This document shows, in pieces, positions 1 through 64,000 of a stretch of DNA of 64,000 nt. Both the position numbers and the translations under genes were made by a program. How positions within the stretch are numbered: position 1 is the first letter of the stretch; each line of letters starts with the position of its first letter. Below the pieces are notes generated by a model. It did not search any database. It was given only the letters and a program-made list of their open reading frames with translations, and was not told where the DNA came from. The stretch lies in contig JBMFRC010000001.1 in the NCBI GenBank assembly GCA_049968235.1, positions 1 through 64,000 on the forward strand, given 5' to 3'. This stretch comes from Candidatus Hydrogenedens sp. (GTDB lineage Bacteria; Hydrogenedentota; Hydrogenedentia; Hydrogenedentales; Hydrogenedentaceae).

Positions 1-229
1 ATTTTTGAACATTCGCACCTTGAATGTATAGTAACGCAAGTGTTTCTACATACGATAAATTGGGGCTTGTTATGTAGTATATTTATTCCTGCCCGGGGAT
101 GAGATATATGCCAGAAGATGAACCCATGCATTCCTGCCTGCTTGTAATAAATACATTTTCCCAGGGGCTATCATAAATTTTACCATTCCCCTCAACAGGT
201 AAATACGAATATCATATTTCCCATTTCAG

Positions 230-345
230 AGCAAATGATTATTTGCCTATACAAAGAGAGACATTACCATACAGGCGGGGTTTGGTGCGTTTTAGGAACT
301 GCTTGTCTGGCAGGACTTTCTATCTATTTTTCAGCAGTGGCAGGC
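230..345. repeat. Copy A of a duplicated ~100-150 nt non-coding element; copy B is at 45446-45592
   Basis: agcaaatgattatttgcc...caggcgggg...tgtctggcaggactttc aligns at about 75% identity, with indels, to 45446-45543. Similarity continues more weakly through cagcagtggcaggcaagggagga / caccacggaggacacggagggac. Confidence 0.6.
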
Positions 346-459
346 AAGGGAGGAATTTCGGACATATCGGATTGTTTTGATATGATGGCTGGGGAAGAAT
401 GATGTTTTTATCTTCTTGATTTAAATTTGTCTTATAATAAAGGTAATGATATTAAGGTG

Positions 460-492
460 GATTATAATAGGATTATAATAGGATTATAATAG
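460..492 (+). repeat. 3 x 11-nt perfect tandem repeat gattataatag ending immediately before the ATG at 493
   Basis: Direct reading: gattataatag x3. Each unit contains a TATAAT hexamer. No SD lies between the repeats and the ATG. Confidence 0.9.
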
Positions 493-1083
493 ATGAGTAT
501 TCAGTTTGAAAAAGTAAAGGTTTCTCAATTGCCTCAGAATAGTGAATTGTTATTTATTGAGACTCAGAAATTTGTGCAGTTATGGATATGGGCTCTTTTA
601 ATCATAGTTTTTGGGATACAATTTGTATGGATAGGCATTGCTTTTTATTACCAATTATTCCTCAACCAACCGTTGGGAAATAAACCCATGTCCAATTCAG
701 GTCTTATCTTTACTACTCTCTGGGTTTGTTTTGTGATGTTTTGTATTATTGCTTTATTTCTTTTAACTCGAATTGAAACGCGGGTATATCGAGATGGGAT
801 TTACTTTATTTATTTTCCTTTCCATAGAAAATATCGTAAAGTATCGTGGGAGAAATTGGATGAAATATTGGGGCGAAAATATAAACCGCTTATAGAATTT
901 GGAGGTTGGGGAATTCGCTGGAGTTATAAAAAGTGGGCATATACAGTTAGCGGAAATGAATGTATTGAACTTAGAAAAGGTGATTATAGAATACTTATTG
1001 GTACAAAGAAACTTAATGAATTTTTATCTGCATTGGATAAAGCACAAAATTTATATGTAGTTGAAAGGTATATAAACTCATAA
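493..1083 (+). CDS. Hypothetical small integral membrane protein (about 3 TM segments)
   Basis: ORF with hydrophobic segments (LWIWALLIIVFGIQFVWIGIAFYY; LIFTTLWVCFVMFCIIALFLL). No recognisable family. Confidence 0.45.
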   Translation: MSIQFEKVKVSQLPQNSELLFIETQKFVQLWIWALLIIVFGIQFVWIGIAFYYQLFLNQPLGNKPMSNSGLIFTTLWVCFVMFCIIALFLLTRIETRVYRDGIYFIYFPFHRKYRKVSWEKLDEILGRKYKPLIEFGGWGIRWSYKKWAYTVSGNECIELRKGDYRILIGTKKLNEFLSALDKAQNLYVVERYINS

Positions 1084-1103
1084 TTATTTTTCGGGTAAAG
1101 AGC

Positions 1104-2456
1104 ATGTATCTTCGTTTCGTTAGTTTATTGGGATTAGTATTATTCTTTTTCATTGCTTTTTTATTGAGTGAGAATCGAAAAAATATAAAATGGAATGTTG
1201 TTTTCTGGGGGATTGGACTTCAGTTTTTCTTTGCTTTGTTTTTACTTCGTGCGGATTGGATTGTATGGATACCGAATATGATTATCCATACAATAAACAG
1301 TTTGCTGGGGCATTCTTTGCTTCCCCTTATTTCGCCGAAGATAGGTATTCATTTCTTTGAATGGATAAAAAAGGGATTTGATTTAATTTCCGAATCGAGC
1401 ACTGCGGGAGCAAAATTTTTATTTGGTAATTTGACAGATTTTTTTATTTTAGACCATGCTCTGGTGCAAAACTCAGAGGGACAACTAACACCTATGGAGC
1501 CATTCGTGGTAAGTGCAGTAGTAGCATTTAAGGTGCTTCCCATCATAATTTTTGTGTCTGCCTGTTCAGCCATTTTGCAACACTTAAAAATTATTCAAAA
1601 AGTAGTTAAAGGATTGGCATGGATTATGCAAAAATCTATGAAAACATCAGGGGCGGAGACTTTTACGACAGGCTTGCTTGTCTTTCTGGGGATCGAATCT
1701 ATGAGTGCAGTTCGAGGTTATATTGAAGATATGACGCGTTCTGAATTGTTTACAATTATGACTGCGTTTTTGGCAACTATTGCAGTGAGTGTTATGGTGG
1801 CATATGCAAATTTCGGTGCAGAGCCGGGTCATTTAATCACAGCATCTTTGATGAGTGCTCCTTCCGCTATTGCTTTTGCTAAAATACTCGTTCCTGAAAC
1901 GGGGATACCCCGAACAACGGATATAAAGTCTGTGGATATACCGATTGGAACTCAAAATATTTTCGATGCAGTTTCGCAAGGAGCCAGTTTGGGATTAACG
2001 ATGGCTTTAAATGTTGGTGCATTATTACTTGTATTTGTAGGGCTTATTCACCTTTTTGATACCCTTACAATCACGGTTACAGGAAAAACATTGAGCAGTC
2101 TTTTAAGTTATATATTTCTTCCATTTGCATATTTAATGGGGGTGCAACCTAAGGATGTATATGTATTCTCTGAATTATTAGCCATCAAATCGATTTTCAA
2201 TGAATTTTTGGCATACCAAAAATTCCAGACATTAATTGCAGAACATCAAATAGATAGTCGGTCCCTTACGATTGCAACCTATGCACTTTGCGGTTTTGCA
2301 AATCCGGGAAGTATTGGGATTATGATTGGGGGTATATCTTCTCTGGCTCCAAGCAGGCGAGCAGAAATTGCTATGATGAGTGTTCAAGCCTTCATCGCAG
2401 GCACTTTTGCTTGTTTTTCAACTGCATGTATTGCGGGGATTCTTGTGGTAAATTAA
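1104..2456 (+). CDS. nupC: Concentrative nucleoside transporter, NupC/CNT family
   Basis: C-terminus ALCGFANPGSIGIMIGGISSLAPSRRAEIAMMSVQAFIAGTFACFSTACIAGILV matches the conserved NupC C-terminal signature. Polytopic protein. Confidence 0.8.
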   Translation: MYLRFVSLLGLVLFFFIAFLLSENRKNIKWNVVFWGIGLQFFFALFLLRADWIVWIPNMIIHTINSLLGHSLLPLISPKIGIHFFEWIKKGFDLISESSTAGAKFLFGNLTDFFILDHALVQNSEGQLTPMEPFVVSAVVAFKVLPIIIFVSACSAILQHLKIIQKVVKGLAWIMQKSMKTSGAETFTTGLLVFLGIESMSAVRGYIEDMTRSELFTIMTAFLATIAVSVMVAYANFGAEPGHLITASLMSAPSAIAFAKILVPETGIPRTTDIKSVDIPIGTQNIFDAVSQGASLGLTMALNVGALLLVFVGLIHLFDTLTITVTGKTLSSLLSYIFLPFAYLMGVQPKDVYVFSELLAIKSIFNEFLAYQKFQTLIAEHQIDSRSLTIATYALCGFANPGSIGIMIGGISSLAPSRRAEIAMMSVQAFIAGTFACFSTACIAGILVVN

Positions 2457-2502
2457 AAGGAAGCGTATCTTATTTTTTTTACTTTAAGGAAAGGATTTTG
2501 GA

Positions 2503-3324
2503 ATGGTTGCGATGAGAAAATTACCCAGAGTATTGACCATTGCTGGAAGTGATTCCGGAGGAGGAGCAGGAATTCAAGCGGATATAAAAACGATGTGCGC
2601 TTTAAATTGCTATGGAATGAGTGCAATCACTGCTATTACCGCACAGAATACTCTGGGAGTTTATGCGGTTCATCCTATCCCCCCTGATATTGTCAAAAAA
2701 CAAATTGAGGTTGTATTATCCGATATAGGTGTGGATGCTATTAAAACAGGTATGCTCTGGGGGACAGAAATAATTACCGTGGTGCACGAAGTATTGGAAA
2801 TTTATCCCCAACCTTATCTTGTTATCGACCCGGTTCTTGTTGCTAAAAGTGGAGACCTTTTACTCCACCAAGAAGCCATCTCTTCCCTATTGGAATTACT
2901 TATTCCCCATGCATGGTTAATCACCCCCAATTTGCCTGAATTAAAAGAACTTACCGGTATTGAGCCTGAAGATAAAGATGCTATCACTCAAGCAGGGTAT
3001 ATTCTTCTTGAAAAAGGTGTTAAGTATGTTCTGGTAAAGGGAGGACATGGACAGGGAGAAAAGATAAAAGACTACCTTTTTTCATATAAAAATGAGGAAA
3101 TGTGCTTTGTATCTCCACGGGTTTATTCTCCCCATACTCATGGAACAGGTTGCACGCTCTCTTCTGCTATTGCTTGCTATCTTGCTCGTGGATTGGAAAC
3201 CGAAATAGCCGTAGAAAAAGCCATTCAATTTGTCCATAAGTCCATCGAAACAGCCCCCAATCTAGGGAAAGGGCATGGACCCTTAAATCACTTATGGATG
3301 AATCCAGAAATAAATTGTAAATAA
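2503..3324 (+). CDS. thiD: Hydroxymethylpyrimidine / phosphomethylpyrimidine kinase ThiD
   Basis: N-terminus VLTIAGSDSGGGAGIQADIKT is the classic ThiD/PdxK ribokinase-fold motif. Length 273 aa fits. Confidence 0.85.
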   Translation: MVAMRKLPRVLTIAGSDSGGGAGIQADIKTMCALNCYGMSAITAITAQNTLGVYAVHPIPPDIVKKQIEVVLSDIGVDAIKTGMLWGTEIITVVHEVLEIYPQPYLVIDPVLVAKSGDLLLHQEAISSLLELLIPHAWLITPNLPELKELTGIEPEDKDAITQAGYILLEKGVKYVLVKGGHGQGEKIKDYLFSYKNEEMCFVSPRVYSPHTHGTGCTLSSAIACYLARGLETEIAVEKAIQFVHKSIETAPNLGKGHGPLNHLWMNPEINCK

Positions 3325-3404
3325 AAATATACTTTTTCAAAGTTTTTATTCTCCATAAGCCGGTAGATTATGTTTAACAAAGTTAAATAATTTTAGTAGG
3401 ACCC

Positions 3405-3563
3405 TGTGGATATAGAATTATTAAAAGAAATAGGGGATATAAATGAAAATAATATGGAAATAATCGAGTTTGTTAAAAGATGCATTTATCTTTATGAAGA
3501 AACCATAAAAGCAATGGGACTATATTTATCAGATGATAGTTGGTGTGCTATCGATAATGATTA
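3405..3563 (+). CDS. Possible small ORF (52 aa, GTG start) upstream of lexA
   Basis: Open frame VDIELLKEIGDINENNMEIIEFVKRCIYLYEETIKAMGLYLSDDSWCAIDND. Below the track cut-off and no family signal. Confidence 0.2.
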
Positions 3564-3669
3564 ATTGGAAAAGGTATTCAAATAATGAATTTGTAGTTTG
3601 ATGGAATATCTTTTATAATTATATTAGTGAAAATATATTCAGTATTAAATAAAAGATAGGGCAGAAACT

Positions 3670-4290
3670 ATGTCTAAAAATGAACTTACACATCGGCAGA
3701 AAGAGGTCCTGGAATGTATTCGTGATTTTCAGGAACAATTACATTACTCTCCATCTATTTTAGAGATATGTGAACGACTACGAATTCGTTCTACAAATGG
3801 AGTTGTGGGACATATTCGTGCATTAATTCGCAAAGGATATGTAGAACGGTCATCTAAAGCACGTAGTTTAAAATTAACATCGCGAGCACAATGGATGTTT
3901 CAGTCGTTGGATAATCAAATGGTCCCTTTATTAGGGAGCATTTCTGCGGGCTCTCCTTTTTATGTAGAAGAGAATATTGAACAAATGATACCATTTAATC
4001 CAAATCGTAGAACAGATGGGGTGTTCGCTTTGAGGGTAACCGGTGAGAGTATGATAGAAGCGGGTATTTTCGATGGGGACATTATTTTTGTGGATTCCCA
4101 AAAACGTGCTCATTCGGGAGATATCGTTGTAGCACTAATTAATGATGAAGTTACTGTTAAACATTTTTATCCCAAAGAAAAGTTTGTTGAATTGAAACCT
4201 GCCAATCGTAAAATGAAACCTATTCGGGTTCCGTTAAATCAGGTTACTATCCAAGGTGTGGTTATTGGTCTTCAACGGAATTATGAATAA
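3670..4290 (+). CDS. lexA: LexA repressor (S24 peptidase family)
   Basis: N-terminal wHTH region. C-terminal VTGESMIEAGIFDGDIIFVD...VTVKHF carries the S24 autopeptidase Ser and Lys context. 206 aa. Confidence 0.85.
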   Translation: MSKNELTHRQKEVLECIRDFQEQLHYSPSILEICERLRIRSTNGVVGHIRALIRKGYVERSSKARSLKLTSRAQWMFQSLDNQMVPLLGSISAGSPFYVEENIEQMIPFNPNRRTDGVFALRVTGESMIEAGIFDGDIIFVDSQKRAHSGDIVVALINDEVTVKHFYPKEKFVELKPANRKMKPIRVPLNQVTIQGVVIGLQRNYE

Positions 4291-4521
4291 TCTCATTTTG
4301 ATAATTTAGATATGTTTTGATTAACCTGAATTACATGTATAAACTCTAATAGGTAGAGATTGGGTTAGCATCTAAGGAACTGCAGGGAAGTCCACTTTTT
4401 CTAACAAATAAAATATTTATTATCGTTTCATTCCCTTAAAATAATGAAACTTAAAAGAAGAGTTTTCTGTCCTAATAGAAGATTTCTCTGAATTTTCAAA
4501 CAATGAATTAAAGGGAAGAAA

Positions 4522-6882
4522 ATGGCACAAATTTTTTCCAAAGGTAATATTAAACCTTTTACAATTGTCGGAATATTTATTCTTTTACTCTGGGGTTTTT
4601 ATTCTATTTATGATTGTTGGTCTCCTCCTGTGGTTCCTGTCGATGCCCCATCGGATAAGTTTTCAGCAGAGCGTGCTATAAAAGTTCTGGAATATCCGAC
4701 GACGATGATACATCCCTTTGGTTCTCAGGAAAATGCAAAAGTTCGTGAATATCTTGTTCAGAAACTTCGGTTATTAGGTGTGGAACCGGAGGTATATACG
4801 GGATATGTGAAACGTCCATCAAAACACGGATATAATAGTATGGAACGGGTAGATAGCATTATGGTTGTTTTGCCGGGTTATGCCCCTACCCGCTCTATCC
4901 TACTCATGGGACATTATGACTCTACACCTTATGGGGTAGGTTGTGCTGATGATGGTTCTGCTGTTGCAACAATGTATGAAACCCTACGTGCCTTGCTACA
5001 CAGTGCACCATTAAAAAACGATGTGATTTTCCTTTTTACCGATGGAGAGGAGGCTGGACTTTTAGGACCGCGTGCTTTTTTAAAACATCCTCTTTTTGAA
5101 ACAGTGGGTCTATGTTTAAATTTCGAAGCACGGGGACATTATGGTCCATCTATGATGTTTCAGATGAGTAATAACAATTCCTGGCTTATAAAAGAATTTG
5201 CCAAAGTAGTTCCTTACCCGCGCGCCAGTTCGATGATGTTTGAAGTTGCGGGGAAAATGCCGACAAGTACTGATTATTATGTACTCAAACCTAAAGGAGT
5301 ACCGGGATTCGATTTTGCTTTTGTCGGAGGTATCCGTTATTATCACACCCCTAACGATAACATTGCACACATTTCTCTTCGTTCTTTACAGCATCATGGG
5401 GAATATGCTTTACCTTTGGTAAAACATTTTGGCAATCTTGATTTATCTCATTTAACTATTGGCTATCCTTTTGAAGAACCTATTAATAACAGTACCTATT
5501 TTCCGTTACCCGGTAACCGATTGATAACCTACTCAGAAAAATGGGTATTACCCCTATTATTTTTAGCGATCTTCCTTTATATTGTTATGCTCTTTTCAAT
5601 TCGTTTGTTCTGGGGAATCCACATTCGAGATGTTATTATAAATTTTGTACGAAATGTAGTTCACACGTTGTTAATATTTACTGTGCTTGGTGGTTTGGTA
5701 GGATTAACTTTTCTTATATATAAGCATTACATAGTTTATTATGAACTTACTTACTTCGTTATGGGTCTATTAACTACATCGGGGTTATTTCTTATCTTTC
5801 TACCAATCATTTTTGCTCGGTTTGACCCCCATGTATTTTTTGCATCCGCATTGTTACCGTGGCTCGGTTTGGCTATATATTCCACTATAGAGGCACCTAC
5901 GGCAAGTTATATCCCTGTGTGGATATTGCTTATAGGAAGTACTTGTGGGATTATCTCTTGTATCCCCTACATTCCTCAGAAATGGCAACGAAGTTTTATC
6001 TGGCTCTCTTTCTGGACATTAATACCTACACTTGTAACTATATATTTTGTTACTCCTTTTCTGATTCTGGGGGTCCAAACTCTTACTCCTATATTCATTC
6101 CCATATTGATGATATTTCTTATTCTTATTTTCTATCTACCTGTGGGAATTGTACAAAACTTTGTTCAGAATAAGAAAACCTGCTATCGTTGGGGAATGAT
6201 TTTATTCGTTGCGGGACTTCTTATCTATGCATATCCCATGTTATTTTTCAAATTTACAAAAGAAACGCCTAAAGTGAATCATTTATGTTATGGATTGGAT
6301 TGGGACACAGGTAAGGCATGGTGGATGACAAGAGACTCTGAATTAGATGAATGGACAGAACAGTTTTTCAAGAAGGATGTACAATTAAAAAAACCGGAAC
6401 CGTTTACAGGGGATAATATTATAGTCCGCTTTGCTGAGGCACCTGTTGCAAGTTATCCACAACCTCTTTTATCAATATCGGAAGATAAAACAGAGGGGGA
6501 CATCCGACACATCAAGATTTCTGTAGTTTCATTGAGAAAATCCGCTGAGATGCATCTTACATTAATGGGAAAAATGGAAGTCTTGTCAGCAAAAGTAAAC
6601 GGAAACGACTTTGAGAATTCAGAGGGGAAAATTATTCAGGATTGGCATTTCAATTATCGCGGTTTTCCCGGAGAAAATGGACTTACTGTAGAATGGAGGT
6701 TAAAACCTCAACAACCCTTGTCTCTTCAGGTTATTGAAAAAAGTTATGTAATACCCCCTATCGCAGGAATAGAGATACCCCCACGACCCGATTATATGAT
6801 TGCCGAACCCAATACTGTTGAGTGGTGGAAACCCTTCCGAAGTAATGCCATTTATACTCGAAAAACCTTTAATTTAAACTAA
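4522..6882 (+). CDS. M28-family Zn aminopeptidase domain fused to a large polytopic membrane domain
   Basis: MGHYDSTPYGVGCADDGSAVA...DVIFLFTDGEEAGLLGPRAF gives M28 metal-ligand motifs. At least 8 hydrophobic helices follow (aa about 340-560), then a soluble C-terminal domain. Confidence 0.7.
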   Translation: MAQIFSKGNIKPFTIVGIFILLLWGFYSIYDCWSPPVVPVDAPSDKFSAERAIKVLEYPTTMIHPFGSQENAKVREYLVQKLRLLGVEPEVYTGYVKRPSKHGYNSMERVDSIMVVLPGYAPTRSILLMGHYDSTPYGVGCADDGSAVATMYETLRALLHSAPLKNDVIFLFTDGEEAGLLGPRAFLKHPLFETVGLCLNFEARGHYGPSMMFQMSNNNSWLIKEFAKVVPYPRASSMMFEVAGKMPTSTDYYVLKPKGVPGFDFAFVGGIRYYHTPNDNIAHISLRSLQHHGEYALPLVKHFGNLDLSHLTIGYPFEEPINNSTYFPLPGNRLITYSEKWVLPLLFLAIFLYIVMLFSIRLFWGIHIRDVIINFVRNVVHTLLIFTVLGGLVGLTFLIYKHYIVYYELTYFVMGLLTTSGLFLIFLPIIFARFDPHVFFASALLPWLGLAIYSTIEAPTASYIPVWILLIGSTCGIISCIPYIPQKWQRSFIWLSFWTLIPTLVTIYFVTPFLILGVQTLTPIFIPILMIFLILIFYLPVGIVQNFVQNKKTCYRWGMILFVAGLLIYAYPMLFFKFTKETPKVNHLCYGLDWDTGKAWWMTRDSELDEWTEQFFKKDVQLKKPEPFTGDNIIVRFAEAPVASYPQPLLSISEDKTEGDIRHIKISVVSLRKSAEMHLTLMGKMEVLSAKVNGNDFENSEGKIIQDWHFNYRGFPGENGLTVEWRLKPQQPLSLQVIEKSYVIPPIAGIEIPPRPDYMIAEPNTVEWWKPFRSNAIYTRKTFNLN

Positions 6883-7103
6883 CATAACTTGGCAATTACA
6901 ACATAAGCCACAAATAAAAAGGAAGGGGGAGGTATTATGAAAAGGACACCGATTACCTATGTGAAAAAATATATTAAATTATAAATTATTATTTTCAATA
7001 CTCATTAACTCAATAGAACATTTTCTTAATTTTTCGCACAGGATGTTAACTAAATTTATGTAATGGGAAAGCAAACGGGATTGGATTTGAAGATAAAAAG
7101 AGA

Positions 7104-7160
7104 AGTAGCACAGGGATTTTGCCTATGATATAGGTTTTGGTCCTGTGCTACTTTGTTTTA
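7104..7160. terminator. Bidirectional rho-independent terminator between the M28 gene and the convergent MFS gene
   Basis: Inverted repeat agtagcacagg...cctgtgctact flanked by T-runs on both strands (ttgtttta on top, tctcttttt on bottom). Confidence 0.55.
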
Positions 7161-7172
7161 TAACTTAACTTA

Positions 7173-8390
7173 TTAATTTCCTGCTCCTACGACTGCGGGA
7201 GGATGGAAGAAAAGTAAGAAAGCAATTGCACAAGCAACTGTTAATACACATGGTATCAGGAAAATCGGTCGCCATTTGAAATTTCCATCATCATCTTTGA
7301 AGAAATCCAAAATAATTCCTGTAAACTGTGTGCCTATGAAATTACCCAAACCTAATGTTGCAACTGCAATAAGAGCCTGAGCAGAGGCACGAATATCCGG
7401 TGGGGCTACCTTATCCACGAACATTTGACCTGCAAAGAAGAAGAAGGTATATCCAATTCCATGAAATGATAGAGAAGCAATAACCAGCCATACAGGCTTC
7501 ATCATCGCAAAAATGACATAACGCAGGGGCCAGGCAATTACCCCAATAACCAGAACCCACTGAATCCCTAATTTTGCCATTGCCAGTGGTAGTAATACCG
7601 CCATGCCGAGAATTTCTGCAATCTGGGCTATTGTCATAATGGCAGGCACATTGGAACTACGAACACCGATGTCCTGTAAGAATGGTGCAGTAGGAACATA
7701 ATAGAATTGTAATTCTGTGGTAACGATGAAGGAGATAATTAAGAAAACAAGGAAATAAGGTTCCTTCATCAATTGAAAGGCTTCCAAGAACGCTAAAGGA
7801 TTTCCCGGTTTGTCCGGCGGTGGGGTATGAGGTAAGGTAAAGCAATATAAACCTAAAATAACAGACATAATTCCTGCAATCAACAGGCAGTCAGAATATT
7901 TTTTATTATTCTCCGGATTTCCTACATTTCGCATGACAGTCAATAGCCAGCCCGCAGCAATCCAGCCAATAGTTCCCCAAACACGAATTCGGGGAGCCAC
8001 TGCATCCGGATTGGTAATGTTACTGAACATGAGGGAATTTACCAGTGCTAAAGTAGGTGCATAAAGTAATGAATAGATAAACATTAAAATAAACAAGGGA
8101 ATAAACTTCCGTTGATAGGCGGCATATAACAGGCAGATACCGCCGATAAGATGAACTCCACCCAGGAAATACTCTGTGGCAAGGTAGCGGTCTGCAATCT
8201 GCCCACCTAAAAATGGGGAGATAATACATGCAAGCCACAGAGTTGCATATATCCAGCCCGTTTGTTTGCCAGACAGTTTCAAGTCATTAATCAGGTAGGA
8301 TGCTAACACGGGTGCCCATGCTCCCCAAACGGCAAATTCAAGAAACATCATGGCACTCAATCGCACATATAACAAAGTATCAATTCCCAC
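7173..8390 (-). CDS. Nucleoside:H+ symporter (NupG/XapB family, MFS)
   Basis: FLEFAVWGAW, APRIRVWGTIGWI and DIRASAQAL match E. coli NupG motifs (FLQFCLWGSW, PPIRIWGTIGFI, AIRASAQG). 12-TM-like. Confidence 0.8.
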   Translation of the reverse strand: MGIDTLLYVRLSAMMFLEFAVWGAWAPVLASYLINDLKLSGKQTGWIYATLWLACIISPFLGGQIADRYLATEYFLGGVHLIGGICLLYAAYQRKFIPLFILMFIYSLLYAPTLALVNSLMFSNITNPDAVAPRIRVWGTIGWIAAGWLLTVMRNVGNPENNKKYSDCLLIAGIMSVILGLYCFTLPHTPPPDKPGNPLAFLEAFQLMKEPYFLVFLIISFIVTTELQFYYVPTAPFLQDIGVRSSNVPAIMTIAQIAEILGMAVLLPLAMAKLGIQWVLVIGVIAWPLRYVIFAMMKPVWLVIASLSFHGIGYTFFFFAGQMFVDKVAPPDIRASAQALIAVATLGLGNFIGTQFTGIILDFFKDDDGNFKWRPIFLIPCVLTVACAIAFLLFFHPPAVVGAGN

Positions 8391-8532
8391 GGTTCCATCT
8401 CCTTAATTTAATAGGTTGGATTTATTATTTTATAATTTACTTGAACTTTTACATGTATAATATACACATTTTATTTGGATTATTTAAAATGATTTACATA
8501 AGAATAGAATTTTTCAGAGAAAGAAAAAAGAT

Positions 8533-9258
8533 ATGTTACATCCTTTATTATCCAATTTAATGAAAAAATATTCAATTCCTCGTTTGGTTGCCTGTTCATC
8601 TTCAGGATTTTCAGAGAAAGATAAACAATTAGCGGAAAAACAAAATGTAATGGCTTATGAATTAAGGTTGGACTTGTTCTATGAGAAATACATGGGAAAA
8701 ATGGAAATTACAGTAAATAAAAATATATCTGTCCTTAAAGACAAGAATCTTATTTTCACAGTTCGTTCTGCAAAAGAAGGTGGGAAATTTAGCGGGAAAA
8801 TGAAAGAGAAAGAGAATTTATATCTAAAGTATTTACCTTATACCTTTGCTGTGGATATAGAAATTCGTGAATTATTAAATATGAAAAGTCTTATTCAAGA
8901 AGCAAAATCGCTGAACAAAATTATTATTGCATCCTATCATAACTTTTCAACGGTTCCATCATTGAAATTTTTAGAAGATTTGGTGCAGAAAGGCAAAAAA
9001 TTGGGTGCAGATGTTGTAAAGATAGCCGTTTACACAGACGACCCTCTTCAAATAGTTCCTCTGATGGAACTTCAAAGACGAGAGCAATCTGTTACTTTAT
9101 CATTAATGACGATGGGTAATACCGCATTACTTTCAAGAACGCTATTTGCAGTATGTGGCTCAATATGGACATACGCATCTCTTGGGAAACCTACTGCTCC
9201 CAATCAGCCAACATGTGAACAAATTCTCGAATGTGTCAGGACATATTTTAATTCTTAA
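8533..9258 (+). CDS. aroD: Type I 3-dehydroquinate dehydratase
   Basis: FTVRSAKEGG, SYHNFSTVP, VVKIAV (Schiff-base Lys context) and SLMTMGNTALLSR parallel E. coli AroD (FTFRSAKEGG, SNHDFHKTP, IPKIA, ITMSMAKTGVISR). Confidence 0.8.
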   Translation: MLHPLLSNLMKKYSIPRLVACSSSGFSEKDKQLAEKQNVMAYELRLDLFYEKYMGKMEITVNKNISVLKDKNLIFTVRSAKEGGKFSGKMKEKENLYLKYLPYTFAVDIEIRELLNMKSLIQEAKSLNKIIIASYHNFSTVPSLKFLEDLVQKGKKLGADVVKIAVYTDDPLQIVPLMELQRREQSVTLSLMTMGNTALLSRTLFAVCGSIWTYASLGKPTAPNQPTCEQILECVRTYFNS

Positions 9259-9367
9259 TTTATACACATAGTCTCATTTGCCAGAATTAAATCCATTTTG
9301 ATATTTTATGTATGCTTAAAAGATACATAATAACCAATAAACATAAATTGATTGAGGGCAAAATAAT

Positions 9368-9538
9368 ATGCAAAAAGCAGTGATTATCCAATCAAATGGG
9401 ACAGGAAAAAATGACCTTGAATATCTACTTCGTCAGGGCTGGAAAGTGGTTTCTATTACACCGAATAATGGTCCCAGTTATAACGATTTTTTGATTATTG
9501 TTCAGAAAGATAACGATACAAATTCTTCAGAGACATAG
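9368..9538 (+). CDS. Possible small protein (56 aa)
   Basis: ATG preceded by gaggg. MQKAVIIQSNGTGKNDLEYLLRQGWKVVSITPNNGPSYNDFLIIVQKDNDTNSSET. Sits in an otherwise empty 385-nt intergenic region. Confidence 0.3.
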   Translation: MQKAVIIQSNGTGKNDLEYLLRQGWKVVSITPNNGPSYNDFLIIVQKDNDTNSSET

Positions 9539-9644
9539 TTTAAAATATGTAAACCGTATATATACAACGGGTTAATGAATAGAGTACGGGTGATTTTTTA
9601 AAACACGAAAAATAATGCTTATTCTGATGAATATATCCTGATAA

Positions 9645-11099
9645 ATGCCCCAAATAAAATATATGTTCTTTGGGCGAGGTCTTTTTTGCTATAATTTTTT
9701 AATATTTATAATGAGAAGAAGTTTGAATATGAACCGTAGGGATTTTTTAAAATCGAATGGATTAATGGTTTTATCATTAGCGACATGGGGAATTATGAGA
9801 AAGTGCTATGCAAATACGGAAATTCGAATAGCACCCTTTAAGGCTGATGCAACCCCTCCATTAGGAACGCCATGGTATCCAAGTTATAAACCCTTAGACA
9901 AAATTGAGCATCCCTTACTCGCAAAGGGCATTATTATTGAAGACCATCAAAACCGATATGTTCTTTGTGCAATTGATTGGTGCGAGATAATTAATGATTC
10001 TTATTACAGACTTCGAGAAATGATTGCAAATGCAGTAAAAACAGACCCAAATGCTGTATTTGTGCAGACGGTTCATCAACACACCGCACCGATGAGTAAT
10101 AATAACATATATGAAATTCTTGCAAAGATAGAAAATCCACCTCCTTTCCCCGCGAAAGAAGCCTTTGAACCATCATTTGAAAATATCGTTCAAGCAGTGG
10201 AGAAAGCAATATCTTTATTAGAACCATGCGATACGATGGAGATTGGCTCAGCCAAAGTGGAAAAGGTTGCGTCCAGTCGGCGGATACTTCAGCCGGATGG
10301 TACCTGTCTTACCCGTTTTAGTTCCTGTAAAGACCCAAAGTTAATTGAAGCACCCGAAGGACTAATTGACCCGTATCTACGGACTTTGAGTTTTAAATCA
10401 ACTAAGGGGAAACCCATCGCGAGATTGCACTTTTATGCTACACATCCGCAGAGTTTTTATGGGGATACACGAGCCAGTTATGATTTTCCGGGTATGGCAC
10501 GGGAGAAAATGGAATCAGATGAAGGTGTTCCGCATATTTATTTTACAGGCTGTGCCGGAGATATCGCCGCGGGGAAATATAACGATGGGACACCTCAAGC
10601 ACGGGAGCAATTATATCAACGAATGCTTTCCGCAATGCAAAGTTCTGTCCAGTCATTACAAAAAGACCCTGTACCTAAAATTACATTAAAAACAATACCC
10701 TTAATATTTGGGCATAGAACTGAGGGAGAATATTCGAAGGAGAATCTGGAAAAGAATTTGAATGATACGACAAAAGAGCCGAATTATCGAATTGGTTCTG
10801 CCATGGAAATTGCATGGCAAAGCCGTGCTGATACAATACCTATTCCCATTAGTGCTTTACATATCGGGAATGTGTCTATACTGCATCTGCCGGGGGAACC
10901 TATGATTGAATTTCAACTCTTTGCTCAGAAATGCACACCCAACCGCACTGTACTTGTAGGGGCGTATGGAGATTGTGGACCTTCATATATATGCACGGAA
11001 GAATCTTTCAAACAGGGAGGATATGAACCTTCTGCATCAGGTTCTCCACCATCTACCGAATGGAAACTTAAAGAAACTATTCAACAGGTACTTTCTTAG
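9645..11099 (+). CDS. Tat-exported hydrolase-like protein, paralog 1 (possibly neutral/alkaline ceramidase-like)
   Basis: Twin-arginine signal MNRRDFLKSNGLMVLSLATWG; probable true start near 9729. Motifs ADATPPLGTPWYPSY, GIIIED..RYVLCAIDWCEI, VHQHTAPM. About 60% identical to the downstream paralog. Confidence 0.5.
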   Translation: MPQIKYMFFGRGLFCYNFLIFIMRRSLNMNRRDFLKSNGLMVLSLATWGIMRKCYANTEIRIAPFKADATPPLGTPWYPSYKPLDKIEHPLLAKGIIIEDHQNRYVLCAIDWCEIINDSYYRLREMIANAVKTDPNAVFVQTVHQHTAPMSNNNIYEILAKIENPPPFPAKEAFEPSFENIVQAVEKAISLLEPCDTMEIGSAKVEKVASSRRILQPDGTCLTRFSSCKDPKLIEAPEGLIDPYLRTLSFKSTKGKPIARLHFYATHPQSFYGDTRASYDFPGMAREKMESDEGVPHIYFTGCAGDIAAGKYNDGTPQAREQLYQRMLSAMQSSVQSLQKDPVPKITLKTIPLIFGHRTEGEYSKENLEKNLNDTTKEPNYRIGSAMEIAWQSRADTIPIPISALHIGNVSILHLPGEPMIEFQLFAQKCTPNRTVLVGAYGDCGPSYICTEESFKQGGYEPSASGSPPSTEWKLKETIQQVLS

Positions 11100-11179
11100 G
11101 AACATTTGCGGGGAAAAACATATAGATGAAATTTTAGACATTTTATAAACACACAAAGAACATTTAGAGGAATTATGTC

Positions 11180-12547
11180 ATGAAGCGTCGCAGGTTTCTA
11201 CAAGTACAAACTGCAGGGATGTTATCTTTTCTCTCCGGGACATTGATGAAAAAAGCATCCGCAAATGTTTCTTTACATATTGCCCCGTTCAAATGTGATG
11301 CTACTCTACCATTGGGGACACCGTGGTATCCCAGTTATAAGCCTCTGGATACAATTGAACATCCTTTGCTTGCAAAAGGAATAATTATTGAATCGGAAAA
11401 ACAAAGATATGTATTGTGTGCAATTGATTGGTGTGAAATTACAAATCGTTCATATTATCGTTTATGCGAATTAATTGCAAATACGGTCAAAACAGAACCG
11501 CATGCTGTTTTTATTCACACGGTTCATCAACATACTGCTCCGATGTGTGATGAATCTGCCTTTGATATTATTAGTACAATTCCAAATCCACCACCTTGCC
11601 CTAAAAATGAAGTTTTCGAGGACATTTTTAAAAGAATTCTTCAATCTGTTGAAAACGCCTTGTCACAATTAACTCCATGTAATTCGTTGGAAATGGGTAA
11701 AGCAAAAATAGAAAAAGTCGCATCCAATCGCCGTGTTATCATGCCCGATGGTAAAATAGCCACTCGTTCCAGTTCATGTAAAGACCCAAAACTCATTGAA
11801 GCGGAAGAAGGATTAATAGACCCCTTTTTACGGACTTTAAGTTTTACATCAAAGGGGGGCAAACCTATTGCTCGATTACATTATTACGCTACACATCCAC
11901 AGAGTTTTTATTGGGACCCACGAGCCAGTTATGATTTTCCGGGCATGGCTCGTGAAGAAATGGAACAGACAGAAGGAATCCCTCATATTTACTTTACAGG
12001 CTGTGGTGGTGATGTTGCCTGTGGTAAATATAACGATGGTTCTACGGAAGCACGCCACCATTTATACCAGCGAATGTTAGAAGGTATGCAGAAATCGATA
12101 CAGTCATTACAAAAGGATATTATTACAGAACCAAATCTCCAAGTTACTTCTGTTTTCCTAAAACCTTCTGATGAAAAACATCATAGTAGAGAATATTTGG
12201 AACAATTAATGAATGATGGAGCGCAAAAACCCCATGTTCGGATAGATTCTGCAATGGAGTTAGCATGGAAAAATCGTTCATCACAACCGATACCTATTGC
12301 CTGTCTGCATTTTGGTAATGTGTCAATTTTAAGTTTACCCGGTGAACCCATGGTGGATTTTCAATTATACGCCCAACAATGTGCTGAAAAACATCATGTT
12401 CTTGTGGCAGGTTATGGAGATTGTGGACCGTCCTATATTTGCACAGAGAAATCGTTCAAAGAAGGGGGTTATGAACCCTATGCTTCACATGTCATTCCCC
12501 TATCCGAAAAAACACTAAAATCTGCAATAGAAAGAGTAATTTCTTAA
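11180..12547 (+). CDS. Tat-exported hydrolase-like protein, paralog 2
   Basis: MKRRRFLQVQTAGMLSFLSG is a Tat signal. Colinear with 9645-11099 (IAPFKCDATLPLGTPWYPSYKPLDTIEHPLLAKGIIIE...). Confidence 0.5.
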   Translation: MKRRRFLQVQTAGMLSFLSGTLMKKASANVSLHIAPFKCDATLPLGTPWYPSYKPLDTIEHPLLAKGIIIESEKQRYVLCAIDWCEITNRSYYRLCELIANTVKTEPHAVFIHTVHQHTAPMCDESAFDIISTIPNPPPCPKNEVFEDIFKRILQSVENALSQLTPCNSLEMGKAKIEKVASNRRVIMPDGKIATRSSSCKDPKLIEAEEGLIDPFLRTLSFTSKGGKPIARLHYYATHPQSFYWDPRASYDFPGMAREEMEQTEGIPHIYFTGCGGDVACGKYNDGSTEARHHLYQRMLEGMQKSIQSLQKDIITEPNLQVTSVFLKPSDEKHHSREYLEQLMNDGAQKPHVRIDSAMELAWKNRSSQPIPIACLHFGNVSILSLPGEPMVDFQLYAQQCAEKHHVLVAGYGDCGPSYICTEKSFKEGGYEPYASHVIPLSEKTLKSAIERVIS

Positions 12548-12622
12548 AAAGTATTCGATCAATTTGTATTCAAATTTTTTCTTTTTATATTTCTGTATAA
12601 TCTGTATAATTACAAACAAATT

Positions 12623-13987
12623 TTGAATGAAATAAGTAAGTATATGAATAACCCATTGGTGCGTGTTCTGGTATTAAATTGGAATGGAATGGAACATCTG
12701 GAAGAATGTTTTTCGTCCCTGATAAAGGGGTGTCAACGCGAGGATGTAGAATTTGTCCTTTTAGATAATGCCAGTACGGATGAATCCGTATCTTTTGTGC
12801 AGGAACAGTTCGGTAATGACCCGCGTGTAGTTACGGAATGTCTGGATAAAAACTATGGCTGGGCAGGAGGAAATAATCGGGGAATTATAAAATCTATTGA
12901 GAAGAGGGCAAAATATATTTTTCTACTGAATAATGACACAAAAGTAGAGCAGAATTGTATAGAAAATCTAATTGAAATGTCTGAGGCGAACCCGCATATT
13001 GGTGGGCTGGCTCCCAAAATGCTTCTTTATAGCCAGCCCTGGCTTTTAAACTCGATAGGATTGGAATGTTCTATCATAGGCTCTGCATGGGACCGTGGCT
13101 TGGGTCGCGTAAATAATGAACGATGGGATAATATAGAAGAAGTCATCGGTATTTGTGGTGGTGCAATGTGGTTAAGGTCAGATGTGTTAATACAAACGGG
13201 ATATTTACCTGAGGAATTCTCGATTTACCTTGATGACCTGGATTTGTGTCTACGTATCTGGGATGCGGGCTATCGAATATTGACCTGCCCAAACGCTATT
13301 GTCCGGCATAAGTTCAGTGCTACATGGGAAAGTTCACCCGACAAGGGAAAACATAAGTATTTTTTGAATACTCGAAATCGCTTTTACCTTATGGAACGAA
13401 ATTTTCCTATTAGTAAAATTTTTAGTATATTGTTATGGACAAAATGGGGAGAAATAAAATCTATAGGAAATGCTATTCGAAAAACAGAATTCTGGCGAAT
13501 ACAAAAACATATTCAGTCATGGATTGAAGCAGTTCGATATATCCCTGAAGCAAGGAGATATAGAAAGGCAAAAACAATCAAAACTCAGGAATATAGCAAT
13601 TTGCCTCCTTATTGGCATTTGATACAGAAAAAAATCTTGTTTTGTCCAGAGATTGAACTTCCTGTAAAAGGCTGGTATAAACCCGTTTCTATCTCTGGGG
13701 AAAAATTTTTTCCCATGAGCAAGTATGCAGAACTAAAACATAGAGGAGGGGCTTTTTCTTTTATATGTGGGAATATTACTCCAGAAAAAACTGAGATTCA
13801 AATTGATATAAAGTATAATGGGGAACTCGTAGGCAATATTAGAACAACAGAATTAAAAAAATATTCTTTTGAGTTGCCTGCAGGGATAATAATATTTGAA
13901 GCAAAACATATATTGGAAATGGAACAAACGGGGGAGCCTTATGATATAGGAGGTTGGTTCCAGTTTGAAAATTTACTTCCTTTATAG
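12623..13987 (+). CDS. Family 2 glycosyltransferase
   Basis: VLVLNWNGMEHLEECFSSL...LLDNASTDESV and DDLDLCLR are GT2 (GT-A) motifs with a DxD-like element. Confidence 0.7.
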   Translation: MNEISKYMNNPLVRVLVLNWNGMEHLEECFSSLIKGCQREDVEFVLLDNASTDESVSFVQEQFGNDPRVVTECLDKNYGWAGGNNRGIIKSIEKRAKYIFLLNNDTKVEQNCIENLIEMSEANPHIGGLAPKMLLYSQPWLLNSIGLECSIIGSAWDRGLGRVNNERWDNIEEVIGICGGAMWLRSDVLIQTGYLPEEFSIYLDDLDLCLRIWDAGYRILTCPNAIVRHKFSATWESSPDKGKHKYFLNTRNRFYLMERNFPISKIFSILLWTKWGEIKSIGNAIRKTEFWRIQKHIQSWIEAVRYIPEARRYRKAKTIKTQEYSNLPPYWHLIQKKILFCPEIELPVKGWYKPVSISGEKFFPMSKYAELKHRGGAFSFICGNITPEKTEIQIDIKYNGELVGNIRTTELKKYSFELPAGIIIFEAKHILEMEQTGEPYDIGGWFQFENLLPL

Positions 13988-14036
13988 ATTTTTATAATAT
14001 TACAAGATATATGAAAATGAATAAGGATATAAGGTA

Positions 14037-16400
14037 ATGCTGAAAGAAAATAAAAAATCACAGACTTTGAAAAATCTCTTCTGGCGGAATTTTTTCCTTT
14101 TTTTTATTCTTATCATCGTAATCGGTGTTTCATGGTGGTTTGGTTCAATCGCGGGGAAATATTCGCTCCATGATTTGATAACGAAACCATTACCACCAGT
14201 TCCACCCAAAGAAGCAATGAAAGAAAAAGAGCAAAATAAAGAGGAGACTCCTCCTTTTTTTATATATGTGGGCGGAGAGCCTTGTAGCGAAGTCGCTCAA
14301 AAAGAGTTTATGCATGCAAAGGAAGCAGGAATTGTTAATTATATTATCGATGTTCCATTTCCATGGAGGGGTTCGGATGATTTACCGGAATTGTTTCGTA
14401 TTCTTCAATGTATTAATGATGTTGACCCTCATGGGAAGTATTGGATTTATCTGGACCTGAATCCTCCTAATTTCTGGTTTTCAGGTAAGAAATCCGCCAA
14501 TATGATAGTTAATGGAGAGATTCAACCTTATGCTTGTTTTAATGCTCCATCGTGGAAAAAAGCAATTGAAGAATCTTTTGTTTTGTTAATAAGTAGTCTT
14601 CGCTCTTCCAAAATTGGTGGACAGGTAGGTGGATATATTTTAGGATTTCTAAAGAATCGCTGGTGGATTTCGCCGGGATTGGACGAGTCGGAGTTTTCTC
14701 TAACAAATTTTAATAAGTGGATACAAAATCATTATCCCTCAGCAGAAGAGCGTATTCAATTATTCGGAGCGGATACACTTGAACCTTCACTTATTCTTGA
14801 TGGATTGCACAAAGAAACCGGGACATCCTCCAACTACTTAAATCCTGTGGAACATCGTATTTTAATAAACTACCGTCGTTTTTTCAATGAGAGTCTGGCA
14901 AATAGTATTGGTTTCTGTGCCATGACATTAAGGCAGTTACTTCAGGATACAAAAGCAAAGATTTATATTCCGTATGGGCTGAATATGGAGACAGCAGATA
15001 CAGCAACAGGGCAATTTTCATTAGATTCAATAGTAGAAAGTGATGTAGATGGCTTTATTCTTCCCATATCTTACATAAATCGGGGATTGGGTGAATCGGG
15101 AGGACCCTCAGGGACAATAGAAACTTTATCTCTTCATGGGAAAGATGTCTTACTTTTTGATGATACCCGAACCGGTATTTCCTTTGATGCTTCAACTCGA
15201 CAAATAGTACGGGTAAAAGGAGTGCGGGCAGAAAATATTTTTGCGGTTCAAAAACGAAATATGGGGTTGGCTCTTGTTCATAATGCTGGTTTGATATGGA
15301 CAGACCCGGAAGGGAAGGGGTGGCTTTTGGATGTAGAACAATGGGATTTGTTTGAAAAAATGATACAAATTTCAACTCGAATTCTAACTCAGGAGGGTAA
15401 ATTGCAAAAACTGCGACTTCAACCCCGAAAGATACATGGAGTCCCTAATGAAAATGCAATAACGGAAGACCATATACTACCCCGTTTGCAGGTAGGAAAG
15501 TTCAACACCGAGGAAGTGCAAACAGAATATCCTCCTGTAGTTCCGTCAGAAAATATTCTCTGGGAACCTCTGGCTATGATTATTGATGAGCGGGCAATGC
15601 ACCTGCTTAGCCCAAAAGGGATTGAATTCTACTCGTCAAGTATCGCTAATGTTCGTGACCAACTTTTGAAAGTGGGTTTGCCCATAGAATTTTATCTCAT
15701 GCAAGATTTACTTGATGAACGTATTCCAAAAAAACTGATTTATTTTATTTTCAATCTTTATCCACCAACGGAAAAAGAAATTCAAACTTTACATCGTATT
15801 TTTGAAACAGATAAATCCATAGTAATATGGTATTACCTGCCTACATGGGGAATAGATACCGATAATGCAGAACTTGTTCGCCAGTTAACACAAATTGACG
15901 CAAAACTATTTGACACAGATATATCTGCAGGTTCTGTTTTAGAACTGGAAGGGAGATGGATAAATAAAGGAGACGCTTTTGGTGAACCTATATCTGTTTC
16001 GCCATTATTTTATATCGAAGATGAAAATGCAGATGTAATTGCTCGATACCAATCAAACGGTAAACCCAGTATTGCAGTTAAAACCATAAATGATAAGTGG
16101 GTATCTGTTTTTTATGCAGAACCTACCGTAAATCACCTTGCTATGCGTGAAATTCTTTCTATTTTAGAGGTGCCTACTGCTATTGCAGAAGGAAGTGTTG
16201 CGACACAGGATACACTTCTGGTTGGAACAAATATGCTGGTTCTACATACCAAAGGAATTGGAGACCGTATCTTACAATTCAACCAATTTTTGAACATTGA
16301 AAATTTATTTCAACCTGAACAAAAATGGTTTGAACGGGAAACACTTCTTCTATCTTTGGGTAGTGGAGAAACCGTATTTTTATTTTTCCAACCCCAATAA
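14037..16400 (+). CDS. Hypothetical 787-aa membrane-anchored protein (N-terminal TM, large extracytoplasmic domain)
   Basis: Single N-terminal hydrophobic helix FFLFFILIIVIGVSWWF. No recognisable motif. Sits between the GT2 and the oxidoreductase. Confidence 0.4.
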   Translation: MLKENKKSQTLKNLFWRNFFLFFILIIVIGVSWWFGSIAGKYSLHDLITKPLPPVPPKEAMKEKEQNKEETPPFFIYVGGEPCSEVAQKEFMHAKEAGIVNYIIDVPFPWRGSDDLPELFRILQCINDVDPHGKYWIYLDLNPPNFWFSGKKSANMIVNGEIQPYACFNAPSWKKAIEESFVLLISSLRSSKIGGQVGGYILGFLKNRWWISPGLDESEFSLTNFNKWIQNHYPSAEERIQLFGADTLEPSLILDGLHKETGTSSNYLNPVEHRILINYRRFFNESLANSIGFCAMTLRQLLQDTKAKIYIPYGLNMETADTATGQFSLDSIVESDVDGFILPISYINRGLGESGGPSGTIETLSLHGKDVLLFDDTRTGISFDASTRQIVRVKGVRAENIFAVQKRNMGLALVHNAGLIWTDPEGKGWLLDVEQWDLFEKMIQISTRILTQEGKLQKLRLQPRKIHGVPNENAITEDHILPRLQVGKFNTEEVQTEYPPVVPSENILWEPLAMIIDERAMHLLSPKGIEFYSSSIANVRDQLLKVGLPIEFYLMQDLLDERIPKKLIYFIFNLYPPTEKEIQTLHRIFETDKSIVIWYYLPTWGIDTDNAELVRQLTQIDAKLFDTDISAGSVLELEGRWINKGDAFGEPISVSPLFYIEDENADVIARYQSNGKPSIAVKTINDKWVSVFYAEPTVNHLAMREILSILEVPTAIAEGSVATQDTLLVGTNMLVLHTKGIGDRILQFNQFLNIENLFQPEQKWFERETLLLSLGSGETVFLFFQPQ

Positions 16401-16494
16401 AAACGAAACCAGAACGAATGAAAATGGTCTTTTTTATTTAGTATAATAGATAAACATATTTTTTTTGAACCTAAAATAATAAGGAGATTTTACA

Positions 16495-17802
16495 ATGACA
16501 CATTTATCAAGAAGAAGTTTCTTGAAAAGCACCGCGGTATTAGTTGCAGGAACTATGGCTGCAGGAAAAGTTTTCGGAGCCAATGACCGTATTGGAATTT
16601 GTACTATCGGATTTAATGGACAAGGTGGAAATCATATTAAAGACATTTTAGAAAAATCAAATGAAGCAGAAATAGTAGCTTTATGTGATGTTGATAAACG
16701 AGTACTGGAACGGATGGTTAAGATGGTGGGCTCTAAACAGGGCAAAACTCCGAAGGCTTATGAAGATTTTCGGGAAGCGGTCCAAGACCCGAATGTACAC
16801 GCTATCACCATTGCAACACCCAATCATACACATACATTGATTACAGTTACAGGATGCAAAGCGGGTAAAGATGTATATGTAGAAAAACCGTTATCGCACA
16901 ATATCTGGGAAGGCACACAATTGGTAGAAGCATCTAAAAAATATAATCGCATTGTTCAACATGGGACACAAAGCCGTTCCGATAACACATTAATTCGCGA
17001 CATTGGATTAATCCATAAAGGTTTTATTGGTAAAATCATGCATTCCCGTGGATATGTGTATAAGAATGGAAATCGTTTTGCGATAGGTCATGGTGAGCCA
17101 GGAACACCACCGGACTATCTAAATTGGACATTATGGCAGGGGACATCTCCTGACCATCCCTTTATGAAAAACAAAGACCGAAAAGATAAGCCCGGTTTAT
17201 ATGTGCATTATGATTGGCACTGGTTCTGGGAATATGGAAATGGTGAAATTGGAAATCAGGGTGTGCATGAAATGGATATAGCCTGCTGGGGACATAATCG
17301 AGGATTGCCCGTTAAAGTATATAGCACAGGTGGAAGATACGGCTGGGACGATGATGGACAAACACCTAATACTCAGGCAACATCATTTACTTATGAAGAC
17401 GGTTCTATGATTACATTTGAAGTCCGTAATTTAGGTTCATTCCAGGAAGCCGATGGCGGTGATTGTGGAAATAGTTTCTTCGGGACAGACGGGTACTATG
17501 TTCGTAGAAAAGGTTTCTTTGATTATAAGAATAAGCCCATTCCTGTGAATGACCCGTTACCCGAAGATTTAGATAAATGGGACCGTTTCTTCCGTGCTAT
17601 TCGTTCTCGTAAGGAAGAAGATTTGCCAGTCACTCCGTATGATGCTCATATTTCATGTGTGCATTGTCATCTGGGTAATGTTGCATATCGTGTGGGACGT
17701 TCTTTAGAATTTGACCCGAAAACGCTGACATTTAAAGATGAAGAAGCTAACAAACTGGTTAAACGCGAACATTATAGAGAAGGTTTTGAACCTGTTGCAT
17801 AA
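16495..17802 (+). CDS. Gfo/Idh/MocA-family oxidoreductase with Tat signal
   Basis: MTHLSRRSFLKSTAVLVAGTMAAG is a Tat signal. IGICTIGFNGQGGNHI Rossmann start and EKPLSHN match Gfo/Idh/MocA motifs. Confidence 0.75.
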   Translation: MTHLSRRSFLKSTAVLVAGTMAAGKVFGANDRIGICTIGFNGQGGNHIKDILEKSNEAEIVALCDVDKRVLERMVKMVGSKQGKTPKAYEDFREAVQDPNVHAITIATPNHTHTLITVTGCKAGKDVYVEKPLSHNIWEGTQLVEASKKYNRIVQHGTQSRSDNTLIRDIGLIHKGFIGKIMHSRGYVYKNGNRFAIGHGEPGTPPDYLNWTLWQGTSPDHPFMKNKDRKDKPGLYVHYDWHWFWEYGNGEIGNQGVHEMDIACWGHNRGLPVKVYSTGGRYGWDDDGQTPNTQATSFTYEDGSMITFEVRNLGSFQEADGGDCGNSFFGTDGYYVRRKGFFDYKNKPIPVNDPLPEDLDKWDRFFRAIRSRKEEDLPVTPYDAHISCVHCHLGNVAYRVGRSLEFDPKTLTFKDEEANKLVKREHYREGFEPVA

Positions 17803-17814
17803 TCATTAAATTCC

Positions 17815-17858
17815 TTTTGGGGATATGGTAAAAAAAATAATCATATCCCCCAAAAATG
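17815..17858. terminator. Hairpin terminator after the oxidoreductase gene
   Basis: ttttggggatatgg-taaaaaaaataat-catatccccaaaa gives a 12-13 bp stem flanked by A/T runs. Confidence 0.6.
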
Positions 17859-17860
17859 AC

Positions 17861-17889
17861 TTGACATTAGGTTTTAAATGTGGTAATAT
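17861..17889 (+). promoter_or_regulatory. Near-consensus sigma70-type promoter (TTGACA-N17-TAATAT)
   Basis: ttgaca at 17861-17866, a 17-nt spacer, and taatat at 17884-17889. Strong SD aaggaga 7 nt before the GTG at 17957. Confidence 0.6.
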
Positions 17890-17956
17890 ATTAATAGTTA
17901 AATACGCAGGTATAATTGAATAACAACAAATATCTCTAACAACAAGGAGACAAACA

Positions 17957-18166
17957 GTGAAAAAATTAGTAGCATTAACACTCGTAGTTCTGTTAGCCCT
18001 CTGCAGTATGGTTGCATTTGCCGACGGAACGTCCTCCACACAGCAGACACAGGTGAGGCAGGTAAGAGGTCTTGCTGGTGGTGCTGGTGGCACTGGTGGT
18101 ATTGCAGGACTTAGTGGTGGTGGTTCTGCTGCAGGTGGAGCAGATATTACCGTTGCTCGTTATTAA
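17957..18166 (+). CDS. Small secreted Gly-rich peptide (signal peptide plus about 47-aa mature region)
   Basis: GTG start with strong SD. MKKLVALTLVVLLALCSMVAFA | DGTSSTQQTQVRQVRGLAGGAGGTGGIAGLSGGGSAAGGADITVARY. Confidence 0.55.
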   Translation: MKKLVALTLVVLLALCSMVAFADGTSSTQQTQVRQVRGLAGGAGGTGGIAGLSGGGSAAGGADITVARY

Positions 18167-18246
18167 TCATCGTATTACAGAATACTAAAATAATAAATTT
18201 AATCTGATAAGGGGATAGGGGGGTTTTTTATTTATCAAATAATTAT

Positions 18247-18325
18247 CGGGGTGTAGCTCAGTCCGGTTTAGAGCGCTTGGTTCGGGACCAAGAGGCCGGT
18301 GGTTCAAATCCACTCACCCCGACCA
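18247..18325 (+). tRNA. tRNA-Pro (anticodon CGG), CCA encoded
   Basis: Cloverleaf with acceptor CGGGGTG/CACCCCG, anticodon loop TTCGGGA, T-loop GGTTCAAATCC, then CCA. Confidence 0.85.
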
Positions 18326-18571
18326 TAGGTATTTAGAAAAGATAAAACATTTAAGAAAGGTTATTATATCTCCTTATATATTGTAAAAGAAAAGAATGTT
18401 TAATAGATTTAATTTTGTAATTAATTTCCTTCTCTTTTTATCTCATTTTATCTTATAAATAAAATTGTATCTGTTTCACTTTATTTTTTCTTTCTATAAT
18501 TCATGAATAAAAGATAATCAGGTATTTGTAGAGAAGTAATATACAAAATATAAAAACATAATATTTATATT

Positions 18572-18742
18572 TTAATCAGAACTATTTTTTACCTTATCCA
18601 GGATTTTTACAATCAAGTCAAATAGAGAGCCTAACATTTTAATCCCATTATTCCACACTTCTATTTGTTGTTGTTTTTCAAGTGTTGAATCTGCCTGCTG
18701 AGGGGCAATTTTTAAATGGGTTGTTGTTTGAATATGTTTCAT
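18572..18742 (-). CDS. Possible small protein (56 aa) with amphipathic C-terminal helix, downstream of the porin gene
   Basis: GGAG SD 6 nt before the ATG. MKHIQTTTHLKIAPQQADSTLEKQQQIEVWNNGIKMLGSLFDLIVKILDKVKNSSD. Confidence 0.3.
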   Translation of the reverse strand: MKHIQTTTHLKIAPQQADSTLEKQQQIEVWNNGIKMLGSLFDLIVKILDKVKNSSD

Positions 18743-18770
18743 ATCTTACTCCTTTTTGGTTCTATATAAA

Positions 18771-20237
18771 TTAAAAATCTATCTGGAATCGTGTTTGTAA
18801 AATTCCTAAATTACCATTATAAAGGTCATGCTCAATATTTGCCAGAGTATAATTCAAAAATACCCTCGTATTGGGATTTAAATACCAGTTTAGCCCCAAT
18901 GTCCAATCCTGTTCTTTTCCACCACGAATCATTCCACTATCCAAATCTATCCAAGAATAGCGTAACCCCAATTCCCATGCTCCCCATGAACCTGTTTTTG
19001 GTGAAAAATTATTTTTAGGTTTAATTCTGCTTAGAGTTCCCATTTTATTGTTATATGTTCGATTTTCTCCCGTAAAAAAATAACTTGTGTAAATGTATCC
19101 TCCTTGAAATTCTCTTGTACCTCCGAAGTTTGTATCTACACAGGATAGTGCCTGTTCTGCTTGAATGGAGAAAGGTCCATATATCCATAATAATTCTGAG
19201 CCTATCAAATCAACATCATCTGCCACTGCGTCTGCAATTCGGAAGCCTGCATATCGGTCTGTATCTAAATATGAAAAAGCAAGGGCACATTCAGGATTTG
19301 CTTTATAGCGGAATGGAGCACCATCAGGATTACGGTGGCTATAGGCTAAACCCAGATGTAGAAGTTTTCTCCCTTTATCTTCATACCATGGAATACCGAC
19401 TATACGACCGGTAACTGCATATCCCTGGTCATCATCACTATCATTATCCGAAGGGAAATCATCTGTCTCTTTGAATATGCCTGCCTGCCATATAAGTCTA
19501 TTTTGCAAGTGGGAATTAAATAGCATTATTCCGACATTCCGCTTTGGATTAAAAACATCATTAAAACCTCGTTCCATAAAGGTATTATAATTTGAGCTTG
19601 TCAATCGTTCCATTCCAAAAGGCTCACGGAAATGCCCTACTTGAATATTACCTATATATGGAATATCCGAAAGACCTATATATGTGTTTGTAAACTTGGC
19701 TCGACCTTCCATGTCTTTATCCCCGGCAAAATCAAATTCCATTCGATACAAAACGGAATCGTATATCTTTCCCGAAATATCTATTTTTGCTCTTCGGAAT
19801 TGTGTGCCATCATCTTCTTCTCCAAAAACAGAAACTAAATCCCCATCATTATCAAAAAAAACCCAATCCAATTGAACTCTCCCTCCTACCTGTAATTCAA
19901 AGGAACCATCCTGACTCTTGAAGGATAATCGGTCCTTCCACTGCGGGACTAATTCGGTAGAGGATTTATCTTCTTTTTTAACTTCAGGTTTACTCACAGA
20001 GACATTTTCTTTTGTAGACACATTTTCAGAGGTAGTTGCAGTGGATGTTGTTTGTTCTTTCCCTTTTAATAATACTTCTAATTCTTGAACCTTTTTTTCA
20101 AGAGACTCTATTCTTTGTATTAATTCTGTCTCTCTCTGTGTCCAATTTTCCTTTCCATCATCGGAGAAAACAAAATTTGCAGAGAAAGATAAAATTATAG
20201 GTATCATTACAATTGACAGCGTTTTGTTAAATCCCAT
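18771..20237 (-). CDS. Phosphate-selective porin O/P-family outer-membrane beta-barrel
   Basis: Signal peptide, a coiled-coil segment (ELIQRIESLEKKVQELEVLLKG), then WKDRLSFKSQDGSFELQVGGRVQLDWVFFDND, which is typical of OprO/OprP. C-terminal aromatic residue (..FQIDF). Confidence 0.7.
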   Translation of the reverse strand: MGFNKTLSIVMIPIILSFSANFVFSDDGKENWTQRETELIQRIESLEKKVQELEVLLKGKEQTTSTATTSENVSTKENVSVSKPEVKKEDKSSTELVPQWKDRLSFKSQDGSFELQVGGRVQLDWVFFDNDGDLVSVFGEEDDGTQFRRAKIDISGKIYDSVLYRMEFDFAGDKDMEGRAKFTNTYIGLSDIPYIGNIQVGHFREPFGMERLTSSNYNTFMERGFNDVFNPKRNVGIMLFNSHLQNRLIWQAGIFKETDDFPSDNDSDDDQGYAVTGRIVGIPWYEDKGRKLLHLGLAYSHRNPDGAPFRYKANPECALAFSYLDTDRYAGFRIADAVADDVDLIGSELLWIYGPFSIQAEQALSCVDTNFGGTREFQGGYIYTSYFFTGENRTYNNKMGTLSRIKPKNNFSPKTGSWGAWELGLRYSWIDLDSGMIRGGKEQDWTLGLNWYLNPNTRVFLNYTLANIEHDLYNGNLGILQTRFQIDF

Positions 20238-20567
20238 GTAAATTCTTCTTTCTATATTTAGTTAATCACAAATTGTGCCAAAAGAGAAACCTTATTCAAT
20301 AAGGAATAACTTAAGTTATTATTCTAATGTAATTTATATAGTAAAATAAATATTTTCAATAGACATATTCTCTATTCCCGAAATAATTAGTAATTATATT
20401 TGGTGAAAAAAGGATGTAAAATTATTAAATAACACAATATTTATTTTATCTTTTTTATTATGTGAAAATACTGAAAACTTTTAGTTTCAAATTATATTTT
20501 TTGCATTTCATTTCTTTTCTTTGGGGTTAAAAATTAACACGATGAATCTAAAAAAAATAATAAATGT

Positions 20568-21353
20568 TTAATGCCTTATTGCGAAATGCAATTCTTTTAT
20601 AGAGGGGAAGATGAAGTCGGGTTTTCTTTCTATCTGGTTTAACTGTTCATGTGTTGTTTCACCGGACAAAACAAGAATAGATGTTACTCCTGCACGATAT
20701 GCCATTTCCATATCTGTATATAAACGGTCACCAACCATGGCAGTATATTGGGGCTCCATATTTAAAATTTTCAAAGCCATTTCTATCATCTCAGGGTTGG
20801 GTTTACCAATATAACGGGGTTCTCTCCCTGTGCTTGCATAAAGTAATCTTGCAATGGAACCGCAATCAGGAATAGGGCCGTTTTCTGTTGGACAAACAAG
20901 GTCTGGATTTGTTGCAATATAAGGTAAACCCTGTAAAAGGTAATATGTCGCCTTCCTCAATTTTTCATAGGTCAATGTAATATCAAAAGAAATCAGGACT
21001 GCATCTGGATTATCTTGAACCAGATTAAACCCGGCGAGAGTAAGTTCATTTTCGAATGAAGGGGGGGCTACTGTAAAAAGATTTTTGTAAGAGGTATTCC
21101 TTTTTAAGAATTCAATAGTAGCCATTCCTGAGGTCAAAATATGTTCTGTTGAAACTTGTATTCCCAGTAATTCTAATTTTTTTTGATACTGTTCAGCATC
21201 CTTTGTGGGATTATTTGTAAAGAATAGAAACTTTCTATTGGATGATTTTAAATAGTCAATAAACTCTTTGGCTCCGGGAATTATTCGACTACCAAGATAT
21301 ATGGTTCCATCCATGTCCAAAAGAAAACATCGGATTTCTTCTACTTTTTTCAT
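20568..21353 (-). CDS. HAD-IIA family phosphatase (NagD-like)
   Basis: CFLLDMDGTIYLG is HAD motif I. GDRLYTDM is motif IV. 261 aa. Confidence 0.75.
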   Translation of the reverse strand: MKKVEEIRCFLLDMDGTIYLGSRIIPGAKEFIDYLKSSNRKFLFFTNNPTKDAEQYQKKLELLGIQVSTEHILTSGMATIEFLKRNTSYKNLFTVAPPSFENELTLAGFNLVQDNPDAVLISFDITLTYEKLRKATYYLLQGLPYIATNPDLVCPTENGPIPDCGSIARLLYASTGREPRYIGKPNPEMIEMALKILNMEPQYTAMVGDRLYTDMEMAYRAGVTSILVLSGETTHEQLNQIERKPDFIFPSIKELHFAIRH

Positions 21354-21530
21354 TCTTATATCTCCAATCCCTTTCTAAATTCATTGCGGAATTTTAAATA
21401 TCTTCAAAAATTAACTGTGGAAATTTCCACACTTTTTAGACAAATCATATGTAAATTATATTGAACAAATCTTTGTAAGTGACTTGCTATCAGAATATTA
21501 AAACAAAATAATTCTGCAATGGCATAATAA

Positions 21531-22007
21531 TTGCTAAAAATCATTGTAATTTGGAGTTACAAAATGTATCGACAAAAGATGATATTAAAAAAGAGTAAGA
21601 AAAAACAACAAGGCATGACACTAATAGAACTAATGTTTGCTGCAGGGGTATTAGCGTTTGTGCTAAGTATGATATTTACATCTGTTATAACTGTGGGTAT
21701 GAATCGTGAAATACATACACAACGATTGCAGGCAGAAAGTGTAGTTAATGAGATATTAGACCAAATTAGTCGTTCAGATAGTTCTCAGATATTGAATTTT
21801 CTTCCTGATATACCTAATTTACCGGGGACAAATGCGGTATTACGCGTGGAAGCGATAACAGGTGATGGAACACCCATTACATTACCCAGTCCTAATGCGA
21901 ATATCCATTTACCCAATCCTCTAGAAGTGCGTGTAACATTGACGTGGCAAACAACAGACCGTGGATATACAATAACCAAGAGAGGGTCCACTTATGTATC
22001 CAATTAA
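21531..22007 (+). CDS. Prepilin-type (type IV pilin / T2SS pseudopilin-like) protein
   Basis: Class III signal KKQQG|MTLIELMFAAGVLAFVLSMIF with G-1 and E+5. Probable start at 21564 (SD ggag). Confidence 0.7.
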   Translation: MLKIIVIWSYKMYRQKMILKKSKKKQQGMTLIELMFAAGVLAFVLSMIFTSVITVGMNREIHTQRLQAESVVNEILDQISRSDSSQILNFLPDIPNLPGTNAVLRVEAITGDGTPITLPSPNANIHLPNPLEVRVTLTWQTTDRGYTITKRGSTYVSN

Positions 22008-22620
22008 ACGCAATATACTTGGTATGACATTAATTGAATTAACCATGACAGTAGGTTTGATGGCAATTGTTATGGGAGCGTTATTTACACTTTCGTTGAG
22101 CCTGACCGATACAGTTCAAAATTATAACGCAACTATGACAGCGACAGACGAGGCACGTCGAGCATTACAAATTTTAATCCCTCGTTTATCTCATGCATCC
22201 CGGCAGACTGTAAATTGGAATGAATTACCGGGAACTGTCCTTCGATTTCGTATGCCAACGGATTTGGATGGGAATGGTACATGTGTAGATGTAAGTGGAA
22301 ACCTTGAATTAGGAAATGTTGTAACTGTACAACGGGATACACAGGACGCCAATAATGATGGGATGACAGATAATCAATTGGTCATGATTCAGGGAAATAA
22401 TGTTACTGTTCTGGCAAATCACTTATTTAATCCTCCTGAAGTGGGAAACCCGGATGGCACTTTTAATGATACCAATGGAAATGGGAGGTTAGACCGTGGC
22501 TTCTTTATTACTATAGATAATAACACTATTCAGGTTCATATTGATACGGTAGGTCAATCTCGTCGTGGACATCAGTTTGTAATAAATGTAGAAGAGCGTG
22601 TGGTTCCAAGAAATCCATAA
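21994..22620 (+). CDS. Prepilin-type pseudopilin-like protein 2
   Basis: NILG|MTLIELTMTVGLMAIVMGALF has G-1 and E+5. Overlaps the upstream gene by 14 nt. Confidence 0.7.
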   Translation: MYPIKRNILGMTLIELTMTVGLMAIVMGALFTLSLSLTDTVQNYNATMTATDEARRALQILIPRLSHASRQTVNWNELPGTVLRFRMPTDLDGNGTCVDVSGNLELGNVVTVQRDTQDANNDGMTDNQLVMIQGNNVTVLANHLFNPPEVGNPDGTFNDTNGNGRLDRGFFITIDNNTIQVHIDTVGQSRRGHQFVINVEERVVPRNP

Positions 22621-22635
22621 GAGAGGTGTTTTATT

Positions 22636-24372
22636 ATGATGATCAGACAGAATATATATTTCACTCGTCCTTGCGGAAAAGAAGAGGGTATGGCTATGAT
22701 TATTGCTCTGATTTTTGTAACGGTAGCCATTGCATTGCTCAGCATCCTCTCTGTACAAGTAATTAACCAAAATCTGCAACAAAATAGATATTCCGATTTT
22801 CGGGATGCATTCTGGGGAGTTGTTTCTGCTGTTCAGGAAAGTAAAAGTTCGATAGAAATAGGGGGGAATGGTTTGGTCGGTGTTGAAAACTGGACTCCTT
22901 CGTATAATGCAAATAATGAACCTATTCTTCCTTCCTTTGATAGTCCTTCGGTTACACCTCGCACATTACCCTCTGACCCAACGGTTCAATATTTTGCAAT
23001 AGCAGTCCCCTGGGAGAATGATAATTTTGATAATAATGGAGATGGTCTCGTTGATGATATATCCGAAGTGGATATGGTTACTATATATGCATTGGCGAAA
23101 AAAAATGGGACAATACGCCGATTAGAGGTAATAACGGATAGCACTGATGTAAATGTATGGAGAAATGCTATATTTGCGGGTGACGGACAAACCGGAAATG
23201 TAGTAAATGGAAATGTCAGTATTCATGGTTCAGTTCATGTGTTAGGGAACAATCTTTTACCTGGAAATCCCGCCATAACCGCATTGGACCTGAGTGGAAC
23301 TGCTTTGATACATAACAATTATCAGGGAGTTCCCGGTATTTTGCGACAACGGGTTCCTCCTTTGCCTACGACAGTGTTTGATGGAGAAACTGTAGATACT
23401 TTAAATGCTAAACTTCGTGTAAAACGCGGGATGGTCGGTTTATCCGGTAATTCTGAAATTGGAGAGCCTAATGTTCCAGGTAATAGTTGGAAAGAAACGA
23501 TGGATGGGACTTTTGTTAATGATGGATGGACTGGAAATCAGACTGTACCGGATGGAGGACGGGGAATTCCTAAAAATGTATTTAGTGATAATGGCTGGAA
23601 TGAACTTTATGATTTGGGGAATCGTGTTAGTTTTCCGAGACTTACAGATGATTGGCGAGAACCTGATGGTTCAAAAGTAATGAACCCGAATACGGGTAAT
23701 TGGTATAGTATGGAAGACTATTTTTCACAGGTGCTACTGGCTGACGCTGTTATTCCAAATGATGGTGTATTTAATGGAAATTTAGTATTAAATGCAAAAG
23801 GAAACAAAATCTTCTGGGATGCGACAACCGGAACTTACCTGAATGGGTCATTACCTGCATCACTACCCCCGAATGACCATGATTATATCTGGTTTGACCC
23901 AGCAACCAATGTTTTAAGAATTAATGGACAAATCCGTATAAATGGCAATCTTACATTTACCGGCGGTGGAAATGACCGTACTATTAACTATAGTGGTAGA
24001 GCTGCATTACTTGTTTATGGAGATATTACTATAGATTCAGATCTTGTTACATGTAATAACGGGGTTCCCAATAATTTTCAGAATAGTTTTCCGGTTAATA
24101 ACATTATAGGACTTATGAGTTCTAAAAACATGTACATTGGAAACACTGCACAGTGCGACATTATGGGTGCTTTTTATGCTCAAAATATGATAAAAATTTC
24201 AAAGCAAACGGATGTAATGGGAACCATTGTTTCAAGTTATTTTGACATGGGTTCACAGGTCCCGAATATTTATCAAGTCCCGGCTCTGGCAGATAATCTT
24301 CCTTATGGAATGATTGCTAATTATCCAATCACTACTTTACAGCAAGTTGGTTGGCGTGAATTGGGACTGTAA
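22636..24372 (+). CDS. Large (578 aa) PilX/GspK-like minor pseudopilin
   Basis: KEEG|MAMIIALIFVTVAIALLSIL is a prepilin-like hydrophobic N-terminus without E+5, as in GspK/PilX. A large Asn/Gly-rich globular domain follows. Confidence 0.5.
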   Translation: MMIRQNIYFTRPCGKEEGMAMIIALIFVTVAIALLSILSVQVINQNLQQNRYSDFRDAFWGVVSAVQESKSSIEIGGNGLVGVENWTPSYNANNEPILPSFDSPSVTPRTLPSDPTVQYFAIAVPWENDNFDNNGDGLVDDISEVDMVTIYALAKKNGTIRRLEVITDSTDVNVWRNAIFAGDGQTGNVVNGNVSIHGSVHVLGNNLLPGNPAITALDLSGTALIHNNYQGVPGILRQRVPPLPTTVFDGETVDTLNAKLRVKRGMVGLSGNSEIGEPNVPGNSWKETMDGTFVNDGWTGNQTVPDGGRGIPKNVFSDNGWNELYDLGNRVSFPRLTDDWREPDGSKVMNPNTGNWYSMEDYFSQVLLADAVIPNDGVFNGNLVLNAKGNKIFWDATTGTYLNGSLPASLPPNDHDYIWFDPATNVLRINGQIRINGNLTFTGGGNDRTINYSGRAALLVYGDITIDSDLVTCNNGVPNNFQNSFPVNNIIGLMSSKNMYIGNTAQCDIMGAFYAQNMIKISKQTDVMGTIVSSYFDMGSQVPNIYQVPALADNLPYGMIANYPITTLQQVGWRELGL

Positions 24373-24391
24373 TTTAGAAAGGAACTGTAGA

Positions 24392-24934
24392 ATGAGTAAA
24401 TATACAAAAAACATATCTTTTTTATCGTATTTATTATTCTTTGCTGCTGTTGTATTAGTTGCTTTAGGAATTGTTGGTGTTATTTGGGGTAAGACAGGTA
24501 GTGTGGAGGCAGAAGTTCAGGAAAGTGCAATAAAAACCTTAAATACCACACCGACATTAACAGCGGATATAGAAGAGCAATCTGTCAAAGAACCCCCAAA
24601 AGACTTAAATAATCCTGACCAATTAATTGAATATTATCACTCTCAATTAGAACAAAATCCTCAGGACCCGAATACACCAGCATATTTGTGTGCAATGGGG
24701 AATCTTTATAAAATGAAGAAAATGGATTGTGCCAGTGCTATTCCTTATTATGAAAAAGTTATTATTGATTATCCCGATTGGGAAGGGATTAAATCTATTT
24801 ATCCTGAGTTAGCATCCTGTTATGAAGAAGTAAATGACTATAAGGGGAAAATCTGGATACACGAAGAAATGATGAAAAGGTTTCCGGAGGATTCGCAAGA
24901 ATATCTTTTCGCAAAGAAAGCACTCGGTTTATAA
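24392..24934 (+). CDS. Membrane-anchored TPR-like protein
   Basis: N-terminal TM (FLSYLLFFAAVVLVALGIVGVIWG), then a TPR-like segment (AYLCAMGNLYKMKKMDCASAIPYYEKVIIDYP). Confidence 0.5.
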   Translation: MSKYTKNISFLSYLLFFAAVVLVALGIVGVIWGKTGSVEAEVQESAIKTLNTTPTLTADIEEQSVKEPPKDLNNPDQLIEYYHSQLEQNPQDPNTPAYLCAMGNLYKMKKMDCASAIPYYEKVIIDYPDWEGIKSIYPELASCYEEVNDYKGKIWIHEEMMKRFPEDSQEYLFAKKALGL

Positions 24935-25168
24935 AATTCCTACCTAATATAAAAATCCTTGATCTTATATGTCTCCTTCCAGTGTGAGTTTTGAATCCGA
25001 TTATATTTTTTGCAGGGTAAATGGATTCAAAAGAAGTAAACAAAGAGAAGATTAACAATACGACGGAACAAAAGTAAACATATTATTATAATTGCAATTA
25101 CAAAAAGAACCCATATTTCTTTTTTTGATAATCCCGGTTTCATAAAGAAAAAATCCATGAATACGGAA

Positions 25169-25390
25169 TCAAGATTTTATTACTGCGTGTTTACATTTAC
25201 TCCGTATTTCTTCGGGGCATTGGTCAATATATTTACAACAATGTTCTGATGTATCTCCGGCAATTTCACAGGCTTTTTCGCTTCGTGCCCCCAAGCGAGA
25301 ACGTGCTAATAAATGGATAGAAACCCAGAGAAACCCTAATATTAAAGCAAATGTAATTGCTAATAACATAGTAAAGAATATAGTTTTCAT
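25169..25390 (-). CDS. Small (73 aa) membrane protein with Cys-rich C-terminal tail
   Basis: MKTIFFTMLLAITFALILGFLWVSIHLL, then ..ACEIAGDTSEHCCKYIDQCPEEIRSKCKH. Last gene of the giant-lipoprotein operon. Confidence 0.45.
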   Translation of the reverse strand: MKTIFFTMLLAITFALILGFLWVSIHLLARSRLGARSEKACEIAGDTSEHCCKYIDQCPEEIRSKCKHAVIKS

Positions 25391-25467
25391 TTTTAATCAT
25401 ACCTTTGTATAGGAAAACAAAGAACTACATCATTTTATTTCATAACGTGAAAAACTTATAACGGATT

Positions 25468-28400
25468 TTACTTGCTTACATTAAGAACCAAATTTACGGT
25501 GCCATTCACTGCATTACTTATAATCGGTATGATAGGATTAAAGACATCGATTTGCGTTTTGTTAACTGTAATAGTAACTACATCTTCTGTTCCACCTCCG
25601 GCATAAGGAGCAACAGAACCGGCTAATTTCGAGAAGGTATAACCTGATGCTGGTAACGACGCACGGTCGAAAGACCACGAAAGAGTAGATTGCCCTGTAT
25701 TTCGTATAATAAATGATTGCCCTTCTACTGTATTAGGGGAATTGAAGTTTAGCACAGTCGGAATAACTGTAATTTCAGGGGGTAATATTGTGCAATAGAC
25801 ATAAACGAATCGTTCTATAGGATTATTGAATATGGAATCGAAAGAGAAATGTAGTATGCCTTGGTATGTTCCAGGAAGTAATTCTCCGCGTTCAATGGGT
25901 ATATGTAATTCGTAAGGAATTCCATTCTCGTAGATAATACGGTCTTCCTCATCAGGTTTTACAATATTTCCGAAAAATTCGCCTGTTAAGGCTTCTACAT
26001 CCCAATATAAGCCAACGGATGTTGGACGATGACTACCACCATCGTTGTAGATGTTCACTACTAAATCGTATGTATCATCTGGAAGCGTTATAACATAATT
26101 AGCATCCATAGTAGGTTGCGTTTCTAATCGAGGATATGGATTGGATGGAGCCAGATTGGGTTGTTCTTTCACATCAAATAAATTCGGGTGTGTAAAATAT
26201 TTTGATTCAGCATTTGCCGTTATTTGCGGGAAAACCACATCAAATTGTAATTGGAAGGGCTGGGTTACATTTTCAAAGTGTAAGACACACAGAGAACCAA
26301 ATGCTCCATAATCCAGTGGTTGATTATTCGGGGAAGTAAACTGGAGTATACTGCCCAGCTGATTAAAATTCCAATCAGGAATTAAACCGCCTTCTGCAAA
26401 TGTAGGTTGACGCACAGACATAGTCATGGAGGGGTTTCCACCTACAGAACCCACAGAGAATTGGAGGGAGTTGATGTTGCGTTGAATATAATCTGCATAA
26501 ACAACAATATCAACGGTCTGTGAGTTAGTGTCAATACCATCGGTTCGTAATTTGATTTGTCCCAAACGCACATCATTGGCATATTTTAGTAAGTCAATTT
26601 GTGTATGTCCAAAAGCAGTAGATATAGCTCCCTGGTCGAGTAGACATGGAGATCCATCATCCGACGGAGAATTGAAGGCTAAGTCTATTTTCACAGTAGC
26701 ACCTGACATCTGGTTCAGGGCAACAAACTCAAAAAGCAGTTGGCTTTGAATATCTTTAGCAATTGAGCGGTCACATGGGTCATTGGAATCTGTTTCAAGC
26801 CAATCTGCTAATGTAGAAAATAATGGCTTTGAAATGGGCTTTCCTACATTATCTACAGATTCGGTGATTTTATTCCGTGTAGAATACAAATGGCCTCCTG
26901 TTTCCTCTATCAATTGGACTAATATATTTTTATTTACATTTTCACCCCAGCAGAGGAAGAAAGGTCTTACACGTGAACCTTTTAGAAAATCTACCACAGG
27001 TGATATTTGTCCCGGTGGAGTGGTTAACTTTCCATCGGTTATTACTAACATAATACGGTCATCGGATACATCAAAAGGAATATGGTCCCCATCAGCATCC
27101 AGCATTTCTAAAGCACCGCTGGTTATTGCAGGCAGTAATGCAGTGGCACCATGGTCAATAATGTCCATACTTAACAATCTATTTTTTACAATATCTTTAT
27201 TAAAGGTAAAGATAGGTTCACCATCATTATTTACTAACATACGAACTGAACTGCCAAACCATTCACGTTCATTGAATATCCCGATTCCTATTTGATAATT
27301 ATCGGGAATATCATCAATAAATGCGGGCAATGTTCGGATATATAACTCTCGAATAGGGTCATTGGCTCCTGCGATTTCCTGTTCTTCTAAAGAACTGGCG
27401 GATTGGAACATACTTCCCGAAGCATCCAACAAGATAAGGATAGTGCCTTTGTGTTGAACCAATCGTTCTGATTTTACCATTGGAATGAGGAATCGACTGG
27501 ATTCCTGAATATCTAAAGGCAGGTCATCTTCTGTAATTATGAATTTGTCTGCAAGTGTAGGAAGAAACGCCTCGGGCAGAGATATGGCGCGTTGCTGAAC
27601 ATCACGAAGTGTCATAACATATCTCATTAGCGAGGGTATGCGTAGATTTGGTGGAGCGGTTTCAACTGTGAGTGTAGGAGCAGAAGCAGTTATGGTAATA
27701 AAAATGGGTGTAACTGTTTCATCGATTACTTTTACACCATTTACAGTCTTTCTACCTATTATTTTTATCTGTCCTGAGGAATTTGCTCCATCCAGACCTT
27801 CACGGTCAATAGAAACGGATATTTCCTTCCACTCTTTAATGGGTCCCTCTATACCATAGCTGAGACCTGATTCTGGAAATACCGATATCCATTCTTTATT
27901 GGGTATCAATAGGAAATCCAGTGCAGTCCCCGGATCACCCAAATTTGCGACATCAAAGGTTTTTAATATTTCACCGGGACCGAAATTCAGGGCACCGGGT
28001 TGTGCTCCAATAATTACTTTTTTAGGCACTTGGATTTCAATGATAATTTTTACGACAGGATTTTCAGGGTCGCTTGTTTGTATAAATAATTCATAGACAT
28101 CACCTAAATAAGTTAAAGTATCTCTACTTACAGCCACTTTTATTTTCTGTTCTTTTCCTTTTCCCAAAGCACCTTGAGTAGGATTAATGCTGGTTATCCA
28201 ACCGGGGATATCTGTGGTTACAATTTTCCATTCTAAAGTACCCTTACCGGTATTTTGTATAACGAACTCTTGTTCGTTTTCTTCAATTGCGAAGTTAAGA
28301 ACGGGTATTCCATTATTATCTGTTCCCTCACCCACTATAGTAACTTCAGGTATTTGTGGAACAGACATACTGGTCTGGACAGTAACGGGGGTTAGATTTG

Positions 28401-29982
28401 TTGATGATTGTACAACAGTTCCTTTTACATTGAATGAATATTGATAGGAGGGTCCTTCGGATTCATTTGCCAATGCCCTGTTAACTTTTACTTTCAAGGT
28501 AGCGGTTTGAGAACCACTTACCTGACCGGAGGCAATTCCTTGATTGTTTACGGGTATAATACTTAACCATGATGGGAATTGTGTTGTGTCAATTTCCCAT
28601 GCAATCGTTTCTTCTCCATCGTTCCAGAGAGCCAGTGTCTCTTCCGCACGAGTTTCACCAAAATTAATCTGTGTGGGAAGGACAACCAATTTCGGGGCTC
28701 GAGATGCTTCCATTTGCACATTAATAACAGAAGAACCCCAACTGGAATTTATTGTAATATTCCCCTGGTATTCGCCAGGTTGCAATATTGTTGGATTTGC
28801 TTCAACAGTAATGGTTTGAGTTCCGCCCGCATCAATATTCCCAGTGGTAGGAGTAATTTTCAGCCAATTTGAGGTATCCGGAATATCTGATGTCCACCGC
28901 CATGCAACAGGGGCAGAATTGTTGATTGTAAAGGTCTGCGTTTGTATCTCACGAATCTTTCCAAAATTAATTAAAGCAGGATTTACCGTTAATGCCCGTG
29001 TTCGCATCCGAACGTTTACAGTAATAGCATAATTGGTGGTGGTATCCCGTATTTGAAGGGTACCTGAATAATCATTTGCAGGGAGGTTTGCAGGGTTTAC
29101 GATAACTGGGACATCTATAGATTGGGCAGGAGGAATATTAAATTGTGGATTTTGAACAGATAGCCATAATTGCGCATCCTGGGATACTCCTATTTGTATA
29201 GATACCTGTTGTGTCCCCAAATTGGAAACTTTTATTATCTGTTGTGCTTGCTGTTCGATTAAACCAAACTGCATCTCATTTGGCGTTACTTGTAATGCGG
29301 AAACTTCCATTGATATGGGAAGGGAAATTTCTTGAGAACCCGCAGTTATTCTTACTGTAGTTTGATAAATACCAACGGCTAAACCACTTCGATTTACGCG
29401 AAAATTCAAAGTTACATTTTGACCGGCAGGGACTTCTCCACTTACAGGTGTTACAGACAGCCATCCTGCGTCTGATGGAATTGTTACTCTCCAATTCGTT
29501 TTAATTGTACTTTGGTTTACTATGTTTGCTTCTAACTCTGTAGCAACCGTTCCGAAATTCAGAGAAAGAGGGCTAACGGATATATTGACAGTTCCTGGTT
29601 TGGTAATACTTACAGTTATCTTCTTCGTATCTCCGACACTTTTAATTATCACCTCTCCTAAACTGGTTCCATCAGAAATACTCGAGCGGTCTGCTATTAA
29701 ATCTAATTGTTGGACTTTTCCTCCGGATAAGGTACCTTTTATTTTGCTGGCTGTGGTTACACCTCCATCATTAGATAATTTCAACCAGATGTCTGATGCC
29801 TCTGCTTCCCATGACCAGTTCCCACTCTGGCTAAATACAATGCGAACAGTTTCTCGCACAGAGGTTTCACCAAAGGTTACCGTTTCTGGTTCTACATAAA
29901 AATGAACCCATGGACAACCTGTTAGTGTTAAAACAATTAAAATGGGAGCAATAATTTTTATTATTACCATCTGTTGCCTCAT
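25468..29982 (-). CDS. Giant (1504 aa) surface lipoprotein with multiple Ig-like (DUF1573/ASH-like) repeats and a central vWA (MIDAS) domain
   Basis: Lipobox LTLTGC. Repeated ..L.FG.V..G....F.I.N.G...L.W.. units. vWA with ILLDASGSM (DxSxS). Paralogous to 30027-33863. Confidence 0.7.
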   Translation of the reverse strand: MRQQMVIIKIIAPILIVLTLTGCPWVHFYVEPETVTFGETSVRETVRIVFSQSGNWSWEAEASDIWLKLSNDGGVTTASKIKGTLSGGKVQQLDLIADRSSISDGTSLGEVIIKSVGDTKKITVSITKPGTVNISVSPLSLNFGTVATELEANIVNQSTIKTNWRVTIPSDAGWLSVTPVSGEVPAGQNVTLNFRVNRSGLAVGIYQTTVRITAGSQEISLPISMEVSALQVTPNEMQFGLIEQQAQQIIKVSNLGTQQVSIQIGVSQDAQLWLSVQNPQFNIPPAQSIDVPVIVNPANLPANDYSGTLQIRDTTTNYAITVNVRMRTRALTVNPALINFGKIREIQTQTFTINNSAPVAWRWTSDIPDTSNWLKITPTTGNIDAGGTQTITVEANPTILQPGEYQGNITINSSWGSSVINVQMEASRAPKLVVLPTQINFGETRAEETLALWNDGEETIAWEIDTTQFPSWLSIIPVNNQGIASGQVSGSQTATLKVKVNRALANESEGPSYQYSFNVKGTVVQSSTNLTPVTVQTSMSVPQIPEVTIVGEGTDNNGIPVLNFAIEENEQEFVIQNTGKGTLEWKIVTTDIPGWITSINPTQGALGKGKEQKIKVAVSRDTLTYLGDVYELFIQTSDPENPVVKIIIEIQVPKKVIIGAQPGALNFGPGEILKTFDVANLGDPGTALDFLLIPNKEWISVFPESGLSYGIEGPIKEWKEISVSIDREGLDGANSSGQIKIIGRKTVNGVKVIDETVTPIFITITASAPTLTVETAPPNLRIPSLMRYVMTLRDVQQRAISLPEAFLPTLADKFIITEDDLPLDIQESSRFLIPMVKSERLVQHKGTILILLDASGSMFQSASSLEEQEIAGANDPIRELYIRTLPAFIDDIPDNYQIGIGIFNEREWFGSSVRMLVNNDGEPIFTFNKDIVKNRLLSMDIIDHGATALLPAITSGALEMLDADGDHIPFDVSDDRIMLVITDGKLTTPPGQISPVVDFLKGSRVRPFFLCWGENVNKNILVQLIEETGGHLYSTRNKITESVDNVGKPISKPLFSTLADWLETDSNDPCDRSIAKDIQSQLLFEFVALNQMSGATVKIDLAFNSPSDDGSPCLLDQGAISTAFGHTQIDLLKYANDVRLGQIKLRTDGIDTNSQTVDIVVYADYIQRNINSLQFSVGSVGGNPSMTMSVRQPTFAEGGLIPDWNFNQLGSILQFTSPNNQPLDYGAFGSLCVLHFENVTQPFQLQFDVVFPQITANAESKYFTHPNLFDVKEQPNLAPSNPYPRLETQPTMDANYVITLPDDTYDLVVNIYNDGGSHRPTSVGLYWDVEALTGEFFGNIVKPDEEDRIIYENGIPYELHIPIERGELLPGTYQGILHFSFDSIFNNPIERFVYVYCTILPPEITVIPTVLNFNSPNTVEGQSFIIRNTGQSTLSWSFDRASLPASGYTFSKLAGSVAPYAGGGTEDVVTITVNKTQIDVFNPIIPIISNAVNGTVNLVLNVSK

Positions 29983-30026
29983 GCGAAGGCTCCTGTCTTC
30001 TAATTCTTAATGTTATTGTTTATTTA

Positions 30027-33000
30027 TTAATTTGCCACTGTAATGTCTATCTTTTCGGAAGCAAATATATCTGTATTAATAATTACATTTCCTGAAGTCA
30101 TAGTTCCGGGTATAAGACCTGTTCGGTCTATAAATAAAGTAACTGTTTCCGTTTCTCCCGGAGACAATTCGGAATCGGGAGTATTGGAATTACCGGATAA
30201 TCCGTATTTAATATCTGTAACCCATGAGGGATACGATGTTATTTGCCAATTGAATGTATCCAATCGGTTATTATGAACGATAAATGTAATGGAATTGTTC
30301 CCTACGGGAATGTCCAATCGTGTTGGAACTATAAATTTTCCGGGAATGTTCTTATCGTTTGGAGCAGGGTCCTGGAAATCAGTAATACCATCTTTATCGT
30401 TATCCCAGGCACCTGTACTTTCTGGGTCAAAGGTTAATCCTGCAAGTCCTGCGATTGTTGTAGATGGTCCAGCGACTTTTGCCGATATAGTAATGGGGAG
30501 GAAGCCATCAATATAAGTAGGGCCACCGGGATAAAGGAAATACTTGGTGCGTGAAGATTGCCCTATACTTCCGATGTATACCAGAGATTCGTTATCAACA
30601 CGCATGGCAAGATTTAAGACAGGGTCTGTATCTCCAAAAGATTGCACATACGCATCCAAACCTGTGATTGTAATTTTAAATAGATTCCCGAAGGCACCAT
30701 ATTTGAATGCTTTATCTTCAGAATTTAATAGAAGGTATACACCATCACCTTCATTAATAAATCGCCAACCATCGTTGGTAGTGATAAGCCCATCTCCGGC
30801 TAATTCAACCTTCATATTTATATTGGCAAGGAGTAAGTTCCATTGTTCCGCTGTTACATTGTTCGGTTTTTGTAAGAAATAGCGTGTTCTGAGGAAATAG
30901 ACATCTCTTGGAATGTAATCTGCACGGACAAATACTTCTGCCTGCCAGGTTCTTTGAGTTGAATTGTTGGGGTCATTCCCGTAGAACAAACCCGAAGTAA
31001 CTAAAGATAATTGACCTGCACGGACATCGCCAATATAAGCAAATGCATCTTCTTCAAAAATACCTGTCAGGGAAGGTAAATTATTGCCGGGCTGATATTC
31101 AAATCGGATGGTATACTTAAAATCTTGTTGTTTAGGTGTGATATAGGTTAAAACAAGTTGATTTTTTAATTCCTCCCAGACACGACCTGCTGAGTCTTCT
31201 AATGCTAATGTTATATTTTCCCATGCTCCTGCGGTGGTTACGCCTTGTAATTTTATAATTCCATTTCCATCATTAGAAGTAATTGAAATTTGTTGATTTA
31301 GAACCACACCTGTAGTTGCAAGAGCAGGATTAGTTCTTATTGTAACTTTTGTAGAGCCACTGGCAGATATCGTGCCCTGAACAGGTTCTATATTGGTTAT
31401 CCATGCCGGCAAATTACGGGTATCTGCCTGCCAGCCTAAATTGTCTTTCCCTTCATTATAAATAAAGAAGGTCAAATCATTGGGTTGATTATTCATATCG
31501 GGACGAAGTACACAGGATTTTTGCCCACCTAACAGTTGAAGCAAACCATTTACATCATTGGCAATATATAAATGTCCACCAGTCTCTTTAGCAAGGGGTA
31601 TTAAATCTGCAGTATTCACAGAACCCCCAGAAGCAAATCCCAGAGGATACAAACGAATTAGATTATCGTGTGCTTTTTCTTTGATTTCACTTGCATCAAT
31701 AGTAGATGCATTATCCCATCCGTCTGAAATAAATATAATGGATTTTACATCTGCATCATCAAAAGGTAGTGGGTTCTTCAAATCTTCGGCAATTAGCCTA
31801 TCCACAGCCTCTGAAAGTGCATCATAAATATCCGAAGCACCCATTAAGTTGGGGGGAACATAGAAAGTTTCTAATGATTCTTTTAGTAATTCCTTATCCG
31901 TTGTAAAAGAACGGATTAATCGCCTTGTTTGCTGGCGGTCATTATGGAACATCAACGCAATTTGATAGGAAGCGGGTAGGTCGTAAATAAAATCAACAAC
32001 TGCCTTTTTCACTTTTTCTATTGCTTCTCCGGGCAACATGGGATTATCTTTATTATCCACACCTGCATAATACATACTGCCCGTATAATCTAATAGAATA
32101 ATCATATTCCCTTTGATATTTTCCGGTCCAGTAAGGAAATAATTTGTTTCCCTTAAATCTAAGGGAACGCTGTCTTCGGATATGGTAAGACTAATTTTGG
32201 AACGGTCTACAGGTGTAATTGTTGGGATGGCTCGTGAAGATGAATCACGTAATAAGAATACATATCGCATTACATAAGGCGGTCTACTACGATTCAAGGC
32301 TCCTTCGATTCGCAAGGGTTGTTTTTCGACACGCACTTTTATGGTTTTGGATTCAACACCATTTAATGGAGTTGCTTCATTAGGGAATATAATAGGATTA
32401 CGGTCCATTGCTTCTATTGTTATTGTGCGATATTCTATATCTTCTTGAAGATTATCCCGATTAATGGTAACTAAAATTTGCACACCGTCAATTAATAGAT
32501 TTAATTCGCTGGGATGATAGAAATCTTCAGGATTACCATCTTCACCATTGGCTCCTCCGACAACAGGTCGAACATCGGCAATTACAGGATTGGCTTTTCC
32601 TTCATCTTCATGCGTAATACGGAAATACAATTTTGAATCTCGTGGTCCAACATTAGCAATCCAAAATTCCTTTTGAACATCTTCCTGTCCAAAATCCAAT
32701 ACATCCAAAGGGATTATTTCCGGACGTGCAGTTGTTTCCTGAGGTGGCTCCGAAATGGCTATTTCGGGGAGGCTTATCTGTTCAATTTTAATTGGGATAA
32801 TTAACAAACAACTTCGTGTATCTATAATAATGGAATATTGTCCTGCTCCCAAAGTAATCTCTTTGGGCTTGGTAACAGTTACAGAAATCTCGACTTTGTC
32901 ATTTGGATTTACTATTCCTGCAGAAGGAGTAGCGGAAATACTATTGATAGCGATACCTGTAGGTCCGACTACCTGAAGATTCCATTGGGCTTGTGTGCTA

Positions 33001-33863
33001 CTGCTGTTTGTTAATGTCAGTTTGGACACGGGTAAATTCGTTGTGGTACTGTCGGATGTCAATGATTCTTTTGTTACAGACAGAACCAATTGGGCAGGTT
33101 CTGCAGTAAAACTAGTTTCAGGACATATCTTTGCAAAACGAAATTCAACCAATTGAATACCTAAGGAGGATTCAAAAAACAAACCAAAATCTGTCGACAC
33201 AGTTTCATCCCAACGGACTGTAACAGGGGTACTCCCTCCTGCGGGTAAAGTCCCTAAATTAGGAGATACAGAAATATCTGCGGGAATATTGGTTCGCACG
33301 GAAGAATTATTTAAATCAGGGACATATTTAACTGACCAGTTAAAACTCTCAGTACCTACATTTTGAACGGTTACAGTAGTTTCAGTTACATCTGGACGGA
33401 TAGTAAATACCTGAGGGGTTACAGATAAAGCACTGCTAACTTCCATCGAAACAGTTACAACCTGAGTTTTTCCCGAGACACGAAACTGAAGCCCTACATC
33501 TTTATATTCACCGGAAGATAAACCGTTTCTTGAGACTTTTGCATGAATTAACTGAGATGTAGATGTTTGCCCGGATGTTGGTTCCGCAGTTAACCACGGG
33601 ATATCTTGTTCTACCCATTGTTTTTGACTTGCATTCCAGACGACTTCAGTTAAAGACCATTTTATACCCAAACTACTTAATGACCTTATATACAAGGATT
33701 TTTCGATTGCTTTATCTCCAAAGGACAAAGCCTGTGGAGACACTTCAAATCCTGTTGTAAATGGACAACCACTTGCAAGAACAAGGATGAATATTAGCAA
33801 TCCGAGATGAAGTAAAAAAGTAATAGATGGATATTTCCGTTTATTCATAGGGGCTCCTTCCAA
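30027..33863 (-). CDS. Giant (1278 aa) surface lipoprotein, Ig-like repeats plus central vWA; paralog of 25468-29982
   Basis: Lipobox LVLASGC. vWA MIILLDYTGSMYY (DxTxS). Block ..RDSSSRAIPTITPVDRSKISLTISEDSVPLDLRE.. is colinear with ..RDVQQRAISLPEAF..FIITEDDLPLDIQE.. of the paralog. Confidence 0.7.
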   Translation of the reverse strand: MEGAPMNKRKYPSITFLLHLGLLIFILVLASGCPFTTGFEVSPQALSFGDKAIEKSLYIRSLSSLGIKWSLTEVVWNASQKQWVEQDIPWLTAEPTSGQTSTSQLIHAKVSRNGLSSGEYKDVGLQFRVSGKTQVVTVSMEVSSALSVTPQVFTIRPDVTETTVTVQNVGTESFNWSVKYVPDLNNSSVRTNIPADISVSPNLGTLPAGGSTPVTVRWDETVSTDFGLFFESSLGIQLVEFRFAKICPETSFTAEPAQLVLSVTKESLTSDSTTTNLPVSKLTLTNSSSTQAQWNLQVVGPTGIAINSISATPSAGIVNPNDKVEISVTVTKPKEITLGAGQYSIIIDTRSCLLIIPIKIEQISLPEIAISEPPQETTARPEIIPLDVLDFGQEDVQKEFWIANVGPRDSKLYFRITHEDEGKANPVIADVRPVVGGANGEDGNPEDFYHPSELNLLIDGVQILVTINRDNLQEDIEYRTITIEAMDRNPIIFPNEATPLNGVESKTIKVRVEKQPLRIEGALNRSRPPYVMRYVFLLRDSSSRAIPTITPVDRSKISLTISEDSVPLDLRETNYFLTGPENIKGNMIILLDYTGSMYYAGVDNKDNPMLPGEAIEKVKKAVVDFIYDLPASYQIALMFHNDRQQTRRLIRSFTTDKELLKESLETFYVPPNLMGASDIYDALSEAVDRLIAEDLKNPLPFDDADVKSIIFISDGWDNASTIDASEIKEKAHDNLIRLYPLGFASGGSVNTADLIPLAKETGGHLYIANDVNGLLQLLGGQKSCVLRPDMNNQPNDLTFFIYNEGKDNLGWQADTRNLPAWITNIEPVQGTISASGSTKVTIRTNPALATTGVVLNQQISITSNDGNGIIKLQGVTTAGAWENITLALEDSAGRVWEELKNQLVLTYITPKQQDFKYTIRFEYQPGNNLPSLTGIFEEDAFAYIGDVRAGQLSLVTSGLFYGNDPNNSTQRTWQAEVFVRADYIPRDVYFLRTRYFLQKPNNVTAEQWNLLLANINMKVELAGDGLITTNDGWRFINEGDGVYLLLNSEDKAFKYGAFGNLFKITITGLDAYVQSFGDTDPVLNLAMRVDNESLVYIGSIGQSSRTKYFLYPGGPTYIDGFLPITISAKVAGPSTTIAGLAGLTFDPESTGAWDNDKDGITDFQDPAPNDKNIPGKFIVPTRLDIPVGNNSITFIVHNNRLDTFNWQITSYPSWVTDIKYGLSGNSNTPDSELSPGETETVTLFIDRTGLIPGTMTSGNVIINTDIFASEKIDITVAN

Positions 33864-33912
33864 ATTATTGCCCTTCTATATTCAATTTGATACATATATA
33901 AAACAAATGATT

Positions 33913-34512
33913 TTATTGTTTTGTTTTTTCAGCAAAGACCACATTAACCCCTGCATTTACAAGCGTTTGATAAACTGGTTCAAAATCCTTATAAAAACTA
34001 CCATCATCTTTTACTGTCCATTCAGGACTTAATGTTACGGTATCACCGGGACCCAAACCGCCGGCATTCACATTGGCTATTAATGGTGTCCAATCTCGAA
34101 TATCATTGTCCGGACCGGATATATCCAGATATTCCAGATATTGCATTCCTGCAATAGGTGTTATGTCTGTAATATAATTATTCCCTAAATCCAACCAGAC
34201 CAAATTTTTTAAATCGCGTAAAGGGGAGATGCTTATAATATTATTATCTCTTAAGTCTAATTTAACCAGAGAGGTGCAATACTCAAGCCCTCGTAAATCT
34301 GTAATACCCATACCCCGGGCTGTTAATTCCGTTATAGAATCCAATTCACCCGTACAGAGAATAAAGAAGGGTTTACCGATTGCACTACGAATGGCAGTTT
34401 CCAATGCCCTATCCGGGAACATAATTGATGAGCCCTGTAAGAAACAACACCCCGAAATTGAACTTATCAGGACACAAATACCTATTAAGTTGAATATTAT
34501 TTTCATTCTCAT
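33913..34512 (-). CDS. Lipoprotein with leucine-rich repeats (LRR)
   Basis: Lipobox ISGCC. LRR units LVKLDLRDNNIISISPLRDLKNLVWLDLGNNYITDITPIAGMQYLEYLDISG. Confidence 0.7.
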   Translation of the reverse strand: MRMKIIFNLIGICVLISSISGCCFLQGSSIMFPDRALETAIRSAIGKPFFILCTGELDSITELTARGMGITDLRGLEYCTSLVKLDLRDNNIISISPLRDLKNLVWLDLGNNYITDITPIAGMQYLEYLDISGPDNDIRDWTPLIANVNAGGLGPGDTVTLSPEWTVKDDGSFYKDFEPVYQTLVNAGVNVVFAEKTKQ

Positions 34513-35091
34513 AGTTTAAACCTCTCACATATAAAGGGTTTTTGTAATGTAAAAATGTTTATATTTACATTTAAGTGTTACTACCTGTGTTTGTGGTATT
34601 AATATGGCATTTATCTTCGATAAACAGGAAAAATGGGCTTTCTCCACCCATGAATGTTAAAAGTTTATTAATTAAGAAAGCAATAAAACATAAATCATCT
34701 GACCAACTCGCATACACTGGATGCTTGCTTGAAATCATTCGCACATGTTTCACCGTAGTTTCTCCTTTATTAAATTGTTTCATTATATTAAAATCTTAAT
34801 ATTTAATATACAATCATACATTACAGTTTATCACAAATCACACCATTTGTCAATAATTTCTTGGAAAATTTTACAAAACACAAACTTTTTATAATTCTAC
34901 ATCACTTCATCCCAATAATGTCAAGAATTTTTTGAAAAAAAATAATTATTTTCTAATAATATTACACGGGGATTTCAAAAATTACCACAATATTTATTTC
35001 GAACACTTTTAATCAAAAAATTAAAGAAATAAAAATTGTTATTTTATTTTGATATTGAAATAGATATGATGTTCAAAGAAGGAATCTTTTG

Positions 35092-35679
35092 TTATTTTTC
35101 TTTTCTTTTTATCATTGAGGTTTTTCTACAGCGGTTCATCCGATTTTGCCAATCACCTGTCCAACCTTCCTCGATGGCTTGCTGACATAAAGAGATACAT
35201 TCTTCATATTGTCCCTGTCGTTCTCGGATATCCGACAAGGTATCATATCCCAAATGTGCCGGTAGAGGTATGCCGGGCATTGTTTGTTGGATATGTTCTT
35301 TTACTTCTTTTGACAAATCTATTTGTTTTTTTGAGGTAATTATTAGCAGTGCTGTCTTCGTATCGTTATCTTTTATATCTTCTTCAATATATCTGGATAT
35401 TAATTCTTCCAAAGCATAAAAACAGTCCAGGACATCTTCTACTTCCATTTCTTCGAGGTCTTTTTCCATCTTTTTTAACAATGAGTCTGATTGTTCTAAA
35501 TCAGGACGATATGCCAGTTTACTTTTGTTAACAACGATATCTTCATTTTTCTCTACAGGCTCAATAATTGTTACCATAAAAAGACGCTGGCAGTTAGGGC
35601 ATAAAACTTTTTGCCCTATGATTGATGTCGGTAATAAAACCTCTTTAGAACAATAGGGACAGGTAACGATAAATTTCAT
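35092..35679 (-). CDS. Zinc-ribbon domain protein encoded immediately after addA (4-nt overlap)
   Basis: CPYCSKEVLLP...CPNCQRLF is a CxxC..CxxC ribbon. The remainder is acidic and helical. Unknown family. Confidence 0.5.
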   Translation of the reverse strand: MKFIVTCPYCSKEVLLPTSIIGQKVLCPNCQRLFMVTIIEPVEKNEDIVVNKSKLAYRPDLEQSDSLLKKMEKDLEEMEVEDVLDCFYALEELISRYIEEDIKDNDTKTALLIITSKKQIDLSKEVKEHIQQTMPGIPLPAHLGYDTLSDIRERQGQYEECISLCQQAIEEGWTGDWQNRMNRCRKTSMIKRKEK

Positions 35680-38600
35680 TTCTCATAGCCCTGATTTATC
35701 TTTGTTATATATTTTTCAATGGCATGATGTATTTCTGTCTCTAAAACATCACGGACAGAAACCTCTATATCTTTTATATCATATTTTAATTGGTCAATGT
35801 ATACTATAATTAATTTATTATTGACTTTTATTCCCAGATCTTTCATTGCATAATAATAAATCTCTAATTGTTTCCAGTATCGTTGAGCATGATTATCAGC
35901 ATGGGTTCCTGTCTTATAATCAATAATAGTTCCATCGGCAAGTATTGCATCTACAGTTCCTTGAACAAAATAACCTCCTGTTTTCCAGATAAAAGGGGTT
36001 TCCCGCCAGATAGGCGGATTTGCTTTTAAGATAGGATATATAGGATTGTTTATTATTTTACTAAAACACACATCTTTTTCGTTTTTGATTATATCTTCTA
36101 AAATATCCGGGCTAATTATATTCAGAATATATTTTGATAATTGCTCTATGTTTTCTTCGTAAAAATCCCATAGTTGCAATAACTGATGGTAAAATATACC
36201 GCGTTCGGCATGCTCCATACCTAACGATTGTTCATATATTTCATCATTATCTTCATCATAAATATCATCAAAAAGGAAATTCAGTATTTGTGTTACTGAA
36301 ATAGGTTCTGTTTTAAAATGTTGGGGTGTAATCGATATAGGTGGAACTAAATTATATTGCAAAGACTTTATTTCTCTTTTTAAATCTTTTTTCTTAGGCG
36401 AATAATTACTTTCTTCCCTTTCTATAATATAATACAAACCTGTATCCTTTTTTTTATTAAGGGGAAAGCAACTTGCCAGTAATGATAGGCGGGAATTTAT
36501 TTTTTGTTTTTTATAAAATTCTTCGAGATATTTTTTATTTGAAGATAGGATTAAGTAATCGCGGGCACGAGTTAAAGCCACATAAAATAAACGGATATAT
36601 TCCTGATACTCATCATAGGTATTTTGTAACTTTATAATAGTCTCCACAATATTATTTTTTTCATCTTCTTTTTTCTTTGTTTTAATAATTACGCCCATTT
36701 CTTTATGATAATGAACGGCGGTTGATTTTCTGTGTTGCCTTTCTTCGTAGAGCAAAGGCAAAACAACGATGGGATATTCCAGACCTTTTGCCTGATGTAT
36801 TGTGGTTAGAATAACAGCATCTCCTGCTTCTGTTGCAAGGTCTGCCTCTCCTTCCATTATTTTATCGCGGGAGCGTTCTACAAACCTATGGAACTGGTAT
36901 AAACTTACGGGATTGCTTTCTTGATAAGCACGGGCTAATGCTAAAAATTTTTGGAGGTTAGCAATTCGCTGTTCTCCAAACCAATGCCCTAACAAAATGG
37001 ATTCGTAACCTGTTTGAAGAACAATTTCTTGAATAAGTTCGTGGATGGGAAGATGCGTTTTTTTCCGGAAATATTGATATAAGTAACGAACTCTTACATA
37101 AGCACTGTCTTGTGTCAGAGCATCCGGAATATTATTCGTATTTAATAACATATTTCGAAGAGGTAAGTTCATCTGCCAGCGAGTAATCTGTTCATCGGAA
37201 AGTCCGCAGAAAGGTCCCCGTAAGAAAGAAAGCAGGGCTATATCATGATATGGATTTATTAATACCTGAAGGAAATTTAATATGTCTTTTATTTCTGTAA
37301 TTTCAAAAAATCCCCGACTGCTAACGACAAAACAGGGTATGCCTCTGTCTTTTAACGCCTTTTCATATTTATAAATGTAATTTTTCGTGCAAAATAATAA
37401 AGCGAAATCACCATAACATACAGGGCGTAATTTATGCGTCTTTTCATCTACAATCATTAAAGGGTTTTCGTTATGAACTAAGGATTGAATACGCTCTGCA
37501 ATAATTTTAGCCTCAATATCAACATCATCTTCTTTTAATGTTCTTTTATCATCTTCCGAATGGACAGAAAGTAAAAATTCCACACGAGGTTTAGCATAAG
37601 AACTTCGATGTGCTTGCATGGGGATATATGTTTTTTCAACCGCAGACAGGGAATTTGTTTTCTGGAAAAAGGTATTGACAAAATCTAATACTTCCGGAGC
37701 AGACCTAAAATTGTAGTTCAGTGAAAATAGATTATTATCGACAACTGATTGTCGCTGTTCTTGAAAAACTTTTACTTCTGCATTTCGAAATGCATAAATG
37801 GATTGCTTTGCATCACCTACGAAGAAAAAGGAGAGATTGGGATTTGCCGATAACAACAATTGAATTAATTGCACCTGTGTATGGTCTGTATCCTGAAATT
37901 CGTCAATGAAAATATACTTTATTCCCTCAGCAATTTCTTTACATACTTGTGTATGTCTATTCAATAAATCATAGGTTAAATGTATCAAATCATCAAAGTC
38001 CACCACACCTTGCTGGCGTTTATATTGAACCCATTGACGATAGAACTGGTCAAATAAACGAAGTATTCTATATGTAAAAGTCAACGCTTTTTGTGTGGTT
38101 TCATCTTCCGCTTTTAAGTCAACAATCTCTATTCCTATTGTTTTTTTTATATCCTCACGAATTTTCTTTAATTGTTCCTGCAATTCACCACATATATTTC
38201 TATTCTTTATTATCAATCTTGTTTTATTTCCCAATATTGCTTCTTTAATTTGAATAATATGTTCCCGTTGTTTCGCAGTTTGCAATTTTCTCAATTCTGA
38301 GATATAAAAACTACTGAGAGTCTTCATGTTTTTTTCGTCTTCCGGAATTTCTTTATACAATTCCTCTAATTGTGTTATCCATCCATTTACCGTTGTTGAT
38401 TTCACAAAATTTAACAAATATTGCTCATATTTTTCATTTATTCGTTCAATATTTCTATTGATAGATTCTTCAATAGAACATTGATTTACTTCATCCAGCC
38501 ATGGAAGGATATGTAGGGAATTTTGAAAAAGTATTTCTATAATTTTTTGAAAATTTTGTGGTGAAAGTTCTATAACTAGTTCCGGAACTTCCGTATAATT

Positions 38601-39095
38601 TTCTACCCACAAATTCATCTGACTTTGAATAAACCTATCGAGGAATAGTGGGCTTTGAAGTTCGTCCAGAATACGAAATTCCGGGTCGAAATCTAATTTC
38701 AGGGCATATTGCCGAAGTATACCGGCGCAGAAAGCGTGTATGGTGCATATTCGTGCAGATTCTAATTGTTGTTCGCACCACCTCCATTGGTCTAACTCTT
38801 CCGGTGTTGCATTACGGACATATTCATGGAAAGCATCACGCAGGCGTTGTCTCATTTCTGCAGAAGATTTTTCAGTAAATGTAATTGCTACAATTTCATT
38901 TAAATTGGCTTTTCTCTCTTCTAACAATCGTAATATTCTGGCTATTAAAACACGGGTTTTTCCGGAACCAGCAGAAGCATCAACACCTATTTTTAGTGCA
39001 TCAGAATAGATAGCCTTTTTTTGTTCCGCTGTTAATTCTGTAAAGTAACTATGCTGTTTTAGCTTCGCCACTTTCCTCATCTTCCGATATTCCAC
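35676..39095 (-). CDS. addA: ATP-dependent helicase/nuclease subunit A (AddA; UvrD-like SF1 helicase plus RecB-like nuclease)
   Basis: Walker A GVDASAGSGKTRVLIARI. UvrD-family motifs. C-terminal nuclease motif GTVDAILADGTIIDYKTG. Confidence 0.8.
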   Translation of the reverse strand: MEYRKMRKVAKLKQHSYFTELTAEQKKAIYSDALKIGVDASAGSGKTRVLIARILRLLEERKANLNEIVAITFTEKSSAEMRQRLRDAFHEYVRNATPEELDQWRWCEQQLESARICTIHAFCAGILRQYALKLDFDPEFRILDELQSPLFLDRFIQSQMNLWVENYTEVPELVIELSPQNFQKIIEILFQNSLHILPWLDEVNQCSIEESINRNIERINEKYEQYLLNFVKSTTVNGWITQLEELYKEIPEDEKNMKTLSSFYISELRKLQTAKQREHIIQIKEAILGNKTRLIIKNRNICGELQEQLKKIREDIKKTIGIEIVDLKAEDETTQKALTFTYRILRLFDQFYRQWVQYKRQQGVVDFDDLIHLTYDLLNRHTQVCKEIAEGIKYIFIDEFQDTDHTQVQLIQLLLSANPNLSFFFVGDAKQSIYAFRNAEVKVFQEQRQSVVDNNLFSLNYNFRSAPEVLDFVNTFFQKTNSLSAVEKTYIPMQAHRSSYAKPRVEFLLSVHSEDDKRTLKEDDVDIEAKIIAERIQSLVHNENPLMIVDEKTHKLRPVCYGDFALLFCTKNYIYKYEKALKDRGIPCFVVSSRGFFEITEIKDILNFLQVLINPYHDIALLSFLRGPFCGLSDEQITRWQMNLPLRNMLLNTNNIPDALTQDSAYVRVRYLYQYFRKKTHLPIHELIQEIVLQTGYESILLGHWFGEQRIANLQKFLALARAYQESNPVSLYQFHRFVERSRDKIMEGEADLATEAGDAVILTTIHQAKGLEYPIVVLPLLYEERQHRKSTAVHYHKEMGVIIKTKKKEDEKNNIVETIIKLQNTYDEYQEYIRLFYVALTRARDYLILSSNKKYLEEFYKKQKINSRLSLLASCFPLNKKKDTGLYYIIEREESNYSPKKKDLKREIKSLQYNLVPPISITPQHFKTEPISVTQILNFLFDDIYDEDNDEIYEQSLGMEHAERGIFYHQLLQLWDFYEENIEQLSKYILNIISPDILEDIIKNEKDVCFSKIINNPIYPILKANPPIWRETPFIWKTGGYFVQGTVDAILADGTIIDYKTGTHADNHAQRYWKQLEIYYYAMKDLGIKVNNKLIIVYIDQLKYDIKDIEVSVRDVLETEIHHAIEKYITKINQGYEK

Positions 39096-42000
39096 TTTGT
39101 TCTACTTTCATGTATCGGCATGCAGTCTTGCAGAAGCAATAATCACATGATTGCTTTTTGTAAGGGGCAGGGGTAAATTTTCCTTGATGTATATTCCCAA
39201 TAGTATCTAATATAATTTTTACTGCTATATTCTCTATTTCATTTCGCAAATTTTTATCCACTCCCCAGGGTGTACCTGTTTTTTTCTGTTCTGTTATTGA
39301 TAGAAAATAGGACTCCTCAACGGATAGACCTTCTTTTTGAAATAAATGTCTTTCGACAGCAAGTTCGTAAATAATCAGTTGAAAAGAGCAAAATCTTTCC
39401 TGCACATTATTAAATTTTATGCCCATATCCGTTTTTGTAGGGGTATTCCCCCATTTGTAGTCGATGACTCGTAATAATGGGTTACTTACATGTTTATCAA
39501 TACGGTCAATCCGACCGGAAAACAAAACAGATTTCTTTTGTGTCTCCATACAATAAGGTTTATGTTGACTTCTTTCATCTTCCGATGGATACATGGTTCT
39601 GCCAAAAGCAAGTTCAAAATATGCAGGTTTCCAATCATTATCAATCAAAGAGGCAGATGAGTTGAGAAATTCGGCAAGCACATGGGTAAGCCATTCTATT
39701 GTTAAATCAATCCATTTTTTCGGTAAAACAAACGACTTTCGGTCTTTAGAAACAATCTCTTGTATTATCTGTTGTAGTTTTTCCTTTATTACCTGGCTTT
39801 TATCCCTTAACAGTTCTTCGTAATGGTCTTTTAATAATCGAAAAAGAGTATCATGTGCCCAGGAACCAATCATCAAAGGAGAAGGGTAGATAAGTTCTTC
39901 CTCCCAATCCTGTAAGGCTAATACCCTATGTGTCCAGAAACGGAAAGGGCACTCTATATACTCTTCAATCTGGTCAACACTGTAAACATGGTCATGCCCA
40001 AACTTATTTGTAAGCCATTGTCGTATATCCTCTGCATGTAAATTCCCCGTATATATATTTTCATTCTCCTCTTCTCGTTTTTGTAATGAATACCAGCAGT
40101 TATAAATATCTGCATAGTGGTGTTTTAATACTTGTTCATCTTCCTGAATGTAGAAAAGCAGATTCCGTAATTCAGATGGGGAACAGGGAATAAACGGTTT
40201 TTTTTCTATTTCCTCCTGTTTTTGTGGGCTATTATGCACAATGTATTGACATACCTCCTGACACTCGCGTAATAACAAACTGGAAGAACATTCCCTATGT
40301 GTTTCGGAATATAAAGCGTGGGAAAGGAAGACCCCTTTTCGGGTAGTTTCAAAGATTTGTTGGAAGAACAACCATTCCCTCTGTATTTGTTTTGTAATAT
40401 CATCGATGGGTAGCCCTGATTGTCGCAGTTTCGTAATATCTTTATCGGAATATAAAACATTCTGTGTGGGTGTTAAAGGAATCGTTCCTTCTTCAACTCC
40501 ACCTACAAAAAGATAATCATATTCCATATTTCGTATCATAGGCAGGTCTAAACACATCACACCACAATTATGTCCCATATCAAAAAAAGATGCATCCGAC
40601 GATAAAGAGCGAATAAGCCTTTGAAATTCTTCCAGTGAAAGTTCCTGATTTTTAAGATAATCAGGAAGTTTTTTTATGACTGAAAGGAATTGTAAATAAC
40701 CTTTTTTCTCTTTTTGCAATTTCCTTTTATTGTCCTCATTTAATAAACAATCCTTCAACGCATTTTCCAATGAATGGAAAAGGTCAAGAAGAATAAAAAT
40801 GTAGTTTGATATTTTGTCCTGCCTTTTAAATTTATTCCGCCAGAAAAGCCATCGCTTTAGTTCATCATAGAATTGTTGAATATCTACCTTAGAAATATTT
40901 TTGTTCTCTATCTCACTAGAATATTCAATGAAATGTTCTTTCTCCTCTATTTTTTTATTAACATAGTCAAGAGACATACTCATCGAAAGCCCTACTTGCG
41001 ACAATAGCAAAAAGAATTTTTCACGAATGGATGGAGATATATTCCAGAGCGGGTCATGCAATAGTAAAGTTATCGCAGAGAGAGAATTTTCGTTAAGTTG
41101 TGCAAACCATCGTTCTAAAAATTGACCGACCCATGTTTCTCTTAAACCCTGTGACGATAGTATCCGATAAGGAATACCATAATCCATAAATGTCTTCTCG
41201 ATAAGTGGGCGGACTTTACCTAACTGGCGGTAAACAACGGCTATTTTGTGTAGTGGGACATGTTCCTGAACTAATAATTGTTTTATTTTACGTCCGATAT
41301 TTTTTATCTCCTCTTCCCTATTAATAAATCGTTCTACCTTAATTATTGAATCAGTAGAAGGGGTAAATGTTTTAGGCTCATCGCGACCAAAAAGAGTATC
41401 CGCAATAAATTCAATAGAGGTTTGAGGTATGGGTGTTTCAAAATAAATTGTCTTTGCATCTAATATAGATTGAACCCTTTTTAAGGCATCTTTCGCCAGA
41501 CGATAAATATCCTGTCTGCCGGGTATCGGGTCGAGATTAATGCCGATAATGATGTGTTTGAAGTGGGGAGATAACGCATGGATAAGTCGCAGTTCCGATT
41601 GGGTAAAATCGTCAAAGCCATCAAATATTAAATATTCCTTTCCCGCAATATAATCCGGTTTCCCTTTATGGCATTCCAGTTCTGCCTGCCAAAATAATCC
41701 TGGAACATCATACCCATTACTTTGCATTAGTTTTTCCTGATAGGTTGTATATACCCACGATACCACTTCATCCCAGGGTTCTACGGATAATTTTTTTATT
41801 TGTTCTTGAAATGCCTCTGGCGTAATTCCTGCCTGTTTTAAGTTCCGTATGATACGATGGAAAGAATCGGATAAGTTGTCAGGGGCAAGCAATCCCTGAT
41901 ACTGCTCGAACTTTTTTCGTCCCTCTTCCGATAAAATAATAGACCTTATTAATAGTGTCTGTTCCCATTCTTCAAGCAAATGGATGGGAATATACTGGGC

Positions 42001-42219
42001 TTTGAGTAAATTATAGGCAAATTGAGTAAAGTCGGTAACAATATTTTTTTCTATGGTAGGTTTTGCAATATCATTTAAAAGTTCTATACGCCTTTTCTGA
42101 GCATATTGTCGCGTAGGGACAATGAGTAAAGCAGATATATAATTTTCTCGTAGAATTTTCTGAGTTTGATTCTTACGGTCAGAGCGTTGACTTCCACATA
42201 ATATTAAGTTTCGTGTCAT
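39049..42219 (-). CDS. addB: Helicase/nuclease subunit B (AddB) with C-terminal PD-(D/E)XK nuclease and Fe-S cysteine cluster
   Basis: RIDRIDKH...VIDYKWGN is a nuclease motif. C-terminal CDYCFCKTACRY Cys cluster is typical of the AddB Fe-S staple. Overlaps addA by 47 nt. Confidence 0.75.
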   Translation of the reverse strand: MTRNLILCGSQRSDRKNQTQKILRENYISALLIVPTRQYAQKRRIELLNDIAKPTIEKNIVTDFTQFAYNLLKAQYIPIHLLEEWEQTLLIRSIILSEEGRKKFEQYQGLLAPDNLSDSFHRIIRNLKQAGITPEAFQEQIKKLSVEPWDEVVSWVYTTYQEKLMQSNGYDVPGLFWQAELECHKGKPDYIAGKEYLIFDGFDDFTQSELRLIHALSPHFKHIIIGINLDPIPGRQDIYRLAKDALKRVQSILDAKTIYFETPIPQTSIEFIADTLFGRDEPKTFTPSTDSIIKVERFINREEEIKNIGRKIKQLLVQEHVPLHKIAVVYRQLGKVRPLIEKTFMDYGIPYRILSSQGLRETWVGQFLERWFAQLNENSLSAITLLLHDPLWNISPSIREKFFLLLSQVGLSMSMSLDYVNKKIEEKEHFIEYSSEIENKNISKVDIQQFYDELKRWLFWRNKFKRQDKISNYIFILLDLFHSLENALKDCLLNEDNKRKLQKEKKGYLQFLSVIKKLPDYLKNQELSLEEFQRLIRSLSSDASFFDMGHNCGVMCLDLPMIRNMEYDYLFVGGVEEGTIPLTPTQNVLYSDKDITKLRQSGLPIDDITKQIQREWLFFQQIFETTRKGVFLSHALYSETHRECSSSLLLRECQEVCQYIVHNSPQKQEEIEKKPFIPCSPSELRNLLFYIQEDEQVLKHHYADIYNCWYSLQKREEENENIYTGNLHAEDIRQWLTNKFGHDHVYSVDQIEEYIECPFRFWTHRVLALQDWEEELIYPSPLMIGSWAHDTLFRLLKDHYEELLRDKSQVIKEKLQQIIQEIVSKDRKSFVLPKKWIDLTIEWLTHVLAEFLNSSASLIDNDWKPAYFELAFGRTMYPSEDERSQHKPYCMETQKKSVLFSGRIDRIDKHVSNPLLRVIDYKWGNTPTKTDMGIKFNNVQERFCSFQLIIYELAVERHLFQKEGLSVEESYFLSITEQKKTGTPWGVDKNLRNEIENIAVKIILDTIGNIHQGKFTPAPYKKQSCDYCFCKTACRYMKVEQSGISEDEESGEAKTA

Positions 42220-42245
42220 AATACCCCGTCTCTAATTAATTGGAG

Positions 42246-43190
42246 TTATAGAATCCCTTTAAAGTATTCAATCGTATATTTCAACCCTTCCTTAAGCGGA
42301 ATTTTTGGTTCCCAGTTCAGTTTTTCTTTCGCAAGAGAAATATCTGGTTTTCTTCGACAGGGGTCGTTTTCGGGTAGGGGTTTAAAAATAATTTCCGAAG
42401 ACGAACCTGTCATCTCACAAACTAATTTTGCCAATTCCAGAATAGTAAATTCTCCGGGATTCCCTAAATTTACAGGACCGGTAAACCCTTCACAATCCAT
42501 CATCCGAAGGATACCTTCAATTACATCGCTAATGTAACAAAAAGAGCGTGTTTGAGAACCATCTCCGAAGACAGTTATGGGTTCGTTTCGCAATGCCTGC
42601 ACAATAAAATTACTGACCACCCTTCCATCATTAATCAACATGCGAGGACCGTATGTATTAAAGATTCGTATTACACGAATGTCCACTCCATTTTGACGAT
42701 GATAATCAAAAAACAAAGCCTCCGCCACACGTTTGCCCTCATCATAACAACTACGTTTGCCAATAGGGTTCACATTGCCCCAATAGGTCTCAGGCTGAGG
42801 ATGCACAGTAGGGTCTCCGTAAACTTCTGATGTACTGGCTTGTAAAACGCGCGCCTTCACCCGTTTTGCCATACCCAATACATTTAACGCTCCCATAACA
42901 TTGGTTTTAATCGTTTTTACTGCATTGAATTGATAATGAACTGGTGAAGCCGGACACGCTAAATTAAATATTCGGTCTACTTCAAGAAGGATGGGTTCGG
43001 TTATATCATGGCGAATAATTTCAAATTGTGGATGCCCTATTATGTGCTGAATATTTTGTTTCCTACCTGTAAAAAAATTATCCAGGCAAATAACTTCCTC
43101 CCCGCGTCGCAATAAAGCCTCACACAAATGTGAACCGATAAAACCTGCCCCACCTGTAACTAAATTTACTCGTCTCATATCTTGCTCCAA
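42246..43190 (-). CDS. NAD-dependent UDP-glucuronate decarboxylase / UDP-xylose synthase-like SDR
   Basis: [36 protein letters not shown] closely matches the UXS/ArnA-type extended-SDR N-terminus. 314 aa. Confidence 0.75.
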
Positions 43191-43229
43191 ACAAGTCTGT
43201 TCTTTACTATTATATGATTTTTTCCCCGA

Positions 43230-43739
43230 TTATCCCAATTCCGAATGTATGAATGCTTCCCAATTTATTTTCACCACACCTTTTTTTACCGTTATTGGTT
43301 TGTTATGAAAACAAATTCCTGCACCATGCACCTCCCCGGGAAACAAAACCATAAATTGACCCGGCACATTTTGAATTACATTTATCTTGGATACATCTAC
43401 ATTATAAAACCTAACATCTTTTTTAATATCATACTCGGTTTTCACTTGAGCCATAGATTCAGGAAGCCATCCTATACCTTCTTCCCCTGAAAGTGAGAAT
43501 TGGACATCAATAAATTTCTTATGTGATTCAAAAATCGCTTCCGAAATTTCTTTTGTGGTATAGGACATAACCCGGGCTTTTATATCTTCTTTATAGATAA
43601 ACTCCATATCTGTATCCGGGCTATTTTCTTTTAGTCCCTGAATATAATTCAATACGAAATTTCCTATCTTCCCACGGAAATACCGTTCCCAATTTTCAAA
43701 TCGGTCAACTATCATGATTTTAACACCTCCTCGCAACAA
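43230..43739 (-). CDS. YhcH/YjgK/YiaL (DUF386) family protein
   Basis: FIDVQFSLSGEEGIGW...FMVLFPGEVHGAGICFHNKPITVKKGVVKI parallels E. coli YhcH YLDIQIVLKGQEGMTF...FVVFYPGEVHKP...VRKAVVKM. Probable start MIVDRFENW at 43715. Confidence 0.7.
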   Translation of the reverse strand: MLRGGVKIMIVDRFENWERYFRGKIGNFVLNYIQGLKENSPDTDMEFIYKEDIKARVMSYTTKEISEAIFESHKKFIDVQFSLSGEEGIGWLPESMAQVKTEYDIKKDVRFYNVDVSKINVIQNVPGQFMVLFPGEVHGAGICFHNKPITVKKGVVKINWEAFIHSELG

Positions 43740-44476
43740 GCAGTGCGTATTTTCTTTGCAAAGGACACACCCGGAATATCATAAATTTTTACAGTCCCCC
43801 CTGCAAATTTTATTAAAGCAGAACCACCTGCAATATCCCATAGCATAATTTCATCTTGAATAAAAGCGTCAATCCGACCACAGGCTACATAAGCCAGAGA
43901 TAATGCAGATGTACCTAAAAAACGAACCCTTTTATACTTCTTTAATTCATGGATATATTGCTGAAATTCATTTTCCGTATATGGACGAAACACCGGAAGT
44001 CCTGTGGCAACAATTCCATGCTTCGCCTGATTTATAGGGGAAACCTTGATGGGACTATCATTTAGGAATGCACCATTTTCCTTTGTTCCCGAAAATAATT
44101 CTTGTTTCAGAAAATCATAAACGATACCCAGTAAAAATTCATCATCTTTCATAAGAGCAATTGAGATAGCACACAACGGTATTTTCCTGCTGAAATTCAA
44201 TGTTCCATCCAATGGGTCAATTATCCAGAAAGGCTCATTCATAACATATTCACGAACCCAACCTCGTTCTTCAGATAAAATAGCAAATGGTGTCGATTCC
44301 AGCACATCTATAATTGCAGATTCAGATTCGCGGTCTGCCAGTAACTTTATGTCTCGGTCGTCTTCATAAATAACTTCGCAGGGCTCTCGAAAAAGGTCTG
44401 ATAAAATAATACCTGCTCGATGTACTGCGGTAATACCTAATTCTAAATATTCCTGAACATTCATTATAAACACCAC
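43712..44476 (-). CDS. Inositol monophosphatase family protein (IMPase/CysQ-like)
   Basis: WIIDPLDGTLNF is the IMPase metal-binding motif. 254 aa. Confidence 0.75.
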   Translation of the reverse strand: MVFIMNVQEYLELGITAVHRAGIILSDLFREPCEVIYEDDRDIKLLADRESESAIIDVLESTPFAILSEERGWVREYVMNEPFWIIDPLDGTLNFSRKIPLCAISIALMKDDEFLLGIVYDFLKQELFSGTKENGAFLNDSPIKVSPINQAKHGIVATGLPVFRPYTENEFQQYIHELKKYKRVRFLGTSALSLAYVACGRIDAFIQDEIMLWDIAGGSALIKFAGGTVKIYDIPGVSFAKKIRTACCEEVLKS

Positions 44477-44477
44477 C

Positions 44478-45146
44478 TTAATGGTATAAATTTTTACCCC
44501 GTTTCTGTGCTATAAAAGTACTGATAATATGTGTAATGATACAGAATACATCTTCAACGGGTCCGTATTCATCTTTCGTACTTGCAACAAGAAGTCCATA
44601 ATCACATAACGAAATCATTCTACCTCCGTCACAACCTGCTATACCTATCGTTTTAATTTCATGCTCCTTTGCCCATTCCACTACCTTTATAACATTGGGA
44701 CTATTCCCACTAACAGACATTGCTATTAATAAATCACCTTCCTTAGCAAAAGCACGCAATTGCCCAATAAATATGTTTTCATAACCTTCATCATTTCCTA
44801 ATGCAGTAATTACCGCCTGGTTATCTGATAAATTTATAGCACGAATAGGCGGACAATTTGTAACATAATTTCCTACGACCAAATCATTAACCCAATGAGA
44901 GAGGACTGAAGAACTACCACCGTTACCCGCAAGAAATAGGGTCTTCCCTTCACTGATTTTATTCCACATTACATCGGCTATTTTTGTTAACACATCTTTA
45001 TTTAAATGCGTAAGAATTTGGCACAAACGTTCACAATACCCATTATAGTAATCAGTAAAACTGGGAGATGATTGAAACAAATTTTTCATGAAATACATAT
45101 AAAATACTCCGTAGATTATTGTTAAAAAGATATTTAATTTTAACAT
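44478..45146 (-). CDS. gmhA: SIS-domain phosphoheptose isomerase-like protein (GmhA-like)
   Basis: TLFLAGNGGSSSVLSHWVNDL and LLIAMSVSGNSPNVIKVVEWAKEHEIKTIGIAG parallel E. coli GmhA [20 protein letters not shown] and [32 protein letters not shown]. True start probably the internal MKNLFQ. Confidence 0.7.
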   Translation of the reverse strand: MLKLNIFLTIIYGVFYMYFMKNLFQSSPSFTDYYNGYCERLCQILTHLNKDVLTKIADVMWNKISEGKTLFLAGNGGSSSVLSHWVNDLVVGNYVTNCPPIRAINLSDNQAVITALGNDEGYENIFIGQLRAFAKEGDLLIAMSVSGNSPNVIKVVEWAKEHEIKTIGIAGCDGGRMISLCDYGLLVASTKDEYGPVEDVFCIITHIISTFIAQKRGKNLYH

Positions 45147-45445
45147 GTTAAATCTAAAATACCTACGAATATTGTTATCACATTCCTTAATGCATAAACA
45201 AAAATAAATACAGGAAACAGTATAAGATATGCTAAATACAGGAGCAAATTATCTTTGCCCCGAATATAGCACAAGCATTTATTCCTTCTTTTGCAATTAT
45301 AAGTGGTGCGATTATTTTAATTTATCAGAGTAATACAATTATCCTGCTTTTGATAAATTCAATTTATTAATTAGCACCGGCATTTCTCTCTTTGCTTTTT
45401 ACCACGAATGGTGCGAGATGTAAATAAGCATAAAGTATTTATTAT

Positions 45446-45592
45446 AGCAAATGATTATTCGCCATTACATAGAGATGCACTTGCCATGCAGGCGGGTTTT
45501 TGGAATGTGTTGGTAAAAATCGTTTCTGTCTGGCAGGACTTTCAGCAAGACAATGAGATAATTTTCACCACGGAGGACACGGAGGGACACAT
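45446..45592. repeat. Copy B of the duplicated non-coding element
   Basis: See the feature at 230-345. Reading frames are not conserved between the copies (indels), so it is not protein-coding; ORF 45408-45680 is rejected. Confidence 0.6.
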
Positions 45593-45765
45593 AGATATTT
45601 TTTTCTTATCACAGAAAGCACGGAGAACACAGAGAAGGGAACAGAGAATAGGTATGAGTATGGATATATTTATTCTATGATTTATATTCTCCTTTCCTTT
45701 TTTCTCTGTGTTTCTCTGTATTCTCTGGGGTGGAGTATTTTTTTTCTCACCACAGAGAGCACTAT
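45560..45765. repeat. Degenerate CACGGAG(R)(R)AC / CAGAGAA direct repeats plus an imperfect inverted repeat
   Basis: caccacggaggacacggagggacac at 45567-45591, gcacggagaacacagagaagggaacagagaa at 45625-45650, reverse-complement-like ttttctctgtgtttctctgtattctctg at 45700-45727, and caccacagagagcac at 45749-45763. Confidence 0.5.
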
Positions 45766-45966
45766 CTTTTCTTGTTAATGACTGCATATAATTTGAAGTG
45801 GATATATGAGGAATTAAGGGGGCAAAAGGAGAAGTATGCATAGGTAACCAAAAGATAAAAATACTCACAGAAAATAACAAATAAAATGGGTAAAAGTAGG
45901 GATACAGACTTTTGTATTTTAATTTTTCATCGGGATTTTATCTCATAAAAACATGTATAATTTATA

Positions 45967-46001
45967 CTCTTACCTCTTACCTCTTACCTCTTACCTCTTA
46001 C
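45967..46001. repeat. (CTCTTAC)x5 perfect heptanucleotide tandem repeat next to the cas2 3' end
   Basis: Direct reading: ctcttacctcttacctcttacctcttacctcttac. Confidence 0.9.
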
Positions 46002-46031
46002 AAAAATTGTTCAGAGGTCTCGTGTATTTTT

Positions 46032-46358
46032 TTATACTATAATAAGGTTGGGGTTTGAGATGGGTGTATAGTAGTTTAGTCCGTTTCTGTTGATAATTTT
46101 GATTTTATTTGCATCAGCATGGCAAAGGGGTATGATATGTATAATAAGTTGTCGGTTTTGGTCATTGGGTTGTTCGTTGGAGAGGTAATCACGAATGGTT
46201 TCCTGTAGTTTTTCGATAAGGAGTTCTTTTTCATATTCATCGAGGTCGCCCATGAAAACGGAGAATTGTATGTGCGAAGTTCCTACTTCTTCGAGGAGGT
46301 AGGTTATTTTGTTTCGTAGTTTATCGTTTCCTATGTCGAATAATAGTAGTGTTTGCAT
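46032..46358 (-). CDS. cas2: CRISPR-associated endoribonuclease Cas2 (108 aa, apparently intact ORF)
   Basis: MQTLLLFDIGNDKLRNKITYLLEEVGTSHIQFSVFMGDLDEYEKELLIEKLQETI has the Cas2 N-terminal strand (llv.YDi), helix, vF.c pattern and acidic helix. Sits 13 nt downstream of the cas1 remnant. Confidence 0.6.
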   Translation of the reverse strand: MQTLLLFDIGNDKLRNKITYLLEEVGTSHIQFSVFMGDLDEYEKELLIEKLQETIRDYLSNEQPNDQNRQLIIHIIPLCHADANKIKIINRNGLNYYTPISNPNLIIV

Positions 46359-46371
46359 AGGTTGATTTGTG

Positions 46372-47340
46372 TTATAGGTTGTATTTATTTTGTTGATTTA
46401 GGGTTTGTGTTAGTTTTATGGCTGCGAGCAGGATGTGTTTTTGGTAGTTGGTATTGGGGTCTTTGGGGGTAGGTTCATAGAGGCGTTCTATGTAAAGGGA
46501 GGAGAGTTTTTTTGTGTTTCTTTTTCGAGTAATCCGTTTTTCTGGAGTTGTACATTTATTCCTTGTCGTATGTAAGCGAGTAAGGGTGTATCGATGAGGG
46601 GTTGACGGAAAGGTTCGATAAAGAAGACGAGGGACTGTTTGTTGTTCTGTAGGGTGTGCAGAAACCCTGCATATGGGTCGAGTCCGGCGAGGGTTAAGGC
46701 ACGGAAGCATTCGGAGTAGAGGATGCCGTAACCGTAGTTGAGTGCAGAATTGACGGGGTCTTTCGAATGTCGGTGTGTTCTGTGGGTAAAGTTATAATTG
46801 GCTGGGATAAGTTGTTTGAAATATGACCAGTAGATGGATGAGGCGTGTGCTTCGGTGGACATGATTTGTTGTTTTGCGTGGGATATATTTTCAGTGTTGA
46901 TGGATTTTAATTTTTCGATGAGTGGGTAAATAGTATTGTGAAGTGTATCTTCGATTTGGGCTAAGTATGTTTTGTATCGACACAGGAATTAGAATTGGTT
47001 TTCGATTTTTGTTTGTATGTATTTTTTTGGCAATTTGTATGCCTAAGCCGTTCTGGATGGCTGTGTATTGGTTCCATCGGTTCTGGATATGGGGGTGATT
47101 GTATATAGGCTGGATAAAAGTGATGGAGTTCCCGTAGGGCTTACATACGGTTAAGGCGATGTCTTGCTGGCTTGCGAGTGAAAGTGCTTCAGCGGAGATG
47201 GAAAATCCTTGGGTGAAGATGATGATGTGTGAGAGTTTGCTGGATGGGATTGTTTTAAGGGTTTTGTTTTCGCCGATAATTTTGAACATGTTTTTGTGTC
47301 TACCGACACGGATATTCTTTTCAATAAGGATGAGATGCAT
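46372..47340 (-). pseudogene. cas1: cas1 pseudogene with at least two frameshifts
   Basis: Fragment 47340-46891 (frame 0) is the Cas1 N-terminal domain. Fragment 46862-46488 (frame 2) carries DPVNSALNYGYGILYSECFRALTLAGLDPYAGFLHT...LVFFIEPFRQPLID, the Cas1 catalytic helical core, with the conserved Asp of lv.Dl.EpFR replaced by Phe. The C-terminus returns to frame 0 at 46710-46372. Total is about 323 codons. Confidence 0.7.
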
Positions 47341-47416
47341 GTTAAAGTCCTCCTCTTCATTATTTTTATTACATCTAACCTTAAAAAGTTGTATTATTTG
47401 CTATGTATTTAGTCCC

Positions 47417-48643
47417 AATCAATTTCGAGTTTGAACCAACCCATAGGAAGGGATGCCTTTGTTATTTTTTTTGTGATGTAGTTAATTTATGAGACTTTGG
47501 ATAAGGTATTTGGTCAGAACATCTGTCTCTCTTTGCTTTTCCCCATTTTTTGTCATTTGTATCTCCTTGTGAAAATAGTAATGTTATAGTTTTTGATAAA
47601 GAACCTGTGCCATAACCTAATTGTAAAAATATTTTTTTGCCTCTTTCTATCCTAATATCTTCAGGGATGTCATATTCATTTTTATTTACAGAATTAAAGA
47701 ATTCCAGTTGTTTATCAATTAAAATTTCTGAGTATTTGCGTAAACAATCTTGAAAACTCTGTGTATCGTTAAGAACATTTTTAAGATATTTTATCTATTC
47801 TCCGTTATTATATTTATATTCATCCAACATAAATTTTAATGCTTGTTGGTCTAAATAGAAATCTATAATTATTTCTTTACCTTTAGGAATCAGGCATTCA
47901 GCAAATATATCAAATGGTTTAGTTGAAAATTTGTCTCCATTTTTACTTTTTACTTTTATTTGACATATTCCAAAATTGTCGATAGGAATCTCTTTAGAGT
48001 CTCTGATTACTAAAAATTTAAATAAATCATATTTTGCATCATAATTCGAATTATCTACTTCTAATGTAGTATATTTTTCTATATTTTTATTAAGGAGAAT
48101 ATTATTAATATTATTTGACTCTTTAATTAAACAATTAGTGACTGCATTTCTTATACATCCCTTTATACTTGAACCTGGAATAAAAAATTTCCCAAATGGG
48201 TATTTTATAAAGGAAAGGATTGGAGGAAGAGAAGTAGATTCTTGACATATAGATTTTGACTGAGAATTTTGGGATTGTTTTTTCTCAACTTGTTTCTGTA
48301 TTTTTCTTAGTTCTGGAGGAAGTGCTGTATGTTTAGGCGATATGGACCTTGATTGTTTATTTGTTTTTTCTCCTCTTGTTCCAAAATCAGCATATATAGG
48401 AAGAGAATAGCGAATATATTCAGGGTCGGGACGAAAGGAGGGTTCTTCAATAATCTTTAAATCAGTTTCATAATCTTCGCAATTATCCTGAAAATATTTC
48501 ATGACATCTTTTAGACAGAATAATAGCTGTTTCTCGTCAATGTCAATGTAATATTCAAAATTCTGATATTCTTCGCCATCTGATATATGGATGGGAGTGA
48601 TAGGTGTTAGTTTGAATTTGCCATGTTTCTTTTTATCGTTCAT
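47417..48643 (-). pseudogene. csm5: csm5 (type III-A Cas7-family RAMP) interrupted by an in-frame TAG at 47795-47797
   Basis: N-terminus KFKLTPITPIHISDGEEY and G-rich loop FFIPGSSIKGCIRN are colinear with S. thermophilus Csm5 (TFKLSLLTLAPIHIGNGEKY ... PYIPGSSLKGAIRT), as are LFKFLVIRDSKEIPIDN and LFNAIRVSDSKPFDN. After the TAG the frame continues ...IFLQLGYGTGSLSKTI... (matching Csm5 YLGAGSGAWTKTL) to a stop at 47417, about 409 codons in total. Confidence 0.7.
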
Positions 48644-48656
48644 TGTTTTTCTCCTT

Positions 48657-49595
48657 TTAAGGATGTTTGAAATAGATATTGAATGCGAGACCGGAACGCC
48701 AGATAGGATGAGGTGATGAGTCGTAACTGATGGCGATTACATCCCCCTTAGGCATTTCTTTGATAACAGGGAATTTACTTCCTTCTATACACATACGAAC
48801 AGATTGTTTGGGTTCATCATACCCGGCAATGCCATGTATCCACCCACCTCGCATAGTGCATTCATAAGATGCGATATTGGTGAGAATACCATTTTCAAAT
48901 TCTTCCAAAGTAGGATGATAAAGACTGAGTATTGCGGGACTGAGTATTGCGGTAGCTTTTGGTGGACTTTCCTGCCCACTTATTTTGAGCGTATCATTTT
49001 CTTCAATAATATATTTTGATTCGAAAGGTTCAATTTTTTTATAGTAAAATGTCCGAAACCTAAACTGCGTTCACCACCAATACCCAGTTTACCCAAAGCG
49101 GATAGAAAATTGACAAATGATTCTTTTTTCTCTTCTTCTAATTTAACAAAAAACCACAATCCGACATCTTCTTCGCTATTTATCTCATAAAAATTTTGAG
49201 GGTAGGCTGTAGTTTGATTAGTAACCCGGTCAATGACGGTGGAAATTTTATAATTTTCTTTAACGGTTTTTTTGGAGGGGAAACCTTCTTTATTATTTAT
49301 CAGGTCATTCATTTCTTCATTCAGGAGAAAAGTTGTTCCTGGATTCTCTTCATCACCGTCTAAATAGGGATAATCTTCTTTTTTTTGGGAAAAGTTCTTT
49401 TAATATTTGCTGGGTTTCTTCTGCTTTTTGGAATATTGATGAAGTGGTTAGAAGAATGACATTATCAAAATCACCAATGTTAACAGAAGAAATAATCGGC
49501 CCCTATTGTGTTCCACCGGTGGGTGCTTCATCTACTCTCCCGTAAGGGTCATTTGTTCCTACAAAACTTAACAGTAGAGAAGATTTCCTCCCCAT
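48657..49595 (-). pseudogene. csm4: csm4-like (Cas5-family RAMP) pseudogene with an in-frame TAG (49503-49505) and two homopolymer-associated frameshifts
   Basis: Three frame segments: 49595-49380 (MGRKSSLLLSFVGTNDPYGRVDEAPTGGTQ*GPIISSVNIGDFDNVILLTT...), a shift at the A8/T8 run 49379-49386, then 49378-49060 (...FVNFLSALGKLGIGGERSLGFGHFTI, resembling the Csm4 G-rich loop LQYSGLGGKRSSGFGRFEL), a shift at the T-run 49034-49041, then 49070-48657 (..LEEFENGILTNIASYECTMRGGW...). About 313 codons. Sits directly upstream of csm5, as csm4 does in III-A operons. Confidence 0.5.
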
Positions 49596-49688
49596 ACTAT
49601 TCGGTCCTTTTTTATATTTAACTTTTAACTAATTTTGAATATACAATATAAAGAGTGTTTAAATCAAATTAAAGCAAGTAGGTTATTT

Positions 49689-50069
49689 TTATTTTTCGGG
49701 GAAAGAGGAGGGGTGGGAACCGATGGCGATAATACTGCAAGCGTAGATGGGATTTAAGTTGAGTTGGATTGCCTTTTGCATAAGTTCTTCGTCTTCCGCA
49801 CCGGGGTTGATGTAAAGTTCCTCATGCTTCTTTTTAGCGATTGAGGGTAAAAGTGTTTTGCCGATTTGGGGAGGGACATAGACACTGATACGGTCGATAG
49901 GCTCGGGGACCTCCTCAATAGATTTATAGCAGGGAATTCCTTCAATTTCTGTAAGGTTTGGATTGACGGGATAAACTGTCCATCCTCTGGCAATATATGC
50001 ACGAATAGCTTTGTTGCTATATTTGTTTTTGTCTGCAGATGCACCGATGATTGCAACCGTTTTAGACAT
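49689..50069 (-). CDS. CoA-binding domain protein (YccU/YneT-like)
   Basis: MSKTVAIIGASADKNKYSNKAIRAYIARGWTVYPVNPN..IEGIPCYKSIEEVP is a CoA-binding Rossmann motif. The longer ORF-track start overlaps clpP and is rejected. Confidence 0.7.
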   Translation of the reverse strand: MSKTVAIIGASADKNKYSNKAIRAYIARGWTVYPVNPNLTEIEGIPCYKSIEEVPEPIDRISVYVPPQIGKTLLPSIAKKKHEELYINPGAEDEELMQKAIQLNLNPIYACSIIAIGSHPSSFPEK

Positions 50070-50073
50070 TGTA

Positions 50074-50736
50074 TTATTTCTCTTTTTTGGGTTTTGAGCG
50101 TTGGAGAACTTCGTCGATGAGTCCGTAATTTTTCGCTTCTTCTGCACTGAGGAATAGGTCGCGGTCGGTATCTTTACGGATAACTTCGATGGGTTGACCG
50201 GTATGTCTGGCGAGAATCTGGTCAATGGTTTCGCCGATACGAACAATTTCCTGAGCTTGAATAGCAATATCTGTTGCCTGTCCACGGACACCTCCCATGA
50301 GTTGATGTAGTAAGAAGCGTGAATAAGGGAGGGCGTAACGTTTGCCTGGAGTTCCTGCGGACATAAGCACAGCAGCCATACTTGCTGCCTGTCCAAGACA
50401 GATAGTCGTAATTTCAGGGCGTATAAATTGCATCGTGTCGTAAATAGCAAGACCTGCCGTTACACTTCCTCCCGGACTATTGATGTAAAGGTTGATATCT
50501 TTATCCGGATCTTCTGCCTCTAAATATAATAGTTGAGCAATGATATAGTTTGCGACATAATCGTCAATGGGCATACCCAGAAAGATAATTCGGTCCTCAA
50601 GCAGGCGTGAATAAATATCGTAAGCCCTCTCACCCCGACTCGTTTGCTGGTATATTGTTACCGCCTGTGGATTAATGGGGCTTTCGGAATAAGGATGAAT
50701 TCCGTGTTTAAGTAATTTTTCTATTGCTTCATGCAT
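50074..50736 (-). CDS. clpP: ATP-dependent Clp protease proteolytic subunit
   Basis: [19 protein letters not shown]..., catalytic Ser context [14 protein letters not shown], and HQLMGG. 220 aa. Confidence 0.9.
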
Positions 50737-50750
50737 GGTTTTAAGTTCTC

Positions 50751-52256
50751 TTAATTAGATTCTTTTTCCCATTCTTCGCGGGAAACAGTTTTTGTTTCAA
50801 TTTTTGCATTATCCAGAATAAGTTTCACTACTTTCTTCCGAAGGATAGTATCGGTTACATCATCTCTTCCCTGTTCTTGGATATAATTTCGAATGGTTTC
50901 TATATCAATACCTGTTCTTCCCTGTATGCTTTGTGCTTCATTTTCATAGTCACTATCCGTAATTTTTATTCCTTCTGCTTCGGCTATTTCACTTGCCACA
51001 GTATACCATTTAATTGTTTTCTCTGCTTTTTCTTTTGCATCTTTTTCCAGTTCTTCTCGCTGTTTTTCAATTTCTGACATAGGCATTCGCATCTGTATCA
51101 TTCGCTGGATTTGTTCCTCTACCTGATTTCTCGCTACTTCTTCAATGAGAGATTTGGGAATTTCAAAAGTACTACTTGCAATAACCTGTTCAATAGCGGA
51201 TGTTTCTAATTGATAATCCGTTTCCTCTGATATAGCATTTTCTATTTCTTTCTTGATTTGTTGTTTTAAGTCTTCAAGATTTTCGGCTCCTGCTTGTTTT
51301 GCAAACTCGTCATTTAATTCCGGCAATTCTTTCCTTTTAATGTCTTTTACTTTAATTTCAAAAGTAGCCTTTTTTCCTGCCAGACTTTTATTTGTATAGT
51401 CTTCTGGAAATTCTACCTCACAAGTTTTTGTATCACCGACTTTGGCACCGATAAGAGCCTCTTCAAATTTACCGAAAAATCTCTTTGAGCCAATAATATA
51501 AGGGTAATTGTTAGCACTTCCACCTGGGAAACTTTCCCCATCTATAGTTCCATTAAAATCAATAATCGCCTGGTCACCATTAGATATTTCTGCATCAGGA
51601 ACGGACTGGTAAATTGAGAAACGGTTTCTCAAAAGTTCCAGTCGTTCTTTAATCATACTTTCATCTGGTTCTAGAACTTTGCGTTCTAATTCAAGTCCAC
51701 GATATTTACCCAGTTCACATCTTGGTGCCACTTCAAAAGTAACCTGAAAAGATATATCACTATCTTCCGGTAATTTGTCAAGTTGTTCTAATCCTTCAAA
51801 TTGTGGTGTCGAAAAAGCCCTTAATTTATTGTCTTCCATTAATTTTTTTACAGATTCGGTTATAACCTTATCAAAGGCTTCTTTTCGTGCTATTTTTCCG
51901 AACTTATTTTCGACCAGCCACATGGGGGCTTTCCCTTTACGGAAACCGGGCAATTCTGCATGTTCCTTTACTTCTTCCAGATTTTTATTTATCTGTGATT
52001 TAGTATTTACTGCAGGAATAGTAATTTTTACGGAATATAAACAGTCCCCTTTGTAATCAATTTCATATTCGGGGTCTTTTTCAAATTTAAATTCTTCCTC
52101 CTCTGTATCATGGGCATGGTGATGGTGTTTATGCTCATGTGTTTTCTCTGTTGGAGATTGTTCCGAAGAATTTTCTGTTACGATTTGAGATTCTTCTGTC
52201 GGTTCCAATTCAGAGGTTTTTGTGTTTTCTTCGTTGTTGTTTTTTTGTTCTGTCAT
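50751..52256 (-). CDS. tig: Trigger factor with about 75-aa acidic/His-rich N-terminal extension
   Basis: Ribosome-docking motif [13 protein letters not shown]-type PPIase region ([24 protein letters not shown]). The extension contains [11 protein letters not shown]. Confidence 0.8.
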
Positions 52257-52320
52257 AACTATTAACCTATATTTAAGTTGTTTTATTGTTCATTAAGTAT
52301 CTATTTAAAATCTTACAATG

Positions 52321-52404
52321 TGGGCGAGGCGGGAGTTGAACCCGCACACCTTGCGGTACTGGATCCTAAGTCCAGCGCGTCTGCCAATTCCGCCACTCGC
52401 CCCT
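52321..52404 (-). tRNA. tRNA-Leu (anticodon TAG), long variable arm
   Basis: Reverse complement GGGGCGAGTGGCGGAATTGGCAGACGCGCTGGACTTAGGATCCAG...GCGGGTTCAACTCCCGCCTCGCCCA. Anticodon loop CTTAGGA. Class II variable arm. Confidence 0.8.
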
Positions 52405-52482
52405 CATGCTAATAAACATTGGGGTTTAAAAGATTACCATAAATCCATATTTTTTTACAACTTTTGAAATAAATAGGAATTT

Positions 52483-54411
52483 TCAGGAAATGTTATATGT
52501 CCGGGGTAGATTTGGCACAGGGATATGTTGATTTTGTTCAAAAATTTCTAGGATTTTGTTAGATAATTCGTCAATAGTTAATCCGAACATTTTTAATTGT
52601 TCTTCGCGGGAAGCATGTTCACAAAATAAATCCGGTATGCCAAACCGATATATTTTTTTGTCTTCTATTAACGAATTGTCATTGAAAAATTCAAGGATAG
52701 CACTTCCGAATCCCCCTACCAGTGTGTTTTCCTCAACGGTAAAAATAAGCGGTGTAGAGATGTTCTTTAATATTTGTGTATCAAGGGGTTTAATCCATCG
52801 CATATCAATAACACCGATTGATAAACCTATCTTTTGCAATCTTTCTGATACCTTCAGACAGGTATGGGCTTTGGTTCCGATTGTAACAAAATAGCCATCG
52901 TTTCCGGTTAAAAGGACATCTGCCCCCATGTAATTTCGTTGAGAGGCTGAATGGGTAAGGATGGATTGTGCTTTGGGGTAGCGAATTGCAACAGGTCCTT
53001 CTTGAAGGACCGCTATTTCTAAAAGTTTTTCCAAATCAAAGCCATCGCGAGGTGCACAAATCTTTAATTGTGGTATAAGTCGTAAAAAGGAAAGGTCAAA
53101 AGTCCCCATGTGAGTAGGACCATCTTCACCGACAAGTCCCGCCCGGTCTATCGCGAAAATAACGGGTAGGTTTTGCAGACAAATATCATGAATAATCTGG
53201 TCATAAGCCCGTTGTAAGAAAGTTGAATAGATAGCGACAATAGGGCGAAATCCTTCACAGGCAAGTCCACCTGCAAGAGTTACTGCATGCTGTTCACAAA
53301 TTCCCACATCAAAAAATCGATGAGGAAATCTGTCTGCAAAAGTGGTCAAACCGGTACCTTCGGGCATTGCAGCTGTTATGGCAACAATTCGATTATCTTT
53401 TTCTGCCAGTTTACATATAGCGTCGCTAAAATGTTCGGTAAAACTTTTTCCTATTTCTTCGACAGATTGAGTTACCAGGATTCCATCGCCTTCTTCATCG
53501 GATTTTTGGATTTTCTTAGGTTTAATTCCATGATACTTTTGAGGGTCTTCTTCTGCTTCTTTGAATCCTTTCCCTTTTTCAGTTCGGCAGTGGAATAAAA
53601 CAGGACCTGTGAAGTGCTTTAAATTCTGGAAACATTCAATTAATAGAGGCAAATCATGCCCATCAGCAGGACCTATATAATTAAATCCCAATTCTTGAAA
53701 AAGAGAACCCTTTGTGATAAAACCTTTTACTGATTTTTCCAAATCCTGAATGGTTCGCGTCACACGTTCCCCTACAATTCGTTTCACAAAACTTCCAACA
53801 TCTTCTTTTGCCCTTTTATAAGGGTAAGCCATAATGAGTCGGTTAAAATATCGTGCTAAAGCCCCTGTATTGGGGGCAATAGACATTTCATTATCATTTA
53901 ATATTACAAGCAAATTTGTTCCGAGATGACCCGCATGACTTAATGCTTCTATTGCCATACCCCCTGTCATGGCACCATCTCCTATAACAGCAATAACATG
54001 CTTATCTCCCTTTTCTATATCGCGGGCAATAGCCATCCCTAAGGCGGAAGAAATAGATGTTGAACTATGCCCCGTACCAAAAAAATCGAACGGACTTTCC
54101 TCACGACGAGGATAGCCACTTATTCCACCTTTTCTTCGTAGCGTATAAAAATTATGATTCCTTCCTGTAAGTATCTTATGTGCATAAGACTGATGCCCCA
54201 CATCCCAGATAAGGATATCCTTGCCAATATCAAAAACATAATGCAAAGCAATGGTCAGTTCTACTACTCCAAGTGGAGATGCCAGATGTCCTCCATTAAT
54301 CAAGACTGTAGAAACAATCTTTTCGCGAATTTCTCTCGCTAATTGTTCTAACCGGTCTATAGATAGGTTTTTAATATCCTTAGATGAATTTATATTTTCA
54401 AGAATAGCCAT
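52483..54411 (-). CDS. dxs: 1-deoxy-D-xylulose-5-phosphate synthase
   Basis: GGHLASPLGVVELTIALHYVFD, a TPP-binding GDGAMTGGMAIEAL, and transketolase-like C-terminal domains. 642 aa. Confidence 0.9.
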   Translation of the reverse strand: MAILENINSSKDIKNLSIDRLEQLAREIREKIVSTVLINGGHLASPLGVVELTIALHYVFDIGKDILIWDVGHQSYAHKILTGRNHNFYTLRRKGGISGYPRREESPFDFFGTGHSSTSISSALGMAIARDIEKGDKHVIAVIGDGAMTGGMAIEALSHAGHLGTNLLVILNDNEMSIAPNTGALARYFNRLIMAYPYKRAKEDVGSFVKRIVGERVTRTIQDLEKSVKGFITKGSLFQELGFNYIGPADGHDLPLLIECFQNLKHFTGPVLFHCRTEKGKGFKEAEEDPQKYHGIKPKKIQKSDEEGDGILVTQSVEEIGKSFTEHFSDAICKLAEKDNRIVAITAAMPEGTGLTTFADRFPHRFFDVGICEQHAVTLAGGLACEGFRPIVAIYSTFLQRAYDQIIHDICLQNLPVIFAIDRAGLVGEDGPTHMGTFDLSFLRLIPQLKICAPRDGFDLEKLLEIAVLQEGPVAIRYPKAQSILTHSASQRNYMGADVLLTGNDGYFVTIGTKAHTCLKVSERLQKIGLSIGVIDMRWIKPLDTQILKNISTPLIFTVEENTLVGGFGSAILEFFNDNSLIEDKKIYRFGIPDLFCEHASREEQLKMFGLTIDELSNKILEIFEQNQHIPVPNLPRTYNIS

Positions 54412-54554
54412 ATTGTAAATTTCCAGTAAAAAACTGCTTCATTTCTGGTAATATAATAACACATATATCTCTTAAATGTCCTGCTATAAGAAATTTATAA
54501 GGTTGTGTTATAATAAAACACTGTTTACATCCATTTTAATTCATTATTTAACCG

Positions 54555-55388
54555 ATGAGAAAAAGTAGTATGAAGTCTATAAAATATTGCCCCATTTTTA
54601 TTTTGTTGTTTAGTTTAATATCGATTTCTGTATTCAATATTTTTGCTGATGAGATAGCGGAATTCGGGAGGAAAATTTTCCAACAATATTCCTCTTCGGT
54701 TATTACGGTAAGAGCGAATTTATTAATAACTACATCGGATGGAGAAGAGGAATCAGTTGGTCAATGCACAGCGGTTTTAGTAAAGCCTTCTGGTATGGCA
54801 ATCCTGGCTCTTTCTGCACTTGACCCTTCGATATTAATAGACCAGGAATTACGAAACACAATTAATATTCGTATCGCTTCAATAAAGATGATACTGAAAG
54901 ATGAAAAAGAGATTCCTGCTGAAGTGTTATTACAGGATAAAGAACGCGATGTTATGGTTATTCAAGCAAAAGAGTCTATTCCGGAGGATTTAGTAAAGAT
55001 ATCCTTAGAAAAAGAGGACATTGCAGTTCCACAATTATTAGATCCCTTGTTATTAATTATGCAACATGGGAAAGTGGCTCGTCGCTCTCATAGTGCAACT
55101 CTATTGAGAGTAGAGAGTATTATCGATAAACCTTTTCTTTTTTATACATTGAGCCAGAGCCGTTCTTTTGATATTTTGAGTTCTCCTTTGTTTTCAATGG
55201 ATGGGAAATTTGTAGGTATGGGCACTTTACGTGTAGTGCAGGAATGGAAAGATGAAGTTGAAAATAATTCATTGATTATCATTTTGCCTGCGGGACAAAT
55301 TGCCCCGCTTGTAAAAGAAGCGATAGATTTAAAACAGGGAAATGCAATTAATAAACCTGAACCTGCCGAAACAAAACTCTCTAATTAA
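54555..55388 (+). CDS. Secreted trypsin-fold (DegP/S1C-like) protein, probably catalytically inactive
   Basis: Signal peptide. GQCTAVLVKPSGMAILA and ILSSPLFSMDGKFVGMGT resemble S1C strands, but the His of the triad is not evident and GxSGG is degenerate (LSSPL). Confidence 0.35.
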   Translation: MRKSSMKSIKYCPIFILLFSLISISVFNIFADEIAEFGRKIFQQYSSSVITVRANLLITTSDGEEESVGQCTAVLVKPSGMAILALSALDPSILIDQELRNTINIRIASIKMILKDEKEIPAEVLLQDKERDVMVIQAKESIPEDLVKISLEKEDIAVPQLLDPLLLIMQHGKVARRSHSATLLRVESIIDKPFLFYTLSQSRSFDILSSPLFSMDGKFVGMGTLRVVQEWKDEVENNSLIIILPAGQIAPLVKEAIDLKQGNAINKPEPAETKLSN

Positions 55389-55389
55389 C

Positions 55390-55734
55390 TTATTCTTTTG
55401 TCGAAATATTTTTATTCTGTTCAAATTCATTAATAACACTATTCTTTGATAATGCTACTCCACTTTTGAATGCAGAACGGCTAATACAATGTGCAGCGAC
55501 AGGTGCTGTAATAAGTGTGAATATAATGGGCAACATGGCACGCACTGTAACTTCTGTGTTCCAGAAATAGAGTGATAATGCAATTAGTGCCCCGGAAACA
55601 CCTAAAGTCCCACTTTTTGTCCCTGCATGCATCCGGGTATATACATCCGGAAAACGCAGTATTCCAAAACCTGCCAATAACATAAAAAATCCGCCTATGA
55701 ATAAAAATAGAGAGACCAATATTTCTTTTATCAT
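55390..55734 (-). CDS. mrpG: Mrp antiporter subunit G
   Basis: 114 aa, 3 TM, last gene of a seven-gene mrpA-G operon with overlapping stops and starts. Confidence 0.7.
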   Translation of the reverse strand: MIKEILVSLFLFIGGFFMLLAGFGILRFPDVYTRMHAGTKSGTLGVSGALIALSLYFWNTEVTVRAMLPIIFTLITAPVAAHCISRSAFKSGVALSKNSVINEFEQNKNISTKE

Positions 55735-55997
55735 GGTTTCCCTCCAAGTCCTAAATAATATGCAAAGGTAACTGTACCTAAAAAGGAAAGAATAGTAATT
55801 GTGATTGCGTCAATTAAGTATGTGGGGGTTGATATAGCAATAGAATAAACAGCGATTATTCCGACAATTTGCGTTGTTATTAAGTCCAGCGCTACTACAC
55901 GGTCTGCCAGAGTAGGACCGATAGCAAGTCGTATCAAGGCAAATATTATACCTAAAACAACCATTATTGTAAATATAACTATACTCGAAAAAATCAT
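55731..55997 (-). CDS. mrpF: Mrp antiporter subunit F
   Basis: 88 aa, hydrophobic; position in the operon. Confidence 0.7.
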   Translation of the reverse strand: MIFSSIVIFTIMVVLGIIFALIRLAIGPTLADRVVALDLITTQIVGIIAVYSIAISTPTYLIDAITITILSFLGTVTFAYYLGLGGKP

Positions 55998-56000
55998 GTC

Positions 56001-56474
56001 TTAATTAAAAATCGTGTTTAATGGTTTTTCTATCTGCTTTTCTATATCCTTTTTCAATTTTTCAGGATTGTTGGCAAATAAAGCATGAATATACAGTATC
56101 TTATTGTCCTCGGAAATATCCACGCTAAGTGTTCCAGGTGTTAATGATATAAAATTTGCAAATAAAGTTATTTCTAATGGATTGATAGAATGAAGTGGAT
56201 AAGCAATAATTCCGGGTGCAGATTTTGGATGTATACGAAGTACTTCAATGGCTACTTCAATATTTGATAAAAATAATAATCCGATAAAACGGAATGTGAA
56301 CAAAAAAATACGAATTACTTTTAGAAAATAACCCGTTTCTTTACCATATATGATAAATAAAATAAAATAGCCAATAACAAAACCCAATAATATACTTGAA
56401 AAAGAAAGAGTTCCTGAAATAAAAGCCCAGATTAAACTTAAAAGAATATTTGCTAAAAACAAATTTGCATTCAT
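56001..56474 (-). CDS. mrpE: Mrp antiporter subunit E
   Basis: 157 aa; position and size. Confidence 0.7.
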   Translation of the reverse strand: MNANLFLANILLSLIWAFISGTLSFSSILLGFVIGYFILFIIYGKETGYFLKVIRIFLFTFRFIGLLFLSNIEVAIEVLRIHPKSAPGIIAYPLHSINPLEITLFANFISLTPGTLSVDISEDNKILYIHALFANNPEKLKKDIEKQIEKPLNTIFN

Positions 56475-56475
56475 T

Positions 56476-57966
56476 CTAATACTCCATAACTTTTTCTATA
56501 TAAGTCAACGGTTGAAGTAAACTCTGAGCGGATTTTTCAGATATAACAATAAAAGTTTCTCCGAATACTCCTAAAAAAACTGTCAGCAAAGCAAGTATTA
56601 TTACAGCACTGTAAGCAAAAAATAAATTTTTATCTGTTACGATGGATACTTCTTTTTGGTGATTGGGTAGTCCCCAGAAAGTATATATCCATATTTTTGT
56701 CATTGAGAATAATGTAAGGAAACTCACCACTATAGATATGAAAACAGTAATATAAGTCCGTGCGTTAATTCCCGCTATTACTAAAGCCAATTTGCCAACA
56801 AATCCTGACAGAGGAGGCAAACCTGCCAGAGATAATGCAGAACAGAGAAAACAGGCGGAGAGTATGGGTAGTTCCTTATACAAATTTCCCTGTGATTTAA
56901 GATAATAACTACCCGTTTTTTCGTTAATAATACCACTTATAAAAAATAAATTCGATTTGGCAATAATATTGTGGACAATAAAGTAGATGGCACCGGCGAT
57001 TCCCGCAGTAGTCCATAAAGCAAGCCCCATTAGCATATAGCCAATTTGGGATATGATATGAAAGGAAAGAATACGTCGAATCTCATTCTGAGATACGGCT
57101 CCAAGAACTCCTATTAACATAGTAAGACTGGCAATTATTAAAAGGGTGTTCTGCATATCTGTATCTATTTCTCGATAAAACAAAGTAAAAGTGCGAATAA
57201 TGGAATACATACCTACTTTTGTGAGTAGACCTGAAAACAATGCAGAAATCCCTGGCGGGGGTGTATGATAAGATGCAGGAAGCCAGAAATATAAAGGAAA
57301 TAAACCGGCTTTTATTCCGAAAGCAACAAGTAATAACGAACTAACTATAAGTTTTGGATATTGTTGTTCCATCATGGAAAGTTTTATCGAAAGGTCTGCT
57401 AGGTTCATGGTTCCTACCATACCATATAAAATTCCGGTAGAGGCAAGAAATACCGCCGACGACATAAGATTGAGGATGACATATTTTATGGAACCTTCTA
57501 ATTGCCTTTGTTCTCCTCCAAATGCCATTAACACAAAGGAGGACATAAGCATAACTTCAAACCAGACATATAAATTAAATAAATCGCCAGTAGTAAAGGC
57601 ACCGGATACTCCCATCATAAGGAAAAAGATTAAGGAAAGATAGCCTAATCGGAATTGCTCTCGGGGTATCATTGACAGGGTATATAAGAGGGAACAAAAT
57701 ACAAGTAAGGATGTAATTACAAGCATGATGGAACTGAAAAGGTCGATAACAATCGTTATTCCAAAGGGAGCCTGCCAGTTTCCGACTTGCAAAGAATAAT
57801 AATTTCCATGATAAGTAGTCCAGAGAAATATCAAGGCGATGAGGAAATAAGCCGTGTTCCCAAACCATACAAAAAACCACTGCAAACGGGGCATTTTGTT
57901 ACTAACAAGGCAAATACTTGCAGTAAGTAATGGTATAATTATGGGGAAAATAACCAGTGTTTTCAT
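56476..57966 (-). CDS. mrpD: Mrp antiporter subunit D (NuoN/M-like)
   Basis: 496 aa, NuoM/N-type polytopic protein. Confidence 0.8.
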   Translation of the reverse strand: MKTLVIFPIIIPLLTASICLVSNKMPRLQWFFVWFGNTAYFLIALIFLWTTYHGNYYSLQVGNWQAPFGITIVIDLFSSIMLVITSLLVFCSLLYTLSMIPREQFRLGYLSLIFFLMMGVSGAFTTGDLFNLYVWFEVMLMSSFVLMAFGGEQRQLEGSIKYVILNLMSSAVFLASTGILYGMVGTMNLADLSIKLSMMEQQYPKLIVSSLLLVAFGIKAGLFPLYFWLPASYHTPPPGISALFSGLLTKVGMYSIIRTFTLFYREIDTDMQNTLLIIASLTMLIGVLGAVSQNEIRRILSFHIISQIGYMLMGLALWTTAGIAGAIYFIVHNIIAKSNLFFISGIINEKTGSYYLKSQGNLYKELPILSACFLCSALSLAGLPPLSGFVGKLALVIAGINARTYITVFISIVVSFLTLFSMTKIWIYTFWGLPNHQKEVSIVTDKNLFFAYSAVIILALLTVFLGVFGETFIVISEKSAQSLLQPLTYIEKVMEY

Positions 57967-58310
57967 TGTAAATCAGTCTTTATTAAATCATCCGTATCAT
58001 CTGTGTTTAATGTTTTATGTGTTCGGTGAATTAGGACTAATAGAAAGGCTGTAACACCGAAACTAATTACAATTGCAGTTAATACAAATGCCTGGGGAAG
58101 AGGGTCGGTCATCTGTGATGGAATAGAGGTTGTTCCACTAAATATAGGTGGGATATTTCTTGTAAGGCCACCTGCAGTAAATATTAATAAATTAGCACCA
58201 TGACTAATTAGACACATACCTAATACTAATTTGAACATATTTCTTTGTAACATGAGATACAATCCCGCGGAGTATAAACTACCAACCAAAATAGCAAATA
58301 GCCATTCCAT
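57963..58310 (-). CDS. mrpC: Mrp antiporter subunit C (NuoK-like)
   Basis: 115 aa, 3 TM. Confidence 0.75.
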   Translation of the reverse strand: MEWLFAILVGSLYSAGLYLMLQRNMFKLVLGMCLISHGANLLIFTAGGLTRNIPPIFSGTTSIPSQMTDPLPQAFVLTAIVISFGVTAFLLVLIHRTHKTLNTDDTDDLIKTDLQ

Positions 58311-58319
58311 AATATAACC

Positions 58320-58721
58320 TTAAACCTCTTTGATAAGTTCTAAAATAATTAATAAAGTAGTACCTAAAACTACGCAAAATACACCTGTATCAAACAACAT
58401 GGGTGTTCCTAAGGATAAAGATTTGAAAGATATCCATACCCCCGTCATAAAAGGTTGTCCAAATAATATAGAGATAAACCCACTTCCACATGCTAACAAC
58501 AAACCTACTGCTATGATATATACAGGGGATATTCTTATCCAGTTCTGTGCTCTTTCTACACCGTATGCAAAGGCAAGTAATATAAATGACGCAGAAGCCA
58601 CTAATCCCCCTGAGAACCCCCCACCTGGCTGGTTATGACCTGTTAATAGTAGATAAATCGCAAATAGGAATAATAAGGGAGCAATATATTTGCTGGCGGT
58701 TTTTAATATTAAACTATCCAT
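58320..58721 (-). CDS. mrpB: Mrp antiporter subunit B
   Basis: 133 aa, 4 TM; overlaps mrpA. Confidence 0.75.
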   Translation of the reverse strand: MDSLILKTASKYIAPLLFLFAIYLLLTGHNQPGGGFSGGLVASASFILLAFAYGVERAQNWIRISPVYIIAVGLLLACGSGFISILFGQPFMTGVWISFKSLSLGTPMLFDTGVFCVVLGTTLLIILELIKEV

Positions 58722-61041
58722 GTTTCCTTAACCTCTGATAACGGAGTAATGCATAAGTGCCAATGCCTGCTATAGCCAGGACAGTTATCTCACCCAGGGT
58801 ATCAAAACCCCGAAAATCCACAAGAATAACATTTACAATATTGCCTCCATGGGCTTCATGAAGGCTTTTTGCTGTAAAATATGATGAAATAGAAGGATGT
58901 GTTTGAATACTCGAAGCAGAAAGAGTTAGAAAACCCATAACGATGCCAAAGAGTGTGCAGATAAAGCCATTTTGATATTTTGTAAGATTTCTACGGTGTA
59001 AGTGTTGTTCGGGCAAATGATAGAAAACAAAAACAAATAGAGATACAGTAAGCGTTTCGATTATGAATTGGGTCATGGCTAAATCGGGGGCACTATAAAT
59101 CAGGAATATAACCGCCATCCCATAGCCAATTATTCCGAGACAAATTACTGCCGTTAGTTTCTTTTGAGCAAAAATAACTCCAAAAATTCCTGCGATAATA
59201 ATCAGTATTAAAACAAAATCGTATATCGTAGTTTTGTGTTCAGGATGAAAGATATGTTTTAAAATATTACTTTGAATGACATTCCATTCTGCAATCATGG
59301 CAACCAAAGAAGCAATAAGGACTGCAAATGCGAATGTCTGAAGGTAGGAACGGAGTTTACCATTTTGAAAGAACCGAGTAATGCGGTCTGATTGCAATAA
59401 TAATTGATTAATTATTTGTTGGTATACTTTTGTAGCAAATGCAGTTATTCCATGTCCTCTTGTTTTATTTTTCTGCCACAATGTTATATCAAGTCCGAGG
59501 GCAATACCACCCAACCATGCCATAATACTGGGTAGAAGCATTAGATATGAATTATTTTTATTAACACTTTGAGAATGTGCATGTGTCGCTACATTTGATA
59601 GAAAATTTTCTGAGAGTTTGTGAAAAATATCCATTAAATATGGTGACAGAGGAATAGTTATACTGGCAATAGATAATAATAAAGGAATACTTGCAAGCAA
59701 ATAGGATAAAGTTTTGGGATGGAATTCCTCTTCCCTTTCTTCTTCATCTTTTTTGAATAAGGGTATTAATAAGAATCGTATTGCAAAACCTGTTATTAGA
59801 CTATTCCCAATAATTATCCATAATAAAACTATCGTTGAATATAAGGTACGTAATTGGAAAATGGAATGGATAAGTATTTCCTTTGTATAAAAACTAAAGG
59901 TGTAAGGTAACCCTGCAAGCGAACATAGGAAAGGCAAAGCAATAATCAAAAATAAAGGTTGGTTTCGCCATAGTCCTTTTATTTTTGAAAGGTATTTGTT
60001 ATGAGTTGTAAATTCAATAGTCCCTGCAAACAAGAATAAACCTGCTTTGTATATAGCGTGAGCGAAAAGTATAAGCATGGCACTATAAATAGTTTCAGGG
60101 GTACCTATACCTATCAGACAGGTAAGTAATCCTAAAGTACTTACGGTAGTATATGCTAATGCTTTTTTGATGGAGTCTTCCTTCAAACTACAGAATGCCC
60201 CCCAAAAAAATGTAAAACCTCCGGAAATAACTAATACAATATTCCAGAGAGGGATATTGGAAAAGAGAGGAGATAATCGAAATGCTAAAAAAACACCTGC
60301 TTTGACCATAGTAGCTGAATGCAAATAAGCACTTGCAGGTGCTGGAGCAGTCATCGCGTCAGGTAACCAGAAATGAAATGGATACTGGGCAGATTTTGTC
60401 ATTATCCCTAAAATTATTAAAAAAATAGATATATTTAAAAAGATAGGGTTGGAAGAAAAATTCAATTTACCATGAAGTTCCGGAAGATTTGCTGTTCCTG
60501 AGATTATAAACAATATAATAAATCCAGCAAGCAGACAAAGTCCTCCCCCACCTGTAACAAGCAATGCTTCCCATGCACTTTTTCTTGCCTCTTCCTGTTC
60601 ATGATAATGTCCTATCAGGAAGAAAGAAGCTAAACTGGTTAACTCCCAGAAAAGGAAAAGGAGGAATAAATTTGCAGAAAAAACAATACCTAACATGGAA
60701 CCCATAAAAACAAAGAACCAGAAAAACCAACTGTTCAATGATGTGTCTTTATGTAAATAAATTACTGCAAAAAAATGGATTAATATACCTATGATTAAAA
60801 TAAAAATTCCAAAAAGGAGTTGGAAATAAGAACTTTCCAGGAATAATTGCACCCCTAACGAGGGTAACCAATCCAGTCGAAAGGATAAAACTTCCTCTTT
60901 ATTTAACCAGGTAATTGCAATATAAAGTGCTATTAAAGGTGGGATGATAAGGATTTTGTTCCATAAAGTTTTTTTAAATGGAAAAGGTAGAAAAAGAAGT
61001 AAGGTAGGACTGAAGGCTAATAAAATAATAGCAAGTATCAT
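58714..61041 (-). CDS. mrpA: Mrp antiporter subunit A (NuoL-like domain plus MrpB-like C-terminal extension)
   Basis: 775 aa; NuoL-type core (WLPDAMTAPAPASAYLHSATMVKAGVF). Confidence 0.85.
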   Translation of the reverse strand: MILAIILLAFSPTLLLFLPFPFKKTLWNKILIIPPLIALYIAITWLNKEEVLSFRLDWLPSLGVQLFLESSYFQLLFGIFILIIGILIHFFAVIYLHKDTSLNSWFFWFFVFMGSMLGIVFSANLFLLFLFWELTSLASFFLIGHYHEQEEARKSAWEALLVTGGGGLCLLAGFIILFIISGTANLPELHGKLNFSSNPIFLNISIFLIILGIMTKSAQYPFHFWLPDAMTAPAPASAYLHSATMVKAGVFLAFRLSPLFSNIPLWNIVLVISGGFTFFWGAFCSLKEDSIKKALAYTTVSTLGLLTCLIGIGTPETIYSAMLILFAHAIYKAGLFLFAGTIEFTTHNKYLSKIKGLWRNQPLFLIIALPFLCSLAGLPYTFSFYTKEILIHSIFQLRTLYSTIVLLWIIIGNSLITGFAIRFLLIPLFKKDEEEREEEFHPKTLSYLLASIPLLLSIASITIPLSPYLMDIFHKLSENFLSNVATHAHSQSVNKNNSYLMLLPSIMAWLGGIALGLDITLWQKNKTRGHGITAFATKVYQQIINQLLLQSDRITRFFQNGKLRSYLQTFAFAVLIASLVAMIAEWNVIQSNILKHIFHPEHKTTIYDFVLILIIIAGIFGVIFAQKKLTAVICLGIIGYGMAVIFLIYSAPDLAMTQFIIETLTVSLFVFVFYHLPEQHLHRRNLTKYQNGFICTLFGIVMGFLTLSASSIQTHPSISSYFTAKSLHEAHGGNIVNVILVDFRGFDTLGEITVLAIAGIGTYALLRYQRLRKHG

Positions 61042-61185
61042 TTTTTATTATATTTTCATTCTAAAATTGTATTATACTCTTGTTATAATGTTGTAGTTTG
61101 TAATATTATTTTACGAAGTTTGTATAATAAATGATAGACGAAGAATTATTCAATTATTTTTTGAACACTATAAGGAGGTTTTACA

Positions 61186-61328
61186 TGAAACATACGAAAT
61201 TAATGACACAAAAAGTTTCTACTCTTGAAACAGCATCAGCCTCTACAATTATTTCCATTATTGCTACTGTCCTTACTGCCATTGCAGGTTTATTGTCAGC
61301 ACTTGGTCCAATTATTGCAAAGAGCTAA
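61186..61328 (+). CDS. Possible small hydrophobic protein (47 aa)
   Basis: SD aggagg 6 nt before the ATG at 61186. MKHTKLMTQKVSTLETASASTIISIIATVLTAIAGLLSALGPIIAKS. The track ORF begins earlier, at 61131. Confidence 0.35.
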
Positions 61329-61349
61329 TTTAAAAAGTTGGACAAATTA

Positions 61350-61384
61350 GACAAGTCGGAAATATCGGACTTGTCGGACAAGTC
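61350..61384. terminator. Palindromic hairpin cluster between convergent genes
   Basis: gacaagtc-ggaaatatcg-gacttgtc-g-gacaagtc forms two overlapping 8-bp hairpins. Confidence 0.4.
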
Positions 61385-61404
61385 GTTCATATCTGAGGGA
61401 GGTA

Positions 61405-62589
61405 TTATACCAATTCAAATAATCCACTAATTCCCATTCCGCCACCAATACACATAGTGGCGATGCCTTTTTTTGACTTTCTCCGTTGCATTTCATAGAT
61501 TAGGGTTGTTGTAATTCGCGCACCGGAGCAACCAATAGGATGTCCTAAAGCAATAGCACCTCCATTAACATTTACAATATCCGATTGAATTCCTAACTGT
61601 TGTATGCAAGGTATGGATTGAGCGGAAAAGGCTTCGTTAATTTCCCAGAGGTCAATATCATTTATTGTCAATTTATTTTTATCCAATAATTTTCGTGTAG
61701 CGAATATAGGTCCTAACCCCATACAAGCAGGCTCACAACCCATTGATTGAATATCAATAATGTGTACAGGATTAAAAGCAGGTTTTATTTTAGATATGAT
61801 ATTTTCAGATACAAGAATAAGGGCAGATGCTCCATCGTTAATACCTGATGCATTTCCTGCAGTAACAGTCCCATTAGGCTTAAAAGCCGGTTTCAGTTTA
61901 CTTAACTTTTCTAATGTTGTATCTGGACGAGGATGTTCATCTTTATCCAGGATAATCGTTCCTTTTTTTGTTTCTATAGTAATAGGAACTATTTCTTGCT
62001 GGAATAAGCCTTTTTCAAAGGCATGAGCATATTTCATCTGACTTTCATAAGCGAATTGGTCCTGTGCTTCTCTGGACACTCCAAACTTTTCGGCTACATT
62101 TTCGGCGGTTATTCCCATATGGTATTGATTGAAGACATCCCAAAGTCCATCATAAATCATGCTATCAATCGCAGGGGTATCTCCCATTCGTGAACCGCGT
62201 CGTAAAGTTTTTAATAGATATGGTGCCTGAGACATATTCTCCATACCGCCTGCGATAATAATATCTGCCCGTCCGGTGCGAATTGTTTGCCATGCTAATT
62301 CAATGGCTTTCATCCCAGAGCCACAAACCATATTTACTGTATATGCAGGTGTAGATTGAGGTATTCCGCTATGTATGGAAACCTGACGGGCTGGATTCTG
62401 CCCTAATCCTGCGGTTAATACCTCACCAAAAATAATTTCATCAACCTGTTCAGGAGTAATTTCGGGATGTCGTTGCAATAATTCTTTCACGACATGAGTT
62501 CCCAGTTGTACTGCGGATAGTTCTGCAAAGATACCGTTTAAACTTCCAATAGGCGTTCTCAAAGCATCAATGATGAATACATTTTCCAT
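61405..62589 (-). CDS. Acetyl-CoA C-acetyltransferase (thiolase II)
   Basis: FIIDALRTPIG..., catalytic Cys context NMVCGSGMKA, and C-terminal CIGGGMG. 394 aa. Confidence 0.9.
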   Translation of the reverse strand: MENVFIIDALRTPIGSLNGIFAELSAVQLGTHVVKELLQRHPEITPEQVDEIIFGEVLTAGLGQNPARQVSIHSGIPQSTPAYTVNMVCGSGMKAIELAWQTIRTGRADIIIAGGMENMSQAPYLLKTLRRGSRMGDTPAIDSMIYDGLWDVFNQYHMGITAENVAEKFGVSREAQDQFAYESQMKYAHAFEKGLFQQEIVPITIETKKGTIILDKDEHPRPDTTLEKLSKLKPAFKPNGTVTAGNASGINDGASALILVSENIISKIKPAFNPVHIIDIQSMGCEPACMGLGPIFATRKLLDKNKLTINDIDLWEINEAFSAQSIPCIQQLGIQSDIVNVNGGAIALGHPIGCSGARITTTLIYEMQRRKSKKGIATMCIGGGMGISGLFELV

Positions 62590-62738
62590 TTGCTATTCCT
62601 TTCAATAAATTTCAAATTATTATATTATGGAAATAATGTTAAATTATATCTGTTTTGACTTGACAAATGGAATATTTATTTTTTAATATAAGAATATACT
62701 TAATGGTAAGTATAAACTAAAAATTTAACTTTATAAAA

Positions 62739-63026
62739 ATGAAAGGGTTTATCATGTCAGAAGAATTGAAAGCAAAATTTGAACAGGCTTCTAAAGATGT
62801 AACTCAATTGTCAGAAGCACCCGATGCTCAAACCAAACTAAGATTGTATGCTCTTTATAAACAGGCTTCAGAAGGGGACTGCAAAGGTTCTCGTCCCGGT
62901 ATGATGGATTTTATTGGCAGGGCGAAATATGATGCATGGAAAGCGTTAGAAGGAACATCACAAGAACAAGCCATGCAAATGTATATTGACCTCGTTGAAG
63001 AATTAAAAGCAAAGGATAAAAAATAG
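62739..63026 (+). CDS. Acyl-CoA-binding protein (ACBP)
   Basis: LYALYKQASEGDC...RPGMMDFIGRAKYDAWKALEGTSQEQAMQMYIDLVEELK parallels bovine ACBP almost residue for residue. Likely start at 62754. Confidence 0.9.
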   Translation: MKGFIMSEELKAKFEQASKDVTQLSEAPDAQTKLRLYALYKQASEGDCKGSRPGMMDFIGRAKYDAWKALEGTSQEQAMQMYIDLVEELKAKDKK

Positions 63027-63116
63027 TTTTGTAGTCCGTTTTATTTGTAGTAAAAAGGAAACCGCTTCTAAACAATTAGAAGCGGTTTCTTTATTTATGG
63101 CTCTAAATGAATAATC

Positions 63117-64000
63117 TTATTTTTTGCGAGAGGTTTTCTTCCCCTTGCTTTTTTTACTGGACTTTGCTGATTTTGCTGTTTTGTTACGAGGGCTTTCGAT
63201 TTCTGCCTGTGCTGAGGCAAACCGTGCAATAGGAACACGGTAAGGACTGCAACTTACATAATTTAAGCCGACACGATGACAGAATTTAACAGAAGAAGGT
63301 TCACCACCATGCTCACCGCATATACCACATTTCAGATCGGGTCGTGTGGCTCTTCCTTTTTCTACAGCCATTTGAATAAGTTGTCCAATTCCTTCCTGGT
63401 CTAAAATTTCAAATGGGTCTGCAGGAAGGATTTTATTTTCTAAGTAAACAGGCAAGAAACTACCGATATCATCACGGGAGAAGCCAAAGCCCATTTGCGT
63501 GAGGTCGTTGGTTCCGAAACTGAAGAATTCCGCAGTTTCTGCAATTTTATTTGCAGTTAAAGCGGCGCGTGGAACTTCAATCATGGTGCCGACCATATAA
63601 TTAATTTTTACGCCCATTTCTTTCATGACATCGCTGGCTATTTTATGAATGATAGCAACCTGATTATCTAATTCTTGTTTTGTGCCGACAAGCGGAACCA
63701 TAATTTCAGGAAGGACCTTTATCTTCTGCTTAATCAATGTTCCTGCGGCTTCCAGGATAGCACGGGCTTGCATTTCGGTGATTTCGGGATAGGTAATACC
63801 TAAACGGCAACCCCGATGTCCTAACATGGGATTCATTTCATGCAATTTCTCTACACGTGTTTTTATTTCTTCAATAGTTACATTGCAAACCTTCGCCAGA
63901 TTTTGAAGTTCTTCGGGGTCTTCTAAAAGGCTACCTACGAATTCATGTAATGGTGGGTCAAGTAAACGAACGGTTACCGGTCTACCATTCATGGCTTTGA
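63117..64000 (-). CDS. ppdK: Pyruvate, phosphate dikinase, C-terminal PEP-utilising domain (5' end of the gene lies beyond the window) with Lys/Ser-rich C-terminal tail
   Basis: [16 protein letters not shown]...[44 protein letters not shown] matches the PPDK C-terminus. Extra tail ..[25 protein letters not shown]. Confidence 0.85.

What the first reader, a model, noticed from the sequence alone, without database searches (positions are those of the whole stretch)
46032..47340. Extreme strand-asymmetric base composition confined to cas1-cas2
On the top strand this 1.3 kb is G+T-rich and almost C-free. For example 46141-46240 is T 43, G 25, A 21, C 11; 46381-46440 has only 3 C in 60 nt. The cas1/cas2 coding strand is therefore about 45% A, 30% C and 5-12% G. 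The skew starts at the cas2 stop and ends at the cas1 start; the neighbouring csm5/csm4 remnants and all host genes are ordinary AT-rich with little skew. The encoded Cas1/Cas2 are correspondingly poor in Gly/Ala/Val/Asp/Glu and enriched in Ile/Lys/Asn/Thr/Ser/His compared with family consensus (Cas2 GqRvQnSVF appears as SHIQFSVF), which is what strand-specific G-to-A change on the coding strand would produce. Two explanations are possible: (a) the cas1-cas2 adaptation module came separately from a donor replicon with extreme strand bias; (b) the region suffered strand-specific cytosine deamination-like hypermutation (C to T on the top strand) during or after decay. Either would be unusual for a chromosomal cas locus.
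Basis: seen in the sequence. Interest (0 to 1): 0.75.

Follow-up and report, generated by a model that had tools for sequence, protein, structure and literature searches.

The report
Inherited strand-skew island over cas1-cas2
The lopsided base composition of these decaying cas1-cas2 genes is real, but it is an old trait shared with intact, functional copies in related bacteria and kept up over long evolutionary time, so it is not damage from gene decay and its cause is still unknown.

Summary
Window 46032-47340 has top-strand GC skew +0.47, against a window mean of 0.02 (SD 0.11), and is the single extreme in 64 kb.

The host is a Candidatus Hydrogenedens MAG whose type III-A CRISPR locus has decayed. 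cas1 is a pseudogene and the cas2 ORF is intact. At least six other lineages carry intact orthologues (69-78% identical Cas1, catalytic residues kept, dN/dS 0.04-0.17). One of them is syntenic with the window. All show the same or stronger skew: four-fold sites C 0.43-0.62 and G 0.01-0.07, against about 0.16 and 0.15 in host genes.

Synonymous sites between lineages are about 80-95% turned over, so the skew is a locally maintained equilibrium. It is neither decay-linked hypermutation nor an unameliorated donor relic.

The skew affects all 21 codon families, inverts host codon usage, and halves the share of residues with G-starting codons (17% against 37%). It also reaches non-coding flanks, and csm5/csm4 in some lineages. 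It has the same sign as the chromosome's background neutral-site asymmetry but is about six times stronger.

My best guess is a chronic strand-asymmetric mutation pressure, mitochondrial-type, tied to the active locus. Selection for G-poor, C-rich mRNA is the main rival. The mechanism is unresolved.

The parts
46032..46358 (-). cas2, intact 108-aa ORF. Coding strand is A 0.40, C 0.26, G 0.11, T 0.23; four-fold sites are C 0.36, G 0.03.
   Evidence: Pfam PF09827 E=5.5e-10. PADLOC Cas2. NCBI name 'CRISPR-associated endonuclease Cas2 [Candidatus Hydrogenedens sp.]'. Composition.
46372..47340 (-). cas1 pseudogene, about 322 codons when repaired. Coding strand is A 0.37, C 0.31, G 0.11, T 0.21; four-fold sites are C 0.49, G 0.05.
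   Evidence: Pfam PF01867 on two ORF fragments. Three-frame translation. 77-78% identity to intact P0001 and P0002. Composition.
47022..47028 (-). Frameshift 1: poly-A run of 7 on the coding strand. The same-species contig L008 has 6, which restores the frame.
46989..46991 (-). In-frame TAA stop where relatives have CAA (Gln). This is a coding-strand C>T change and is shared with L008.
46622..46623 (-). Junction of a 3-nt deletion that removes the conserved Asp of the 'DFIE' metal-binding motif. Shared with L008.
46507..46513 (-). Frameshift 2: poly-A run of 7 where 8 are needed. Shared with L008.
47341..47440 (-). Region upstream of cas1 with a GAGGAGG ribosome-binding site and a weak -35/-10 match. 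The skew switches on just downstream of it. This stretch itself has no skew or a slightly opposite one.
47795..48643 (-). Truncated csm5 (282 aa against 423-439 aa in relatives). No whole-sequence skew here, but four-fold G is 0.05.
   Evidence: Pfam RAMPs. PADLOC Csm5..
48657..49312 (-). csm4 fragments (83-aa Csm4_C and a 110-aa RAMP piece). rtcR, cas10, csm2 and csm3 of the syntenic intact locus are missing from the window.
45967..46001 (.). (CTCTTAC)5 tandem repeat just past the cas2 stop, marking the 3' end of the skewed interval. L008 has six copies. No CRISPR array follows in the window.

Best explanation
What it is (shown). The interval is the decayed remnant of the adaptation module (cas1-cas2) of a type III-A CRISPR-Cas locus in a Candidatus Hydrogenedens genome. 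Its extreme strand asymmetry is not a product of the decay. It is an inherited, clade-wide property of this module, present in intact, selectively constrained orthologues. It has been held at a local compositional equilibrium through enough time to turn over about 80-95% of synonymous sites. On the coding strand, C is favoured and G avoided at every codon position and in every codon family. The same holds in transcribed-looking non-coding flanks, and it has dragged the proteins' amino-acid composition with it.

How it most likely works (inferred). A chronic, strand-asymmetric, nucleotide-level mutation pressure acts on this transcription-unit-sized segment. It enriches keto bases (G, T) on the strand antisense to the cas genes, through C>T and A>G changes there. 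This is the same kind of asymmetry that single-strandedness produces on the mitochondrial heavy strand. Here it is a roughly six-fold local exaggeration of the chromosome's own replication-type neutral-site asymmetry. It appears to depend on an active locus. It is strongest, and extends into csm5 and csm4, in lineages whose csm genes are intact. In this window's dead locus it shows no sign of continuing, so the window's copy is a fossil that has begun to erode. What exposes or resynthesises that strand is not established. Candidates are antisense transcription, replication-transcription conflict, and error-prone resynthesis.
For: Skew confirmed and unique in the window.

Intact orthologues share it. 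cas1 coding-strand GC skew is -0.43 to -0.60 in L001-L006, L009 and L010. L001 is syntenic: tig-clpP-CoA_binding-rtcR-cas10-csm2-5-cas1-cas2. Catalytic columns are conserved and dN/dS is 0.04-0.17.

It is maintained, not a relic. pS is 0.65-0.74. Four-fold identity is only 0.03-0.14 above chance, i.e. 5-21% identity by descent, while C4 stays at 0.41-0.63 in every lineage. A relic relaxing toward host C4 of 0.16 would need an ancestral C4 of 0.8 to over 1. Host genes between the window and L001 are also deeply diverged, with identity by descent of 0.15-0.26.

It acts at the nucleotide level. All three codon positions are shifted. All 21 codon families shift the same way and invert host usage, including that of rpoB, rpoC, tig and clpP. 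Non-coding tails 30-240 nt past cas2, which do not align between lineages, are G-poor. In L013 the csm5-cas1 spacer (-0.50) and post-remnant DNA (-0.54) are skewed. The lineage-specific orf90 insertion has G 0.095.

Regional, lineage-variable extent: csm4 -0.33, csm5 -0.53 and cas1 remnant about -0.7 in L013, and csm5 -0.32 in L006.

Directional history: 32 G-losing against 4 G-gaining replacements relative to 116 outgroups. Out-of-clade cas1 genes are ordinary.

Same sign as the background: host top-strand GC4 skew is +0.14 +/- 0.23 regardless of gene orientation, against +0.82 and +0.87 here.

mtDNA precedent for a G-rich, C-poor single-stranded strand produced by C>T and A>G changes, with a gradient (PMC9561281).

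Erosion in the dead locus: 19 first- and second-position singletons in window cas1 against 6-7 in intact lineages, and over cas1+cas2 A>G 7 against G>A 2.
Against: No direct evidence for any strand-exposing process. Promoter and terminator scans are at chance level, and no element downstream of cas2 is conserved.

The one good antisense sigma-54 motif is confined to the L001/L003 lineages.

The pattern is not purely transitions. Purines fall to 0.22-0.37 at four-fold sites, C rises at the expense of both A and T, and L006 shows many apparent A>C changes.

T>C is not enriched among amino-acid replacements, at 2 against 6.

Non-coding tails are G-poor but less C-rich (0.2-0.35) than four-fold sites. 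This hints at a coding-linked or RNA-linked component.

The change at the csm5|cas1 boundary is step-like, not a smooth gradient, in most lineages. That shape would also suit selection on one transcript.

No gene on the opposite strand lies within an old part of the island, so strand independence of the bias could not be tested. The IS fragment in L009 is too recent to be informative.

Sense-strand transcription-associated deamination predicts the opposite sign.

Ancestral-state counts are unreliable at this composition.
Confidence: 0.55

Rival explanations
1. Selection on the transcript. The cas1-cas2 mRNA (and the csm5/csm4 mRNA in some lineages) is kept G-poor and C-rich because that composition is useful. 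One possibility is an unstructured, Rho-loading ('rut'-like) RNA whose expression depends on tight coupling or anti-termination, keeping the potentially autoimmune adaptation genes low. Another is a transcript that escapes a G-dependent ribonuclease active during the type III response.
For: The unit is transcript-shaped. It switches on sharply at the cas1 start after an unskewed RBS region and ends 30-240 nt after the cas2 stop. The step at the csm5|cas1 boundary is abrupt. G avoidance extends into the likely 3' UTR. C enrichment is stronger in coding sequence than in the tails. The skew seems to relax only where the locus is dead. C-rich, G-poor RNA is the known Rho substrate (my own knowledge), and Rho control of CRISPR transcripts is documented (PMC7665894 and PMC6700203, titles and abstracts). 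The intact locus has a CARF-sigma54 regulator and no recognisable Csm6/Csx1.
Against: It would require weak selection at nearly every site, strong enough to halve the use of Gly, Ala, Val, Asp and Glu in an enzyme under dN/dS 0.04-0.17. A rut site needs only about 80 nt. The L013 cas1 remnant, the csm5-cas1 spacer and post-remnant DNA are as skewed as coding sequence or more so. No G-specific RNase is evident in the loci. The sign coincides with the chromosome's background mutational asymmetry, which selection would not predict.
Confidence: 0.25
2. First reader's (a), in its strongest form. The module lives mainly on an unsampled mobile replicon (plasmid or virus with strand-displacement or rolling-circle replication) that has genome-wide extreme skew. 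Chromosomal copies are repeated, fairly recent imports by recombination into type III-A loci and are now ameliorating.
For: Codon usage is the inverse of the host's. The clade is isolated, with nothing between about 70% and 37% identity. The 5' extent of the skew varies, as recombination breakpoints might. The csm5-cas1 spacer is a divergent patch between otherwise near-identical L009 and L010. The window pseudogene trends toward G gain.
Against: No clade member was found on 2.9 million viral contigs or 72,556 plasmids. Every copy sits downstream of csm5 in a chromosomal-looking AT-rich context, and two are syntenic next to tig-clpP. cas1 and csm5 relationships are congruent, and L009/L010 are 90-100% identical across csm4-cas2 with no cassette breakpoint. 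Four-fold sites are as saturated as, or more saturated than, flanking host genes. The reservoir would still need the same unexplained mechanism, and no bacterial replicon with GC4 skew of -0.7 to -0.97 is known (my own knowledge).
Confidence: 0.1
3. First reader's (b). A burst of strand-specific cytosine deamination (C>T on the top strand), enzymatic or spontaneous, hit this segment during or after its decay in this genome.
For: Low G and high A on the coding strand. cas1 is a pseudogene in a decayed locus. Amino-acid changes relative to the wider family are dominated by G>A.
Against: Intact orthologues in at least six lineages have the same or stronger skew. The single stop codon is CAA>TAA, not TGG>TAG/TGA. 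Coding-strand C is enriched two- to four-fold at synonymous sites. There is no TC/CC-type context signature: residual top-strand C contexts resemble the genome's, apart from a mild CpG excess. Window-specific changes are A>G 7 against G>A 2.
Confidence: 0.02
4. Translational selection or amino-acid-level adaptation, i.e. preferred C-ending codons or a protein that needs few Gly, Ala, Val, Asp and Glu residues.
For: C3 is somewhat higher in clpP and rpoB/C than in average host genes.
Against: Highly expressed host genes still prefer T-ending codons (Asn AAT 0.79, Asp GAT 0.73). cas1/cas2 invert this in all 21 families. C4 is more than 5 SD above host genes. Non-coding flanks are affected. A requirement on the protein cannot explain synonymous sites.
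Confidence: 0.02

Closest known systems
Strand compositional asymmetry of vertebrate mitochondrial DNA (heavy strand G-rich and C-poor through C>T and A>G changes while single-stranded)
   Same: Same amino/keto polarity and a similar magnitude at neutral sites: sense-strand four-fold sites are C-rich (0.43-0.65), G is nearly absent (0.01-0.07) and T is reduced. The asymmetry is strong enough to reshape protein composition, and there are hints of a positional gradient (csm4 < csm5 < cas1). Precedent documented in PMC9561281.
   Different: Here it covers 1.3-3 kb inside a bacterial chromosome, not a whole replicon. The boundaries are step-like at gene or transcript ends. No strand-displacement replication is known here. 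Purine loss at four-fold sites shows that transversions also contribute.
Replication-associated GC skew of bacterial chromosomes
   Same: Same sign as the window's own background: the top strand is G>C at four-fold sites irrespective of gene orientation.
   Different: About six-fold stronger than the background (+0.82/+0.87 against +0.14), confined to one operon segment, and sharply bounded. Replication skews are replichore-wide and far weaker.
Transcription-associated mutational asymmetry (C>T deamination of the non-transcribed strand in bacteria; my own knowledge of work by Beletskii & Bhagwat and Francino & Ochman)
   Same: The affected segment is transcription-unit-sized and strand-specific.
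   Different: That process depletes C on the coding strand. Here the coding strand is C-rich, so sense transcription predicts the opposite sign. Only antisense transcription would fit, and no conserved antisense promoter was found.
APOBEC-type G-to-A hypermutation of retroviral or retroelement DNA, and bacterial deaminase toxin mutagenesis
   Same: Strand-specific G loss on the coding strand, with G>A dominating amino-acid replacements.
   Different: Those are bursts that inactivate genes, create TGG>TAG/TGA stops, have dinucleotide contexts, and do not enrich C. Here the genes stay functional under purifying selection, the skew is at equilibrium, and C is enriched.
Compositionally atypical horizontally acquired DNA undergoing amelioration (Lawrence & Ochman concept; my own knowledge)
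   Same: Codon usage and composition are foreign-looking relative to the host.
   Different: Atypical DNA normally differs in GC content, not in a -0.7 to -0.97 strand skew at neutral sites, and it converges on the host over time. Here synonymous sites are saturated yet the skew persists in every lineage.
Rho-utilisation (rut) regions: C-rich, G-poor, unstructured RNA (my own knowledge)
   Same: The cas1-cas2 transcript has a C/G ratio of about 2.5-4 over more than 1.3 kb, which is the composition Rho prefers.
   Different: rut sites are about 80 nt and are not known to span whole genes or reshape protein composition.

Membership tests
Cas1 (PF01867) integrase | Significant match to the Cas1 profile | tested here: met
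   PF01867 E=2.7e-14 and 8.7e-34 on the two window fragments. P0002 matches PADLOC Cas1 at E=4e-67.
Cas1 (PF01867) integrase | Intact reading frame with the conserved acidic/His catalytic residues | tested here: not met
   The window copy has two frameshifts, a TAA stop and loss of the Asp codon in 'DFIE'. Relatives P0001-P0004 are intact, with E163, H228 and E243 invariant. The window gene is a Cas1 pseudogene.
Cas2 (PF09827) | Profile match, intact ORF, adjacency to cas1 | tested here: met
   PF09827 E=5.5e-10. 108-aa ORF 13 nt downstream of cas1. Same arrangement in all relatives.
Type III-A (Csm) CRISPR-Cas locus | cas10/csm1, csm2, csm3, csm4 and csm5 effector genes | tested here: not met
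   The window keeps only csm4 fragments and a truncated csm5. The syntenic relative L001 has the full set plus an RtcR-type CARF regulator. The window is a decayed III-A locus.
Type III-A (Csm) CRISPR-Cas locus | Adjacent CRISPR array | tested here: not met
   No repeats within 45-50 kb and no copy of the clade repeat in the window. Arrays are present 550-780 nt after cas2 in L002 and L003.
   Intact orthologues are equally or more skewed.
   C is enriched at synonymous sites in all families. No distinctive context. The only stop is CAA>TAA.
   C4 is more than 5 SD above and coding GC skew more than 5 SD below host genes. Codon usage is inverted.
   Four-fold sites retain 5-21% identity by descent between lineages yet all remain skewed. 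Syntenic and co-diverged with host genes.
   No clade member on viral contigs or plasmids. No intermediate homologues. Unsampled donors cannot be excluded.
Single-strand-exposure (mitochondrial-type) mutational asymmetry | Keto (G+T) enrichment of one strand, strongest at neutral sites | tested here: met
   Top strand G+T is 0.68. Four-fold sense C is 0.43-0.65 and G 0.01-0.07.
Single-strand-exposure (mitochondrial-type) mutational asymmetry | Bias follows the DNA strand irrespective of gene orientation and coding status | tested here: inconclusive
   Non-coding flanks and spacers are skewed. No long-resident opposite-strand gene lies inside the island, and the IS fragment in L009 is a recent insertion.
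Single-strand-exposure (mitochondrial-type) mutational asymmetry | Demonstrated source of single-strandedness (replication mode, antisense transcript, R-loop) | not testable with these tools
   Only consensus scans were possible, and they were at chance level. The antisense sigma-54 motif is not conserved.
Rho-dependent (rut-like) regulatory RNA | C-rich, G-poor transcript | tested here: met
   Coding strand C is 0.26-0.37 and G 0.09-0.13 across the clade.
Rho-dependent (rut-like) regulatory RNA | Rho-dependent termination or regulation of the transcript | not testable with these tools
   Needs transcriptomics or genetics in an uncultured lineage.

The most novel reading that the evidence does not exclude
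A bacterial chromosome contains a gene-scale 'mitochondrial-type' mutational island. The adaptation unit of an active type III-A CRISPR locus is subject to a dedicated, chronic, strand-specific mutational process. This could be persistent single-strandedness of the antisense strand from antisense transcription or replication-transcription conflict. More radically, it could be recurrent resynthesis of that strand from the transcript or sense strand by an error-prone polymerase or reverse transcriptase. The process has been running long enough to rewrite both codon usage and protein composition while the enzymes stay functional, and it stops when the locus dies.
Probability: 0.3. Interest if true: 0.8.

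Novelty: new variant of a known kind. Interest (0 to 1): 0.6.

Why it matters
Strand compositional asymmetries are normally replichore-wide and weak, or organelle-wide and strong. An extreme asymmetry sharply bounded to 1.3-3 kb and maintained through synonymous-site saturation in functional bacterial genes is not something I could find described.

If mutational, it would reveal a locus-specific mutagenic state at a CRISPR adaptation module, such as persistent single-strandedness, conflict or resynthesis. It would also give a natural experiment on how far mutation pressure can push an enzyme's amino-acid composition: Cas1 retains function with half the usual Gly, Ala, Val, Asp and Glu.

If selective, it would point to an unrecognised layer of control, or protection, of cas1-cas2 transcripts in type III systems.

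Practically, it is a caution. Composition-based calls of 'foreign DNA' or 'hypermutated pseudogene' can be wrong when orthologues are not examined.

Tried and rejected
1. Parsimony polarisation of terminal-branch changes gave C>T far above T>C. I rejected it as an artefact. At saturated sites with C about twice T, 'all others agree' is about (piC/piT)^4 times likelier for C. I replaced it with the four-fold identity-by-descent test and with singletons restricted to first and second positions.

2. Antisense promoter hypothesis. Sigma-70 and terminator scans were at chance level. The tails after cas2 do not align. A near-consensus antisense sigma-54 motif inside cas2 looked promising because the intact locus has an RtcR-type activator, but it exists only in L001/L002 and L003.

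3. A double-strand break or integration-linked gradient from the CRISPR array. Rejected because the leader region between cas2 and the array is unskewed or opposite.

4. The L013/L014 cas1 remnant as a test of mutation against selection. It has the strongest skew, but it still shows codon periodicity, so it is not decisive.

5. The opposite-strand IS1595 fragment in L009 as a test of strand independence. The insertion is too recent, because L009 is 97% identical to L005/L010, which lack it.

6. Apparent cas1/csm5 incongruence between L009 and L010. It is explained by an indel-rich patch in csm5, not by a cassette breakpoint.

7. Searches for a reservoir: genome contigs returned only the L001 contig, viral contigs returned nothing, and plasmid hits were at most 31% identical.

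8. orf90 has no homologues or domains.

9. No Rfam family on either strand.

10. A 21/27 match to the clade CRISPR repeat at window position ~316 is isolated, so it is chance.

11. Literature searches for precedent found none.
Full report
OBSERVATION. The interval 46032-47340 is A 0.217, C 0.108, G 0.299, T 0.377 on the top strand, giving GC skew +0.47 and AT skew -0.27. For 1309-nt windows across the 64 kb, GC skew is 0.024 +/- 0.113, and all 25 most extreme windows overlap this interval. A fine profile puts the boundaries within about 30 nt of the cas1 start and the cas2 stop.

ANATOMY. On the minus strand lie an intact 108-aa cas2 (46032-46358; PF09827) and a cas1 pseudogene (46372-47340; PF01867 on two fragments). 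cas1 carries four lesions:
- a poly-A frameshift at 47022-47028;
- a CAA>TAA stop at 46989-46991;
- a 3-nt deletion at 46622/46623 that removes the conserved Asp of 'DFIE';
- a second poly-A frameshift at 46507-46513.
A second assembly of the same species (L008, about 99.7% identical) shares the stop, the deletion and the second frameshift, so the pseudogenisation is real and not an assembly error. Upstream lie a truncated csm5 and csm4 fragments. No CRISPR array remains. Exact protein look-ups identify the source as a Candidatus Hydrogenedens sp. MAG.

THE KEY COMPARISON. Cas1 has only a handful of close relatives among 5.8 billion clusters. Four are intact proteins at 69-78% identity, and then nothing until about 32%. 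An exhaustive HMMER pass over 1.84 billion representatives confirms the gap. Their contigs, plus further metagenomic members, give at least six independent lineages (L001/L002, L003/L004, L005/L010, L009, L006, L013/L014). L001 is syntenic with the window (tig-clpP-CoA_binding, then rtcR-cas10-csm2-csm3-csm4-csm5-cas1-cas2), so it is the undecayed version of this locus. In every lineage the intact cas1 and cas2 carry the same or stronger skew: cas1 coding strand G 0.09-0.12, C 0.28-0.37, GC skew -0.43 to -0.60. Catalytic columns are invariant and dN/dS is 0.04-0.17. Out-of-clade cas1 genes (L015-L018) are compositionally ordinary. The skew therefore predates the decay seen in the window and exists in functional genes.

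RELIC OR MAINTAINED? Synonymous differences between lineages are at the ceiling (pS 0.65-0.74). At four-fold sites in conserved codons, observed identity exceeds the composition-based chance expectation by only 0.03-0.14. That is about 5-21% residual identity by descent, yet every lineage sits at C 0.41-0.63 and G 0.01-0.07. Host genes in the window have C4 0.157 +/- 0.05 (maximum 0.30) and G4 0.154 +/- 0.05. If the module were relaxing toward host composition, the common ancestor would have needed C4 of about 0.8 to over 1. Host genes flanking the locus in the window and L001 are themselves deeply diverged at four-fold sites (identity by descent 0.15-0.26). So the module has been at this chromosomal site through that whole period, and cas1-cas2 has turned over at least as much (0.05). 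cas1 and csm5 relationships are congruent. The one apparent exception (L009 against L010) is due to an indel-rich patch inside csm5, not a cassette breakpoint. No clade member occurs on viral contigs or plasmids.

NATURE OF THE PRESSURE. It is more than G-to-A.
- G falls at first positions (0.14-0.18 against 0.29 +/- 0.04) and at second positions.
- C rises at first positions (0.26-0.34 against 0.17).
- At third positions C reaches 0.35-0.60 while G drops to about 0.05.
- In all 21 multi-codon families C-ending codons gain and G-ending codons lose. This inverts the usage of the host, including rpoB, rpoC, tig and clpP, which prefer T-ending codons. Translational selection is therefore excluded.
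- The proteins have followed. Gly+Ala+Val+Asp+Glu are 16.8% against 37.2 +/- 2.7% in 116 homologues.
- Relative to family-conserved residues there are 32 G-losing single-step replacements (19 of them G>A) against 4 G-gaining. T>C is not enriched at replacement sites, at 2 against 6.
- Non-coding DNA is affected too. The 30-240 nt after cas2, which do not align between lineages, are G-poor. The lineage-specific orf90 insertion has G 0.095. In L013 the csm5-cas1 spacer (-0.50) and the DNA after the cas1 remnant (-0.54) are skewed.
- The extent varies by lineage. It covers only cas1-cas2 in the window, L001, L003, L005 and L009. It includes csm5 (-0.32) in L006, and csm4 (-0.33; C4 0.57) and csm5 (-0.53; C4 0.55, G4 0.01) in L013.
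- The leader region between cas2 and the array is not skewed.

RELATION TO THE BACKGROUND. At four-fold sites the window's top strand is G>C in most genes whatever their orientation (+0.14 +/- 0.23), which is a replication-type asymmetry. cas1 and cas2 have the same sign at +0.82 and +0.87, and the most extreme host genes reach +0.49 to +0.57. The island is therefore a roughly six-fold local exaggeration of the background asymmetry and not something of opposite or alien polarity.

MECHANISM (inferred). The antisense strand is keto-rich (G+T 0.68). This is the polarity produced when a strand spends time single-stranded and suffers C>T and A>G changes, as documented for the mitochondrial heavy strand, including neutral-site composition close to what is seen here (PMC9561281). 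Sense-strand transcription-associated deamination predicts the opposite sign. So the candidates are:
- exposure of the antisense strand, through antisense transcription or replication-transcription conflict, given that the cas genes lie on the background C-rich strand;
- repeated error-prone resynthesis of that strand;
- selection on the transcript.
I found no conserved antisense promoter. Scans are at chance level. A near-consensus antisense sigma-54 motif inside cas2 was attractive because the intact locus starts with an RtcR-type CARF-sigma54 activator, but it is confined to L001/L003.

In the window's dead locus, first- and second-position singletons are about three times more numerous in cas1 than in intact lineages (19 against 6-7). 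Over cas1+cas2 they show A>G 7 against G>A 2, and G gains 9 against losses 3. The numbers are small, but they suggest the pressure no longer acts here. That fits either a process that needs an active locus or relaxed selection. The heavily decayed L013 cas1 remnant has the strongest skew (-0.72) next to intact csm genes, but it retains codon periodicity and so is not decisive.

Arguments for mutation over selection:
- all sites and all codon families are affected;
- non-coding DNA is included;
- the cost to protein composition is large;
- the sign coincides with the background mutational asymmetry.
Arguments for selection:
- the boundaries are transcript-shaped and step-like;
- C enrichment is weaker in the tails than at four-fold sites;
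- C-rich, G-poor RNA is the Rho substrate, and Rho control of CRISPR transcripts is known (PMC7665894 and PMC6700203).
I put chronic local mutation pressure at about 0.55, transcript-level selection at about 0.25, and a skewed mobile reservoir at about 0.10. Decay-linked hypermutation and translational selection get about 0.02 each.

COMPARISON WITH KNOWN THINGS. The genes are ordinary members of Cas1 and Cas2, within a decayed type III-A locus. The next-nearest Cas1 relatives (30-37% identity) include RT-Cas1 and Cas6-RT-Cas1 fusions. The compositional phenomenon resembles mitochondrial strand asymmetry in polarity and magnitude, and bacterial replication skew in sign. It differs from both in being gene-scale, sharply bounded and chromosomal. 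It differs from APOBEC-type hypermutation in that it is an equilibrium state in functional genes, with C enrichment. It differs from unameliorated foreign DNA in that it persists through synonymous saturation. Literature searches found no description of such an island at a cas locus or elsewhere in bacterial chromosomes. That is absence of evidence within the searched library only.

VERDICT. The feature is a real, inherited and actively maintained strand-skew island, and the window holds a fossil copy of it. The mechanism is unresolved. I score interest at 0.6 because the phenomenon is unusual and testable with existing metagenomic reads and metatranscriptomes, but it may yet prove a compositional curiosity of one clade.

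Noticed in passing
window 42246-45146: A four-gene block (UDP-glucuronate decarboxylase-like, a 169-aa ORF, an inositol-monophosphatase-like gene and a SIS-domain gene) is the only part of the window whose four-fold-site GC skew has the opposite sign to the background (top strand -0.18 to -0.40 against +0.14). It may be an inverted or acquired sugar-metabolism island that abuts the dead CRISPR locus.
   Followed up: no
L001 11516-11531 (-), L002 2768-2783 (-), L003 1467-1482 (-): A near-consensus sigma-54 -24/-12 motif (TGGCAT-N5-TTGCA) lies on the antisense strand inside the 3' end of cas2, in loci headed by an RtcR-type CARF-AAA-HTH sigma-54 activator. This could be cOA-responsive antisense control of cas2-cas1 in that sub-lineage. 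It is absent from the other lineages and from the window.
   Followed up: partly
L001 1672-3192: The intact type III-A locus begins with an RtcR_PspF2-type CARF-AAA+-HTH regulator (PADLOC E=1.8e-112). It has no recognisable Csm6/Csx1 effector within the 11.8 kb available. The gene is deleted in the window.
   Followed up: partly
window 45967-46001; L008: A (CTCTTAC)n tandem repeat sits immediately after cas2, with 5 copies in the window and 6 in the same-species contig L008, so it is a length-variable microsatellite.
   Followed up: partly
window 45700-45727; L003 ~1780-1830: Short CAGAGAA(A/C)A-type repeats occur downstream of cas2 in both the window and L003. They may be a remnant of a leader element.
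   Followed up: no
L001 11000-11272 / L002 2252-2524: A 90-codon ORF is inserted between cas1 and cas2 only in this lineage. It has no homologues in the other loci and no Pfam or PADLOC hit. It is G-poor (0.095) but lacks third-position C enrichment, so it may not be coding.
   Followed up: partly
L009 4811-5380 (-): A truncated IS1595 (ISXO2-like) transposase gene was inserted about 100 nt after cas2 since the split from L005/L010. Its coding strand is G-rich (+0.42), so the cas-sense strand stays C-rich through it. Given how recent the insertion is, this is probably coincidental.
   Followed up: partly
P0132, P0135, P0139, P0200 (one search hits): Many of the next-nearest Cas1 relatives (30-35% identity) are RT-Cas1 or Cas6-RT-Cas1 fusion proteins. 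The skewed clade itself has no RT in the sequence available.
   Followed up: partly
window 49689-50450: The 253-aa ORF is over-extended. By comparison with L001 and L008, the real CoA-binding-domain gene is the C-terminal 126 codons. The upstream ~380 nt is probably the scar left by deletion of rtcR-cas10-csm2-csm3.
   Followed up: partly
L009 3259-3458 vs L010: The csm5-cas1 intergenic region is a divergent patch (62-89% identity, with gaps) between two loci that are otherwise 96-100% identical on both sides. So the spacer at the skew's 5' boundary is a local hotspot of change or replacement.
   Followed up: no
L013 2139-2750 / L014: This is a second, independently decayed copy of the module. 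cas1 is reduced to residues 1-164 with two frameshifts and internal stops, next to intact-looking csm4 and csm5 that are themselves strongly skewed. Loss of the adaptation module therefore seems recurrent in this clade.
   Followed up: yes
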